Source: Fimicolochytrium jonesii
Taxonomy: Eukaryota
Reading direction: 5' to 3'
DNA: 64,000 bases
Assembly: GCF_025526975.1 (NCBI RefSeq)
Contig: NW_026515682.1
Coordinates: forward strand, 248,001-312,000
Part shown: one piece after another, positions 1 to 64,000 of the stretch
How positions within the stretch are numbered: the first letter of the stretch is position 1
Layout of the letters: each line of letters opens with the position of its first letter
Notes under the pieces: generated by a model
Told to the model about the DNA's origin: nothing
The model's input: only the letters and a program-made list of their open reading frames with translations
Databases searched by the model: none
Translations under genes and position numbers: made by a program

Positions 1-3294
<3,294 letters not shown>

Positions 3295-3504
3295 GTGGGA
3301 TTGAAGACTGGCGGTGGTCGAAACGTTTTTGCTCGGATGCTTTTCCTTTGATGCGGGCATGATTATTTTGTACATAATTGATGCGGAGCTTATATATATA
3401 TATGCGCGTATGCTTACGGCGTAATCAAGATCTGACTGAAGCGTGCCCGCAATCACATGCGCATCGTTGGCCTACTTCATGAAAGACTCCCCTAACCAGA
3501 TCCA

Positions 3505-4525
3505 CTACCTAACGAGCTGCCTAAGGAAAGCCTGCACGGCTTGTGGGCCACCCTCCTGTGCCACCCCGTCGACAATGAGGCTGCAGGCCTCCCACGAGAT
3601 CGGGTTTGGTAGGTGCTCGAATTTGAACGCCTCGTTTTCCCGACCGATATGTTCGTGGTCATGATCGTTCTCATCGCCCTGGCTCTGTACTTCGGCTGCT
3701 CTTGTTGCGCGCAATCGGTCGCTGCAGACGAACCGCATCAATACGTAGCCAATGGATATGCCGGTGAAAGACGGTGCCGACTTACATCTCAGCCTCCAAA
3801 AGCGCCTGAATCCTCTCCGGCTTCAACGCCATCAACAAATCGCTCTTATTGCACACCATCAGGATCGGGATTTCGTGATGTTGCGTAAACCGATTCGCGA
3901 GAATGTCATAAAGGTACTCGGCCACTGATCGGATCTCCCTCGCGATCGTCGTGCTGTCTATCACAAAGATGACTCTGCCGGTCAAACTGGCGTGCTCTGT
4001 ATACTGGTATCGCAGCTTTTCGTGGCCTGGGAGGTCGACGATGTGGATTGGGCGGGCCTGTGGAGGTTAAGCTTAGCCAAGTTCTGCTACATGGGAACGG
4101 TCCTGCTCTCGTTGTTGAACATACGTCCTTCCTGGCATACCCAAACGGGACGAATCGCCCTTCATTCTTTTCCATAGACGTATGCGTCTCAACTGTCTTC
4201 CCATATCGTAGTTGTGTGTACAAGACCGTCTTTCCCGCGCCAGATACGCCCGCTATCAACACCGTGTCCCGCGTCGGTCCTCGTGTCTTTTTGAATAGGA
4301 AGTAGAATGCTGCGTGATGGGATAAAGGAGAACATGTCAGCTCTTGGCCAGTATAAGACAGAGAACTCTCGAAAGAGCCGTACTAGCCAAAAAGCACTAA
4401 CTCAGGACAATAAGAATAGCTGTGGAGACAAGCGCCACTAGTGCGAGTTGATCGTCTTTGACGTAGTCGGTGAGCCACGCAGGCAGCTTGGCCGTGAGCG
4501 CGCCGACAGTGTTGTCGCCTGCCAT
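3505..4525 (-). CDS. SRPRB: Signal recognition particle receptor beta subunit (multi-exon)
   Basis: N-terminal TM helix, P-loop GVSGAGKT, VIFVIDS, VAEYLYDIL and ILMVCNKSDL. Confidence 0.9.
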
Positions 4526-4894
4526 CTCGGGAGGTATTTTGTTACGCTGGCGCTATCGCAAGTATCGTTCGTCGGGGTGGTCCTCTGGCTGATGCAGCCA
4601 GCGAAATGGGCGAACGGCCGCAGGACTTTTGAAGTTGAGCGCCGTGACGAGCCTCGACGCGCTTCTCGTCTCTCTTTCCACTCTCTTTCCACTCTCTTTC
4701 CAGCTTTCCCAACTATTTCCCAACGCTTCTTCACCACGTCGTGCCAAGTTGCAGTGGTGCACTCACCCACTCAAATATAACGTCATATTGCCTCTACGAC
4801 GGACGTGGCAACTGCTCCGTATCTGCTACAGCAACATCGTCGGCGCATACACTGCGCACTACCATAACTTCACCTCGGAGACAGCAAGGCCAAG

Positions 4895-6096
4895 ATGGCG
4901 GACGACTATGAAAGCGTATTGCTAGTGATAAAGGAGGTCATGGTTTATAGGTACAGTCAAGGGAATGAGCCCCCCTCCCTAGAAGGAGCTGGTAGTCTCG
5001 GCATCCTCACAAAACGACTGGGCCATACTGATCAAACGGATACTTCGCGTGCTATAGAGTTCCGCCGCGACAGACTTCCCGTGGGTACAGGTATGAAAGA
5101 GTACTCCCACGTTCCCGCACTGCCTAAGATTTTAATCGCTTCACTCTGACAGAGCTTCAGATTGGGATGAGACGCAACATCTGTGGTCCGGGCGGCTGCG
5201 CATCACAGCAACAGCCACCAAAGCGACCATTCGCCTTGAGGATAGCAATACAGGGGAGCTGTTCGCAATAGCACCCTATGACCCCGCAGGGCAGACGGTC
5301 GAGTCCGTGAACGACTCGTCGCGCTACTTTGTCCTGAGGATTGTGGATCCTGCCAGCAAGCAGCATGCATTCGTTGGCCTAGGGTTCCCGGAACGGGGCT
5401 GGGCTTTCGATTTCAATGTTGCGTTGCAGGATTTTTCTTCGAGGCTGAAGAGGGATTCGACGCCTTCAGCGGCACGTGTTGTGGAAGGTCCGAAGGTCGA
5501 CTATAGCTTGAAAGAGGGGCAGACAATATCCATCAACATAGGGAATGTATGTTACGGGCGTCTGCATGGCCCTTTGTATGGTGTGGAAAAGTACTCACTA
5601 TCAAACCATCTAGTCATCAGCGAAGTCTGTCTCGCGGCCGCAGGAGCAACGGACAAATCCTTCCCTTCGTAAGTTAAACTCTGCGATCCGGTCGTAGGCG
5701 TTAGTGAATGTGGGCAATTGAACGCCATGATGTTCCCTTTCATTTAGCATTCTTGCCACCCCCACCATCAGCACAATCAAAGAGGACCGAAGCGCCATCA
5801 AATAGTACCGCATCAGCTTTCGGCACGCCTGCATCACAGCCTCAGCAGAACAACGAATGGGCAGATTTCGTTGGATTTGGCGCAAGGTTTGGAAATAATC
5901 ATGCGTGTGAGAACGTGCGCCCTCATTTGTGCTGATCTCTACCTACCTGTTCCGCAGTTCACAACCACAGCCGAGCTCATCTCAAGCTCCGCCTCTTTTC
6001 GATACGGCGTGGCCAAACACGTCACAACAGCAGCAGGAACAGACGAAGCCGAGCGCATCATCGGGATCTGTGCCCACGTCTTGGACAACATTTTGA
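4895..6096 (+). CDS. NECAP: Adaptin ear-binding coat-associated protein (NECAP, PHear domain)
   Basis: MADDYESVLLVIKEVMVYR, DSSRYFVLRI, FVGLGFPERGWAFDFNVALQD and DYSLKEGQTISINI. C-terminal WxxF motif (SWTTF*). Confidence 0.92.
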
Positions 6097-6609
6097 ATCA
6101 GTGCGTTGAGCGGGCAATGAAGGCATTGTTGTGTGGAAGCTGCTGGAACCCACAATGCTCGTTTCCATCCAACGTTCTCGCGTGCGTGCGACGCATGTAT
6201 CAAGGCGGATTACTAGAGGGACAGGATGCCATTGGGGCGTTGGTGGTGATTGTGCAAGTGGGGCAGCAAATAGACCAGTAGTGTAGTTTCCCTACGTAAG
6301 CAATCGATTTTGGGACTCATTCAGGAGCAAAACTGGTGCAAAGTCCAGGGAGCCTGTACGGAGTGAGAAGCAATGCAACCGACCTCGCCGTCCAAAGGGA
6401 ACATACAAGTCACTCTTGGCGTGAAACCCACCAGAGGACCTTATTGCGATGGGAAGCTGCTGTGAGAGGCCAGCTACCGAGAATTGACGGCTTGCCGCTG
6501 CTTACGTCAAAGCGCGACTTGCCGTCAACTGTCAGTCCGTGCGCACACACATTTCTCGCAGTTGGGTTTGCAGCCTTTTTTTCGCACAGCACCTCTATAG
6601 CCGCAAGCC

Positions 6610-7622
6610 ATGTCCTACCATCGCGCAACAGTAGCAGCGCCCGCCGCCCACCCCCTCGACTTTGACGCTTCCGCGGGCGGAGGCGCAGAGCCCGGGCCCA
6701 ACAATGCCGTAGCTCACATTGAAGAGAAACGAACAAGTCTTTTGGATGTGGTGCGAGACGGCCTGGCGAGGACGGGAAAGACTACCATGCTGTATCGAGT
6801 GACTTTCTGTGGGAGTGTCGCGGAGGGGGCTGAAAAGTCTGAGATCGGAGGTACTGTACGTGTTGTCTTCTGGTACGCGCGGACGGAAGCTCTCCAACTG
6901 ACTTGTTTGCCATCCAAATTCGTAGCGCACTATCAAAAGTTCTTCAAGCAGATCCAGAATGAAACGGATCTGATCACAGGCCTTTTAGTGGTGCTGGACA
7001 CTACATGGGTGCAAGTACTGGAGGTGAGATCCTCCGTAAACCCCCCCGTTTCCCGCAGAATCTCCTCTGATGTTTTCCCTTCAATCATAGGCCACATCAA
7101 AAGTAATCTACACAGTCCTCCGAGACCTGCACCGCTCCTCATCCTCCCCAATCTCCTCAATCACCACAAACGTCAAGGTACTGATGATCCAGGACGATAT
7201 CCCCAATCGAGCGTACCCGTTCTGGGCGTCCAGGAACAACGAGGCAAAGAGTACCGGCCCGATGGATCCAGATGCGGAGGATCCGGTTGATGCGGCTGTC
7301 ATTGCGGGTGTTTGTGTGGGATTGTGTGGTATTGGTGGGAAGCTTGGCACGTTGACCAAGGTACGATAAATAGGTAGGGGAACCACGCGAACCCCTACGA
7401 ACACTCAAGCATATCATCACATAGGCCGACCTCAAAACGGCATTGGACGATGTCGGCACGCACTTCCAGGACCTCCTGCCACGCGCTTCAGTACTGGAGC
7501 GGATCGCGACATCGAACAAAGTTATGGGTATCGATGAATGGCTTGAGTTGTTTGCGAACCATTTGAATCCGGTGCTCGAGTCGGAGCTGGTGTGGCCCGC
7601 GCAACAGACATTAGTGTTTTAA
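6610..7622 (+). CDS. TEX47: TEX47/C7orf62-like protein (BLUF-like fold, ciliated lineages)
   Basis: ITGLLVV..WVQVLE, QDDIPNRAYPFW and C-terminal LESELVWP resemble the TEX47 family as recalled. Multi-exon. Confidence 0.75.
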
Positions 7623-7794
7623 GATGTGCGATGGACGGTATTTCCTCCCAGGTTGTATTTAGAGGTGGATGCTCTCGCTCGGGGCCTCGAAATGATATAT
7701 ACATATGCGGGATGGCCTGAGTGGATTGCCTTATGGCATGGCTTCCATTGCAAAAGCCCGGAGTATACTGCCTCACAGCTGTGGGCCCATCAAG

Positions 7795-10700
7795 TCAATC
7801 CTCAATCGCAGCAACTCTGTACTGCCGGCAACTTTGCGCCCATGCGAGAATCAGTCTACGTTTAAGCATCTTCTGAGCCCATGTCGCAGCGAAGATCTAA
7901 GCGCGTTAAAGGGTCAGTAGGCAGGTCGCCAGAGAATGGCGACAGCGCAAATCATACCATTTTGCGTTGATACTCAAAGTTCCGCATCTTGTTTCGGTGC
8001 TGCCAACGATTCCAGGCCCACTTTCGCATTCGTTTCGATAGAAACGCGTCGGCTTGCCTGAGCATATGCGCATAACCTTCAGCGTCCAACTTTTTCTTGA
8101 CAGGCTTAGGTGCTTCGGGTGGAAGCGTCGACGATCCTGGTTGAGCCGTTGATCGTCGCTCTTGTGCTGTGGAAACTCGCAGTTGTGTCGTTGACGGTCG
8201 CGCTTGTGTGGTTATGAGTCGCGATTGTGTCGTTGGTGCCTGCTGAGTGATTGAAACTCGCGGCTGCGTTTTTGAATCTCGCTGCTGCGTTGCTGACACT
8301 CGCTGCTGCGTCGCTGAAACTCGCTGCTCCGACGTTGTCACTCGCTGCTGCGTTGTTGTCACTCGGTGATGCGTTGCTGACGCCTGCTGTTGGGTCGTTG
8401 CAACTCGCTGTTGCGCCGTTGATACTCGATGTTGTGCCACAGATGCTGGACCGCCGCTATGAACCTCCCGCATTACAACCCCATCGCTGTGCTTTGACAG
8501 GCTCACAGACCTGATGTTTGAGGGCTGAACTGAAGACGGCCGAGCACTAAGGACCGGTGTTCCGGAAATGGCCTTCGTGGGACTGGGAGATCGCGCGGAT
8601 AAAGTGGGTTGGATCGCGGAAGGACGAGAAGGTCGGGAAGACGAGGGGGCTGACGCCGGTTGTATCCGGGAGGATGCAGCCGCCTGTACACGTGCGGAAC
8701 GACGAGCACGAAAGACAGTGGCCCAGAGATGAAAGACTCGCCTTCTTGTAGCTTTGCGATCCATATACACCGCGACCTTTTCAAGTTCTTTATCCCGGAG
8801 GTTCTTTGTTCGACGACTGTTTTGCTTTGCAGCAGCCTGCTGCCAACGTGCGATCGCGGTACCCATCACATTCCCTTGATCAAACTGGATAGCGCTTCGG
8901 GTATTCAGAGCGACTGTTGCCGTGCGACGCCACCATTTGTCGAAATACGCAGGAAGCCGAATTTTCCGAACGGATTTCTGGTGCACCCGCAGGAGCTGCT
9001 CTCGCCTTTCCTGGCGATGTTTCACACGCGTGACCCATAGATGCCAAGATTGTCGAAGTTTTTGTTTCGCCAATGATGCCAGCACTGTATTCTTTCCTTC
9101 TTCCCGCTCACTCCTCCGATCAAGATGCCAGGCTCTCCATCCTTGCCAGCAATGATGCAGCAGCTTTTCCAAAGCGAACCGCCTTGCCTTCGCATTCCGA
9201 AGTGCATCAGTCCATTTTCGCCATGACTGCACCATCGTTCTTGCCCTCATAGTCGTGACGAGAAGTGGCTCCGTTGGAATAATATCGAATTGAAGCTGGT
9301 GTCTTTCTCTCATCCGAGCACTAAAGGCTCCCTCGGCTCTTCGTATGTCGCTCTGTTTGACGACCACAGCCCGCCAGGCTTTGAAAAGTCTCGTGTACTT
9401 GTGTTCGGTTACAATGATTTTCAAGTTCCTAAGCGCCTCCGCTTTCCTGCGTAGGTTGTGCTTCTTTTTGCTTTTCTGTTTCCATACTTGGAACAGCTCT
9501 ATGACGGTCCTGATGTTCAAACGCCTCTTCAACAATCGACAAGCAGTTGCCTGAGCCGTCAGCAGCGTCCATCGGCAGAACGCCCGTTTCGTTACGTTTA
9601 TGTTATAGGCAACTGCTATTTGCCGTTCAATCCGTTTCCGTAAGCTCAAAATGCTGGCCTGATCTTTCCAATGCTCGAAAGTTCTCCTCAAGCAGCGAAT
9701 GTCGAACTGTCGAGTAGCCAGCACTCGTAGGCGGTGGTGTGCAATGTAGATGTTATGGAGGGCATCGAATGTACGGCGCATAAGCGTAACTCGTTGATGA
9801 TCGACGGCCAGGTCTTCGTGCATCTTCCGGATTTGCTCCTCCCTCTTCACCAAATACTGGCGACGCCACGTTCTCCAGCTTTGTATGGTACACACGTAAA
9901 GTGCTGCTGAGCGTGCTCTGTCCTCGGCTTCCCTGGCTCGTTGCAACGCACGCGTCCACTGTCCAAAAGCATTCCGTGTCGCATAGAATAGATGAGCTCG
10001 ATGTGCTTGGATGTCGCGCTGTTGCGCGCAATATAACGAATACGACCAGGCTTGGAACGAAGCCTGCATCGTCAACGCTTCATGGCGTGCCGTGAGTGGA
10101 GCTGCCATCAATCGGTAGAGCTTAGTGGCTTTCTGTGAATGATGCCAGTAAGCTAGCGTATTCATCATAAGCTTAGCTCGATATGCAGCGTCGGCGCTGG
10201 CATAATCGGCCCGCCGGCTTCTTGTCGTTTCACGAAGTTGTGCGATCAGAGCCCGCCACTTTGTGAATTCCCCATCACCTTCGGCGATATGTTCTGGGTG
10301 ATCTGCGTATATCGGCGTGTGGACCTCGGTCATGGACAAGATTCTGCCCATGGCACCCATTCTCTGAAAGATTCCAAGCTGCTCGGGTATCTCAAAGGCA
10401 CAATGAGTTCGTGTTTTCAGACGCATACCTTGTCGCTGATAGCTTCCGCTCACCTTGGTTGTAACAAACCTGGATCGCAGGGCTGTTTGGTTCGTCAGGG
10501 ACAGCAACCCGTTGTCGGGCTCGTGACATTCCAGCTGGAGCAGTCTAATGAAGAGCCGGTTAGCGTCAGCTCAAGAAGCGCTAAGACGGGAGACCGTGAA
10601 AAGTGATCATACACAATAGCATCAGGAGCAAGACCTGCCCATGTCTTCCAAATCCACATTCGGAATATCGTTCCCAGGCAGCGCTGCTGATGGAGCCTCG

Positions 10701-13700
10701 TCGCTAGACGATCGTGCAAGGCATTCCACCAGTGATCCTGCCATCTCAGGAAATACCGTTTACAAAACTTTTGTCGGTGGGCCCGTTCCGCCCGTAATTC
10801 CTGATAATTGAAAGTGATATCAGCCCTGATATTGCAGATTGGACCAGCCTTGGGCATGGATGGTGAATTACATTGAACTTGTATTTCCAGCATTTTAGCG
10901 ACGCGGTCTTGCTCTGTATTGTACGCAACTGCGCTATCACAAGCTCCTGTAAAGAATGTTAGCACCGAGCTGCGAATTGGGTATAGCAGCCCCATCCTTA
11001 CCAATCTTTGCAAGTTCTTGAAGCGGAGAGCTAGGCGCCACGTAGACAATACTATCTCCAGTTTCTTCAGGTCGAGCCGAACGGTGAATTTGGCTGCCCG
11101 TCCCCGGAGGATTCCTTGTCTCTCCGCGACAACTTGCCACTCGGTCAAGAGACGGTGTAGGAACACTGTACGGTGACTTTAGTCCCCATCGCCATCTTTC
11201 TGCCGTGAATCTCACATACTCACCTTTTTCAAAGCTCCATACTAACGAGCGACAAGCTCGCAAAACTCGTTGTCGTCTCCTCCATTTCGATATCCACACC
11301 CAATAGACCTTGCTTAGAACAGATGAGATCAGCTCGCACTCTACTGCCGAACAGCTCAATAACCAGCCTAGTACCTCATCAAAAGGTGATCGTGTCCAGA
11401 AGTCGCAACTGTTGCCATGTTGCGCACATACTTATATCGACTTCGCCAGTGCTGGAGTAGTAGCCTCTTTTGCACCTGTCATCGCCATCTGTTAGCACTT
11501 TGATGGCTATGCGAGGCTAGCTGAGAAAATCGTACCTGCCGCGCCCGTTGCTTGAACCCGAAGCAAAGATCTCGCGCCTCCTTCCGCTGCGCTTGGATGA
11601 CTCGAAAGCCTAGGAACCGATGTCAAGCTCATTTCAAAAGGGATTATTTTCAGTGCAATCGCCCACCTTTCAAACATTGCCGCAAAAGACGTTGATCGCG
11701 CTTCGCCTGTAGCTTCTCCATGACAGTTGTGATGCGATGCTGGATCTTTGCTTTCGCACTGGCCTGCCAGGTACGAATGACCGTTCCCAACACTGAACAG
11801 GACCAATACTCCATGGCAACCAAATGCCTTTGGTTCTCATAGAGAGAGCGATCGCGCCACCGCACAAAAGCTTTGGTGACCATGTCTGTTAACAGCTTGC
11901 GATGTGCCACATCAGACCGATGGATAGCATTTCGGTAGCGATCTATCCATGTCATCAAAGTGTTGGCACGTGTCTGCTGAAGGCGAGACCTGCTGAAGCT
12001 CTGAAGGCGGTCTTCAAGATCGCCAGAGACATACATATGCCGTTGATGCCAAGCATGAAAAGATTGTTGTACGATCCGGTACCGACGAGATTGTTGAACC
12101 AATCGATAAGCACATGCAACGCGCCACAAACGTAAGTGCCTCGCAAGTCGGGAGTGCCTGTGCCGAGATTCGTGCTCTTTCAGCTTTGTCGTTAAAGTCT
12201 GTTGATGCAAATATGCGACATTCCAGACATGCATTGCGTATTTCAGCACATTCCGCCTCCTTTCTGCGAGAAGGTTCTTACATGTCCGTCTAAATGCCTT
12301 TTGTTGCGCATTTGCAGCCCGCCACCTCCCTAGGACCGCGCGCATTTGCCTTTGTTGAAGCTCCGTCCTGAACACTTCGTGATTGACCCGGAGTGCTTTA
12401 TTGTGAACCGTGGTTTCCCTCCAGTGTGAGGTTGCACGCCGCAAAAGGTGTTTGTTCGCTTTTTCCCTCTCTTGCGCTGCTTTGCTTCTTTCGCTGACCC
12501 ATATCGCCCAGACCCTTCTGAGCTCTCCCATGCGGTTCTCTTTTTCCTTCTGTCGGCATCGGCCCTCCAAATCGTGCCACCACTTCCATGCATGAAAGCA
12601 TTTCACTAACGTGTGCTTTCGCTTCCATGATAGTGATGTCTCGATTTTATCACGGTGTTTCAGCCTGTTTTCTGTCCGATCGGTCCAGTACTCGAAAACG
12701 TGTCGAAGGCGATCCCGATGCAGCCGAGACTTAAGAAGGCGTGCGCTTTCTTGCGCCCCAAGAATCCTACGCGTCAACCGACGCCATCCGTTTAGGCAAA
12801 TAGCCGCTCGGTTGTGCCTGCACATCGCATCAAAGGCCTTTGCCCGTCTGACGTTTGTGGTCATATGTTCCCACTTTCGAAAAAAGACCTCCACTCTCTT
12901 CAAGCGCACCATCTGCTCCGCAACTTCCGAAAACGTTCGTAGCACTGCTTTCTTCTTCGTTAGCTGGTGCCAGCACTGTAAGGCCATTTTCGCCATGTCT
13001 CGGGCACGTCGCCGTTCCATGACCGACTCCGCAATTGCGCTCTCACATCTTTTCATATATAGCGATACTTGTTTTGCTTTCCATTGGCGAAAAGCCCCAC
13101 GCATGACGTGAAGGGTCCGGAAACCATGTATCTCTCGATGAATGAAATTGACATTAGCGGAAAATGCATGAATAGCTAACGTCGCGATTCGCCGGGCGTT
13201 TTCATGCTGAGATCATTTTAGTCAGATACAGCGAAGAGATATCCATCCACTTCTGATCGCTTACCTTCAACGCCCGTAGAGCCTCTGACCTCACATGCCA
13301 TTTGCGGAAAGTTTTCTGAAGATGTGACGTTTGCCATCGTTTGACGGCCACCATCCACTGCGTCACCAGCTCCGCTTTCCTCTTCCTGAGTGCACGGCTA
13401 TATCCCATCCAGGCATAGAAACATCTTACCACCTGCACGCGTTGTTTACGAGAGGCAAGTTCTTCGCTCTGGTCTGGCGCGACCATGGTGGTTGCATCCA
13501 ATTCAGCTTGCGTGGACATATCGACCTTTGGAATCAAGCTTCGACGTTCTGAGAATTCAGGTAGAATGGCGCTGACTTCAGCGATGGAGTCTGTAACTTG
13601 GATTGCAGAGGGATGTTGCTGTCCATTGCTATCAAGTAGTCTTGGACCATGTTGAGATAACTCTGGGCGGAAAGCTGCGTGGCCGAGGACTTGATGCTCC

Positions 13701-14308
13701 GCCATTCTCTCATTCGATGTATGATGGACCGTGGAATGAAAAGAGCATAGGGCTATGAAGCTTTCCTCCGTCGGTGCTGGCTGGCTAACTGATGGCGGTC
13801 CTGCCTTTGCTAACGTTGATGCCTCGACAAAAGTTTCCCCGGGGTATAGTGAACTCTGAAGCTCATTTTTATGGCCAGTCACAATCTACCAACGCCGGGT
13901 ATGAGCATAGATTGCTTGAAGCTAGGCAGCAGCGTAACGAACCTGCTGGAGCAGTCGATACTTTTCCCACCAGGATCGGCCCACATATCGCCTGTCCATG
14001 GACAAAAGTAACTGCCTGTATCTGTCTCTTCGCTCCGCCGATTCGGCATCCGCCACGCTGGGAAAAACCGCTGACAGAGCTCGCAGCACCCGGAAAACAT
14101 CGGTACTACTCCTTTCCGCCGGGTGCCTCCCCTCTTCGTCTATCGACTCCAGCAGCGAGCTATCCCGTGGAAAGGCAAGAGAAAGAACCTTGTGAAAAAC
14201 AGATAGATCTGACGGCATCCTGAGTTTTAATTTCGAAACCTTTCCTTTATTACGCAGTTGTGATCTTGCAATACCTTCCGCCGTGATGTTTTCCCACGAG
14301 ACGGTCAT
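7795..14308 (-). CDS. SFI1: SFI1-like centrin-binding centrosome/basal-body protein (large, multi-exon)
   Basis: Dozens of periodic Trp-containing repeats (F/LxxW[KR]) across ORFs 13202-13882, 11650-13104, 10495-11166 and 7952-10507. Last exon inferred to end at TGA 7795. Confidence 0.8.
8140..8440 (-). repeat. Coding ~21-bp (7-aa, QQRVS/TxT) tandem repeat in the SFI1-like C-terminus
   Basis: AQQRVATT/TQQRVTTS/EQRVSATQQRVSATQQRDSKT. Confidence 0.85.
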
Positions 14309-14668
14309 CTTCGGCAACCCGTTTCGAGCAATTCAGTTGCCAGAGGAGTTCAGACCTTGGCTCTTCGTATTGCACGTCGGGCTCGCCAAGTATTGCAAGA
14401 CACCCGCCTACTTACAGCGACCGTTCCTCGCCTTCCCTTTCACTTATGCCCATTGAGTTATGCGTTGAGAAAGTGAAATGGAAGTTCGAGCAAGTTCGAG
14501 GAGTGTGCATACTGTAATCTGGTCGCGTCGCGTGTCCAAGGATTCGGTCTTCCACGTTTCGGACAACTCTCCGCCCTGGGAACCTGTCAATGTCAGTTAT
14601 TCGACCCTAAAAGCACACAGTCGCCAGAGCAGTATTTTCCTGGTAGATTTATCTACAAGCACGACATA

Positions 14669-15642
14669 ATGTCCGCTGGCAAGTATCGACCCCCCCTTCC
14701 GTCCGCGGGTAAGGCTGGTCAACAGCCAAATGGCGCCTCACTTGTGTCCATCGAAGAGCGATACTTCACACCTGCGGAGGTTGAACAGCACAATGGCCCA
14801 GAAGACTGCTGGCTTTCGTGGCTTGGATATGTCTATGACCTCACGGCACTTGTAGACGAAAGAAAGGGAGACCCTCTACTCTCTCCAATACTGAAGAATG
14901 CTGGGAAGGATATTTCTCATTGGTTTGACTCGGCGACTGGGGATGTAAGTCGCGATTGGCGAAAAAGGTTTTATCTGCTTGGAAAATGGGACCCTAACGG
15001 ACTATGCCCCGATTCTCCTCAACCAGTTGAAGCTGCAAATCAATCCCTTAACGGAATGCACCACCCCATATACTCCCGAAGGCCGTTTCCTTCACGTACC
15101 ACCACCGCTGCCGCAATCCGATTGGGCCAACAAAGTGGACAGTAAATCAGGTTTACCCTGGTGGCTCGACAAATCGGTTTACTGCGTCGGGCGACTCAGT
15201 CAAAAGACACGGAAGATAAGGGTTGTAAATACTCTGACCAGAGATGAGCATGTTTTAGAGGTAGGCAGCCTGGGCAACCTGTCTTAAGTGGTGGTATTAC
15301 TCTTGGTGCTAATTGTCACACTATATTATAGATCGCATCGGAGGAGAGGCTATCCGCAATACAGGATAGATACCTTTCTTTCAATCAACATGCAAAAGGA
15401 TACATGTGGAAGCGTCAAGGGAAGCTTCTCGATATGGGACAGACGTTACAGGAGAACGGGTTGGCGGATGAGACGTGGATGTTTGAAGCTACCGGGCTTG
15501 ATGAGGAGGAATGGTTGCCAGCCGTGCATCTTTACTTCAGGTGGGTTACAGGTCAGTATAGAATCATCTCGTTCCTTCGCTGAGTGCTGACCTTTACGAT
15601 TGGACATTATTGTCTCATAGTGACGATTTGACAGTAGCGTAG
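14669..15642 (+). CDS. CYB5D1: Cytochrome b5 domain-containing protein 1 (flagellar)
   Basis: [64 protein letters not shown] and C-terminal DDLTVA*. Confidence 0.92.
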
Positions 15643-15948
15643 GGAAAGGACGTTCAAGTGAAGCACGCAGCGGACGCAGATAGTGCTTTGTATTCAATAC
15701 GGACACGTCTCTACCTACTTGCAACTGAACTAGTTCCAGCGATGTCCAGTGATGCGGCTAGCGCTATTTGCCAAGCAGTGGATGCGGTGTCTTTTGAGCA
15801 AAATCTCCAGCAAAGCGCATGGAGAGATATAGATATTCGTTGCATACTACACTATTCGAATGCTAGGCTCTATATCTGAAAATCAATCTAACGCGACGTG
15901 CGTATACTACCCACCTACCCCTAATGCTCCAACCTGACGGCGCTAACA

Positions 15949-18567
15949 TCAAACCTGGCCGCCAGCCCCTCCAGCCGCCGCAGCCTGCGCGTTGGCATTG
16001 TAGTTCTCCATGTGCCCCGCCATATCGATTGCCTCCAGATACTCTCGTTCCGAAATGCTTGCGTGAGCTTTCACAAATCGCAGAATACGCTGAATGTCGT
16101 CCTTCATGAATTCGTGAGCCGGTATCACTTTCATGAGTCCCACGAAGGTGTTTTGAGCGAAGGGGAGGCCGTCTTCGATCACGCTTGAAGGAAGGGAGAG
16201 TATCAGGAAAAATATCATCTTGCGCATAGATTTCTGTTACGGACCATTTGACACGTCCCAGCAATAACGCCTCGTACTCTGAGGCGTGTTTCTTGACACC
16301 TGTAAAAACAACCTTGGTGACAAGCTCAGTATACCACGGATGTTGCCGTAACGCGCGGGCCTTTTCTGCATCTCGTTGCGCGTTCGCTCGCTGTCGCATG
16401 GCAGCGATATCGTCGGAGAACATTGTGTTGTTCTAGTTGGAATGGATTTGAGAGTGAGTCAGTAGCGACCTTCGGGAGTACGAGAAGGACGTGCTCCGAC
16501 CTTTCCAACTTTCAGCGCTTTGTATTTGCGAAGGAAGTGCGATTTCCGCTCGAAGTCCAGCCTACACATCCCATCTATTGTCAATATGCGAAGTGTGCAA
16601 AATTGGAACATTTGAGTCCCCCCCCCATGTGGTTCGACCTACCTATTTAGGTCGTCTAGAAGGACCTGCGTCAGTCGCCTTTGCTGTTCGTAGAAATGCT
16701 CCCGGGTCGTGTAGTACTAGAGGAAAGGCAAAGAACGCCATGAATAATTACAGTTTGGCGGCTGAGGTTGGAACGTCCAGAGCGGCCTTCGGGCACATCA
16801 GACACCCACCTGATCCGTCGCCATATTCCCTCGATCGTCGCGGTTTATATTCAGCGCCTGCTCCATCGCTTTCGGCGTCAGTGCCGCCACCTTTGACTTA
16901 TGACGGACCCCACCAAACGCCGTGGCGGACGCAGCCAAAGACGAGTTGGACCCAATCAATGAGTCGGCTCCTTTCATGTGATCGGCATCCGCCCCATTTG
17001 CGGACTCTGCTGACAGTGGTCGCTTATGTGTCGGCGTGCCCCATCGCTCTGGCTCACGGGGTAAGTCGCGGGCGACGGTCATGTTGGTTCGAGGGGTCTT
17101 TTTCCGCTTTTGCGTTTGCGCTATGGGGAGATAGAGAACGGTGTCAAGTTTCCAGAAAGACATCCCCTTTGTGGTGCCATACATGAATGCTCAACTGACA
17201 TATGAACCCGGGTATTGCCCTCTCCAGAACGTTTTGGAAGTATGCTTGCTTGTCCGTGTCGATCTTCAGGTTGTGCCAGTCCACTAAACAGACTCATTCA
17301 TGAGATCAAGCGATTTGTCCAATCGGTGTTGAAAGCCACCAACTGGCACAGAAAACCGCCGCCACAAGGCTCAGCGACATTACCTTCGCCCTCCTCCAAC
17401 GACGCGGCCGCCTTCCTCGATTTTGCGGCATCCGCACGATGCCGCCATGAGCTGTCATCAACGGTTTGCGAAAAGGGGATCCCAAACTGATGATGAACCA
17501 TCGGTGGTGAGCTCCATAATACTCATCACCATCTCCTGCTAACCGCCCCTCTTTCATTTGCCCCACCTTCACAGCATCAATCCTCCCCTTCGATTTTGCC
17601 AGCTTTCCTTTGATCAGGGAAAACCCATTATTGTGTCGCGGCGATACTTCTGCAGAATAGACAATCTCAGCACGACCTCCGGCAACTTGATCAACAGTAG
17701 CCCCGTGGAAGACGTACCTGTAGTCCTCCGCCCCACCGACTTCCTTATTTCCTTGATGTCATGTGTAGCTTCCGCGATGTTGGTTACTGCTGATCTGTTG
17801 ATGATGACTTTCAGCAACGCATCGAGCGAGGGTATCCTTCCATCGATATCGCTCTCACGTTTGCACGGCATTGGGGTCTATCCGCAGAGCAGTGTAGATA
17901 AGGTTGCTGGAGTCGAGTATAGGATCGCCTACGAGGGATGAAGAACGCGTTACCAAAGGACCAAGGAAATCTTGCCTTCAAAAGCGAACTGGCATACCGA
18001 GAGGTCTGTATGACTCTTTGGGATCTGAACAGAAACCCTGTTTGAGAATTTCCTGAAATCCAAGATATTATTCGACATTGTGATACTTTCACAAACCAAT
18101 GCGCGATTTATGTTAGTCTTACGGTCCACAATACATACCGTTCTCTTCTGCAGCCGAGCCAATCTCGCAGCATTCGACTCCTTCATTGTCATAACCAACT
18201 CCGTCCGCGTCGCCACATCCTTCGGCTCATACGTGTTCAGCCTGACCGGCGACTTCTCTATAATAGCATGCTTGACCTGGAGCTGAAATTCCGAGTCCCC
18301 ACCAGCTCCCGCCATCACATTTCCCGCTCCTGGGCCAGCTGCCCCAGCTCCAGCCAATCCGCCTCTATCAGGTTTGCCTTGGGCGCCGTGATGAAGGCCG
18401 CCATGATGCCCGAAGTGGGCGCGAAGCTTGGTTGGCGAGTTGGTGGAGATTGAATTCAGAGGTGTTGGTAAGGATGGCGGTAGGAGTGAGTTCGAAGTTG
18501 GAGTGGTGGATAGAGTGGACAGCGGGTCTGGCCGCGACGATGTCGGGCGCATTGTCATCTTGTGCAT
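15949..18567 (-). CDS. Hypothetical multi-exon protein (possibly two genes)
   Basis: Series of same-strand protein-like ORFs (17950-18567, 17614-17871, 16798-17184, 15949-16423) separated by intron-sized gaps. No family recognised. Confidence 0.5.
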
Positions 18568-18584
18568 GCTATAAACCGTGGGGA

Positions 18585-18610
18585 GCTATGCTATGCTATG
18601 CTATGCTATG
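18585..18610. repeat. (GCTAT)n microsatellite
   Basis: gctatgctatgctatgctatgctatg. Confidence 0.9.
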
Positions 18611-19397
18611 GACTATATATCTACTACAAATATGATGATGCAGTTCGCAAAAAGCCGATGAAGATTCAACGGTTTGTTTTCCCCCCGCTTGACGGGATTG
18701 TTGTCGAAATCCTAAAAATCCAACGCCGGACATTTTACGCCTAAGGTACTATGTAAACCACGATGACACACGCGATCACACCCGCCGAAGGGGAGGATGC
18801 CTGCGCTTCACACCTACACCTACAACATTACACACTACATACAGACTATATCGACCGGGCATCCGTCGAAGTGGAAGTACTGTATTTGATCGGGGAAGTT
18901 TGCACAAGTTGCTGGCAGCGTCGTGGTGAGTATAGGCTTGACTTATCCTGCTAGCAGGCTCTCACAACAAGGAAGTGCGCATACCGTAGTGCTTCATCTT
19001 TCTGGCTCGCCCCTCGCTTTAGAGTTCAGGTAACCGAGATGGAAGCTGGGCCATTCCTGGCTCCATGGCGCATCGCCGCAGCCGAGAGTCCCATGTGATG
19101 TGTGGGTGAAGGCAGTACTGCGCGTGAGGTTGATGACCTTACGTGTTCGTGTGGAGCTGCTGCCGACCCCATTTGACGGTAACCCCCAAACTGGCACTCT
19201 ACAGTCTACAGTACGTGAAAATAGACATGCAACCCTCAAGATCCCAGGGACTGTGTATGTACAGTACAACGGACATTTCAACCCACTTAGTTGCCGCCCA
19301 CTTGCCATATCAGCGCATCTGCAGTAGCTTCTATACGCAGCTGACCACGTAGAGCGGCACCCTCAGTGTGATCCATTCCCCCTCACCTAGGTTCCAA

Positions 19398-21128
19398 ATG
19401 TCTTCGCATTCGTACTCGCCGTATTATGCATCCTACGGACATCCAGGAGGACACCTCCCCGGCACTGGGTCTGCGGCGACAGGCAAATACTCCCCATATC
19501 CTCTGCCGTATTCCTCCACCTATGGCACGTCCGCGCAACCACCGCGGTCCTGCTCCGCAGCCTCGTCTTCCGCGTCCAGTACGCTCGACTCCACGCGGGA
19601 CCACCATCACCCCCATCAACCATACCCCGCACCCCGCCTGTCTTCACCACCCTCCTCATATTTACGCCCAGACTCGTCAACTCACCACTTATCGGCAGCT
19701 TCACAATCACACGATGCATACCGAAGATCCTCTTCAACGTCCCCAGTTGGACCCCTATCGACCATGCCTGGATTGTCTGGACCACGGTCACCACCCTCAC
19801 CGCGTTTGTATGGAGCATCACGCGCCGGCATGAACGACCCTTTGCAGATATATTGGTCGAGGCCGGACAGCGGTGGTGGGATTACACACTCACACTCGCT
19901 GCCGGTAGGGAGGGACTTTCAAGGGGAGCCGACGCGGGCGTCGTTCGACTCGCGAAGTGGGGGGATGCAGAATTGGTATTCTGACAAAACAATAGTGGAT
20001 GACGAGGATGATGCAGAGCCAGACGGAACAGATATGGATCATGCCATCGGAGGAAAGCAGGCAGACCCATCGTATTGGCAGAAAAATCAACAACAACGAC
20101 CACCGAGGTCTCGTGTACCAACATCGGACGAGGTGATTGAGGACTCGAGAAGCACAACACCCAAACCGGAGCATTTTGAGCGGCATTCGTCCCGCGCGTC
20201 GGTCGATACCCGTCGAAGATCTCCTTCACCTGTTCAGCCGTCGTCAATTGACGACCAGATGCAACTGTTCCTCTTTTCGCTGTTGTCCTTCGTCCTTCTC
20301 CACATTCTCCCGTTCTTTGCCCAATGGACATCCGCATTGCGATACCGGTTTGGCACGTATATCGGATCAGCCCTGATTTTGTCATCGTCGGTGGCAGGCG
20401 GGGCGTTTCTTCGATCCCGAAAATCGTCGATGCACAGCGCTTATAAGGCGATAAGCGCACACCCTGCGTCCCGAGAGTTGGGAGCATTGGGGCTGACAGT
20501 TGCAATCGCCTACTTGTGCATCCTGTTGTGTCCGCTCACATTTCGTCTGCTGCACAACATGGGTGGCTCGGCCCCATTCTTTGGTGTCATTGTCGGCGGG
20601 GCCTTGGTGTGGTGGTCGATATTGTTCGGGTTGACGACTGTTGGGGTGTTGGGCTTCTGGTCATGGGATTTGACAAAAGTCGTGCACTCCATTGTCGTCA
20701 AGGCCGTTCGGTACATTGCATTGGGCGAGGCCGCAGAGGATGCCAACGAGGCACCGCCGTCCTCGACCGCGTCAACATCATCGACTTCCCGGATCCATCC
20801 ATTAGCTACGACTCGAATGACGACAACAACGTCCACTTTCCGGGTCGTAAATCCAGACGAAGGAACGCGTCCACGGGGCGGGTACGACGGCTTCGATTCT
20901 GTCGCCACTAAACTCACCTCCATGAAAATGTCTGCCGTCTCACACCACGATGGTAATCCATACGGCTCAGGCGGCGGTGTCACGGCGACGGCGGCGGAGA
21001 GGTTCGGGGCGAAAATGGAATATGATAGGGAGAGGCGAGAAGCGGCGTTTTCGGCCTCGACGCAACGGAACTTTGGGTTTCGGGTGGCTAATCCTGGAGA
21101 CGGCGATCGAGTGTCGAGGTCGGGTTAG
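19398..21128 (+). CDS. Hypothetical membrane protein with Ser/Pro-rich disordered N-terminus and about 4-5 TM helices
   Basis: Long uninterrupted ORF. Hydrophobic segments MQLFLFSLLSFVLLHILPFF, YIGSALILSS, LGLTVAIAYLCILL and FFGVIVGGALVWW. Confidence 0.75.
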   Translation: MSSHSYSPYYASYGHPGGHLPGTGSAATGKYSPYPLPYSSTYGTSAQPPRSCSAASSSASSTLDSTRDHHHPHQPYPAPRLSSPPSSYLRPDSSTHHLSAASQSHDAYRRSSSTSPVGPLSTMPGLSGPRSPPSPRLYGASRAGMNDPLQIYWSRPDSGGGITHSHSLPVGRDFQGEPTRASFDSRSGGMQNWYSDKTIVDDEDDAEPDGTDMDHAIGGKQADPSYWQKNQQQRPPRSRVPTSDEVIEDSRSTTPKPEHFERHSSRASVDTRRRSPSPVQPSSIDDQMQLFLFSLLSFVLLHILPFFAQWTSALRYRFGTYIGSALILSSSVAGGAFLRSRKSSMHSAYKAISAHPASRELGALGLTVAIAYLCILLCPLTFRLLHNMGGSAPFFGVIVGGALVWWSILFGLTTVGVLGFWSWDLTKVVHSIVVKAVRYIALGEAAEDANEAPPSSTASTSSTSRIHPLATTRMTTTTSTFRVVNPDEGTRPRGGYDGFDSVATKLTSMKMSAVSHHDGNPYGSGGGVTATAAERFGAKMEYDRERREAAFSASTQRNFGFRVANPGDGDRVSRSG

Positions 21129-22186
21129 GAGGATGGAGGAGGGTGAGGAGGTTGTGAAGGTGAGGTGGCGAGATTCTCTGGTCCTGGTCCCCTTTGAGGT
21201 CCCCAATTGTAAAACAATGCTTTCTTTGGCTTATGGCGTGAATGTTATCACTGCTTGTATATATACAGTATGTACATTCGTTGTCCTTCCTTGAAGAATA
21301 GTCGTCTCGTGAGCGCCCTGGTCCTTTTCCGCATATCCAACCCCCTGTACAAAGGGCCTTCCATCGTGTGTCGCGCGTTGTCTTTCGTATTCACGCGAAA
21401 GACACCAGCATACGTATCCTGGGCGACAAAACGCTCAGGTCCAGAGTAAATTCCGATTCCTTATCTCCGCTGTTGTGTACTGTCTTCTCATAAGTGTGGC
21501 GGTGGGTCTTCAGGTCGGGCCGTATCGACATTTCCGAACTAGCGCCGCGACATCTGCTTTCTTCGATCCCGCTCCACGTCCTCTACGACGGCCCTCAGAT
21601 TCTTTGGACGTTTCTTCGCAACGACTGCGATGGAATGAGTCGGTTGGCCACCGCAAGATGTTCAAGTCTGGAAGGTGCAAAAAAGTCAAAAAATGTCCGG
21701 TGATGACTCGCCGACGACTGGACCCTTTAAATTCTCGGTACTGGATCCAGGACTTACCCGGTCTTAATGAGTCTGTGTCACTTTCACCCGCCCCCTTGAA
21801 ACCGCGAACTTGGTCGAATGAGAGCCAACTCCGAGGAGACAAAAACTTCCGCATGGAAATGCTCAAATTCTTAATGTGCGGTCATTAACGGCGCGTCCGA
21901 GGTGGGGACACATTTCCTTATTGCGGCGGATTGCGAGGGGAATGTGATGAGGTTGCCGCCACCAACCTGCGCTCCTCTGGCGTTGTTCCCCACGTCCATT
22001 CCCACACCTCATTGCAACGGGAAGTGCGCATTGCTCATAGCGTACGGGCTCCACAGAGCACCAGCATAGACAGTAGATACCACCTTCGCAACACGTACGT
22101 CTTGCTCTCTGTAAAAGTCGCCCCTGTCTGATCTTTTTCTCACCCTCGGACCCCTTTTTCCCACGCTACCATTAGCCTCACACCCA

Positions 22187-23335
22187 ATGACGGTCCCAAA
22201 AATCATTCGGAAGCGCCGGCAAAATGTGGCAACGCAGTTCAACTTGATGGTCGCTGGCCACTGCTTCACCGGCAAGACCGCCTACTTGCAGACCCTGGTT
22301 GACTCTCTCGACGTGAAGGGCGTTTACCCTGACAGCGGCTCCCTGGAGACCCTGACTTCCCTTCTCCCTCCGCAAGACATTACAGAACCGACTGCGGCCC
22401 CTGCTCGGATAGAATTTGTAGTCGACCCCAGCGCTGAAGAGAGGATCTCATTGCGTGTGATAGACACACCCGGCGTTCCCATCCCTACCAACATCCACCG
22501 TAACACCGACAACAGCGAACAACATGTAGAGTCCGCCATGCCCCATGTTTCGTCCCTAGTCGACTTCCTGACCTCTCAATTCGAGCGGAGCTTGTTGGAG
22601 GAATCTAAAGTGCGCCGAAACCCGAAATCACCAGACTACCAGATTCACGCCTGCTTGTACTTCCTGGACCCGCAGGTCTGCTTCGCCTGCGGAGGGCTGA
22701 CCTCCATAGATCGGTACGCTCTCGAACAACTATGTGCTCACGTGAACGTCATCGTCTGCCTCGGCAAAGCCGATCTCCTGACCGTGAGACACCTCCAATC
22801 CCTGCGCTCGATGGTTATCGACGACCTGGCGACATACGGCATCCCCGTCTTCGCCTTCCCAGAAGACCCCGACGTCGAGTACGACAAAGCCGCCATCGCG
22901 CTGAACGAACAACTGCGCTCCATGCTCCCCTTCGCCATCATCAACTCGGAAGAGGCCGAGCCGGAAGTGCCCCAGAACGATGAAGACCTCATAGCCCCGC
23001 TCCCCAAGACGGAGCCCAAACCCCGCGTTTTGGGCAGGAAGTACCCCTGGGGTATCGTGGAAGTGGAGAACCCTGACCATTGCGATTTCACGCAGGTCAA
23101 GGAAACCCTGTTCTTGACGCATTTGCATGAGTTGAAGCTGTTGACGAGGGAGCTGTACTATGAGCAATGGCGTACGGACAAGCTCTTGGAGGTGCGCAAC
23201 TCCGCTCTTGGAAGCACCCTGAGCAAAGATTACGCATCGAGCATCGCCAGCGATTTGGAGGGGGTCACTTTGAAGGAGGGTGGACGTCAAGCGAACGGCG
23301 AGACGGAGCGGAAGATGGGCGCTCTTCGACAATGA
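22187..23335 (+). CDS. Septin family GTPase (divergent, intronless)
   Basis: Polybasic KRRQN then FNLMVAGxxxxGKT, VIDTPG, IHACLYFL, GKAD, and the septin-unique element GRKYPWGIVEVENPDHCDF. Confidence 0.93.
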   Translation: MTVPKIIRKRRQNVATQFNLMVAGHCFTGKTAYLQTLVDSLDVKGVYPDSGSLETLTSLLPPQDITEPTAAPARIEFVVDPSAEERISLRVIDTPGVPIPTNIHRNTDNSEQHVESAMPHVSSLVDFLTSQFERSLLEESKVRRNPKSPDYQIHACLYFLDPQVCFACGGLTSIDRYALEQLCAHVNVIVCLGKADLLTVRHLQSLRSMVIDDLATYGIPVFAFPEDPDVEYDKAAIALNEQLRSMLPFAIINSEEAEPEVPQNDEDLIAPLPKTEPKPRVLGRKYPWGIVEVENPDHCDFTQVKETLFLTHLHELKLLTRELYYEQWRTDKLLEVRNSALGSTLSKDYASSIASDLEGVTLKEGGRQANGETERKMGALRQ

Positions 23336-23698
23336 TCTTCCATGAGTCCTCACCAATTCAACGTACTAAACAAAGGAGGCCTATCATTCGGTAGTCTTAG
23401 ATGGTAAATAGAATCTTCCGGGAGGCCCAAGTTCTCCCACTTCGGCGTAACTTTCGTTTGTTTCCTCGCGACACACAAACTACTTTTGTGTAGCTAGAGA
23501 GTGATTTGCAAGGTTCAAATCATGGTTTTGTAACATGCCTCCCCACTTCCCTCCCCCCCACATCTGTAATTAATCGTGTCTCTCTTATTTTTTGTCGAAA
23601 AACGTGCTGTAAAATGTATTTACACCGCATATAGAAACGGAAGTTAAATAAAAAACCTAGCCCTTAAGCCTTTACTGTTGGGGGGTGGTGGTTAAGGA

Positions 23699-25780
23699 TT
23701 AAGCCGCACATTGCTTGCCCTCCCCACCCTTGAATAGTGACTTGAGAGTGAGGATGGTACTCAAGATCATCACGACGAATCCAAAAAAGATGCTAGCCAG
23801 CGGCCCGGCTTTTTTCCATGAGAATGTGGGGCCTGATGCTAGTTTAATATAGCACGCTGCTGGTAATATGTATGCCAGGACTGTCGCGGCAAACCCGCCC
23901 TTCATGCGCGGAGGGAGATAAGAGACATAGTTGATGAGACACATGAGGACAATCACTGCAGAGCTACCTCCAAACGACATACCGTAATCTCCAGCACAAA
24001 CCCCAAATCACACGTCACCAGCGCAATCCCCATCGCCGACAAACTCAACGCCCCCGTAATCAAAGCATGGTCTCTACCCGACACCAAGTTCCCGACATCC
24101 CCATGCGGCAGCGCAACGTCGAGCTGCGTCGGGTGCGCGTAGACGTAGTTGTAGATGACTTCGCGGCAGACGAAGCATTCGAGGGGGAAGGTGAGGAACA
24201 TGTTGGCGCCGAAGCAGAGGCGGGCGAGGTTGATGAGGAGGTGGTCGCGGGGGAAGTTGTTTAGGATGTTTGCTGGGGGGAAATTGAGAGGTTGGTGAGC
24301 ATGCTTTTGCGGACCAGGTGTGAAACAGTATGGATTTACCCTCCACTTTGCTGGTAAAGACGAGATATCCGCCCACGGCAAGGATGAGACATGCCAGCAG
24401 GGAGAACCTGTATTACAAGCTGTTAGTTCTCAAGCAACGATTTGGAATCAAAGATTGCCAGGGAGAAAGCTTACCCAGTCGAAAGCCGCGTCACAACAGC
24501 AAAGCGGTCCATCGTCGGCTTCTTCAACGATCCATAGATTAGGAATGTGTTGTGGTGACATACGAAGGCTGTTTGCATGGAGGCCATCATCAGTATGCGT
24601 ATCCACATAAGCAGCTCAAGCCACTCTGTAGCAGGCACCCACCGAAACTAATCACTCCAATCGCCTGAAAGAACCCGCCTTCCAATACCGTCATCGCCCC
24701 TTCCGCCGGCCCTTTCTTCTCCGCCGGCAGCGCCACCCCCGAACCCACAACCGACAGGATGATAAAAACGATAGCGGCAAGCGAGATGGCGCTGGTTTTG
24801 GCTAGTGCGGATACATCCCGGTACAGCGATAATGGCAGGGAGATGAATATCGTGCATATCGTGATCATGATGCGGCGGGATGATATGATTGGGTAGATTA
24901 GGTTTGTGTTTGGTATGAAGTGGGAGAGCACGAGCGGGAGTGTGTCGCCGACGATTACTGCGTAGGCACACATTGCTGGAATGGGTTGATGAGACTTGCG
25001 GACAAGCTGTGATGCGAACGCAATGGCAGAGCTACTAACGCACCTCCATAAGCAAAGATAAACTGGAATATGGATATCGTGATGTATCCCCGTTGCCCAA
25101 AGCAATGCCAGATCAGATCCTGGTACGAGCTTTTGCCGGCCATTTTGCCGTCCTTGATCAGAAGATTGACTGTCCAGTCTGTGGGAGAGATGGTAGTTTA
25201 GCGAATGACTCTGCTAGCTTGCGCCGTCAATGACTTCCAATCTACACACATGCTGAAAATTATGTACCTACAACAAATGTCAGAGCGAATAGGAGGACCA
25301 ACCCTGCAACGAAGCCCGCCTCGTAAAACGCGTATGGCAGGCCTAGGGAAGGCATGCATGTGAGCTCAGCGGTCCCTGCATATGCATCCTCCTTGTCGCC
25401 TTCAGCCAACCATTCTCCGCCCACCTATGATTCCTAGAAGGAGACATCGGGGTGACATAGGTCTAGTCAGCCTAAACCGCTCGTCTGACAACAACATCTT
25501 TACGGGCCATCCACTCACCGGCCCCAATAATGGAATTGGTGAAATTGAAAGTAGCATCCCACACAGTCGAAGCCTTCTGATCCAGTAACTGTCTCGACAA
25601 GTGATCCCTACTCCCGCCGTGTGCACCCTCCCCGTCCAAACCGAGCAGCTCATGCTCCTCCTCGTCAAGATTGAAGTCAAAGTCATCCCAACTCTCGGCC
25701 TGTCGGGTGCTGCTTATTGGGACGTCTATGGGACTAGCTGCGGTGTCGCTGTGTGGGCTTGGAGTTGAGAAGCGACTCAT
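23699..25780 (-). CDS. Amino acid transporter, AAAP/SLC38 (AVT2-like), multi-exon
   Basis: ATFNFTNSIIGAG, LPLSLYRDVSALAKTS, NILNNFP and FPLECFVCRE. Confidence 0.92.
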
Positions 25781-26445
25781 GGTTATTTGACGGTTCTGAT
25801 GACTTGATGGGATCTGCCAAGGGCACAGTACGTCGAAAAGTCGACCGAGCGTGTTGGGGTTGAGGCCGTTTTGCGAGATGACCGCAGCGGCGCGCAGATG
25901 TGGCCGCTCGGATCACTCTTGAGTCTTGACTCTTAGGCCCCCAATTTACTGGGATCGACAATTAGTAAATCAAGTTGGTCTCGAGATTTGGCTCGAGTTG
26001 TGGGCACCTTATCGATAGCTGATCTCCAGCCCTTTTTTAAGGGGACCTACTTCTCAATATGCCAATTTACTCAGCTGCGTACCGGAGACCAGGGTCTTGT
26101 CAAGCTAAACTTGGCACATCTCGGGATTGGTGTCCAGAGTCGATCTCAAATGGGAGTAAATTCATGTCTGCGAGATCCACCAGGTCGGTCTCCAGACCGG
26201 TCTCCAGATCCAGAGAGTTGGGGGAGTCTGAAAACCTGTCGCCAAGCCTGTCTCCAGTCGTGTCTGCCCTCATGAACGACCTCTGGACTGAACCTGCCTT
26301 CATCTGCGCACTCTCTCGGCATTATCGATAACCCAAGAAAAAAAATTGCTCGCTCGATCGCCAAACCAAACGGCAGGAGGAAGATGGGCGGAGCGATGGA
26401 TGGATGTATTGCACACTACAACATTTTACACAGAACTACATTCTT

Positions 26446-27675
26446 CTATTCAGCTGCATATCGCAATTCCAATAACGTCGCGCCATGACACAGCTGAGAC
26501 AGCGTCCAGTTCAAAAGTTTCTCCAGAATCCCCATTTGTGCCGGATTCAAGGAAAAATGCGTTTCGGCCGTCGACATGAGGCTTTCTGAAAGAAGGAATC
26601 CCTTCGCCACGGCTTTTGACGCATGTCCATATTCGAGCCGTTCGTCTTTGATCTTGTTTATCATTCCGACGAACTGGAATTGCTTGTCCTTGTCCACGCC
26701 GTCAGGCAGACTCAACTCGTTTCCAAGGTCGGACCATGCAATCGCCGCCGTGGTTAAGGCCTTGTTCATGGTCATGCAATCGACGTCGAACCGTTTGCAG
26801 AGCAGTCGCTCATTGGCGCTAATGAAATCGTAAACCGCATTCATGCATTCAGCCTTCTCAGCGCGCTCCTTGGCGGTGGCCAGTTGTTCCTTAGCGGTGG
26901 CCAGTTGTTCTTAAGCAGTGGTCACTTGTTCCTGTAAGAGCGCAATTTCCTTCTCGCGGGTGGCAGACTGCTCGGCGTGGGTTGCCAGCATGAGGTCGAT
27001 TTTCTCACTCTGCTGGCAAATCTTCTCGGTCAGTTCAACGTACAGTAGGCTGCCAGATATCAGGTTACGACGCCCCAAGGACCCATCTCAAGTTCCGACC
27101 CCCATGCAAATCCTTTCAGCACGACCGCTAGCCCAGGGCAGGACTGACAGCTGGCCGGTGACTTCTGGGGTTGCACAGGGAGGCTCAACCCGTCGTAACC
27201 TGATATCTGGCAGCCTACTGTAAGGTTGTTGGGCGAGCTTCAACGTCGCAGACAAGAAAGGTTCGACGTCCCTCAGCAAACCGGCGAGGTCCAAGGGTCG
27301 ATAGGCGGCGTGCATGTAAGGTGTACGTCCTTCTGTCGACGGGCCAAGGAATAGCTGCCCGCTCATCGTGGTTATGTGGTCAACTATGCGGAGCGCCTTG
27401 TCCTTAACGAAAGGATCCGGAAATTCTTCGATGGTGCGCTTCAATTTGGCAATCTCCTGTTGCATGCTTTGCAGCTGCAACAGAGGTGTGTTGACGCCGC
27501 TAGTTTCGCAAAGCATGTGCTGCACAGAGGCAATTAGTTGCCGCAGCTGCGGGACCTTGGCCTCCCAGCCCGAACTTCGGGTTAGGATGAGAGACTTCAT
27601 TTCGTCAAGCTTGACTAGAAGCCGGGTGGCCAATTCGGATGACATGTGGGCTGATCGGGTTGAAGCGGGGGCCAA
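26446..27675 (-). pseudogene. Coiled-coil hypothetical gene disrupted by a MITE and an in-frame TAA
   Basis: Removing 27043-27220 plus one TA joins KLAQQPY to VELTEKICQQSEKIDLML..., in frame with ORF 26446-26844. One TAA lies in a TA[K/*]EQLAT heptad repeat near 26912. Confidence 0.75.
27043..27220. mobile_element. 178-bp MITE with 30-bp perfect TIRs and TA target-site duplication (Tc1/mariner-pogo type)
   Basis: TA-CAGTAGGCTGCCAGATATCAGGTTACGACG (27043-27072) ... CGTCGTAACCTGATATCTGGCAGCCTACTG-TA (27191-27220). Confidence 0.92.
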
Positions 27676-27843
27676 GACGGGAGGGGCGAATGGGAGGGAG
27701 AACCTTTGCGGTGATCGTTTAAATCATCCCAGACAGGGACGTTGCGCCACATCTGGTGCCGGGCGAGCAAAGTACTGTAATTTGTCACTGTGGCAAAATC
27801 GGATTGTGGAAGTTGAAGTTCACAGCCTCAAATTTCTACACAA

Positions 27844-28873
27844 ATGTCAGCTCCATCAGCAGCCATCTTCCGTCGCACGCTCTCCACAATGTCGTCTTCT
27901 CGTTCAAGGCTGCTACTCAAGCCCGAGTCGACGGCTTTCTTTGTTTGCGACATTCAGGAGCGTTTCCGCGGCCTAATATGGAACTTTCCTCATGTCATCA
28001 ATACTGCAGCGAAGATGGTAAGCCCCGAAGGGATATGTGGGTGGGGAGGGAAGGGAAGGGAGGGAACTATGCATTTCCTACGCTTCTACGATATGTTGAA
28101 GTCTAATACTTGGATGAGGTATGTAGCTGGACGCCGCTGAGCTTTTGAAAGTGCCAGTCATCGTGACGGAACAGCACCCGAAAGGTGAGCCCCCGTTTTC
28201 TCAATGCAACGCCTCCACTATCTTCGGCAAAAGACGGACAGGGAGGGTTAGGCACACCATGAGCTTCGCCAGGCTCACAAACGCATCCCCTCTGCCCGTC
28301 GTGCAGCACTGGGAAACACGGTCAAGGAGCTAAACATCCAGAACGCGCGGGTTGTCGTTGCAAAGACAAAGTTTTCCATGTTTGTGCCACAAGTAGAGAA
28401 GCTTCTGAAGGAGGAGCTGAAGACTGAGAATGCTGTGATCTTCGGTATTGAGGTGAGTGTCCGGCTCATTTGTAGCTATGATTGAAGAATGCGCCATTCA
28501 ACATACTACCGTCAAATCCCTCAGTCCCATGTATGCGTCATGCAAACCGCTTTGGAGCTTCTGGACCATAACTACAACGTCATCGTGCTAGCGGATGGAG
28601 TCTCGTCGCAGAACAAAGGGGAAGTCAGCATCGCTCTCGCAGTAAGTAGTTAGTCAATGATCTCCCCCATGTCGGCGGATTGACAGATGTCTCCACCTTT
28701 CCGCACATCAGCGCCTACGCGCGGCAGGAGCAACCGTGGCCACCTCAGAGTCCATCATGTTCCAGCTCCTTGGAGATGCTTCACATGAGAAATTTCGGGA
28801 CCTCAGCAAACTCGTGAAGAAGCATTCAGGAGAGACGAAAGCGGCCCATGAGGCAATCACAGCCAACCTCTGA
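27844..28873 (+). CDS. Isochorismatase domain-containing protein (ISOC1/2-like)
   Basis: [45 protein letters not shown] and [12 protein letters not shown]. Confidence 0.92.
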
Positions 28874-29054
28874 ATCATTGAGCATCAGGCACATGGAAAC
28901 TTCTGGATCTTCCATAGCATAGCGGCGATTTTGAGCTCAGGCGTAGGCAGGTGTTGAGACTCTGCCATGCGGGTGTTTGTGTCATTTCGATAAATACACT
29001 ATGTACAGGTGACGCCCAAAATGGAGTGGGAAGCGAAAGCCGAGTCGTGCGTTG

Positions 29055-30538
29055 TCAATCATATCGCCGCCGTTTGGCAGTCGGCTTATCGAAGCCCGAT
29101 TTCATTCCGCCTAACTTGTTGAGTGTCCGTTTGTTTACTTCCGACTTTTGGAACCATGGTGAGTCCTTCTGTTGACGCCAAAATGAGCAGATGTGGATGA
29201 GATTCGGTCCGAAGGTTGGCAACAACCCAATGCGAGACGTACCGCAGATGTGTCCTGATCCGTCAAATGCGTCCACTTAGTCTGCCCAGCTCTCCCAAAG
29301 TTCTTAACCTGCATCACAGCAGGCAGCACACTCTTATCAAACGTATCATCCAACGTCGGCTGCGCAAAGTCCCTCTCCTGCAGCGCTTTCCCAATCTTAT
29401 CATCATCCACAAAGAAAGCCCCCTTGTGGAAGTACTTCTGCATGTACCGATGACTCGATTTGTCATGCTGGCCCTGCAGCAGTCCCTCCTTTGCCCGCTC
29501 GGACATGATCTCTGCGTCCGACATGTTCCGCCTGCGTTGGATGTCTGCTTTCTCTGCGTCCCGCACTTCGCGTTCCTCCCTATCCCGTTTGATCCGCATC
29601 AGTTCGCGTAGCTTCCAGGCTGCGAATTCTTCCTCCTCGTCGAGACCATCGGTATCGTCCACGTCAAGATGGGCGGTCGCGACTTCGGCGGCTGCTTCCT
29701 CGCGTCGGAGTTCTTCAGCGACCATGTCGTGCGACTCTTTCTTCTTTTCTTCCGCCTGCTTTTGCCGCAGTACTTCTGCTTCGGCTGCTTCGCGCTCTTG
29801 ACGCTCCTTTTCGAGGGTCGTTTCTCGCTGGTTCCTGCAAAGTAAAAAGATTAACGTGGTCCTCTCTGAGATAGTATCATCAAGGTCCCCTGATGCTTAC
29901 TTTGAGACAAACACCGGTTTCAAAAGAGTCCTCGAAGAAACAACGTCGTCTTCTGAATCTGTGGTATATTCGGACGTCGAATCGCTCTCACTCTGCAATG
30001 AGCATATACCGTCAATACGCCTGAAAGTCACTCTCCAAGAAGCGCCCAGCATACGCACCTCCTCTTCTTCCGCCTCCTTCTCCTTCGCTGCCAACCGCTC
30101 CTCTTCCTCCTGTCGTCGCTTCAACGCCTGCTCTCTTATCCGCCTCCGCCGTGCTGCAACAGCGTCCTCATCCTCTTCCCCGCTTTCCTGCTCCACCTCC
30201 TTCTCTACCCGTGGCGCTGGAGTTGCGTCTTCCTCCACGTCCCTCCTCCGGCCGGCTCTCCGACGCCCCTCCTCTCCATCCTCCTCCTCTCCCTTCGAAG
30301 CCTCATGCTGCCGTAACCGCATCAACCGGCGATCTGTCTTTGCTGCCTCCTCGGGTATCGCCATAGTGGAAATTTCCTGCGTGTCCGAAATCGCATGCCG
30401 ACTCGAATGCTGCGCTTCGTCATTGGCTTCCTCCTCTTCTGAGTCGCTGGAGTGGTCCTCGTTTAGACCTTGTGGTGCTTTGCCGGGCCAGTAGCGAACG
30501 GGTTTTACTCGGGTTGGCGGTTTTGTGGTGGACGCCAT
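29055..30538 (-). CDS. MFAP1: Microfibrillar-associated protein 1 / spliceosomal factor
   Basis: RYWPGKAP, LLKPVFVSK, AWKLRELMRIKRDREE, QKYFHKGAFF and MQVKNFGRAGQTKWTHL. Confidence 0.95.
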
Positions 30539-30918
30539 TTTCGGTTGGTTTTGTGGGTCTTTTCGGCGATTTTGTGAAGGTGATCCGGCTGGACGACGGG
30601 CGAAGGTTACTGAAAGCGATACAACGCAGGTATGGCGTCCTCGAACACCGTGACCGATTGGTTGCAGTTGGACTGTGGAATTTGTGGATAACAGAAGGTC
30701 ACCATTGGCAAAGCTGGAAAGTTGGAAAGTCCAACGCACTTGGTTAGGGTTACGCTGTCCTTACATTACGCGTCTGCGCTCCTTGCCACTCAAGCTTCAA
30801 AAGTTCAGGTCTCGCTTCAATCCCCACCAGAGATCCCCGTTCGCATCGCAACTGCACCGTTACTAGCAACCAACCGTTGTCTCGCATATCTTTACTCGCT
30901 GCATACTCAATCACAACT

Positions 30919-32207
<1,289 letters not shown>

Positions 32208-32622
32208 ACGTGTATCTTTTGCGGGGTGGAATAGATCGCGTAGCAGATGTGAAGATGTTGTGTGTACCATTGCAGTTTGGCGTCGTTGTGTCTCGGGAGT
32301 CAACTTTAGAGTGGTACTGTACAGTATGTATGTGTGGTCGTTGTTGGCGCGTGCGTAGGGAAGGCGCAGGGGAAGGCGCGTCAGACCTGAATTTGGGACA
32401 TCCGCTTTGAAGACGAGATTTGTTCGCACGATTCACACGCACACAACTACACATGACAGGTAATACCAACGCCCTTTCCGGTACGGCAACCCTACGACGT
32501 GGCGGCGGACAGAGAGGAGTGGGGTAGTGGGGATGACTGCCGAATCATTTGAATCCTGACAAGTCGTGGTGCGGCGCGAGTTGTACCGTCTCGGGTAATT
32601 TCCTTCCGTCCCTTCTACCGAC

Positions 32623-33635
32623 ATGACAGAAGAAGCGCCTACGGAAACTACCAGCGACTACAGACGGAAATGCAAGCTATGCGGGAGGGCTCCGCCGCTT
32701 TTCAGCGTTGGAAGTGCTACAGTTGACGATACAGAGAGGTGGCACAGAACCGGGAAGCAAAACGGAAAGCGAGGGAAGAGGAGAAGCGCTTGGCGGATGA
32801 GCAGCGGCCACCACAGGCACTCAGAGCGGTCGAGGAGCGGCGGATAGCAGCAGAGCGGGTTTTAGCAGAGATGCGCAGAGCAAAAGAAAGAACAGCGACT
32901 GGCAGAGGCATTCAGAGCGGTCCATGGCTGGCGGATAGCGGAAGAGGAGCGGTTGGCAGCGATGCGCAGAGCAGACGAAGAGCAGCGAATAATGGAAGAG
33001 CAGCGGCTAGCAGATATACGGAGAGACGAAGACCTCACAGCCCAGGCGCGACTGGACGAGATACGGCGAGAGCAGGAACTATGAGAGGAACAAGTGGGGT
33101 TAAAAGAGGAACGGCTGGCCGAAATCCGGCAGGTTCAGGAAGCAGCCGCGCTTAGACTGCGCGTGGAAGAGGAACGGCTAGCATAAATCCGGCAGGCTCA
33201 GGAAGAAGCAGCGCTTCCACTGCGCGAGGAAGAAGAACGGTGTGAGACCACACGCCTAGCTAAGGCAGCAGAAGGGACATCAATAGGAGATACGCCGGTT
33301 AGACGAGGAGGGAGCAGCCGCCAAGCTTCGGTTGGAACCATGAGCAGATGATGGACATCCAGTCGTTGATTCGGGAGCTGCAAATGGAGGTGCGGAACAT
33401 GAGTGAGGAATTGGCCCAAAGGAACGCAACAATACAGCAAGTCAATGCTCAACTCGAACAAAGCGATGCTCAACTCGAGGGACTCAGTTCTCGACTCAAG
33501 CAACGAGGTGCTCAACTCGAGGAGCTCAATCCTCTAGTCGAGGAAAACGCCCGCACCAAGGCAACATTAGAGCAACGCAATGCTCAACACAGACGGGAAC
33601 AGGCGGACTTTGTGCAATTACTGCTAGATCTTTAA
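32623..33635 (+). pseudogene. Degenerate EER/LAE-rich coiled-coil coding relic
   Basis: Repeated GAGGAACGGCT(G/A)GC..AATCCGGCAGG units shift frame and contain stops. Only the last ~95 codons are clean. Confidence 0.5.
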
Positions 33636-33831
33636 ATGAAGAGGGAACGGTCGGCTCTGGGCTCATCAAGACACGAGCGAGCGGCGCAACGAGTCCAAGA
33701 AAGTCCGGGCACGTGAAATGTGCGTCGTCAAATCGTCATATTCACAACCCAACCTATGTACACAGTAATCACACAACCGGGAGGGAAGCCCAGCCAGCCT
33801 CACCTCGCTGTGCTATGTACTATTACGCCTT

Positions 33832-35736
33832 CTACGATTTCAGACAGATAGCTGATGGGCCGAGCTCGTTGTAATCGGTCTATAGAGGTTGCAGATCAGT
33901 AATGTGCGGGTTTCCATGGCTGGAGATGTGACAACGATGAGCGCATACCTTCGTCACATAGGCAAAGGAGGAGGACGTGAAAACAATCTGCAAGGAAAAC
34001 GTTGTCAGTCAGCTGCAAGATCGGGTGATATACCAATGTAAAACCCACTCACCCTTGCAACAACACTAGCCCCCAAAAATCCCACATCCTGCTGCTTCTC
34101 CTTATAGCTCGGAAAGTACTCCGGCAAACCGGCCCACTTGATCTCCTTGGCCTGAAATTCATTCGACGTTTCCGACGCCGATATCAGCTTCCCCAGCTCC
34201 TTGTCCAGTCTGCCGCGCATGCCCTTGATTTGGCACGACCCGCCGGTGAGCACGATGGCTTCCCATAGGCTTGTGCGTTTCTCGGGTTCGCAGGCTTCGG
34301 TGACGGCTAGGTAGCACGCTTCGGGGATGTTGAGGGTGGATTTGGAGGCGAGGGAGGGGTCGAAGAGGACTTCGGCGGCGAGGAATCGGGCGGTGCCTAT
34401 TGTGACCTGCAGATATCGTGGCGACTTGTTAGGGGGACGACCAGGCAGATAACGGAAGGTTCACGTGCGGTTCGCGGGCATTACCTCCTTTCCATTGATG
34501 GTGACCTTCGCCCTCTCAATTTTGTCCTTCGGCTCTACCCGGTAAGGTAATAGCGATAGCTAGCGGCGCAGGGCGTCAGTGCCTCGCACAGTCCCCCTGT
34601 ATCTCTTTATGCTCTTGCACGCACCTCACAACAAGACTCCTTCACAGTCCTTGCAACCTCTTCCGTGAGCGGGACGACGCCAAGCTCTTGCATAAACTGT
34701 GTGTCTGCCTTCAAAAGCTCCAGAAGCTGCCGATCGATATCACGTCCGCCTAATGGTATCGTCTTGTGCGCATACCGCACGATGCTGTTATCAATCACTG
34801 GGGTGATATCTGTGCAAAGAAGTAAGTCGCTCTGAAGATCGCAAGCCCACGGAGCTCCGCATCCCGTCTTCGCCCATACCAGTCGTCTCATGCCCGATGT
34901 CAATGATGAGCCCGGTGCTCATGTTATGTCCATACAGCGCTGCAAGCGGTTGCTCGATGATTGTGAACGCCAGCATGTTCAATTCCTCAAAGATAAACTG
35001 CGTAACCCGCTTGTGGTCCTCTTTGCTCCATGAGACGGGAACGGTCATCATCAGCGACCAGTCGTTGCGGGATCGGTTGATCCGCGTTGGGAGGGATTTG
35101 AGAAGGATGTGCTGCCTATCGTGTTTGACAGTCAACCAACACCCGAGTAACTTTTGCAAGCACCTCTTACATCGAGGCAGAGTCCACATACCATAGCCCC
35201 AAGAGTGCCGGCCAGTCTACTGGCAACCCATTCTCGATAGGGTGAACCAGTCCGCTCTCATTCGCGTCCCCGCCTTCGACGCCCTCGCCCGTCGAGTCAA
35301 ACTCCAACACTTTCGACCCAGCCACATAGACAAACTCGCTCTCCTCGCCGATTACGGTTGGCTCGGCCGGCTCAGCCGGGGTTGTTACGCCTGTGTTGTC
35401 CGCGGTGTCGACGTCCATGACCTCCGACTCGCTTTGCGATGGTTCCACCGTTCCCGCGGCGGCCGTGTCCACGGCTTCGATCTCTGTATCTTTCTGCGGG
35501 GACTGAGACTGCTGTTGCTGCTGTTTTCGTGGTCTAAGGCCTACTATTGAAGGTGTTGACTAGTGCGACAAAGAGGTTGTATGTGAGGCAGGGAAAATGG
35601 GAATGGTTTTGTGAAACAGGTGGGCCCTTACCACAATTGTATAGGCCATATGGTCCGCAGCGCCTGCTTTGGTACGATATGACCCTGTTTCCAGGACGAG
35701 CAGCCGACTTTCTCTTGGGTTTACTTGGGTGATCAT
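33832..35736 (-). CDS. Nuclear actin-related protein (ARP9-like), multi-exon
   Basis: LLVLETGSYRTKAG, IIEQPLAALYG, IIDIGHETT, PLGGRDID, LTGGSC, PEYFPSYK and DYNELGPS. Confidence 0.85.
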
Positions 35737-35965
35737 GGTGGGCGGTTCGACTATGCTGGTCTGTGGGAATAGATGGGACCACCAGGACGACAATTCCTAT
35801 AGAATTGCCAACTGGACGAAAACCGAACGAAAACCAACGCGTCCGCCCACAGAAAGGCGTCTTCCCTAACGGACATCTTCGACATCCCATGGACCAGTCG
35901 ACACTGGAGAGAGCGACGTATTACCGTGAACGCTTCCGTATAGACCTCAAAAGGGGGCAGCAACA

Positions 35966-37636
35966 ATGTCCAAGTACAGCACCCTCCCCGGTCTGGATAC
36001 CCAGCCCGACGTCTACGAAACACCGGACCCTACGGACGCGCCAGACTTCACGGCCGCGGCTCCACGATTCCCATACAGCCTGTACGGCAACGAGGTAGAC
36101 GAGGACGATGAGGAGACCGTAGGGAGCGACACACGCGACGAGGGGATAGTTCGTCCTCACTTCTCTTCTGTCGCGGCGGCAAGCGAGAGGTTTGGTGGGG
36201 CTGCAGCCGGTGGGGAAGGGCCGGATTTCTCGGGGAAGCTGAGGCCGACTCGGAGACCGCACATGCGTAGGGGAGGACAACGAGCGGCACAGGATAGTGA
36301 GGGTCCGGTGGAGTACTCATTGGGACCGTTCACAGGGAGCGATGCAAAGGGGAGAAATGAGACTAAGGTGGAGCGGTTGCGACGGCTCATGTTCGAGGTT
36401 GAAGATCTAGGAAGGGAACTGCAAAACGATACCACCAAGGACCGGCCGGAGACGGACAAAGATAACGGGGTAGATAGTAGCGAGGCAGGGGTCGGGGGGA
36501 CCGCCACCAAACCGCGCTCGGCCAAACGTAAGGGGCCATCCCACGCGCAGCTGCTCGAGGTGGTGTCTACTCTGCAGAGTGATCTGTCAGGAATAGGGAA
36601 GCTCATGGCGGCCAGCGATTACGCTTTGGACGGGGACGTCGATGTATCAGATGCGCATTCTGCCCGACCTACCCCAGCGAAACGACTAGAGCAAGGGCAA
36701 AACCTGCTCAATCAGATTCGAGCCCTGAAGAATGTCACCTTATCCGAAGAGATGTCCAACGCAACGAAATCATCTCCTGTTCCTCTATCAAACGCGGTCG
36801 CATCCGCAGCTTCCGCCGCAACCGCTCTTACGACGACCTCTGAGCCGTACCTCACTTATGAGCTCTTCTATACACCAGAAACTGCAAAATTGAACGAGCT
36901 TGCTAAAGTCACCGAGCTTGAATCCAGACTGGCCTCCCTAGAACGTCTCATCGGGACCCACTTCCTCGATGGACTCGAAGGTGACAACGCAGCGGTCACT
37001 TCTCTCCTGCACCAGACAGGAAGCTTGATCGGCGCTCTCCATCGTCTGGACAACCATCTCGCTGTCCTTACTCAGCCACGGCAGTTGGATCTTGTAGCCA
37101 ATCGCGTCAAAGTCATCACGGCCGACATGGAGAAACTGGCAGATTTGAAGAAGAAACAACAGCTGGAGGCATCTGTCTTGCAATCCATGTTCAGTCACAA
37201 CGCCCATACGTCCTTGACCGGTTCGTCCTCATATCTTCCCACGACCTCGGGTGCAGCCGCGCACACATCCAGCGCCGACGACGACCTCCACATGTCCAAA
37301 ACCCAAACCGAAACCGAAAGACGCATCAACCATCTTTTCAACCTCCTCAACAAGCTCGATCCAGTCGCTGGTCTGCTCCCTCATCTCGTTGCTCGTTTGC
37401 GAGGGTTGAAAGCCCTGCACAACGAGGCCGCGGTGTTCTCGGATAGCTTGAAGATGCTACAGGGCGAGCAGGCGCGGGTGGCGGAAGGGTATAAGAACAT
37501 GGACGAAGCGATTGAGAGGCTGCAAGAGAGCTTGAGCGCGAATGAAACGGCGGTAGAGAAGAATGTGGAGGCGTTGCAGGGGAGATTAGAGGGATTGGCA
37601 GAGAGAGTTGATAGATTGGTTGCCAAGGCGAAGTGA
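35966..37636 (+). CDS. DCTN2: Dynactin subunit 2 (dynamitin, p50)
   Basis: KYSTLPGLDTQPDVYETPD, ETKVERLRRL, TYELFY, LESRLASLERLIG and LPHLVARLRGLKALH. Confidence 0.93.
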   Translation: MSKYSTLPGLDTQPDVYETPDPTDAPDFTAAAPRFPYSLYGNEVDEDDEETVGSDTRDEGIVRPHFSSVAAASERFGGAAAGGEGPDFSGKLRPTRRPHMRRGGQRAAQDSEGPVEYSLGPFTGSDAKGRNETKVERLRRLMFEVEDLGRELQNDTTKDRPETDKDNGVDSSEAGVGGTATKPRSAKRKGPSHAQLLEVVSTLQSDLSGIGKLMAASDYALDGDVDVSDAHSARPTPAKRLEQGQNLLNQIRALKNVTLSEEMSNATKSSPVPLSNAVASAASAATALTTTSEPYLTYELFYTPETAKLNELAKVTELESRLASLERLIGTHFLDGLEGDNAAVTSLLHQTGSLIGALHRLDNHLAVLTQPRQLDLVANRVKVITADMEKLADLKKKQQLEASVLQSMFSHNAHTSLTGSSSYLPTTSGAAAHTSSADDDLHMSKTQTETERRINHLFNLLNKLDPVAGLLPHLVARLRGLKALHNEAAVFSDSLKMLQGEQARVAEGYKNMDEAIERLQESLSANETAVEKNVEALQGRLEGLAERVDRLVAKAK

Positions 37637-37826
37637 GGCTGTTTTCGAGATGTATATAAGAATTCGAAAGATACCGAGGACGCCAACGGTTACTACTCCT
37701 ACTTCACAGTATATCTAGTATGCTATTCGATGCGCGTATATGAGTGCTCCAAAGAGAAATATCAGAATTCAAGATCTGTGGGATGCACTCGTGTGACCGT
37801 GCGCAAGGCTCCATTGTCGTCAGCAG

Positions 37827-39445
37827 TCACGAGCCTTGACTTATTACATCCGTACCACCCACAAACGAACTGCTGACTTTCATATCCTTGAAATTCCCCT
37901 GATTCTTGCCTTTGTCCGAGCTGTAAGCTCCGACGTGCTGAAAAAGATGGGGTTGGAGTTCCAGTCGTTGCTTTCCTCTTTCCTCGGCAAACTGATCCAC
38001 CAGCAGGTCAACCGGAGTGGCGCGACCTTTATATGTCGGCGCGACGTACTGCTTATGCCTATCTCGAAGGTAGGAAATGAGGGAAGTTGTCGTTCTCATA
38101 GCACAGTCGGGGAGACCCGAAGATGTGCCTGTGGGGTACAGGTGTGCAACTGATGATGCACGGGCATCCGTGACCCGCAACCCAGAGGCACGGCCACGGC
38201 CAGGTAACGCAGCGATGTTTTGGCGGCCGGATGCGTGTAGTATCAGGATCGTAAGCGTCATGACATATATGAAGACAAGGATAGCAAGTGTGGTCCGTGG
38301 GCGCCCTTTCTTTGTCTGCGTGGTTACAGGGAGATATCGACGTGCGTTGCGATTCTTAGATTGCAAGATGAAGAAGACGATCCCTGCAACCACGATACCA
38401 GCGGCAGCTCCCAATAACGCAAGGGTTGCGATGTCTGTGGGCGAGTTTTCCCAACCCGCCCAAAATTCGGTGTAAAACAGCTTGATGAAAGCCCAATCGC
38501 ACTTGGAGTACTCTTGCGGATTCTCCTTCGATGTGTGCAATGGGGTGCTGTCCAAACTCAGCACTTTGGTGCTTTCCAGCAACTTTCGCACGGGACTTGT
38601 GCCGACAATGCCGTCATCCTCCACCAGGACGGTAATGCCACACTTCAATGCAACGGCATGATCTAATGCATCCGCAAAGTCATTTATTTGATTGACGAGC
38701 CATTCCTCGTGCGATGCTGCGTCCGCACCGCCAGTTGATTTGCGTCGTTTCGCCTCCGGTTCAACCACATCGATCACCTCTGGTATGATCCCCAGGTGCT
38801 CTCTCGATCCCGCCAGATTGTGCACCCAGATTCTCACCGGCGGCGGCCGCAAGAGCGGAGGCGATGGGACAGACCCATCCAAATGCTTTCCAGTTTCCCT
38901 CTGAGAGCGTTTGTTCCTAATTTCCCAGTCGAGTTCAGGCATAAGCTCCCGCACCACCCGGCCGACCAGGAACGCCGCTGATTGCCTGACATATTTCTGA
39001 GGCCGATCGGCGGCAGATATAATCGCAAAACATAGCTTCGGATCCGCTTCGTTCGAGGAAGGTCCGAAAAGAAGGCGTCTATTCGTTGCGGTAGTGTTAC
39101 TGCCTGCTACGGGGACCGGAGACAGAATTTCGTGTAGAGTGGACAGGTAAGACTCGGACTCTCGCAGTCTAGCTGCCTCGGCCTCTGCAACAGCGGTTGC
39201 ATTGATGTGGTGGAAGTACGAGTATCTGGAAACTGGGTTTAGTGACCTCACCACAACGGCGAAACCGTTTCCGGAAATTGACATTACCTGAGGTCTTTTT
39301 GCAGGACATTAAGGGTGGAGAAAAGCACGATGGGGAAGATGCAGGCGCAGAGGACGCATAAAGCGACCTGTGACCGCATTACAAGCAGTCGTCGGGCCCT
39401 GGGAACGTGGGCGTCCTCGTCGTCGAACCCCGACTCAAGAGTCAT
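37827..39445 (-). CDS. PGAP4/TMEM246-like GT-A glycosyltransferase with inserted TM hairpin
   Basis: N-terminal TM, RYSYF, VLVEDD (DxD-like), FIKLFYTEFWAGWE followed by two TM helices, and PHLFQHVGAYSS. Confidence 0.75.
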
Positions 39446-39559
39446 GACTGTCAAATACAGTATTGTGAACTTCCCTTACCAACGGAGGCCACTGAAGCCA
39501 CGCGTTACTTTCTATCAGAAACGTTCATCTGCAACCAATCGGCAACTCAACATTGCTGC

Positions 39560-40906
39560 AATGGTAAGGATGTTCTCCGCCGCACGCTGCTTCTACGCAA
39601 GGCCCCTGCGCTCGGCCGCAGCGGCTTCTCAGAGGAGGTCATTTTGTGCCTCCTCCCGCTCGCTCAGTAGGTGTCCCTTTAATCTCCATAGGGTGACCGT
39701 CCGTCCTCCGATGCCATCTTACCCGACTCGCCAACAGGCTCATACGAGCATATCAAGACCGAGACCAGAGGCCGGGTCGCAATCGTCACTCTTAACCGTC
39801 CCAAGGCCCTCAATGCTCTCTGCACCCCCCTGATGGTCGAACTCAACGCTGCTCTGAAGGGATTCGACCAGGACGCGAACATCGGCGCCATGGTTATCAC
39901 TGGGAGCGAAAAGAGTTTTGCTGGTAAGACGTTTTCAGCGCTTAGTCACCATCCATGCGATGGACATCTGACATGAATCTCGAATATTCTTCCTAGCTGG
40001 TGCCGACATCAAGGAAATGACCACCTTAAATTTTGTGGATAACTTCAAGAATAACTTCATTGAGGACTGGATCGGTGTGACCAAGATTCGGAAACCGATT
40101 ATTGCAGCTGTCAACGGATTTGCTGTAGGTCTTCTGGTTTAGGATGTAGGAGAACGGAGGGGTGTCGGAGGGGTGAGGTGGCTCGCGCGCAACAGTGTGC
40201 CCCAGATGCATGCGCGCTTGAACATAGAGCTGATGCGGAGGTTATTTTACGTAGCTGGGCGGAGGATGTGAGCTCGCCATGATGGTAAGCGTTTTCTATT
40301 TCGTGCAATACTGGCACGTCCCCGTGACACATCTCTTTGCCCCTCACGTAGTGCGACATCATCTATGCTGGCGACAAAGCGAAGTTTGGACAACCAGAAA
40401 TCAAGCTTGGTGTGATCCCCGGCGCCGGAGGCACGCAGCGCTTTACCCAAGCGGTCGGCAAAGCCAAAGCCATGCACATGTGTCTCACTGGCGACATGAT
40501 GTCCGCCGCTGAAGCCGAGTCCGCCGGCCTCGTCGCCAAAGTATATCCTGCTGAGCAGCTTTTGGAATCCGCAATCAAGAATGCTGAGACGATTGCCGGA
40601 TACTCGTTGCCGAGCGTGTTGGCCGCTGTAGAGTGTATCGACTCTGGTCTGTGCCTAGTGTGCTTCTATGGGGTTATGGATGTGCGGAGACTAACAACTG
40701 TCAACGCAGCTTTCGAGGTTCCTTTGGCGCAAGGACTCCTGTTTGAGCGACGCATGTTCCACGCCTTGTTTGCCACGGTGCGTCCCCTCTCTGTTCTCTT
40801 CCGCCCGGTAGTTCATTTTCTCATGCCAACCTGTTTACAGAAAGACCAAAAGGAAGGAATGGCAGCGTTCGCGGGCAAACGCAAGGCTAACTTCACACAT
40901 GAATAA
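39560..40906 (+). CDS. ECHS1: Mitochondrial short-chain enoyl-CoA hydratase
   Basis: [40 protein letters not shown] and [19 protein letters not shown]. Confidence 0.95.
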
Positions 40907-41206
40907 CCGAGACGAACTGAATATAGATAGCACTAGCTTGAGGAGACGACCTTGGCGTAGCATCCATTGCAATATCAACAGCGGTGTATGTAGATCCCGT
41001 AGAGTTGTCAATATGAAAGCCTTCAACTGACGCGTGAGGCGTAGCTTCCGCAAGTCTGCCGCCTGATTTACATCAAAGCACAGCAGTAGTGTCGGAGTCC
41101 AGCATGTGCACAAATCCACAATGTCCTCCCGAGCACTGCATCCTCCACCCCATCCACAGCCCAATGTCCCTCCCCACCATCGGTCATCACATGCCCACGT
41201 CCATCT

Positions 41207-41900
41207 TCAACGAGACGCCTTAACAGCATCCTTAGCCGTCTCAGTAGCAAGTTTGGTATCCTCCGCGACTTTGTGGGCCGTTGTCGTCAGAGGCTTGTTC
41301 TTCATATCTTGGCGGTATCTAATGCGCACAACAAACAAAAGATCGGCCGTGAATGTGGGAATATCAGGGGGACCACCTCAAACAAGCGAAAGAAACAGAC
41401 GAATGCCTTCCTCTCCTGGCCACTGGACATACCTCCATATTCTGCTCAACTGATAAATCCCTGTCGCCCCCACAAACATATTCACACCAAACAACGACCA
41501 GTTCTTCGGCGTGATCACCAACGAGTAGCGGGACCAGATAACGCCGGTTGCTGCGAGGGCGACTGTTTGCGTTACAGAGAGCTTCTCGACAGGGCGTTGA
41601 AGGTCGCTGAGGCCAGCTATTACTAGGCCCTGCGGGGGTGAGATAATAGGAATATACAGTGAGATATGGGTTGGGGACATGGGCGGGACAGAACGACGAG
41701 AGTACGGTAAGGAGGAACTTACCCATTTCATAGCTGGCGCCCAGAAGTGGATCGTTTTGGGACCTGTGGAAATTGCATTTGCAGTAAGTTCAATCAGCGA
41801 ACCGCGATCGGCCAAAACAGTCAGAGCGGAGTACAATACCAGCAGGGTGGTTCCAAAACCGCGTGAAGGCGGAGCCTGCTTGTGTTGATGCTGCTGCCAT
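41207..41900 (-). CDS. MPC2: Mitochondrial pyruvate carrier 2
   Basis: GPKTIHFWAPAMKW, DLQRPVEKLS, ATGVIWSRYSLVITPKNWSLFGVN. Confidence 0.95.
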
Positions 41901-42116
41901 TTGAATTTCGTTTGTTTCCGGTCGGCGGTGGGAAATGTGTTGTTAAGATGCAGGATGCTTTGAGTGAAAGTGGTTTTGGCGGTTGAGCGCCTGAAATGCG
42001 AGTCGAGAGATACAGTACGGAGATCACCAAGCCATCTCGCGCATGCCACTTCACATACAACACATAAATGTACGTAAACAGTGTCGCTGAGCCTTTGCCA
42101 CAGACACACCCCGGCC

Positions 42117-43311
42117 ATGACGAGTGCGAACTTCCGCAAAGCCTACTACTCCTCGCTGGGCGTCCAAGTTGTCGAAGTGAAGCCGTCCCTCGAAACCGCT
42201 CTCCAAGGCGACATCCTTAGTAAGTTTTGTCCTATCGTGGGTCCTCCAGGTTAAGAGTCGCTCTATAGCGCAGTACTAAGACACTCTTCCCTGTCGCAGA
42301 CATTGAGCGCCTAAACAAATTGTGCCTGTGGGTGCGCATCCCGCACTCGTACCGGGCACTGGTATGGAAGGTGCTCCTAGGGACGGTATCCTTGACCAAG
42401 GAGGTGTGGGGTTTTGCAGACGCTCAGCGGGCTGAGCAGTATGGCGATCTGAGGAGGTGTGTGCAGTGTATGGATGGAGGCAGCAGGTGGGTGGGGCCAA
42501 CGCAAATCGCAAAGCGAGTCATATTATTGATGTCATGGCTCCGCTTTGCTTTTCCAGAGCCGATGAGGAACTCACACCCTCGACAATGGTTCGCATGCTA
42601 CTGATCCAGCTTGACACGGACGATCAAGTGCCGCATCATCTATCCGGATCACTGGACCGCTCCAAATCATCACATCTGCTTGCACTCGCCAACACAATCC
42701 TGGAGATCTGCGAAGAGAACGAGGAAGAGGCGTACTGGCTATTTGAGTACTTTGTGCGGAAGTACCGTGTTCCGCTTGTCGTGCATGACAGAACATCAGC
42801 GGATAGCGGGGTTCGGGAAAAGCCAGACGGCCACGACATCTCCACCTCTCCAGACTCCGACGCTGACCCACCCCCATCCCCCATCGCAAAACTCGAAGAA
42901 GACCGCATCAGCATGGAAATCGGCGCCCTCTCCACCCTCCTCAAAACCCACAACGAAGAGCTTCTCACCCACATCCTCTCCCTCGGCCGCCCGCTCTCAA
43001 CTTACTGCTATGCCTGGTTCCGCACCTACTTTGCCAGCGTGGTGCCTCCGCACTGCCTCGAGGGCGTCTGGGACATCCTCATTGGCGGCGCACCGGGCAT
43101 ATTGCCATATCTGGGCCTGAGTGTGTTTCTGGCGAGTAAGCGCAAGATCCTTGCTGTGCGCACGTCGGCGCAGCTGGTGGAGTTGCTGAGTCAGGTGGAG
43201 AACATTGTCGATATGGACGCGGTGGCGAATACGGCGATCGATATGTGGGAGCGGCCGGTACTGGAGGGCATGTCGAAGGAGCTCAGGAAGGCTTTGGGAT
43301 ACAATTTCTGA
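42117..43311 (+). CDS. TBC1D7: TBC1 domain family member 7 (TSC complex subunit)
   Basis: NFRKAYYSSLG..VEVKPSLE, YRALVWKVLLG, WFRTYFASV, VWDILIGG and AIDMWE. Confidence 0.88.
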
Positions 43312-43420
43312 GAGTAGTACCCATGATAGCCCTATTTTTGGAATGGCTGTCGAGCCGCGAAAGCAATCAACCCAACGGCGTTTTTTTGGGCGGTGGATCG
43401 GCCCCTACAGCGTTAGAGAT
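43312..43420 (-). ncRNA. Candidate Fanzor omega-RNA 3' region / element right end
   Basis: Lies downstream of the Fanzor stop. G.U-containing hairpin GUUGAUUGC-UUUC-GCGGCUCGAC closed by UUGG/CCAA, then ...GGGCTA. Inferred from position only. Confidence 0.35.
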
Positions 43421-43671
43421 ACCCATAGTTACGCAGCTTCCACACAATCTAGATGTTCGAATAAAGGCCAAGATCGGGTCGAATTTGATTTACAGACAAT
43501 CCAACTGAACTCCGCTCGAACATCGTTCGTCGGCAGCCATCGTCAACCAGGATGCGTTGCACGCTTTGTCATTTTACAAGTTGCCATCATCGGCGACGCC
43601 TCAGGCAGAGGTACAATGATGTGGATGGCAGATAACCACCACGGAAAATGGAATGGGGTGAAAATTCTAGA

Positions 43672-45177
43672 CTACCGGTTACGGGAGAATGCGTCTGGTC
43701 TGCGGCCATCGCCAAACACCACCGAACGCACAATCGAGACGAAATTCTTGGTGCTTAGGACGTCCCGATTGTGCACTTTCATCCGTAGTCGTAGTGGTCG
43801 TCTTCCAGGAATCTCAAATGGCGTCCAGTCCTGGTTGATACATTCGGGGTTGGGGCAACCCACCAATCCATGGACGAATTCCATTCTTCCCTTTCGAGCT
43901 TGCCACGGCCGAGGTGACAGCCGGCGTCGGATGTTTTTCCTCACACGCCCGTGGCAGTGTGGGCACACGGACGACGTTCGATACTCATCCAGCAAGTAGC
44001 ATGGAATGCCGTTTCTCGCAAAGAGTGTGCGGAATCTGTTCCATGATGAGTTAGCATAATGATACATAAAAAACAATGATGGTCACTCACCCTTTGGTCT
44101 TTGATGACTCCTGAAAGCGCATGGTTTTTCCAGCGTCGCTCCAATCACCCAAGATGACCGAAAAATGCTTTCCATACAGGCGTCGCATGTTTTTGATGAG
44201 CTTGCTCTCAGATTTTTGCCGCAGTGAGAACGCCTTGAATCTGCGAGCTACGTGAATCTCATCCTGGTAAAACTCATCCAGGGCGGGATCTGGGATATGG
44301 ATGTCAGCCCATGTATTACCAAATTTGAAAATCAAAGAAGTGGAACATCATACCCGCATGTTTGTAATGCACAATGAACGCTCAGAACGCCTCGATGTTC
44401 ATGCTCTTGTGCGATGGAATATGTGATTCCATCTCTGCGATGCCGGCATTGATCTTTCGCTCCGTCATGTCTCTCCGAAAGTACCGAGACTTTGTCTCGA
44501 CCGCCCGTTGATTGGATGTGTATCTGATACGGGGTGGTGCATTGTGAGATTACTACTGCCCTGCTGTCCCCGCTGTCGCCCCTGTCCCCGCTGTCGCCGC
44601 TGTCCCCGCCGCGCCCGCTGTCGCCGCTGTCCCCGCTATCCCCGCTGTCCCCGCTGTCGCCGCTGTCGCCGCTATCCCCGCTATCCCCGCTATCCCTGCT
44701 GTCCCCGCCGCGCCCGCTGTCCCCGCTGTCGCCGCCCCCGCCATCCCCTTCGTTCCACATTCCGCAATCAGCTGAAACGTACCTAAATGGCCGCTCCTTC
44801 TTGATGTCTCGACAGAACAAGAGGTCACGCTTGCCCGGATCAATGCTGACGATGTTTGGAGCCTCCCGTAGTTCGGCGATGTGGTGCTCAAAATACAGCT
44901 GCTTGACTTCTTCCCGCATCTGGGCCTTGCTGCGCTTCCGGGCCCGATGCCCATACTTGAGCCCTGGCTTCTTGAAGTGGATGGTGGCGGAATACCCGTT
45001 TGTGCTGATTGATCCATCAAATTTAAGATCAAGCTTCTTTCGATGCTTGAAGACCTTGTCCTGCAATGCGTCATTCAGCGAGGTGATTGAAATAGGCGCA
45101 GAAGGATAGAGACTTACATTCACGTTGAGAAACTGCCCCCACAGCTCCTGCTTGCGTTGATCGGTGAATTTCCCCAT
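43672..45177 (-). pseudogene. Fanzor1 (eukaryotic TnpB-like RNA-guided endonuclease) with 4 introns, 5'-truncated, one premature TGA
   Basis: Spliced reading gives FDGSISTNG, RuvC-I SIDPGKRD, FRYTSNQRAVET, RQKSESKLI, ILGDWSDAG, RuvC-II LLDEYRTS, Zn finger CPHC..CPNPEC and RuvC-III NRDVLS..RPDAFSR. Introns: 45117-45061, 44782-44524, 44353-44290 and 44090-44036. Confidence 0.9.
44559..44744 (-). repeat. 9-bp GC-rich minisatellite (GG[G/C]GA[C/T]AGC, about 20 units) inside Fanzor intron 2
   Basis: Plus strand reads cccgctgtc/gccgctgtc/cccgctatc tandem units. Confidence 0.92.
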
Positions 45178-45466
45178 GCAGCGTCCTCATCAGGGGCATT
45201 TCCAACGATGTGTGTGAGGAGAAACGCTCATTTTATGGTTTGTGATCGAACAGCAGAATCCTCTCATTGAAAGCGTTTCCTTTCTAGAGCAAACATGCGG
45301 CCACAGTCTAATGATAAGAAGATGACACAGAGCAGATTCCTGGTCTAGATGCAATGTCCTATCTACGAATGTGATCTGTCGTTATATGTGCGAAAAGGAT
45401 CTTAACAATGTGTAGTTGGACCGTGCCTTTCTATGATGATGTGCGAGGTAAAGATGCAATATGAAA

Positions 45467-48400
45467 CTAAGCTCGTACTAGTGTCAACACGAACTTCGAG
45501 TTGGAGACCTATTGAACGAAGGAGAGAGAATTAAGTAGATGACCAAGCCAAAGGCAAACATGTCATGGGAGCTTACCTCTTGCTCGATCTCGAGGACAAC
45601 ATCGGCACCGCTTTTCTTTGCGTCGATGTTCTCAACGCCCTGCTTCAAGCTCTTGAGCAGGAAGTCCTTCTGATCTTGCAGGACTGTTTGCAGCTCGTTG
45701 TTGGGATCCGAAACGATCTTGATGTAGTAGAGGATGTCATCGGTGGGCTGCAGCTTGGCCTATAGACATGAAAGATGAAAGGTATAAATCACAGTGCCAG
45801 GAAACCTCATGCCAAAGTGGATCATTCACGCAGCTTACCTCCTTGCGTGACCGTTGCACACGGTTGATAACCTCCCGGGCCAAACCCTCGTTGATGAGGC
45901 TCTGGTCCAATGCCGTGTCCAAGATGACCAGAACATCACCGCTCCCATGGGCGTGGTAGGTGCTACCCTTCTGTCCCTCGTCATCGAAGTACCTGGTGAC
46001 TTGCAAGTCACCTTCCCCAAGCTCAATGCCGTTGACCACAAGCTTGTTCGTGGAGACGTATTTCTTGATGTCGTCCTGAGAAACAGTGGCAAGCCCAGTC
46101 TTCACCTTCGGCAGATCCTTTTTCAGCTTGCCGCCCAATGTCTTCCAGTCGGGGATAAGCTTGTACTTGATGCCGTACTTTGCTTCTTCGGATGTTACCG
46201 TCACGGTGCGGATGTTCAGTTCATCGACAATGTAATCCTCGAGAGCCTTGACATCGGAGTGGAACTGCGCGTCCGGATGGATGATGACAAGCTCGCGCAA
46301 AGGCGTCTTCAGAGGCAGGGTCTTCTGGTCGCGGATGTATCGCCCGGATTCGATGACGGTCTGCATCCGGCCCACGGCGCGCTCGATGTCGGCGTTGAAG
46401 TATGCGGATTTTGGTTCAGGGAAGGGCAGGAAGTGGATACTACGCGTGTCCTCCTTTGTAGCCGGCATGCACGTCTTCAGGTTTTGGTACATCGTTTCCA
46501 CAATGAACGGTGTGAAGGGAGCCATCAACTTCGAGAGAGTGAACAGCACCTCGAAGAGCACGTTCAGGGCGGTGACAGCCTCCGCCGGCCCGTTGTCACC
46601 CTTCAGACGCTTGCGGTTGAAGCGGACATACCAGTTCGTCAAGGAATCAATCAGGTTCAGAAGGCGAGGAGTGACCGTGTACAATCGGTAAGCGGCCATC
46701 TCCGCCCTGACGAAGTCGATAAGCGTCTGCGTCGAGGCGAGGATCCACTTGTCCATGACATTGCGATCGCCTGACAAGTCCATCTCAGGGTTGTACTGGA
46801 AATCGACGTTGTGCTCTTTCTTCAACAAGGCGAGCTGGGCAAAGAAGAACCGGTAGGCGTTGTACCACGGCAACAGCACCTTTGCAACCAGCTCCTTCAC
46901 TCCTTCCTCCCTGAACCTCAGGGATTCGGCCCGCACGGCAGGGGAGCCGATGAGGTACAGACGGAGAACATCGGCTCCGTACGTGTGCATGACGTCGTTC
47001 GGGTCAGGGTAGTTCTTCAGACGCTTCGACATCTTCTTTCCATCGCTGGCAAGAATCAAACCGTTGACAACGACGTTCTTAAACGGTGGCGTGTCGAAAA
47101 GATGTGTGGAGAGGACCATCAGCGTGTAGAACCAACCACGTGTTTGGTCGATACCCTCCGCAATGAAATCCGCTGGGAAGGTGCCGTTGAACTTTTGTTC
47201 ATTTTCGAAGGGGTAGTGCTGCTGTGCGTAGGGCATGCTTCCACTTTCGAACCAACAGTCGAAAACTTCGGGAATTCTGCGCAGGTCTCCTTTGCCCTTC
47301 TTCGATGGGATAGTGATGTGGTCAATCTTATCCCGGTGGAGATCAGTGATGCCTTGGACACCCGACAAAGCCGTGAGCTCCTCAACGGAACCAATAGCGA
47401 CGACTTCCTCGTAATCTTCGCTGACCCAGAGAGGGATGGGTGTTCCCCAGTAACGGTTGCGGGAGATGTTCCAATCGCGGGCGTTCTCGAGCCAGTTGTG
47501 GAATTTCTTTTCTTTGATGGTCTCAGGAACCCAGTAGGTCTTTTTATTGTTCGCCAGAAGCTTGTCGTTGATGTTCGATACTCGCACGAACCATCCTGGA
47601 ACAGCTTTGTAGATGAGGGGCGTGTCGGAACGCCAGCAGAAGGGGTAACTGTGCGTGATCTGTGACTGCCGGATAAGTCTGCCCTTCGTCTTCAGGTCCT
47701 TCTGGATCTGCTTGTCCGCGTCTTTGACGTAGACGCCGACATAGTCCGTGATTTCGCTCGTGAAGCATCCGGTCGCGTCCACTGGGTTGGGCAAGTCACC
47801 TTCCCCAGTGACGACGTCATTCGCAACGGCCACACGGTAATCGTCCTCACCGAAAGTAGGAGCGCAATGGACGATACCAGTACCGCTGTCCGCGGTGACA
47901 TAGGTGTCGGCCATGACCTTGAATGCTCTGCCCTTTCGGTCGCTAAAGAAGTCAAAGACCGGCTCGTACTCCAGACCCTTCAGATCTGATCCCTTGATCT
48001 TTTCGAGGATGGTGTACTTCGCCTTCTTCACATCCTTGTACAGAATGCCTAAGCAGCCTTCCAGCAAGATCCAGATAGCTCCCGTCTCCCCATCTTTGAT
48101 TTTGACGTATTCGAACTCAGGATGCACCGTAAGACCCAAGTTACTGGGGAGAGTCCAAGGTGTTGTCGTCCAAGCGAGGAGGGCAACGGACGGATCACTG
48201 ACAAGCGGGAATGAAATGACGACTGCGGTGATGGAGTTGTGCATGAGACTCGAGCGCTAGGAGCTCAGAAGCTCAAACGAAGCTCTTACCTGCAGGATCT
48301 GTCACATCCTTGTAGTTCTGTGTTGCCTCCATGTTAGAAAGCGGTGTGTGGACTCCGGTAGAGAAAGGCATAATCTATTCGAGAAGATCTCGTCCGGTTA

Positions 48401-49142
48401 GCCATTACATCTGTGTGAAAGCATCTGACGACCGGCGCCTCACCTTGAAACCGCGGTAAACCTGCTCCTTATCGAACAGCTGCTTGAAGACCCACCAAAC
48501 AGACTCCATGAAGGGCAGGTTCATAGTCTTGTAGTCGTTCTTGAAGTCGATCCAGCGACCCATACGGTTTACGGTTGTCTCCCATTCCCCAGCATACTTC
48601 ATGACAATAGCACGGCATTCTGCGTTGTACTTGTCAATGCCCATCGCCATGACATCGTTAGGACCCTTGATGTTGAGCTTTTTGTCGATCTCGTGCTCCA
48701 CTGGCAGACCGTGCGTGTCCCACCCAAATCTGCGCTCTACGTAGTGCCCGGTGCTCGCAGCGTAACGAGTGACGACATCCTGGGAAGAGGTTGTTTAGAC
48801 CTGTTCACAACGTGTCGAACGGCCCGGCTGGTCGTAAGGACGACTCAACTCACCTTGATGGTTCCCGCAAGCAAGTGTCCGTAGTGAGGACGGCCGGTGG
48901 CGAACGGTGGACCGTCATAGAAAGAGAATGGTGGGCGGCCTTCCGCAAGTTTCAGAGACGTTTGGAAAGCGTCAATGTCGTTCCAGAATTGCAGAATCTT
49001 CTCTTCCTCCTTTGGGAAAGAGGGACTCGCGGCAACTGTTCGGGAGAGGACAGACTTGTCAGCCGGGATACTCGGCTGCTTAACAATGAGCAGTAATCTC
49101 TATAGAGCCCCGCCTAAACATACTTTCCGGGATAGTGCTCAT
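45467..49142 (-). CDS. ILS1: Cytosolic isoleucyl-tRNA synthetase
   Basis: [48 protein letters not shown] and KMSKR. Confidence 0.97.
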
Positions 49143-49773
49143 CTTGTTAGGTCTGCGAGTAACAGCGTTGGAGGAGAGTCGCAGGTGCAAGTGGGAGTGC
49201 GGCGACAAGATCACTGGAAAAGGCGACGTGTACAGGCGACTTGGGGTTCGTGGGAGAAGACGTTGGATATCACAACGAAACCTCGACATACAGCACCGGG
49301 GACGGAGTGCGTTGCTGGGAAGCCCGTATTTGTAGATCTCCCCGGGAATGTGGTTCAGTTTCAACGGAATTGCGCCTTTCTGCTGCGAATTCGTCGGCCA
49401 ACAGTTCTTCGGAATTCGCTGAATCCAGCGCTGAATCCTACGGAGCAGTCCACGAAAACCCCATTTGTGACTCATACTGCAGACATTATGAGTCACCCTA
49501 CCATTTCTGACAGCGCGTACGGAGACTGTCTGCCGTCGAAAGGTGGCTTAGCTATGAATGTGAGCATGCTCGAATATGAAAAGCACTGTATTCAAATCAA
49601 AGGCTGCATGTGCATATACAAACTTTCCATCGAGACGAGGCATGATGCTATGTAGAAGCACGAGAAGGAGAAGCATCTGCAAGAAGGCTCGATATCTAAG
49701 CTAAAATAGACCGTGTTAACCCACCCGTCACGGCTGCATGCAAAGCCAGCTGACGTACGCCACAACCAGACAT

Positions 49774-52700
49774 CTATCCATCTACACGAACCCATTCATC
49801 GGCCTCCGTCTCCACAACCTTCTTGCAACCCGCTGTAGGGTACCGGCAATGCGTGGTCTTGAGCTTATCCATGCTATTCCGGGAAATACTGCTTGGACTC
49901 GCGACCTTGTATTTTTTGCGTTGTGGTGTCCCACCAGGTCCTCTTGCTACCGCTGGCCGCTTCGTCGCGTTGACAGTGATTGAAATGTCCGTGCGTTCGA
50001 TCTCTATGGTTTCGCGGGTAGAGTTGCTGTCCCCAGTGATGTGTTCGGTTTTGACCTGGTCGTAGGACATATGTGTTTCTTTCGGTGGGGGAGTGTCCTG
50101 GCATCCGGCGAGCTGCCTTGCCAACTGCATAGCCAAACTATCATCTGTGAGCGGTATCATGTCTACTGTCGGTGGCGAGACCGATAAGGTTTCGGTTGAA
50201 GTAGCGTTCTTCCCTTTCACTTTCTCACGTCCATCGAAGATCAGCACTCCTTTTGGAACCGACTCCGTCGGCGATTTGTAGATCGCTTCCAGTTTGTCCA
50301 GTGCACGGCGCTGAGTCTTCGGCATGATTGTGTCGGGGTTGATAACGGTTCGTGCCGTGACTGTGCACATCGGGATAGCACCGGAATGGGAACGGTGGAT
50401 TCGATTACTAAACGGAATAGAAGAGAACATACCAGAGATCCGGTGACCCTGAGGCTTTGCACAATGCTCGTAGTTCGCCTGCACTTTCTTCCCAACCTAT
50501 GTTCAAATGACGTTGAGCACCAGACGAACGACCCGGTGTGTTTCGAAAGATCGCCAAACCATAATAAGGATATCCCCATGTCTCAAACGCAATTTCAAGA
50601 CCTGTCGTCCAGGCCCAACGCCATTCGGGGCAGTGTCACGGCATGTCGGCTTTGTCCGGAACGAAAAGATACAATCGGAGCCCATGCTGAGCGCCGAAAC
50701 GGGGCCGAAGACTGTTTTTTCTCCATCATCGTGCCACTTCATCCATTTGACTGTGTATAATAAGTCGCATCCTGCTTTAACGAACACCGTGGACAACATG
50801 AACTCAGAGCGGTGAAACAATTTACCATCGTCCGCCAATGTAAGGTTCTTATGACTCTGATTGTACTTGGTCCCGAACTCCTTCGCGGCATCCTGCAACA
50901 TGGCGATCGCTGCTTTCTCCACTTTCGTGTTTGCTTCCATGGGTCGAGAAGGCAAAACCGATGCTTGATCTGCACGACTTTGTGTCAGGAATCGAACATT
51001 TTCGCACGGAAGACATGGGCGCGACTCAACAGTATTTTTCGCCGCTGTTCAGAACGAAGTTTGAAGTGACTAGCTTGCCAACTGAAGAGAATAGAGAATA
51101 TTAGCCTCCAGCACGCATAGATGCCCCCCCAAAAAATACGTACTGCGAGATTTCACAGGCATCCTCTGATACTCCAAATCCCCTTCCTGTAGCTCCTTAT
51201 ACAGCTTATCCACATCAGCATGACCATCTTTCGGTGCAAGCATATGATGAATCTCGCCGCCCTCAGGGAGGGTGTAGACCACCTTGAACCATCCAGACAT
51301 CCGGCATGCTGGTTCCGGCGGTATCGCGACCAGGTATCCTTTGATGTTGCTGCCTGGGAGGACTTGGAAGCAGTTGAAGCGCTCCTTTTTGTCGACGGGC
51401 AGACGGATTGCGGCGGACAGGGGGAGGACGGGGAGGGTGAAAGATACCTCGTTCTGTGGCAAAGGGGGTCAGTCGTCATATGCTTCAGCTGAATATGATG
51501 CAAGGCATCATGCGCTATACCTCACAAGTTTCACACACCCATTTGTTCGAGAAAATCCTTCGTGATAATCGGCCACAGCGGTTGCACCACTCACAGGCGG
51601 ACGTTCGTGCCTGTTGAGATGGAGACGGTTGCAGCGGTACGACCGATGGAGGAGTACATGTGCTACGGTGGGAGGGTTATTGCCGTTTGCACAAACAAAC
51701 TTGCGTTGTCGCCTGCGTCGAACGCACCTTTTCATCGACAGCATAGGCCGAAGGAAGTCGCGGTTATGTCTCAAATCCATCCCTTCTGCAACATCCACAC
51801 CCGAAACAGCTTTCCAGAATGCTTCACATTGGTGTCTGAGGCACACTTGCTCGGTGTAAACTTTTGGGGACACTTCCTTGCATGTGGGGCAACAATAATC
51901 AAGGCTCCCAGTCGTCCTTTTTGAATCTCTCAACTTCTTCGCTTTCACATGCCACACATTCGACGCCTGATCCGGAACGAGCTGCACACGAAACTGTGAG
52001 CCACGTTGTAACGTAGACGCCGGGCACTTCGCTTACCTCATAGCGCAACTTGATCCGAACATTCTGACCCTCTTTCTCCCTCCATATATGGGTGATACGA
52101 TAGTACCCCAGCACTGCGTAGGTCAGTCCGTCGGGCAACACTTCTTTCAGAAAATAGTCTTGGCTCACGATGACCATGACGGAATGGCCGCCTTTCATGG
52201 CATTGATCAACGATTCAATGTTATGATCCGTTTCCTCCTATCCGCGTGGTGTGATGATTTAGCTGTGCGAAACGCCACGCTCAGCCGGTTTGCAATCGAT
52301 GTCACCTGCGACGTTGCTAGCGACATGCACACGTTAGCCCTCTTCCTTTCTTTATCGCAGGCATTCTTCCCGCCGCCGTGCGTGATGAAGACCCTGCGCT
52401 TGAAAATATCGCGTGGGGCAATGGATCCTACAACCGACACATTTTAGAATGCGTCAGCCTCGCCCGATCGCTCAAAGCATACCTGCGAGCAAGATGGCCG
52501 TAGCGATCCGCGCGTTCGGATTGACAGGGTCGTCAAGTGGGAGTTTTCGAAACTGGAATCCTGATTGATACTGAATGAACCTCTTGTCCAACGCGTACCC
52601 TGGGAGGCTTAATGTGAGCATGTTCCAACTGCCAAACAAGTCCTTCCATGCGCATATGTACCCTCGCAGAGTTCTTGGCGGCTTTGACACCAGACTTTCG

Positions 52701-53684
52701 GGCAACCAAAGTCACCAGGGCTTTTCCCAGCTTGCACCATGCGGCGGTAATGGCCCAAGCCTTCCGTGTCTTCGCCCTTTCTCAATAGACGATCCTCTGG
52801 GAGTTTGCAGACTGCTGTTACCGTGAATTGTGAATGGGCCCAGAAACTAATGCATGGAAACCGATATCAGCGAACCTTCATCACTACACGTCATCGCCTC
52901 CTTGCCAGGTCCATTCTTTTGGCACTTCTGAATATGCAAAGCCTTCTTTGTGCCATCATCCTCCGTCTCAAACGGTTCGCTGCTCGTCATCGTGACTTTG
53001 TCCACTGTCTCATCAATCTTCCTTTTGAGCTTGCACCACATTGAAGGTCCGCTGCTCACTGTCTCATCGATCTTCCTCTTGAGTTTGCACCACTCTGAAG
53101 GTCCGCTGCTCACTGTCTCGTCTATCATTGTCTTGAGCTTGCACCATTCTGAAGGTCCGCTTCCCGGGCCTTTACGTTCTTTTCTGCTTTGCGTCGGAAC
53201 AGCCTTTCCCGACGCGTCGGCATTCCCAAGACCATCGTGATCATCTCCCGGCAATCGCTTGATAATCGCTGAACCCGTGCTCTTCGCCACTTTCCGTTCT
53301 ACCAACCCCGGAATATGGCTTTTTCGTTGCTCTGTTCTCGGTTTTTTAACGGTGGTGTGCTTGTCGTTCCGTTTAAACGGAGTTGTCCGCTCGCAAGTCG
53401 CAAGCTGCGGGTTCGACGCAGACTCGTCCAGTAGGTCTTTCTGGTGCTTCTGCTTGGGCTCTTTCTCCCCCTTTATCCTCTTCGCCGGACGAGGAGTGTC
53501 TGCCAGCTCGCAAGCCTTTCGCTTCGGTGGTGTGAAAGCCACACTTTGTAAAGGGCCCGGCGTTTCGTTGCAACCCCGACGGGGGGTGGACGCGGCGTGC
53601 CCTGCCGTGGCGAGAATAACGATGTCAGCTGTGTCACGAGCGAGTACCTCGACCAGAAGTGCGTCCTACAATACCTTTGCCCAT
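49774..53684 (-). CDS. Fungal multidomain 2OG-Fe(II) dioxygenase (AlkB-type) with upstream SRA-like region and Cys cluster
   Basis: HxD motif MKWHDDGE, ALSMGS, LRLRHGDILIM and YEH...R. Upstream: FITHGGG, YAVLGYYRITHIW, CPTCKEVSPKVY..CLRHQC. Confidence 0.8.
53003..53161 (-). repeat. 3 x 54-bp coding tandem repeat (SGPSxWCKLKRKIDETVS)
   Basis: Units start at 53003, 53057 and 53111. Confidence 0.9.
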
Positions 53685-53871
53685 GTTTGCCGAAAGAAAA
53701 GCCGAGTGATGAGCTCTCTCGTTGCGGATTATTGGCAAGATTTATTAGGGGCGGACCCTCCCCGGACGCGTTGGAGACGCCAGCGAGAAGCCACAGATGA
53801 CGTTCGAAGCGTTTGACCCCTTTCCAGCCAGGAGAGCAAAATAACACGCAGCGATCGGAGAGTAGAGCAGC

Positions 53872-55262
53872 ATGAGCGACGACATACCTCAAGAGCAACA
53901 GCTGACCACTGTGGAAAAGGTCCGTCTCGGATGCGTGCCCGAGCACTTCTCCTCGCCGCTGCATCAAGCGCTGGCGAAAGATCTCTTCGGCCGTCATGGC
54001 TTCGAGCTGGAGATTGTGAACTGTCCTGGAGGTGCGACCCTCTATATATATATAGGACCTTTTCGCTTCCATAACTAGACATGCTAAACCAGATTGCATT
54101 TCAGGAACGGGAGAGGTGCGATAATTGGTTAATTGCTTGCTGAGTTGTTATGGGGAATGTGCTCACGCGCGGCATCACGCTACAGATGGTCACAAAACTG
54201 AAAGAAAATGAACTGGACATCGCCATCGCTCTAACGGAAGGCCTTATATCCAGCCTCTGCAAGGAAGACGGCCCGTTCCGCATTATCGGAACCTACGTCA
54301 GCAGCCCGCTCACTTGGTCGATAGCGTCCTCTCCCACAGGCCGCTTTGGCAAGGTTTCGCGCGAGTCTCCTGGACCAGAGGCGTGGGAGGGATTGAAGGG
54401 GGCGAAAGTGGGCGTATCGCGACTGGGAAGTGGGAGCCACTTGATTCCGTTTGTGCTTGCGGATCAGATGGGATGGCTGAAGGATGGTGCGAGTGCTCCA
54501 TTCGAATTCGTACCCTTGAAGGACATCGCGGGGCTGGTGAATGGAGTCAAGAGTGGGGCTATCGACACGTTCCTCTGGGTGAGTGCTTGCTCAGCACTTG
54601 GTACTTTCGCTATTCTCGAAAGCTAAGTTCTTGATTCCGTTCAGGAACGTATCATGACCAAGGTTAGATCGACCGTCTGACATCGGTTCCAGCTATTTGA
54701 GATTCTCGACTAACAGGCAGTTTTCAGCCTCACTACGACAGCGGTGAGCTGCACCATCTTTCCAACATCACCCCTCCATGGCCCGCTTTCATGTTCGCGG
54801 CATCAAAGAAGGCTCTGGCTCACTCCGCAGCCTTGATCGGGATCCTGAATGGTAAACTACTCAGAGAACTCAAAACATCAGTTCATCCACATCTCACCCC
54901 AACACCCCACAGTAATCACCGAAAGCGCCAAAATCTTTATAGCCGGCAAAGGCACCGGCGACTCCGTCCGCTACGTCTCCGAAAAGTACCACCTCCCCGA
55001 AGACGACGTGCGCGTCTGGTTCTCCAGCGTCGCCTATCCCGCCAATTGCCGCGAGGTCGACCGGCACGTGCTGACGGATTGCATCAAGGTGCTTGCCAAA
55101 GCAGGTGTCGTGGGTAACGAGGCGCTGGGTATCCCGCTGGATCGGTTGGTGGACGAGCATGTGGCGGTTGTTACGGAGGAACCGCTTGAGCAGAAGATTA
55201 AGAGGCATGATCAGCAGTATGAGAAGGAGTGTAGGGAGTTGCAGGCTGGGAAGTCGGAGTAA
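53872..55262 (+). CDS. Type-2 periplasmic-binding-fold protein (Ca3427/NMT1-THI5-like)
   Basis: RLGCVPEHFSSPL, CPGGTG, LDIAIALTEGLI, GTYVSSPLTW, GVSRLGSGSH and TPPWPAF. Confidence 0.85.
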
Positions 55263-55290
55263 GAGACATCAAGAGTAAGGCGTAGCCTGT

Positions 55291-55423
55291 TATTGGCAGG
55301 TAGATTAGTTCGATTTGAGTTCTCCGCGTAGCACAATCTCAATGACGGTCCATCGTTGGACTCCTGCATGCCGAATCAACAAGAAACTATTGGCAGGTAG
55401 ATTAGTTCGATTTGAGTTCTCCG
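55291..55423. repeat. Exact 36-bp direct repeat x2 with a 61-bp spacer
   Basis: TATTGGCAGGTAGATTAGTTCGATTTGAGTTCTCCG at 55291-55326 and 55388-55423. Confidence 0.9.
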
Positions 55424-55455
55424 ACAATCCCGCGACGCGAGAGAGTGTGTGGGAG

Positions 55456-55674
55456 ATTTCGGGCAAAAAAAAGCACTGGGATGATGGGCTACTCAAGTGT
55501 AACTTTCATTTACGAACACGATGTCCATCCCTCATCCTGCCTCCCGCCCGATACAGACTTTTGAACCACCCCGCACAAAAAAAAGGCAACCAAGGCCCAA
55601 AGACCTCAAAGAAAGGAGTGAATAAAGAAGACAGACCCTAAAATGTCTATTTCGGGCAAAAAAAAGCACTGGGA
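55456..55674. repeat. Exact 26-bp direct repeat x2
   Basis: ATTTCGGGCAAAAAAAAGCACTGGGA at 55456-55481 and 55649-55674. Confidence 0.88.
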
Positions 55675-55860
55675 CAAAAACTTATTTTTTTCCTGACCAT
55701 AGAAACTATGACGATGATGGGAAGGGACGAACGAAAAAGGGGGTGAGGGGGGACAACAAAAATGCCTTGTAGCCCACCGGGATCGAATTCGTTCGTTTGA
55801 GAGTGATGACATCGTTTGGGGTTGTGGGCGCGAGTGGGGTGAAGATTTTTGGTGGCGGTC

Positions 55861-58800
55861 TTATTCCTCATCCTCGACAGTGTTCTTTAAATCCCACCCC
55901 AACCCAGAGATCTCAGCCACCTCGCGCTGCATCACATCGGCTTCAACAAGCGATTTGATATCGTCGACGCGCAAAAAGCACAGATCGTACTGGCTGAGCC
56001 GCAGGGCTTTACGGCCGCTCTTGCGTTTGACTGTTCGCGCCCAGCGTTCGGCTTCGGGACGCACGTGGATCATGGATTCGAAGATGGTTTCCGCCAGAGC
56101 CGTGCGTTGCAGCTGCAGCTTCTCGGCGTGCACGGCTACGCGGCGGTGCAGTTCCGGGTGCCGATCGGTCCATTCGCGGCCGGTGCGGTATCCAAAAAGT
56201 AGGCCGAGCTGGAAATCGAGGACCCAGCGTTCGGGCGATGACGAGGATGCTGCGGTCGAGTCGGCGTCTGGTGGGAGAGTGATGGCATAGAGAGGGAGAC
56301 AGCGACGAAGGCGGGATTCTTGCTGGGCTGCTTCCTTCACCGGGTCGACCGTCGCTTCGTAACGCACATAGCTTTTTTCAAAGACTCGCGGTAATGCATC
56401 AGGAGGCACTGGGTCTCGGTGGGGAGCATTCTCGGTGGCTGTCTCAGATTTCACCACTGACTGAGTAACGGTTGTCGCAGTCACAGGAGCCACAGGAGCA
56501 GGCTTGGATTCTTGCACAGACGCAGCAGATATCGACTTCTCAGTAGAGACAGAACCAGCCGGCCTCGCTTTCTGGTATCCGGTGAGTCCAGACAGCGTGC
56601 TAACTTTCCGTTTCACCGACGCGCTCGCGTCTCCCGCATCGGCGTTCGCGCTTCCCAAAGCTCTCTGCAACGAAGATGACGACGAGTCGCATCTGACTGG
56701 TCCGGCAGGTGACTCGTCCCGCTCCATTTTCGATGTCACTTGACCATTGACAAGTACTTTGTCGGTTCCCTTGAACTTCTTCAACGGCGGACTCTCGCCT
56801 CTCGTAGAGGTCGGTGAAGCAACCGGACGCGAACGAGGCGACCGCGGCACCGACCGCTTAGCGGGAATACTCTCAGTCTCCTCAAACGGGCTCGTTCGTG
56901 CCTTGATAGGCGACCGCGACTCCTCCTTACTCATTCGTCGACGCTGAAGAGACACCGAATGCATCCTCCGGATGTCGTCGTCTCCATCATCCATTTTCGG
57001 CGGCTCGCTCATTTCCCGCGTGGTCTTGATACGTTCAGGTATCGGCTTAGTGGCCGAACGACCTGCAACTCCTGAGGTGTTCGATGTTCGTTTCGTAGAT
57101 TTCTTACCGCCACCGGCTTTCTTCTCGCTAGAGGCTTCCGCGACGCTAGCTTTTCGTGATGCCGACGCGGTAGCAACTTCCTTCCTGGCCTTCGATCGTG
57201 GCCTTTCCGCACTTCCTCCTGCAGAGTCGGAGTTTGACCGCCTGCGCTTATCCTTGGATCGATCGTTCGCATGTGCTTGCGGGGTATCACGGATCTCAGC
57301 GGATGCGCGGCGGGTGTCGGTGCTTGGTTTGGTGTCGATGTCCATGTCGTCTTGTGCAGGGGACGCCCGCCTCTTCATGGCTAAATCAGAAGGTAGTTTG
57401 TCGATTGGGGTCGATTGCTCAGATTTACGGGACGCCTCCTCCTTTCCAGCTCCGTCCTCTTCAGCAGTAGACTCCTCCTCCCCTTTTTTCTTATTCTTGG
57501 GGGGGCGTCCGATTCGGTTCGATTTCGCGCCCTTCGCGGTATTGTTGCTCTTTCCCACGCCACTTCCTCTGCGTTCGGACTGAGAAGGTTTCTCACTTTT
57601 CGATCGAAGTTCAGTGACTCGGCTCTCCGTCCTGCTCGACTCGCTCTGCCGCGGTCGGACCTCTCCTCCCGTTCCTGCGTTCGGGCCGCTCTCTTTTTCC
57701 AGCATAGCCATGAGGGCTTCAAATTTCTTACGCTCTCGCTCAGACACAAACTCGGAGGTAGCGGGTGGGAGTCCGCCCGTACGGAAGTACTCGTTCTTCT
57801 GAGACACCGAAGGACGCTTCGGGGACGAGTCCTTAGTACCGGGGGACGACTGCCGGTCTCCAGGATCAGCGCAGCTCTCCATACCAGACCCCGCCACCGA
57901 CGCCCGCCGAATTGTCGAGGTGTTGTGTGCGAGCATTGCCTGAGCCAGCCTCCTTTGCTCCGTCGAGGGACAGAAGGACGGTTTCTTGTAAGGTTTCCAG
58001 TTCTGCGGAGGGGCGAGAAGCATTTCCTTCATTCCGGGGTCCGCGGTCTCGGCGAAATCCAGGGGACATTTGCCTTTCGCGTTACGCTTCCGGACGTCGG
58101 CTCCGTACTGAAGCAACAGCTTTACAACGTTGTGATGCTTGTTCCATACAGCCTCGTACAATGGTGTGTCTTCATCGTGGCCCCGCGAGTCGACATCCGC
58201 GCCATGCAGAAGTAGATCTCGTACACAGTCGTAGTGCCCATTCAGCGCCGCTTCGTGCAGGGATGTCCACCCCGCATCATCGCGATACTGCAAATCGGCT
58301 CCATATTTCAAACATCTCCGCAACTCGTTGAGATCTCCTCTTTCAGAAGCCTGGTGGAGTCGTGTCTTCCCATACTGATCCCGCTCCAGTACCTCCTCGG
58401 CTGCCTGGAGCCAATCCTGAATAACTTTCTGCATCGTCTCATCTGCAACTGATAGTGGCGTTTCGTTTTCGGTGTTTTCGGCGTCGATAGATGCGCCATG
58501 GAGCAGTAAGCATTCCACAACCTCCTTATGACCCCTTTGTACAGCATCGTGCAGAGGGGTATCCGAGTTTTCAGCCGTGACATTCGGGTCCGCACCGAAT
58601 TGTAACAAAAGGCTGACGATGGAAACGTGGCCTTCCAGACATGCTTCGTGCAGAGCAGTCCATCCGGCATTATCCTTGATGGTGACATCCGCGCCAAACT
58701 CCATGAGCTTTTGGCACGCCTCGTAATCTCCTCGGCTGGCATAGCGGAACAGATGGGTACGTCCGCTCCGGTCTTGGACGTTCAGTCGTTCGGAGCGGAT

Positions 58801-60675
58801 GAAACGGGCTCCAATAAATATACCGGTCCCTTCTTGATGCGTTGCATTAGAGTAGGCTACTTTCCTACCGGATGGTATATGCTTATCCTGCAAACAGACA
58901 AAAGATAAGTCGACTGCCGTATCGGAAGTCCGTAAAGTTCTTCATGAACTCACATCGCGTACGCTGGATCTTCTTCCAGATTGATCCGGTTTACGTGTTT
59001 CATTGCTCCCATTGTTTCGATTCAACGGTGGGCGACCGCGGCGCCGTCTGGGAGGTACATCCTCAGCGTTCTTCGAATCCACACCATCTGCATGGCCCGA
59101 AGCACGTCGTTCACCATGGGATCGTTTCGCGGAAATGGCCGACTCACCATCAGATGCGTGCGATGTCTTGCGAACACGAGGCTTCGTTCTTGGCAAATCG
59201 CTGGCGGAATCGTCCAATGGCGACGCAGCTCCCAGCGAATCCCTACGCAAAACTCGTCTGCCCGATTGTTGTTGGTCCGCAAGCCTCCTGGTCTTCCTTG
59301 GCGAGTGTCGTCTAACGGCCCAATTCCTGGTTGCCGGCCGGCTCAACGATCCTTCGCTATCAGTGGATCGGTAACCTCCCTCGGTGTACTCATAATCGTC
59401 GCTCCCCATGTCGTTCAAGTCCAGTAAAGGCTTGGAAAAATCGTCCAGGCTGGTGGTTGTGCTTCTGGAATGCAGCGGGCTCGGCGCAACTGACTGTGTC
59501 GATGGTTTCTTTCTACTGTCCTCCACTTTAATGTTGTCTTCCGAAGAGGAATCCGACTCGTCTTCTTCATCATCCGCACTTGAGTCACTTGCCGAGCTGG
59601 AACTTATTTCGCTGTCAGGAACATCGGAGAGTTCGCTCAACGAGTCTTCCGATGAGACAGCCGATGTGCTCATCTTGGCCACCCCGGGGGTCGTGGTAGG
59701 TGGCGGTGCCGTACTTGCATCTTTCGGTTCCTCACTCCGCGCAACCGCAACATTATGTTCACTTCCAGTAACACTAGCGGGTGAAGGGTTGGGAACATCG
59801 TTGGAAGTCTCGTTGGAAATATCGGTCAAGGATGGAGCGGCTGACGACGCTAAGGATACGGGACCCATGCTTTCCGACTTTACTGCAACATGTCCTTCAC
59901 TTTCCGCAGCTTGTGGGAGGTCTGACGTGCGATCCTCATGCTTCCGAGGCTCATGACCAGTATCGCCAGCCCTCATTCTTCCAGCCGATCCCCCATGACC
60001 GCCTACCCTAGCAGACAAATCGTTGATGCGAGCCGATTCTACAGAATCAGGAAGTTCGCGGGGCAAACTCGACTTGCCGATTTTGGGCGATTTCGTGGTT
60101 CGTGACAAATCGGCCAGCAGTTGTTCCTTGCGCAAGGATTCAGGGGGCTTCTCTTTTCCAGGCGGCGCCGGTTTACCCAAATTATCAGATTTCGATATTG
60201 ATGGGGAGCTGTACGTCGCAGAACTTGGTGGCCGGTCTTCCTCTTGCTTCTGCAACCTCTGCTCGGTTGGCCATGATTGCGTCGCGTGTCCAGAATAAGC
60301 GGTATGCGGATGATGCCGATATTCCCCCGAAGAGTACGGATATTGCGAGTGGGAAAAGAAGGAGTATGGTTGTTGATGAACATACGCTTCGTACGAGTCG
60401 CGCGGAGCCTCGTGAGCATAATAGCCGGAGTCGTGATAACGCTGCGAATATGCCCCTGGGTAAGATTCTGCGTGTTGCTGTTGCGACGGAGCATGCCCAG
60501 GTGGGGGTGGTTGACTGGAGTCTTCATGATTTACGGCCGCACGATGTCCATTCCGGTAAGCGGTGCCGACGGCAACAGATTGTTGACTGGAACTGACCCC
60601 ACTGGTTTGGTAGGGATAGGTATAATCTGAGTAGGGGTATACATGTTGCCACGATGATGACAAAGGGGCACCCAT
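55861..60675 (-). CDS. Large ankyrin-repeat protein (two ANK blocks; Hos4/Set3C-like), long disordered regions
   Basis: DNAGWTALHEAC, DTPLHDAV and DDAGWTSLHEAALNGH. ORFs 58942-60675 and 55861-58893 are joined by a short intron. Confidence 0.85.
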
Positions 60676-61985
60676 TTTTTCTGACTAACGAGCGGAACGC
60701 CTGCATAGAAAAAATCAGAAGAAAAATCGTCAGACGAAGTTCAGCGAGCCAAAACGGCCGGAAAGAGAGATATTCGCTTGAACATTGATTTTCGACGTCC
60801 GGCAAGCGTCTCCTGCTTCCAAAAGAATTCTCGGTAAATTCCACATACCAAAAGTCAGCGTAGCGCTCGTCGAAAAATTCGTCTCCTTGGTTTCGTCGAT
60901 AGATAGGTCAATTCAATCTTTCAGGTTGAGTACTCGGTTTGCGGTTCTCGATTTCTTTCCAGGCACCGGGCGATCATACGTCGTTCAAGTTTCCCACGAG
61001 AAAAAAATTCAGCGATTTCAGGTTGTGTTTGGGGTTTGGGGTGGGAGCTCGGTAGCGGCGACTGAGCCAATGAGGTCTGCCTAATTCGAGACCTTCCTGT
61101 CAATTCGGTTGAGCAAATATGTAAGCACCAGTGAGTCTTGTGGGGGCTCCAAGAAAGTTTTGCCGAGTTGAAGAAAGCAGTGAAGTGTGCGCCCACCTGC
61201 GAAAATGGACCGGAATGAAAACTGATGAGAATCTGCTGCGAGTCCGGAACGGTCCCATCGAAGCTTACCTTGCACCCTCTGGTCAATGAGGTACTGGTGC
61301 TAGGTGACGGTGGTTCTGATGGACAAGCACAGACGGTTCGGTTCCAATAGTGGTACTGAGGGTCCTGAGGGTCGGGTTGATGGGTCCCCGGGTGTTCTTA
61401 TATCCAGGTCGACCCTCGAAAATGTCCGAGTGGGTCTGGGTCGGGCCAGTAATGCAGTGCCTCGTCTTAGCGTTCTGAGAGAACGGGCGGAGTGGCGACT
61501 GGGGTGTCTGTGTCGGGGTATTTCCAAGCCTTCTGGGCTGAGTCTCAGTGGTTTGACCTTTAAATGCTTCTGGAACGCAAAAAAAAAAACCCGTCTTCCT
61601 TTGGCCTCTTTGGGACTCCCTTCGCCGAGAGAAGAGCGATTGGGTTTGGTTCTTTCGAGGGGTAAATACAGTAGTAGCAAACATGGTTAAAATGGATAAG
61701 GTTAACTATCACGGGCTTAACGTGTTTGCAACAGTCCCCGCCATCACTTTGAATCGTTTCGATCACCACTCCTTTGTTGCAGGCGGGCGCCCCATCAATT
61801 TCCTTTCAGGCCGCCAATAAGTCACCGGCCCCCCACGGCGATTCAATCGATCTTGACCTCTCCTGAACGGTGCGAATAGCTGGAGAGTGATGAAGGATTT
61901 CCGATGCATGGCCATGGCGGTCTATACAGATTAGGTACGCAGTTTCGGGTTCGGATGCAGGAGACTGTGAACGATCTGCTGTCAG

Positions 61986-62068
61986 TTAGGGTTAGGGGTA
62001 GGGTTACAGAACTGTTCCGGGTCGGCGGGTTTTAGGGTTAGGGTTAGGGTTCGGGTTAGGGTTAGGGG
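61986..62068 (+). repeat. Interstitial telomeric (TTAGGG)n tract, degenerate, in two blocks
   Basis: ttagggttaggggtagggtta ... ttagggttagggttagggttcgggttagggttagggg. Confidence 0.88.
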
Positions 62069-62151
62069 TGGTCGATTTTCCCATTCATCACTCGGAAATC
62101 ATGATCCCGTCTTTTCAAGTGTTCGAATTCTGAGAATCTGGCACTAACAAT

Positions 62152-62656
62152 GTGTTCGTCTCCTATGTGTTCGTCACCTGGAAAAATACCCTGGGTTGGA
62201 CGACAAGAAGTTCTACACGACGTAACATCCTCGTCTATCGGAATCCGTCTACCAAGCTCTTGAACCTCTCTGGTATCGTCGACTTTGAGTGGGCAGGCTT
62301 TTTCCCCGTTTACCACGAGTTTGCAGACTCGTCAGGGTTAAGGGGGGGAGGCCTTTAACCCTGACAAGGACGGTTTGATGGATCGGATGCTGTTGGATGA
62401 GATGGAGAAGCTGGGACTAGAGACCGTGCGCACGCTAAATCCAGAATTGTGGAAACAGGCTAGGGATCTGGAAACTTTGAGGACCAACGTGGCACCGTGT
62501 TGGTTAATGGGGATGGAGGTGGGCAATCCAAGATTGGAAGGTGAACTCGGGGACGCCGCCAAGGTGCTCATGACATCTTGGAGAGTTTGGGATAAAGCGG
62601 ACTGCAAGGAGATCCTCTTCATGCTCCGATTTGAAGGTCTCCAACCCAAATACTAA
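62152..62656 (+). pseudogene. Truncated, frameshifted APH/choline-kinase-like phosphotransferase fragment
   Basis: RNILV..SGIVDFEWAGFFP..EF. Removing one G from the G7 run at 62342-62348 fuses ORFs 62152-62358 and 62375-62656. The N-lobe is absent. Confidence 0.65.
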
Positions 62657-64000
62657 GGACATGAAATTCGCGCTCGAGTTCTCGCATGAAGCAAGCCTCA
62701 CAGAGGAAAAATATAGTGAGCCGCAGGCCTGCAAGCGGCTTTGAACGGTACTAGCAAACAGACGTTCCCCTTCTCTTTGCGAGTCCGCAACTTTGAGTGC
62801 CAAACCATCAAGCCGCAGCGACTCCGCGGAGAGCCCGGGAAGCTGATGATACGAAAGAGTGCCGTTTCATAAAGGCACAGCTCGCGTCCGCCACGAACCT
62901 GGGATGGCGACGATAACAAGCTGCACGGAGTCTCCCGCATCATAGGGGAGGGGCATCGCAGTTTTACGAAATCAGGCTCGTTGACGAGCTGACGACACAA
63001 AGCTGCACGGGATTTCCCGCGACGAAGAGAGTGGTAACGTGCACCGGGTTACCAAGGCAAAGCTTTGCGTGCCCCCAGACCTTGCGCAGGGCTGTGATGG
63101 AAGTAGCACGGGCGAATGATCTACACTGTCGAGCACTTCTCTGACGCCACTGTCAAATGCGGTCTTGCTTTATGAACGGCACTGTATCTGCGCGTCAAGC
63201 CGCGGCCGACAAGACGGCGGCGGCATGTTCAAAAACTTTGCGTCCAGGCTATCCTGGTGACGACCTCTACAAATGGGCGGCGTACGCGCACAGAGGATCG
63301 CCGCACGGGTCTTGGGCTTCAGCGCTCCTCCCGCCCCCCACTCCAGTGAACCTTACCACGTTAACCACTGTACCATTACATTTGTAACCGAATAAGTCAT
63401 TCTCTGTACTTATAACCACCGCCTATTATACCTCTCCCGATCTAGTGCCCACAACAAAGTCTGGCAGCCAGAGAATGATAGTGCTCCAAACAGCGCGTGG
63501 CCAGCGCCACCAATTTTCTGACAATTTGCAGGCCCACCGCCACCCCCTGTCGGATCTGGATCTGGGCCAGCTACCTAAGCATTACGTAACCCTTTTGTTT
63601 GAATAAGGCGGTCGGTGTGCGGCAACTCCGACCAACTGAAAAAGAATAGGTCGTTTTATATAGCACTTCCCTCAACGTTTCCGTTACCTTGCGCTTTCCA
63701 TCCCTTTCCCGTTAAGTTTAGCTCCGGAAGCAACTGCGTTCAGCGTCTCGTTGTGTCTGCATACCGTTTTCCGTTTAGATTAGCTACTGAAGCGACTGGC
63801 CTAAATGTATTCCGCAGCGCAGTACATCGCTGAAATCACCCCAGCCCCAATTCGCATGGCAGAGGGACACTCTGGCACCAGCACCACAGTCCCGGCTTGG
63901 CCGCGAACAGACCTGAAGGTTTTGGAACCTTGGACCTCCTTCGACGGGGCACTTACGGAGTGCGGAGAGGTTCTGTCACGGACGGACGTTGGACAGCTTC

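Follow-up and report, generated by a model that had tools for sequence, protein, structure and literature searches.

Fanzor1 proteins are eukaryotic relatives of the Cas12 gene-editing nucleases. The closest described system to the locus reported here is SpuFz1 of the SPu-1 elements of Spizellomyces punctatus (PDB 8gkh, 9ceu–9cez; PMC10432273, PMC3627910). In the available parts of these two papers, SpuFz1 is a single ORF. The accessible text of PMC10432273 names D383, E541, and D606 as its catalytic residues, reports no transposase inside Spu-1 elements, and describes partial and ghost Fanzor copies. As published, TAM recognition and heteroduplex binding in SpuFz1 fall to the REC domain and the N-terminal WED strand, and the SpuFz1 RNA consists of stem-loop 1, a linker (A29–C34), and stem 2. 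SPu-1 carries terminal inverted repeats of ~30 nt with TA at the ends.

Intron-containing Fanzors have also been described, in excerpts of PMC10530073 and, for CRe elements with five and ten exons, of PMC3627910. CRe-1/2/3 and CrFNuc of Chlamydomonas reinhardtii, which we compared by description only from parts of the same two papers, are multi-exon Fanzor1 with frequent 5′-truncated copies whose 3′ ends are intact. The CRe elements are Helitron2-associated and often have target duplications of 7–19 bp, whereas the present locus has only chance-level 8-mers. Parasitella parasitica Fanzor1 (PDB 9cf0–9cf3) has the same architecture as the protein family described below (E 2.4e-37) and likewise a Gly in the DPG motif; its identity is about 20%, and its insertions are larger.

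Structure of the locus

The window was a stretch of 64,000 nucleotides from the chytrid Fimicolochytrium jonesii (contig NW_026515682.1). A Fanzor copy was found in a short gap between two housekeeping genes, a TBC1D7-like gene and an isoleucyl-tRNA synthetase (IleRS) gene (Table 1). Both neighbours had been named in a first-pass annotation made from the DNA letters, and both were confirmed. The same annotation had claimed four GT–AG introns. Splicing out all four gave one frame from 45186 to the terminal TAG. A purpose-written spliced aligner, run with a protein profile and no intron positions supplied, recovered the same four introns exactly, confirming the claimed coordinates and lengths. 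Its profile contained 16 of the 21 rows of alignment A1, one family member among them. The branch points claimed for introns 3 and 4 were also present, as CTGAC and CTAAC, respectively, just 5′ of the acceptors. The claim of a collinear spliced protein held for the continuous frame across the junctions, but its abbreviated translation hid an in-frame TGA and the missing N-terminal half. The gene structure is spliceosomal and eukaryotic: the flanking host genes have introns, and F. jonesii models are 88–100% identical to the locus.

Table 1. Features of the Fanzor1 locus and its neighbours in transcript order of the element. Junction counts are from gene predictions, not reads, among 55 F. jonesii models; P0025 is included in the counts for introns 1 and 2.
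Feature	Positions	Strand	Remarks
Isoleucyl-tRNA synthetase, 3′ part (class I, IleRS type)	45467..48256	-	Host gene outside the element; stop 45469-45467
First surviving exon piece	45118..45186	-	Family homology begins abruptly at ~45186
Intron 1	45061..45117	-	57 nt, phase 0, SpuFz1 residue 311; junction in 20/25 spanning models
Exon 2	44783..45060	-	WED part and RuvC-I; catalytic Asp (SpuFz1 D383) at 44841-44839
Intron 2	44524..44782	-	259 nt, phase 2, SpuFz1 residue 401; junction in 26/32 models
Exon 3	44354..44523	-	Premature in-frame TGA at 44384-44382 (SpuFz1 residue 448)
Intron 3	44290..44353	-	64 nt, phase 1, SpuFz1 residue 458; junction in 38/40 models
Exon 4	44091..44289	-	RuvC helices, GDW motif; SpuFz1 match
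Intron 4	44036..44090	-	55 nt, phase 2, SpuFz1 residue 524; junction in 42/42 models
Exon 5	43672..44035	-	RuvC-II Glu (E541) at 43986-43984; four-Cys zinc finger; RuvC-III Asp (D606) at 43764-43762; TAG at 43674-43672
Candidate omega-RNA 5′ leader and stem-loop 1	43621..43649	-	Stop distance as in SpuFz1; scaffold compared by eye
Possible remainder of the 75-nt omega-RNA scaffold	43575..43620	-	Ends in TA (43576-43575); weak, stem 2 not predicted
TBC1D7-like gene	42436..43311	+	Flanking host gene outside the element, convergent with it

Intron 2 contains a 9-nt minisatellite (44559-44735, 19.7 copies). The opposite strand of the inner ~220 nt of this intron (44552-44773, the minisatellite plus flank) resembles the sense-strand intron read-through of two other family models, P0033 and P0054, with the motif IPFV.HS. 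The minisatellite is therefore likely inverted relative to those two copies, and the comparison, made with protein models only, suggests an inversion within intron 2 of the present copy that left both splice sites intact.

Other repeats were observed elsewhere in the window. A degenerate TTAGGG tract inside the contig (61985-62070, with six copies at 62032-62067) resembles an interstitial telomere repeat. Tandem repeats at 8240-8428 (21 nt), 32815-33240 (63–91 nt), and 53003-53161 (54 nt) are probably coding repeats.

Homology to SpuFz1

Exons 2, 4, and 5 matched SpuFz1 (8gkh) at E-values of 4.9e-15, 2.6e-17, and 5.7e-28, respectively, and SpuFz1 ranked first among the solved structures, bearing out the kinship already claimed. 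The layout claimed for the RuvC residues and the zinc finger was also found: Asp, Glu, and Asp of the locus align with D383, E541, and D606 of SpuFz1, so the RuvC triad is conserved, and the CPHC and CPNPEC motifs of exon 5, between RuvC-II and RuvC-III, align with the SpuFz1 zinc finger. The exons gave only sub-threshold Pfam matches (best, Cas12f1-like_TNB, E 0.0038), and Pfam searches of SpuFz1 itself and of P0022, a full-length relative from F. jonesii, gave no match at E 0.05. Many relatives bear the precomputed label PF26935.

Damage to this copy

The in-frame TGA of exon 3 replaces a Ser that is present in all 40 family models matching the flanking motif (40 of the 55 models do). Alternative in-frame GT–AG splices that skip the TGA all cost at least 28 codons. 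The 5′ part is also missing. The fragment spans only SpuFz1 residues ~297–633, so the first ~290 SpuFz1-equivalent residues, which hold the REC lobe, are absent. Homology ends at ~45186, 281 nt short of the IleRS stop. When extended with frameshifts allowed into the 289 nt beyond 45186 on the upstream side, alignments of six of six family proteins scored no better than 30 shuffles, and a TBLASTN search across the window gave no other Fanzor piece among the matches listed. An LTHIVG-like stretch upstream of 45186 was rejected as further homology, its score not being above those of shuffles. As homology stops there and nothing was found upstream, the REC domain and the N-terminal WED strand are absent. 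On the evidence of its sequence, no working nuclease can come from this copy.

At 45177, the ATG corresponds to an internal Met, residue 404 of full-length P0022. One annotated protein, P0025 (KAI8818757.1, 159 aa), is 100% identical to the locus from this ATG to the TGA. Since the identity covers all 159 aa and ends at the TGA, P0025 is very probably the annotation of this very locus. If translated, the locus would yield only this product, without the REC lobe, the Glu, and the second Asp.

Taken together, the locus is very likely a Fanzor1 copy, truncated at the 5′ end and carrying a nonsense codon, that comes from an intron-containing, multi-copy chytrid family probably borne by a transposon. 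The beginning of the guide RNA is likely still present in this copy, but a working nuclease cannot be made from it. Its left half may have been lost by deletion or incomplete transposition, with decay of the copy afterwards.

The family in F. jonesii

A search with exon 5 returned 13 proteins, every one an 'uncharacterized' F. jonesii model. Cluster look-ups and a second search raised the family to at least 58 such models, after exclusion of three unrelated short cluster members; 55 were examined first, and three, all partial, were added later. The models are scattered across numerous contigs, and the majority are incomplete or damaged. The C-terminus was reached by 39 of the 55 and the N-terminus by 14, in searches biased to the 3′ end. 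Seven long models are 88–96% identical pairwise. CpG-driven decay was considered: after eight mis-spliced models were dropped, 132 of 168 Arg changes in the remaining 47 of the 55 were to C, H, Q, or W, counts that share ancestry, but the observed/expected CpG ratio in the exons was 1.03. A wider profile search collected 5065 proteins at E 0.001, indicating a large family. A scan of metagenome and viral contigs with the single protein P0001 found no relative.

The whole core and triad were present in two of the 55 models, P0022 (KAI8821362.1, 761 aa; 625/625 core residues) and P0023 (623/625). Intact copies elsewhere had been suggested in advance, and these two appear intact, judged as gene models only. 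P0022 is collinear with SpuFz1, residues 129–759 aligning with SpuFz1 16–633 at E 4.6e-149 and 44% identity, and the enlarged REC lobe is present. In an AlphaFold2 model of P0022 (mean pLDDT 76), residues 1–133 are disordered, and a basic stretch, PRRKRRK, lies near the N-terminus. The predicted fold is that of SpuFz1 (E 3e-48), followed by PpFz1 and GtFz1; matches to Cas12f/g and TnpB were far weaker. The full-length members in the annotation seem undamaged and would probably cut DNA under RNA guidance.

P0022 keeps the equivalents of SpuFz1 D383, E541, and D606 and, among the TAM contacts checked (Q130, N133, R291, and Y345), all but N133, which is Ala; it also has Gly for N385. SPu-1 and the F. 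jonesii family are both multi-copy with partial copies, and the present locus has a candidate omega-RNA 5′ leader that resembles the SpuFz1 one and is equally far from the stop. In contrast to the single ORF of SpuFz1, the F. jonesii family has four introns in its 3′ half and a disordered N-terminal extension of 130 aa; it also has an insertion of ~11 residues near the C-terminus.

That this is an intron-containing chytrid Fanzor1 family, as first proposed, was borne out by F. jonesii models sharing the junctions. The further claim that ORF-based mining would miss it failed. Since dozens of its members are annotated NCBI proteins and a full-length one matches SpuFz1, protein searches do find the family. 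The accompanying remark that introns in Fanzors are known in general agrees with what is available of PMC10530073 and PMC3627910. We found no Fimicolochytrium Fanzor paper in the open full-text literature; PMC12247965, in its available part, contains both words without relation. The species name and three family-specific motifs were absent from the supplements of PMC10432273 and PMC10530073 as searched (cells to 400 characters, a second table without an organism column, one PDF each outside the search). The locus is a real but dead copy, and the family itself is a new member family of Fanzor1.

One of the 58 models, P0082 (EV422DRAFT_623327), joins a tyrosine-recombinase-like region (Phage_integrase, E 5.6e-4, below the cut-off) to a Fanzor piece. 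It is probably a fused model of adjacent elements and a possible transposase lead.

Intron history

A quick IQ-TREE analysis (24 rows, SH-aLRT only, midpoint root) placed the family as sister to P0056, a hypothetical and uncharacterized protein of Gaertneriomyces sp. JEL0708 (KAJ3177236), with an SH-aLRT of 100, within a group holding SpuFz1 and Rhizophlyctis proteins. This nearest relative is 52% identical and keeps the triad; at 637 aa, it is without the N-terminal extension of the F. jonesii family.

An alignment scan gave 45 related loci, and nine close ones were put through the spliced aligner; L003 was excluded from the intron comparison as a near-duplicate of L002. SpuFz1 positions 311, 401, 458, and 524 were each covered by eight of the nine loci, and none had an intron there. 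Other introns were found at residue 164 in five loci, at 585 in two, and at 534 in one. Three intron calls in L014, one of them at 526, adjoin frameshifts and are doubtful. With the related loci intronless at these sites and SpuFz1 encoded by one ORF, the simplest reading is that the four introns of the F. jonesii family were likely gained in this lineage.

Five metagenomic Fanzor1 loci (L001, L002, L004, L006, and L007) share the phase-1 intron at residue 164, which is absent from SpuFz1. It may be older and lost in SpuFz1. Another locus, L045:1951-3267, is an intronless ORF similar to SpuFz1. Its 3.3-kb contig is assigned to a Bacteroidota bin but is likely eukaryotic and mis-binned.

Candidate omega-RNA

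A TTTTCCG motif begins 23 nt past the stop, compared with 22 nt in SpuFz1, and 14 of 18 bases in this region agree by eye. The pattern for the region was made after the match was seen, and its chance figure of 0.05 is therefore too favourable. A hairpin at 43642-43621, equivalent to bases 8–29 of the SpuFz1 RNA, had pair probabilities of 0.63–0.86, and only 14 of 3000 random 22-mers from the window reached equal stability. At the three 5′-arm bases that differ (9, 11, and 12), the pairing partner in the hairpin has changed as well, by our own reading of the published pairings. Among related loci, L002 has TTTTCCG and a hairpin shortly past the stop, and L005 and L008 are without them. These results suggest that the 5′ part is probably a true omega-RNA homologue.

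The remainder is weaker. Folding did not predict stem 2 (pair probabilities about 0.01), and bases 20–75 resembled the SpuFz1 scaffold at chance level. An Rfam search gave a single match, also at chance level. A complete, usable omega-RNA at this locus is rather unlikely.

These features bear on a reading that adds to our main explanation and does not replace it: a copy with a dead protein whose complete omega-RNA (about 43649-43575 plus the flanking guide) would load full-length family proteins in trans, a role proposed for the ghost loci of SpuFz1. The leader and stem-loop 1 sit where SpuFz1 would place them and show what look like paired changes. Counted from the equivalent start, base 75 completes a TA, matching the SpuFz1 scaffold, and ghost omega-RNAs work with SpuFz1 according to PMC10432273. 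However, folding gives no stem 2, the fold of the 77 nt does not stand out (z -1.57; 12 of 200 shuffles), a TA at one given position is expected about 1 in 16 times by chance, and the end is not defined by any inverted repeat. We consider such guide donation possible, if doubtful.

Element ends and mobility

In the flanks of the locus, the longest exact inverted match and the longest direct match were both 8 nt, as expected by chance, and no terminal inverted repeat of the SPu-1 kind or target-site duplication was found. Two candidates, the inverted pair 43510-43527 / 45204-45221 (14/18) as element ends and the 8-mer at 45235 / 43576 as a target duplication, were rejected as being at chance level. 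Because a truncated copy is expected to have lost its left end, this result speaks for the present locus and not for the family. With no terminal repeat or duplication above chance, the case for mobility is made from copy number and from SPu-1. Terminal inverted repeats of 26 and 35 nt occur at the related loci L008 and L014, respectively, so such ends exist in the wider group. The L008 element itself (L008:2849-3415) is short, with its 26-nt repeats enclosing no more of a Fanzor1 than ~150 codons from the 3′ end, and is an internal-deletion derivative.

The several introns, as in host genes, the 130-aa extension that SpuFz1 lacks, and the missing element ends at this locus could instead point to a family of host genes, domesticated or multiplied in tandem, that has lost its tie to a mobile element. 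We regard this as very unlikely: the models are dispersed over numerous contigs and are mostly partial or damaged, the present copy is wedged into a short gap between two convergent housekeeping genes, and the relative SPu-1 has inverted repeats of 30–33 nt in the available text of PMC10432273 and PMC3627910. That the locus functions as a short RuvC-half protein, through TGA read-through or a sequencing error, is scarcely credible, for although triad and zinc finger are intact and the locus is 96% identical to P0020 and P0001, the REC domain and N-terminal WED strand are missing regardless of the TGA, and all 40 matching models have Ser at its position.

Discussion

We return to the reading of the locus as a dead copy of a multi-copy, likely transposon-borne family. 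By analogy with SpuFz1, the transcript of a full-length member such as P0022 would be spliced and the protein would enter the nucleus via its PRRKRRK stretch. It would bind an omega-RNA comprising the element's right end and about 15 nt of flanking DNA, and would cut TAM-adjacent DNA matching that guide, for example the empty allele of the insertion site. Cutting may favour persistence or spread of the element, with the transposase supplied in trans. The present copy would be a relic, possibly still a guide donor.

A bolder proposal would make this an uncatalogued and still active F. jonesii Fanzor1 family. Its four introns would have been gained after the split from the intronless SpuFz1 lineage, its many protein-dead copies, this one included, would keep omega-RNA and provide a handful of intact enzymes (P0022, P0023) with genome-wide guides in trans, and its TAM would have shifted from CATA. 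Taken as a whole, we consider this unlikely.

The locus is an ordinary dead copy, and its worth lies in pointing to the family. P0022 is a natural, annotated, and apparently whole relative of SpuFz1 that could be assayed unchanged. One of its TAM-contacting residues differs, which could give Fanzor editors a broader choice of targets. The close pair of lineages, one intron-rich and one intronless, would suit work on how a mobile gene acquires introns. The many partial copies would allow a test of whether dead copies donate guides in trans, a question raised for the SpuFz1 ghost loci.
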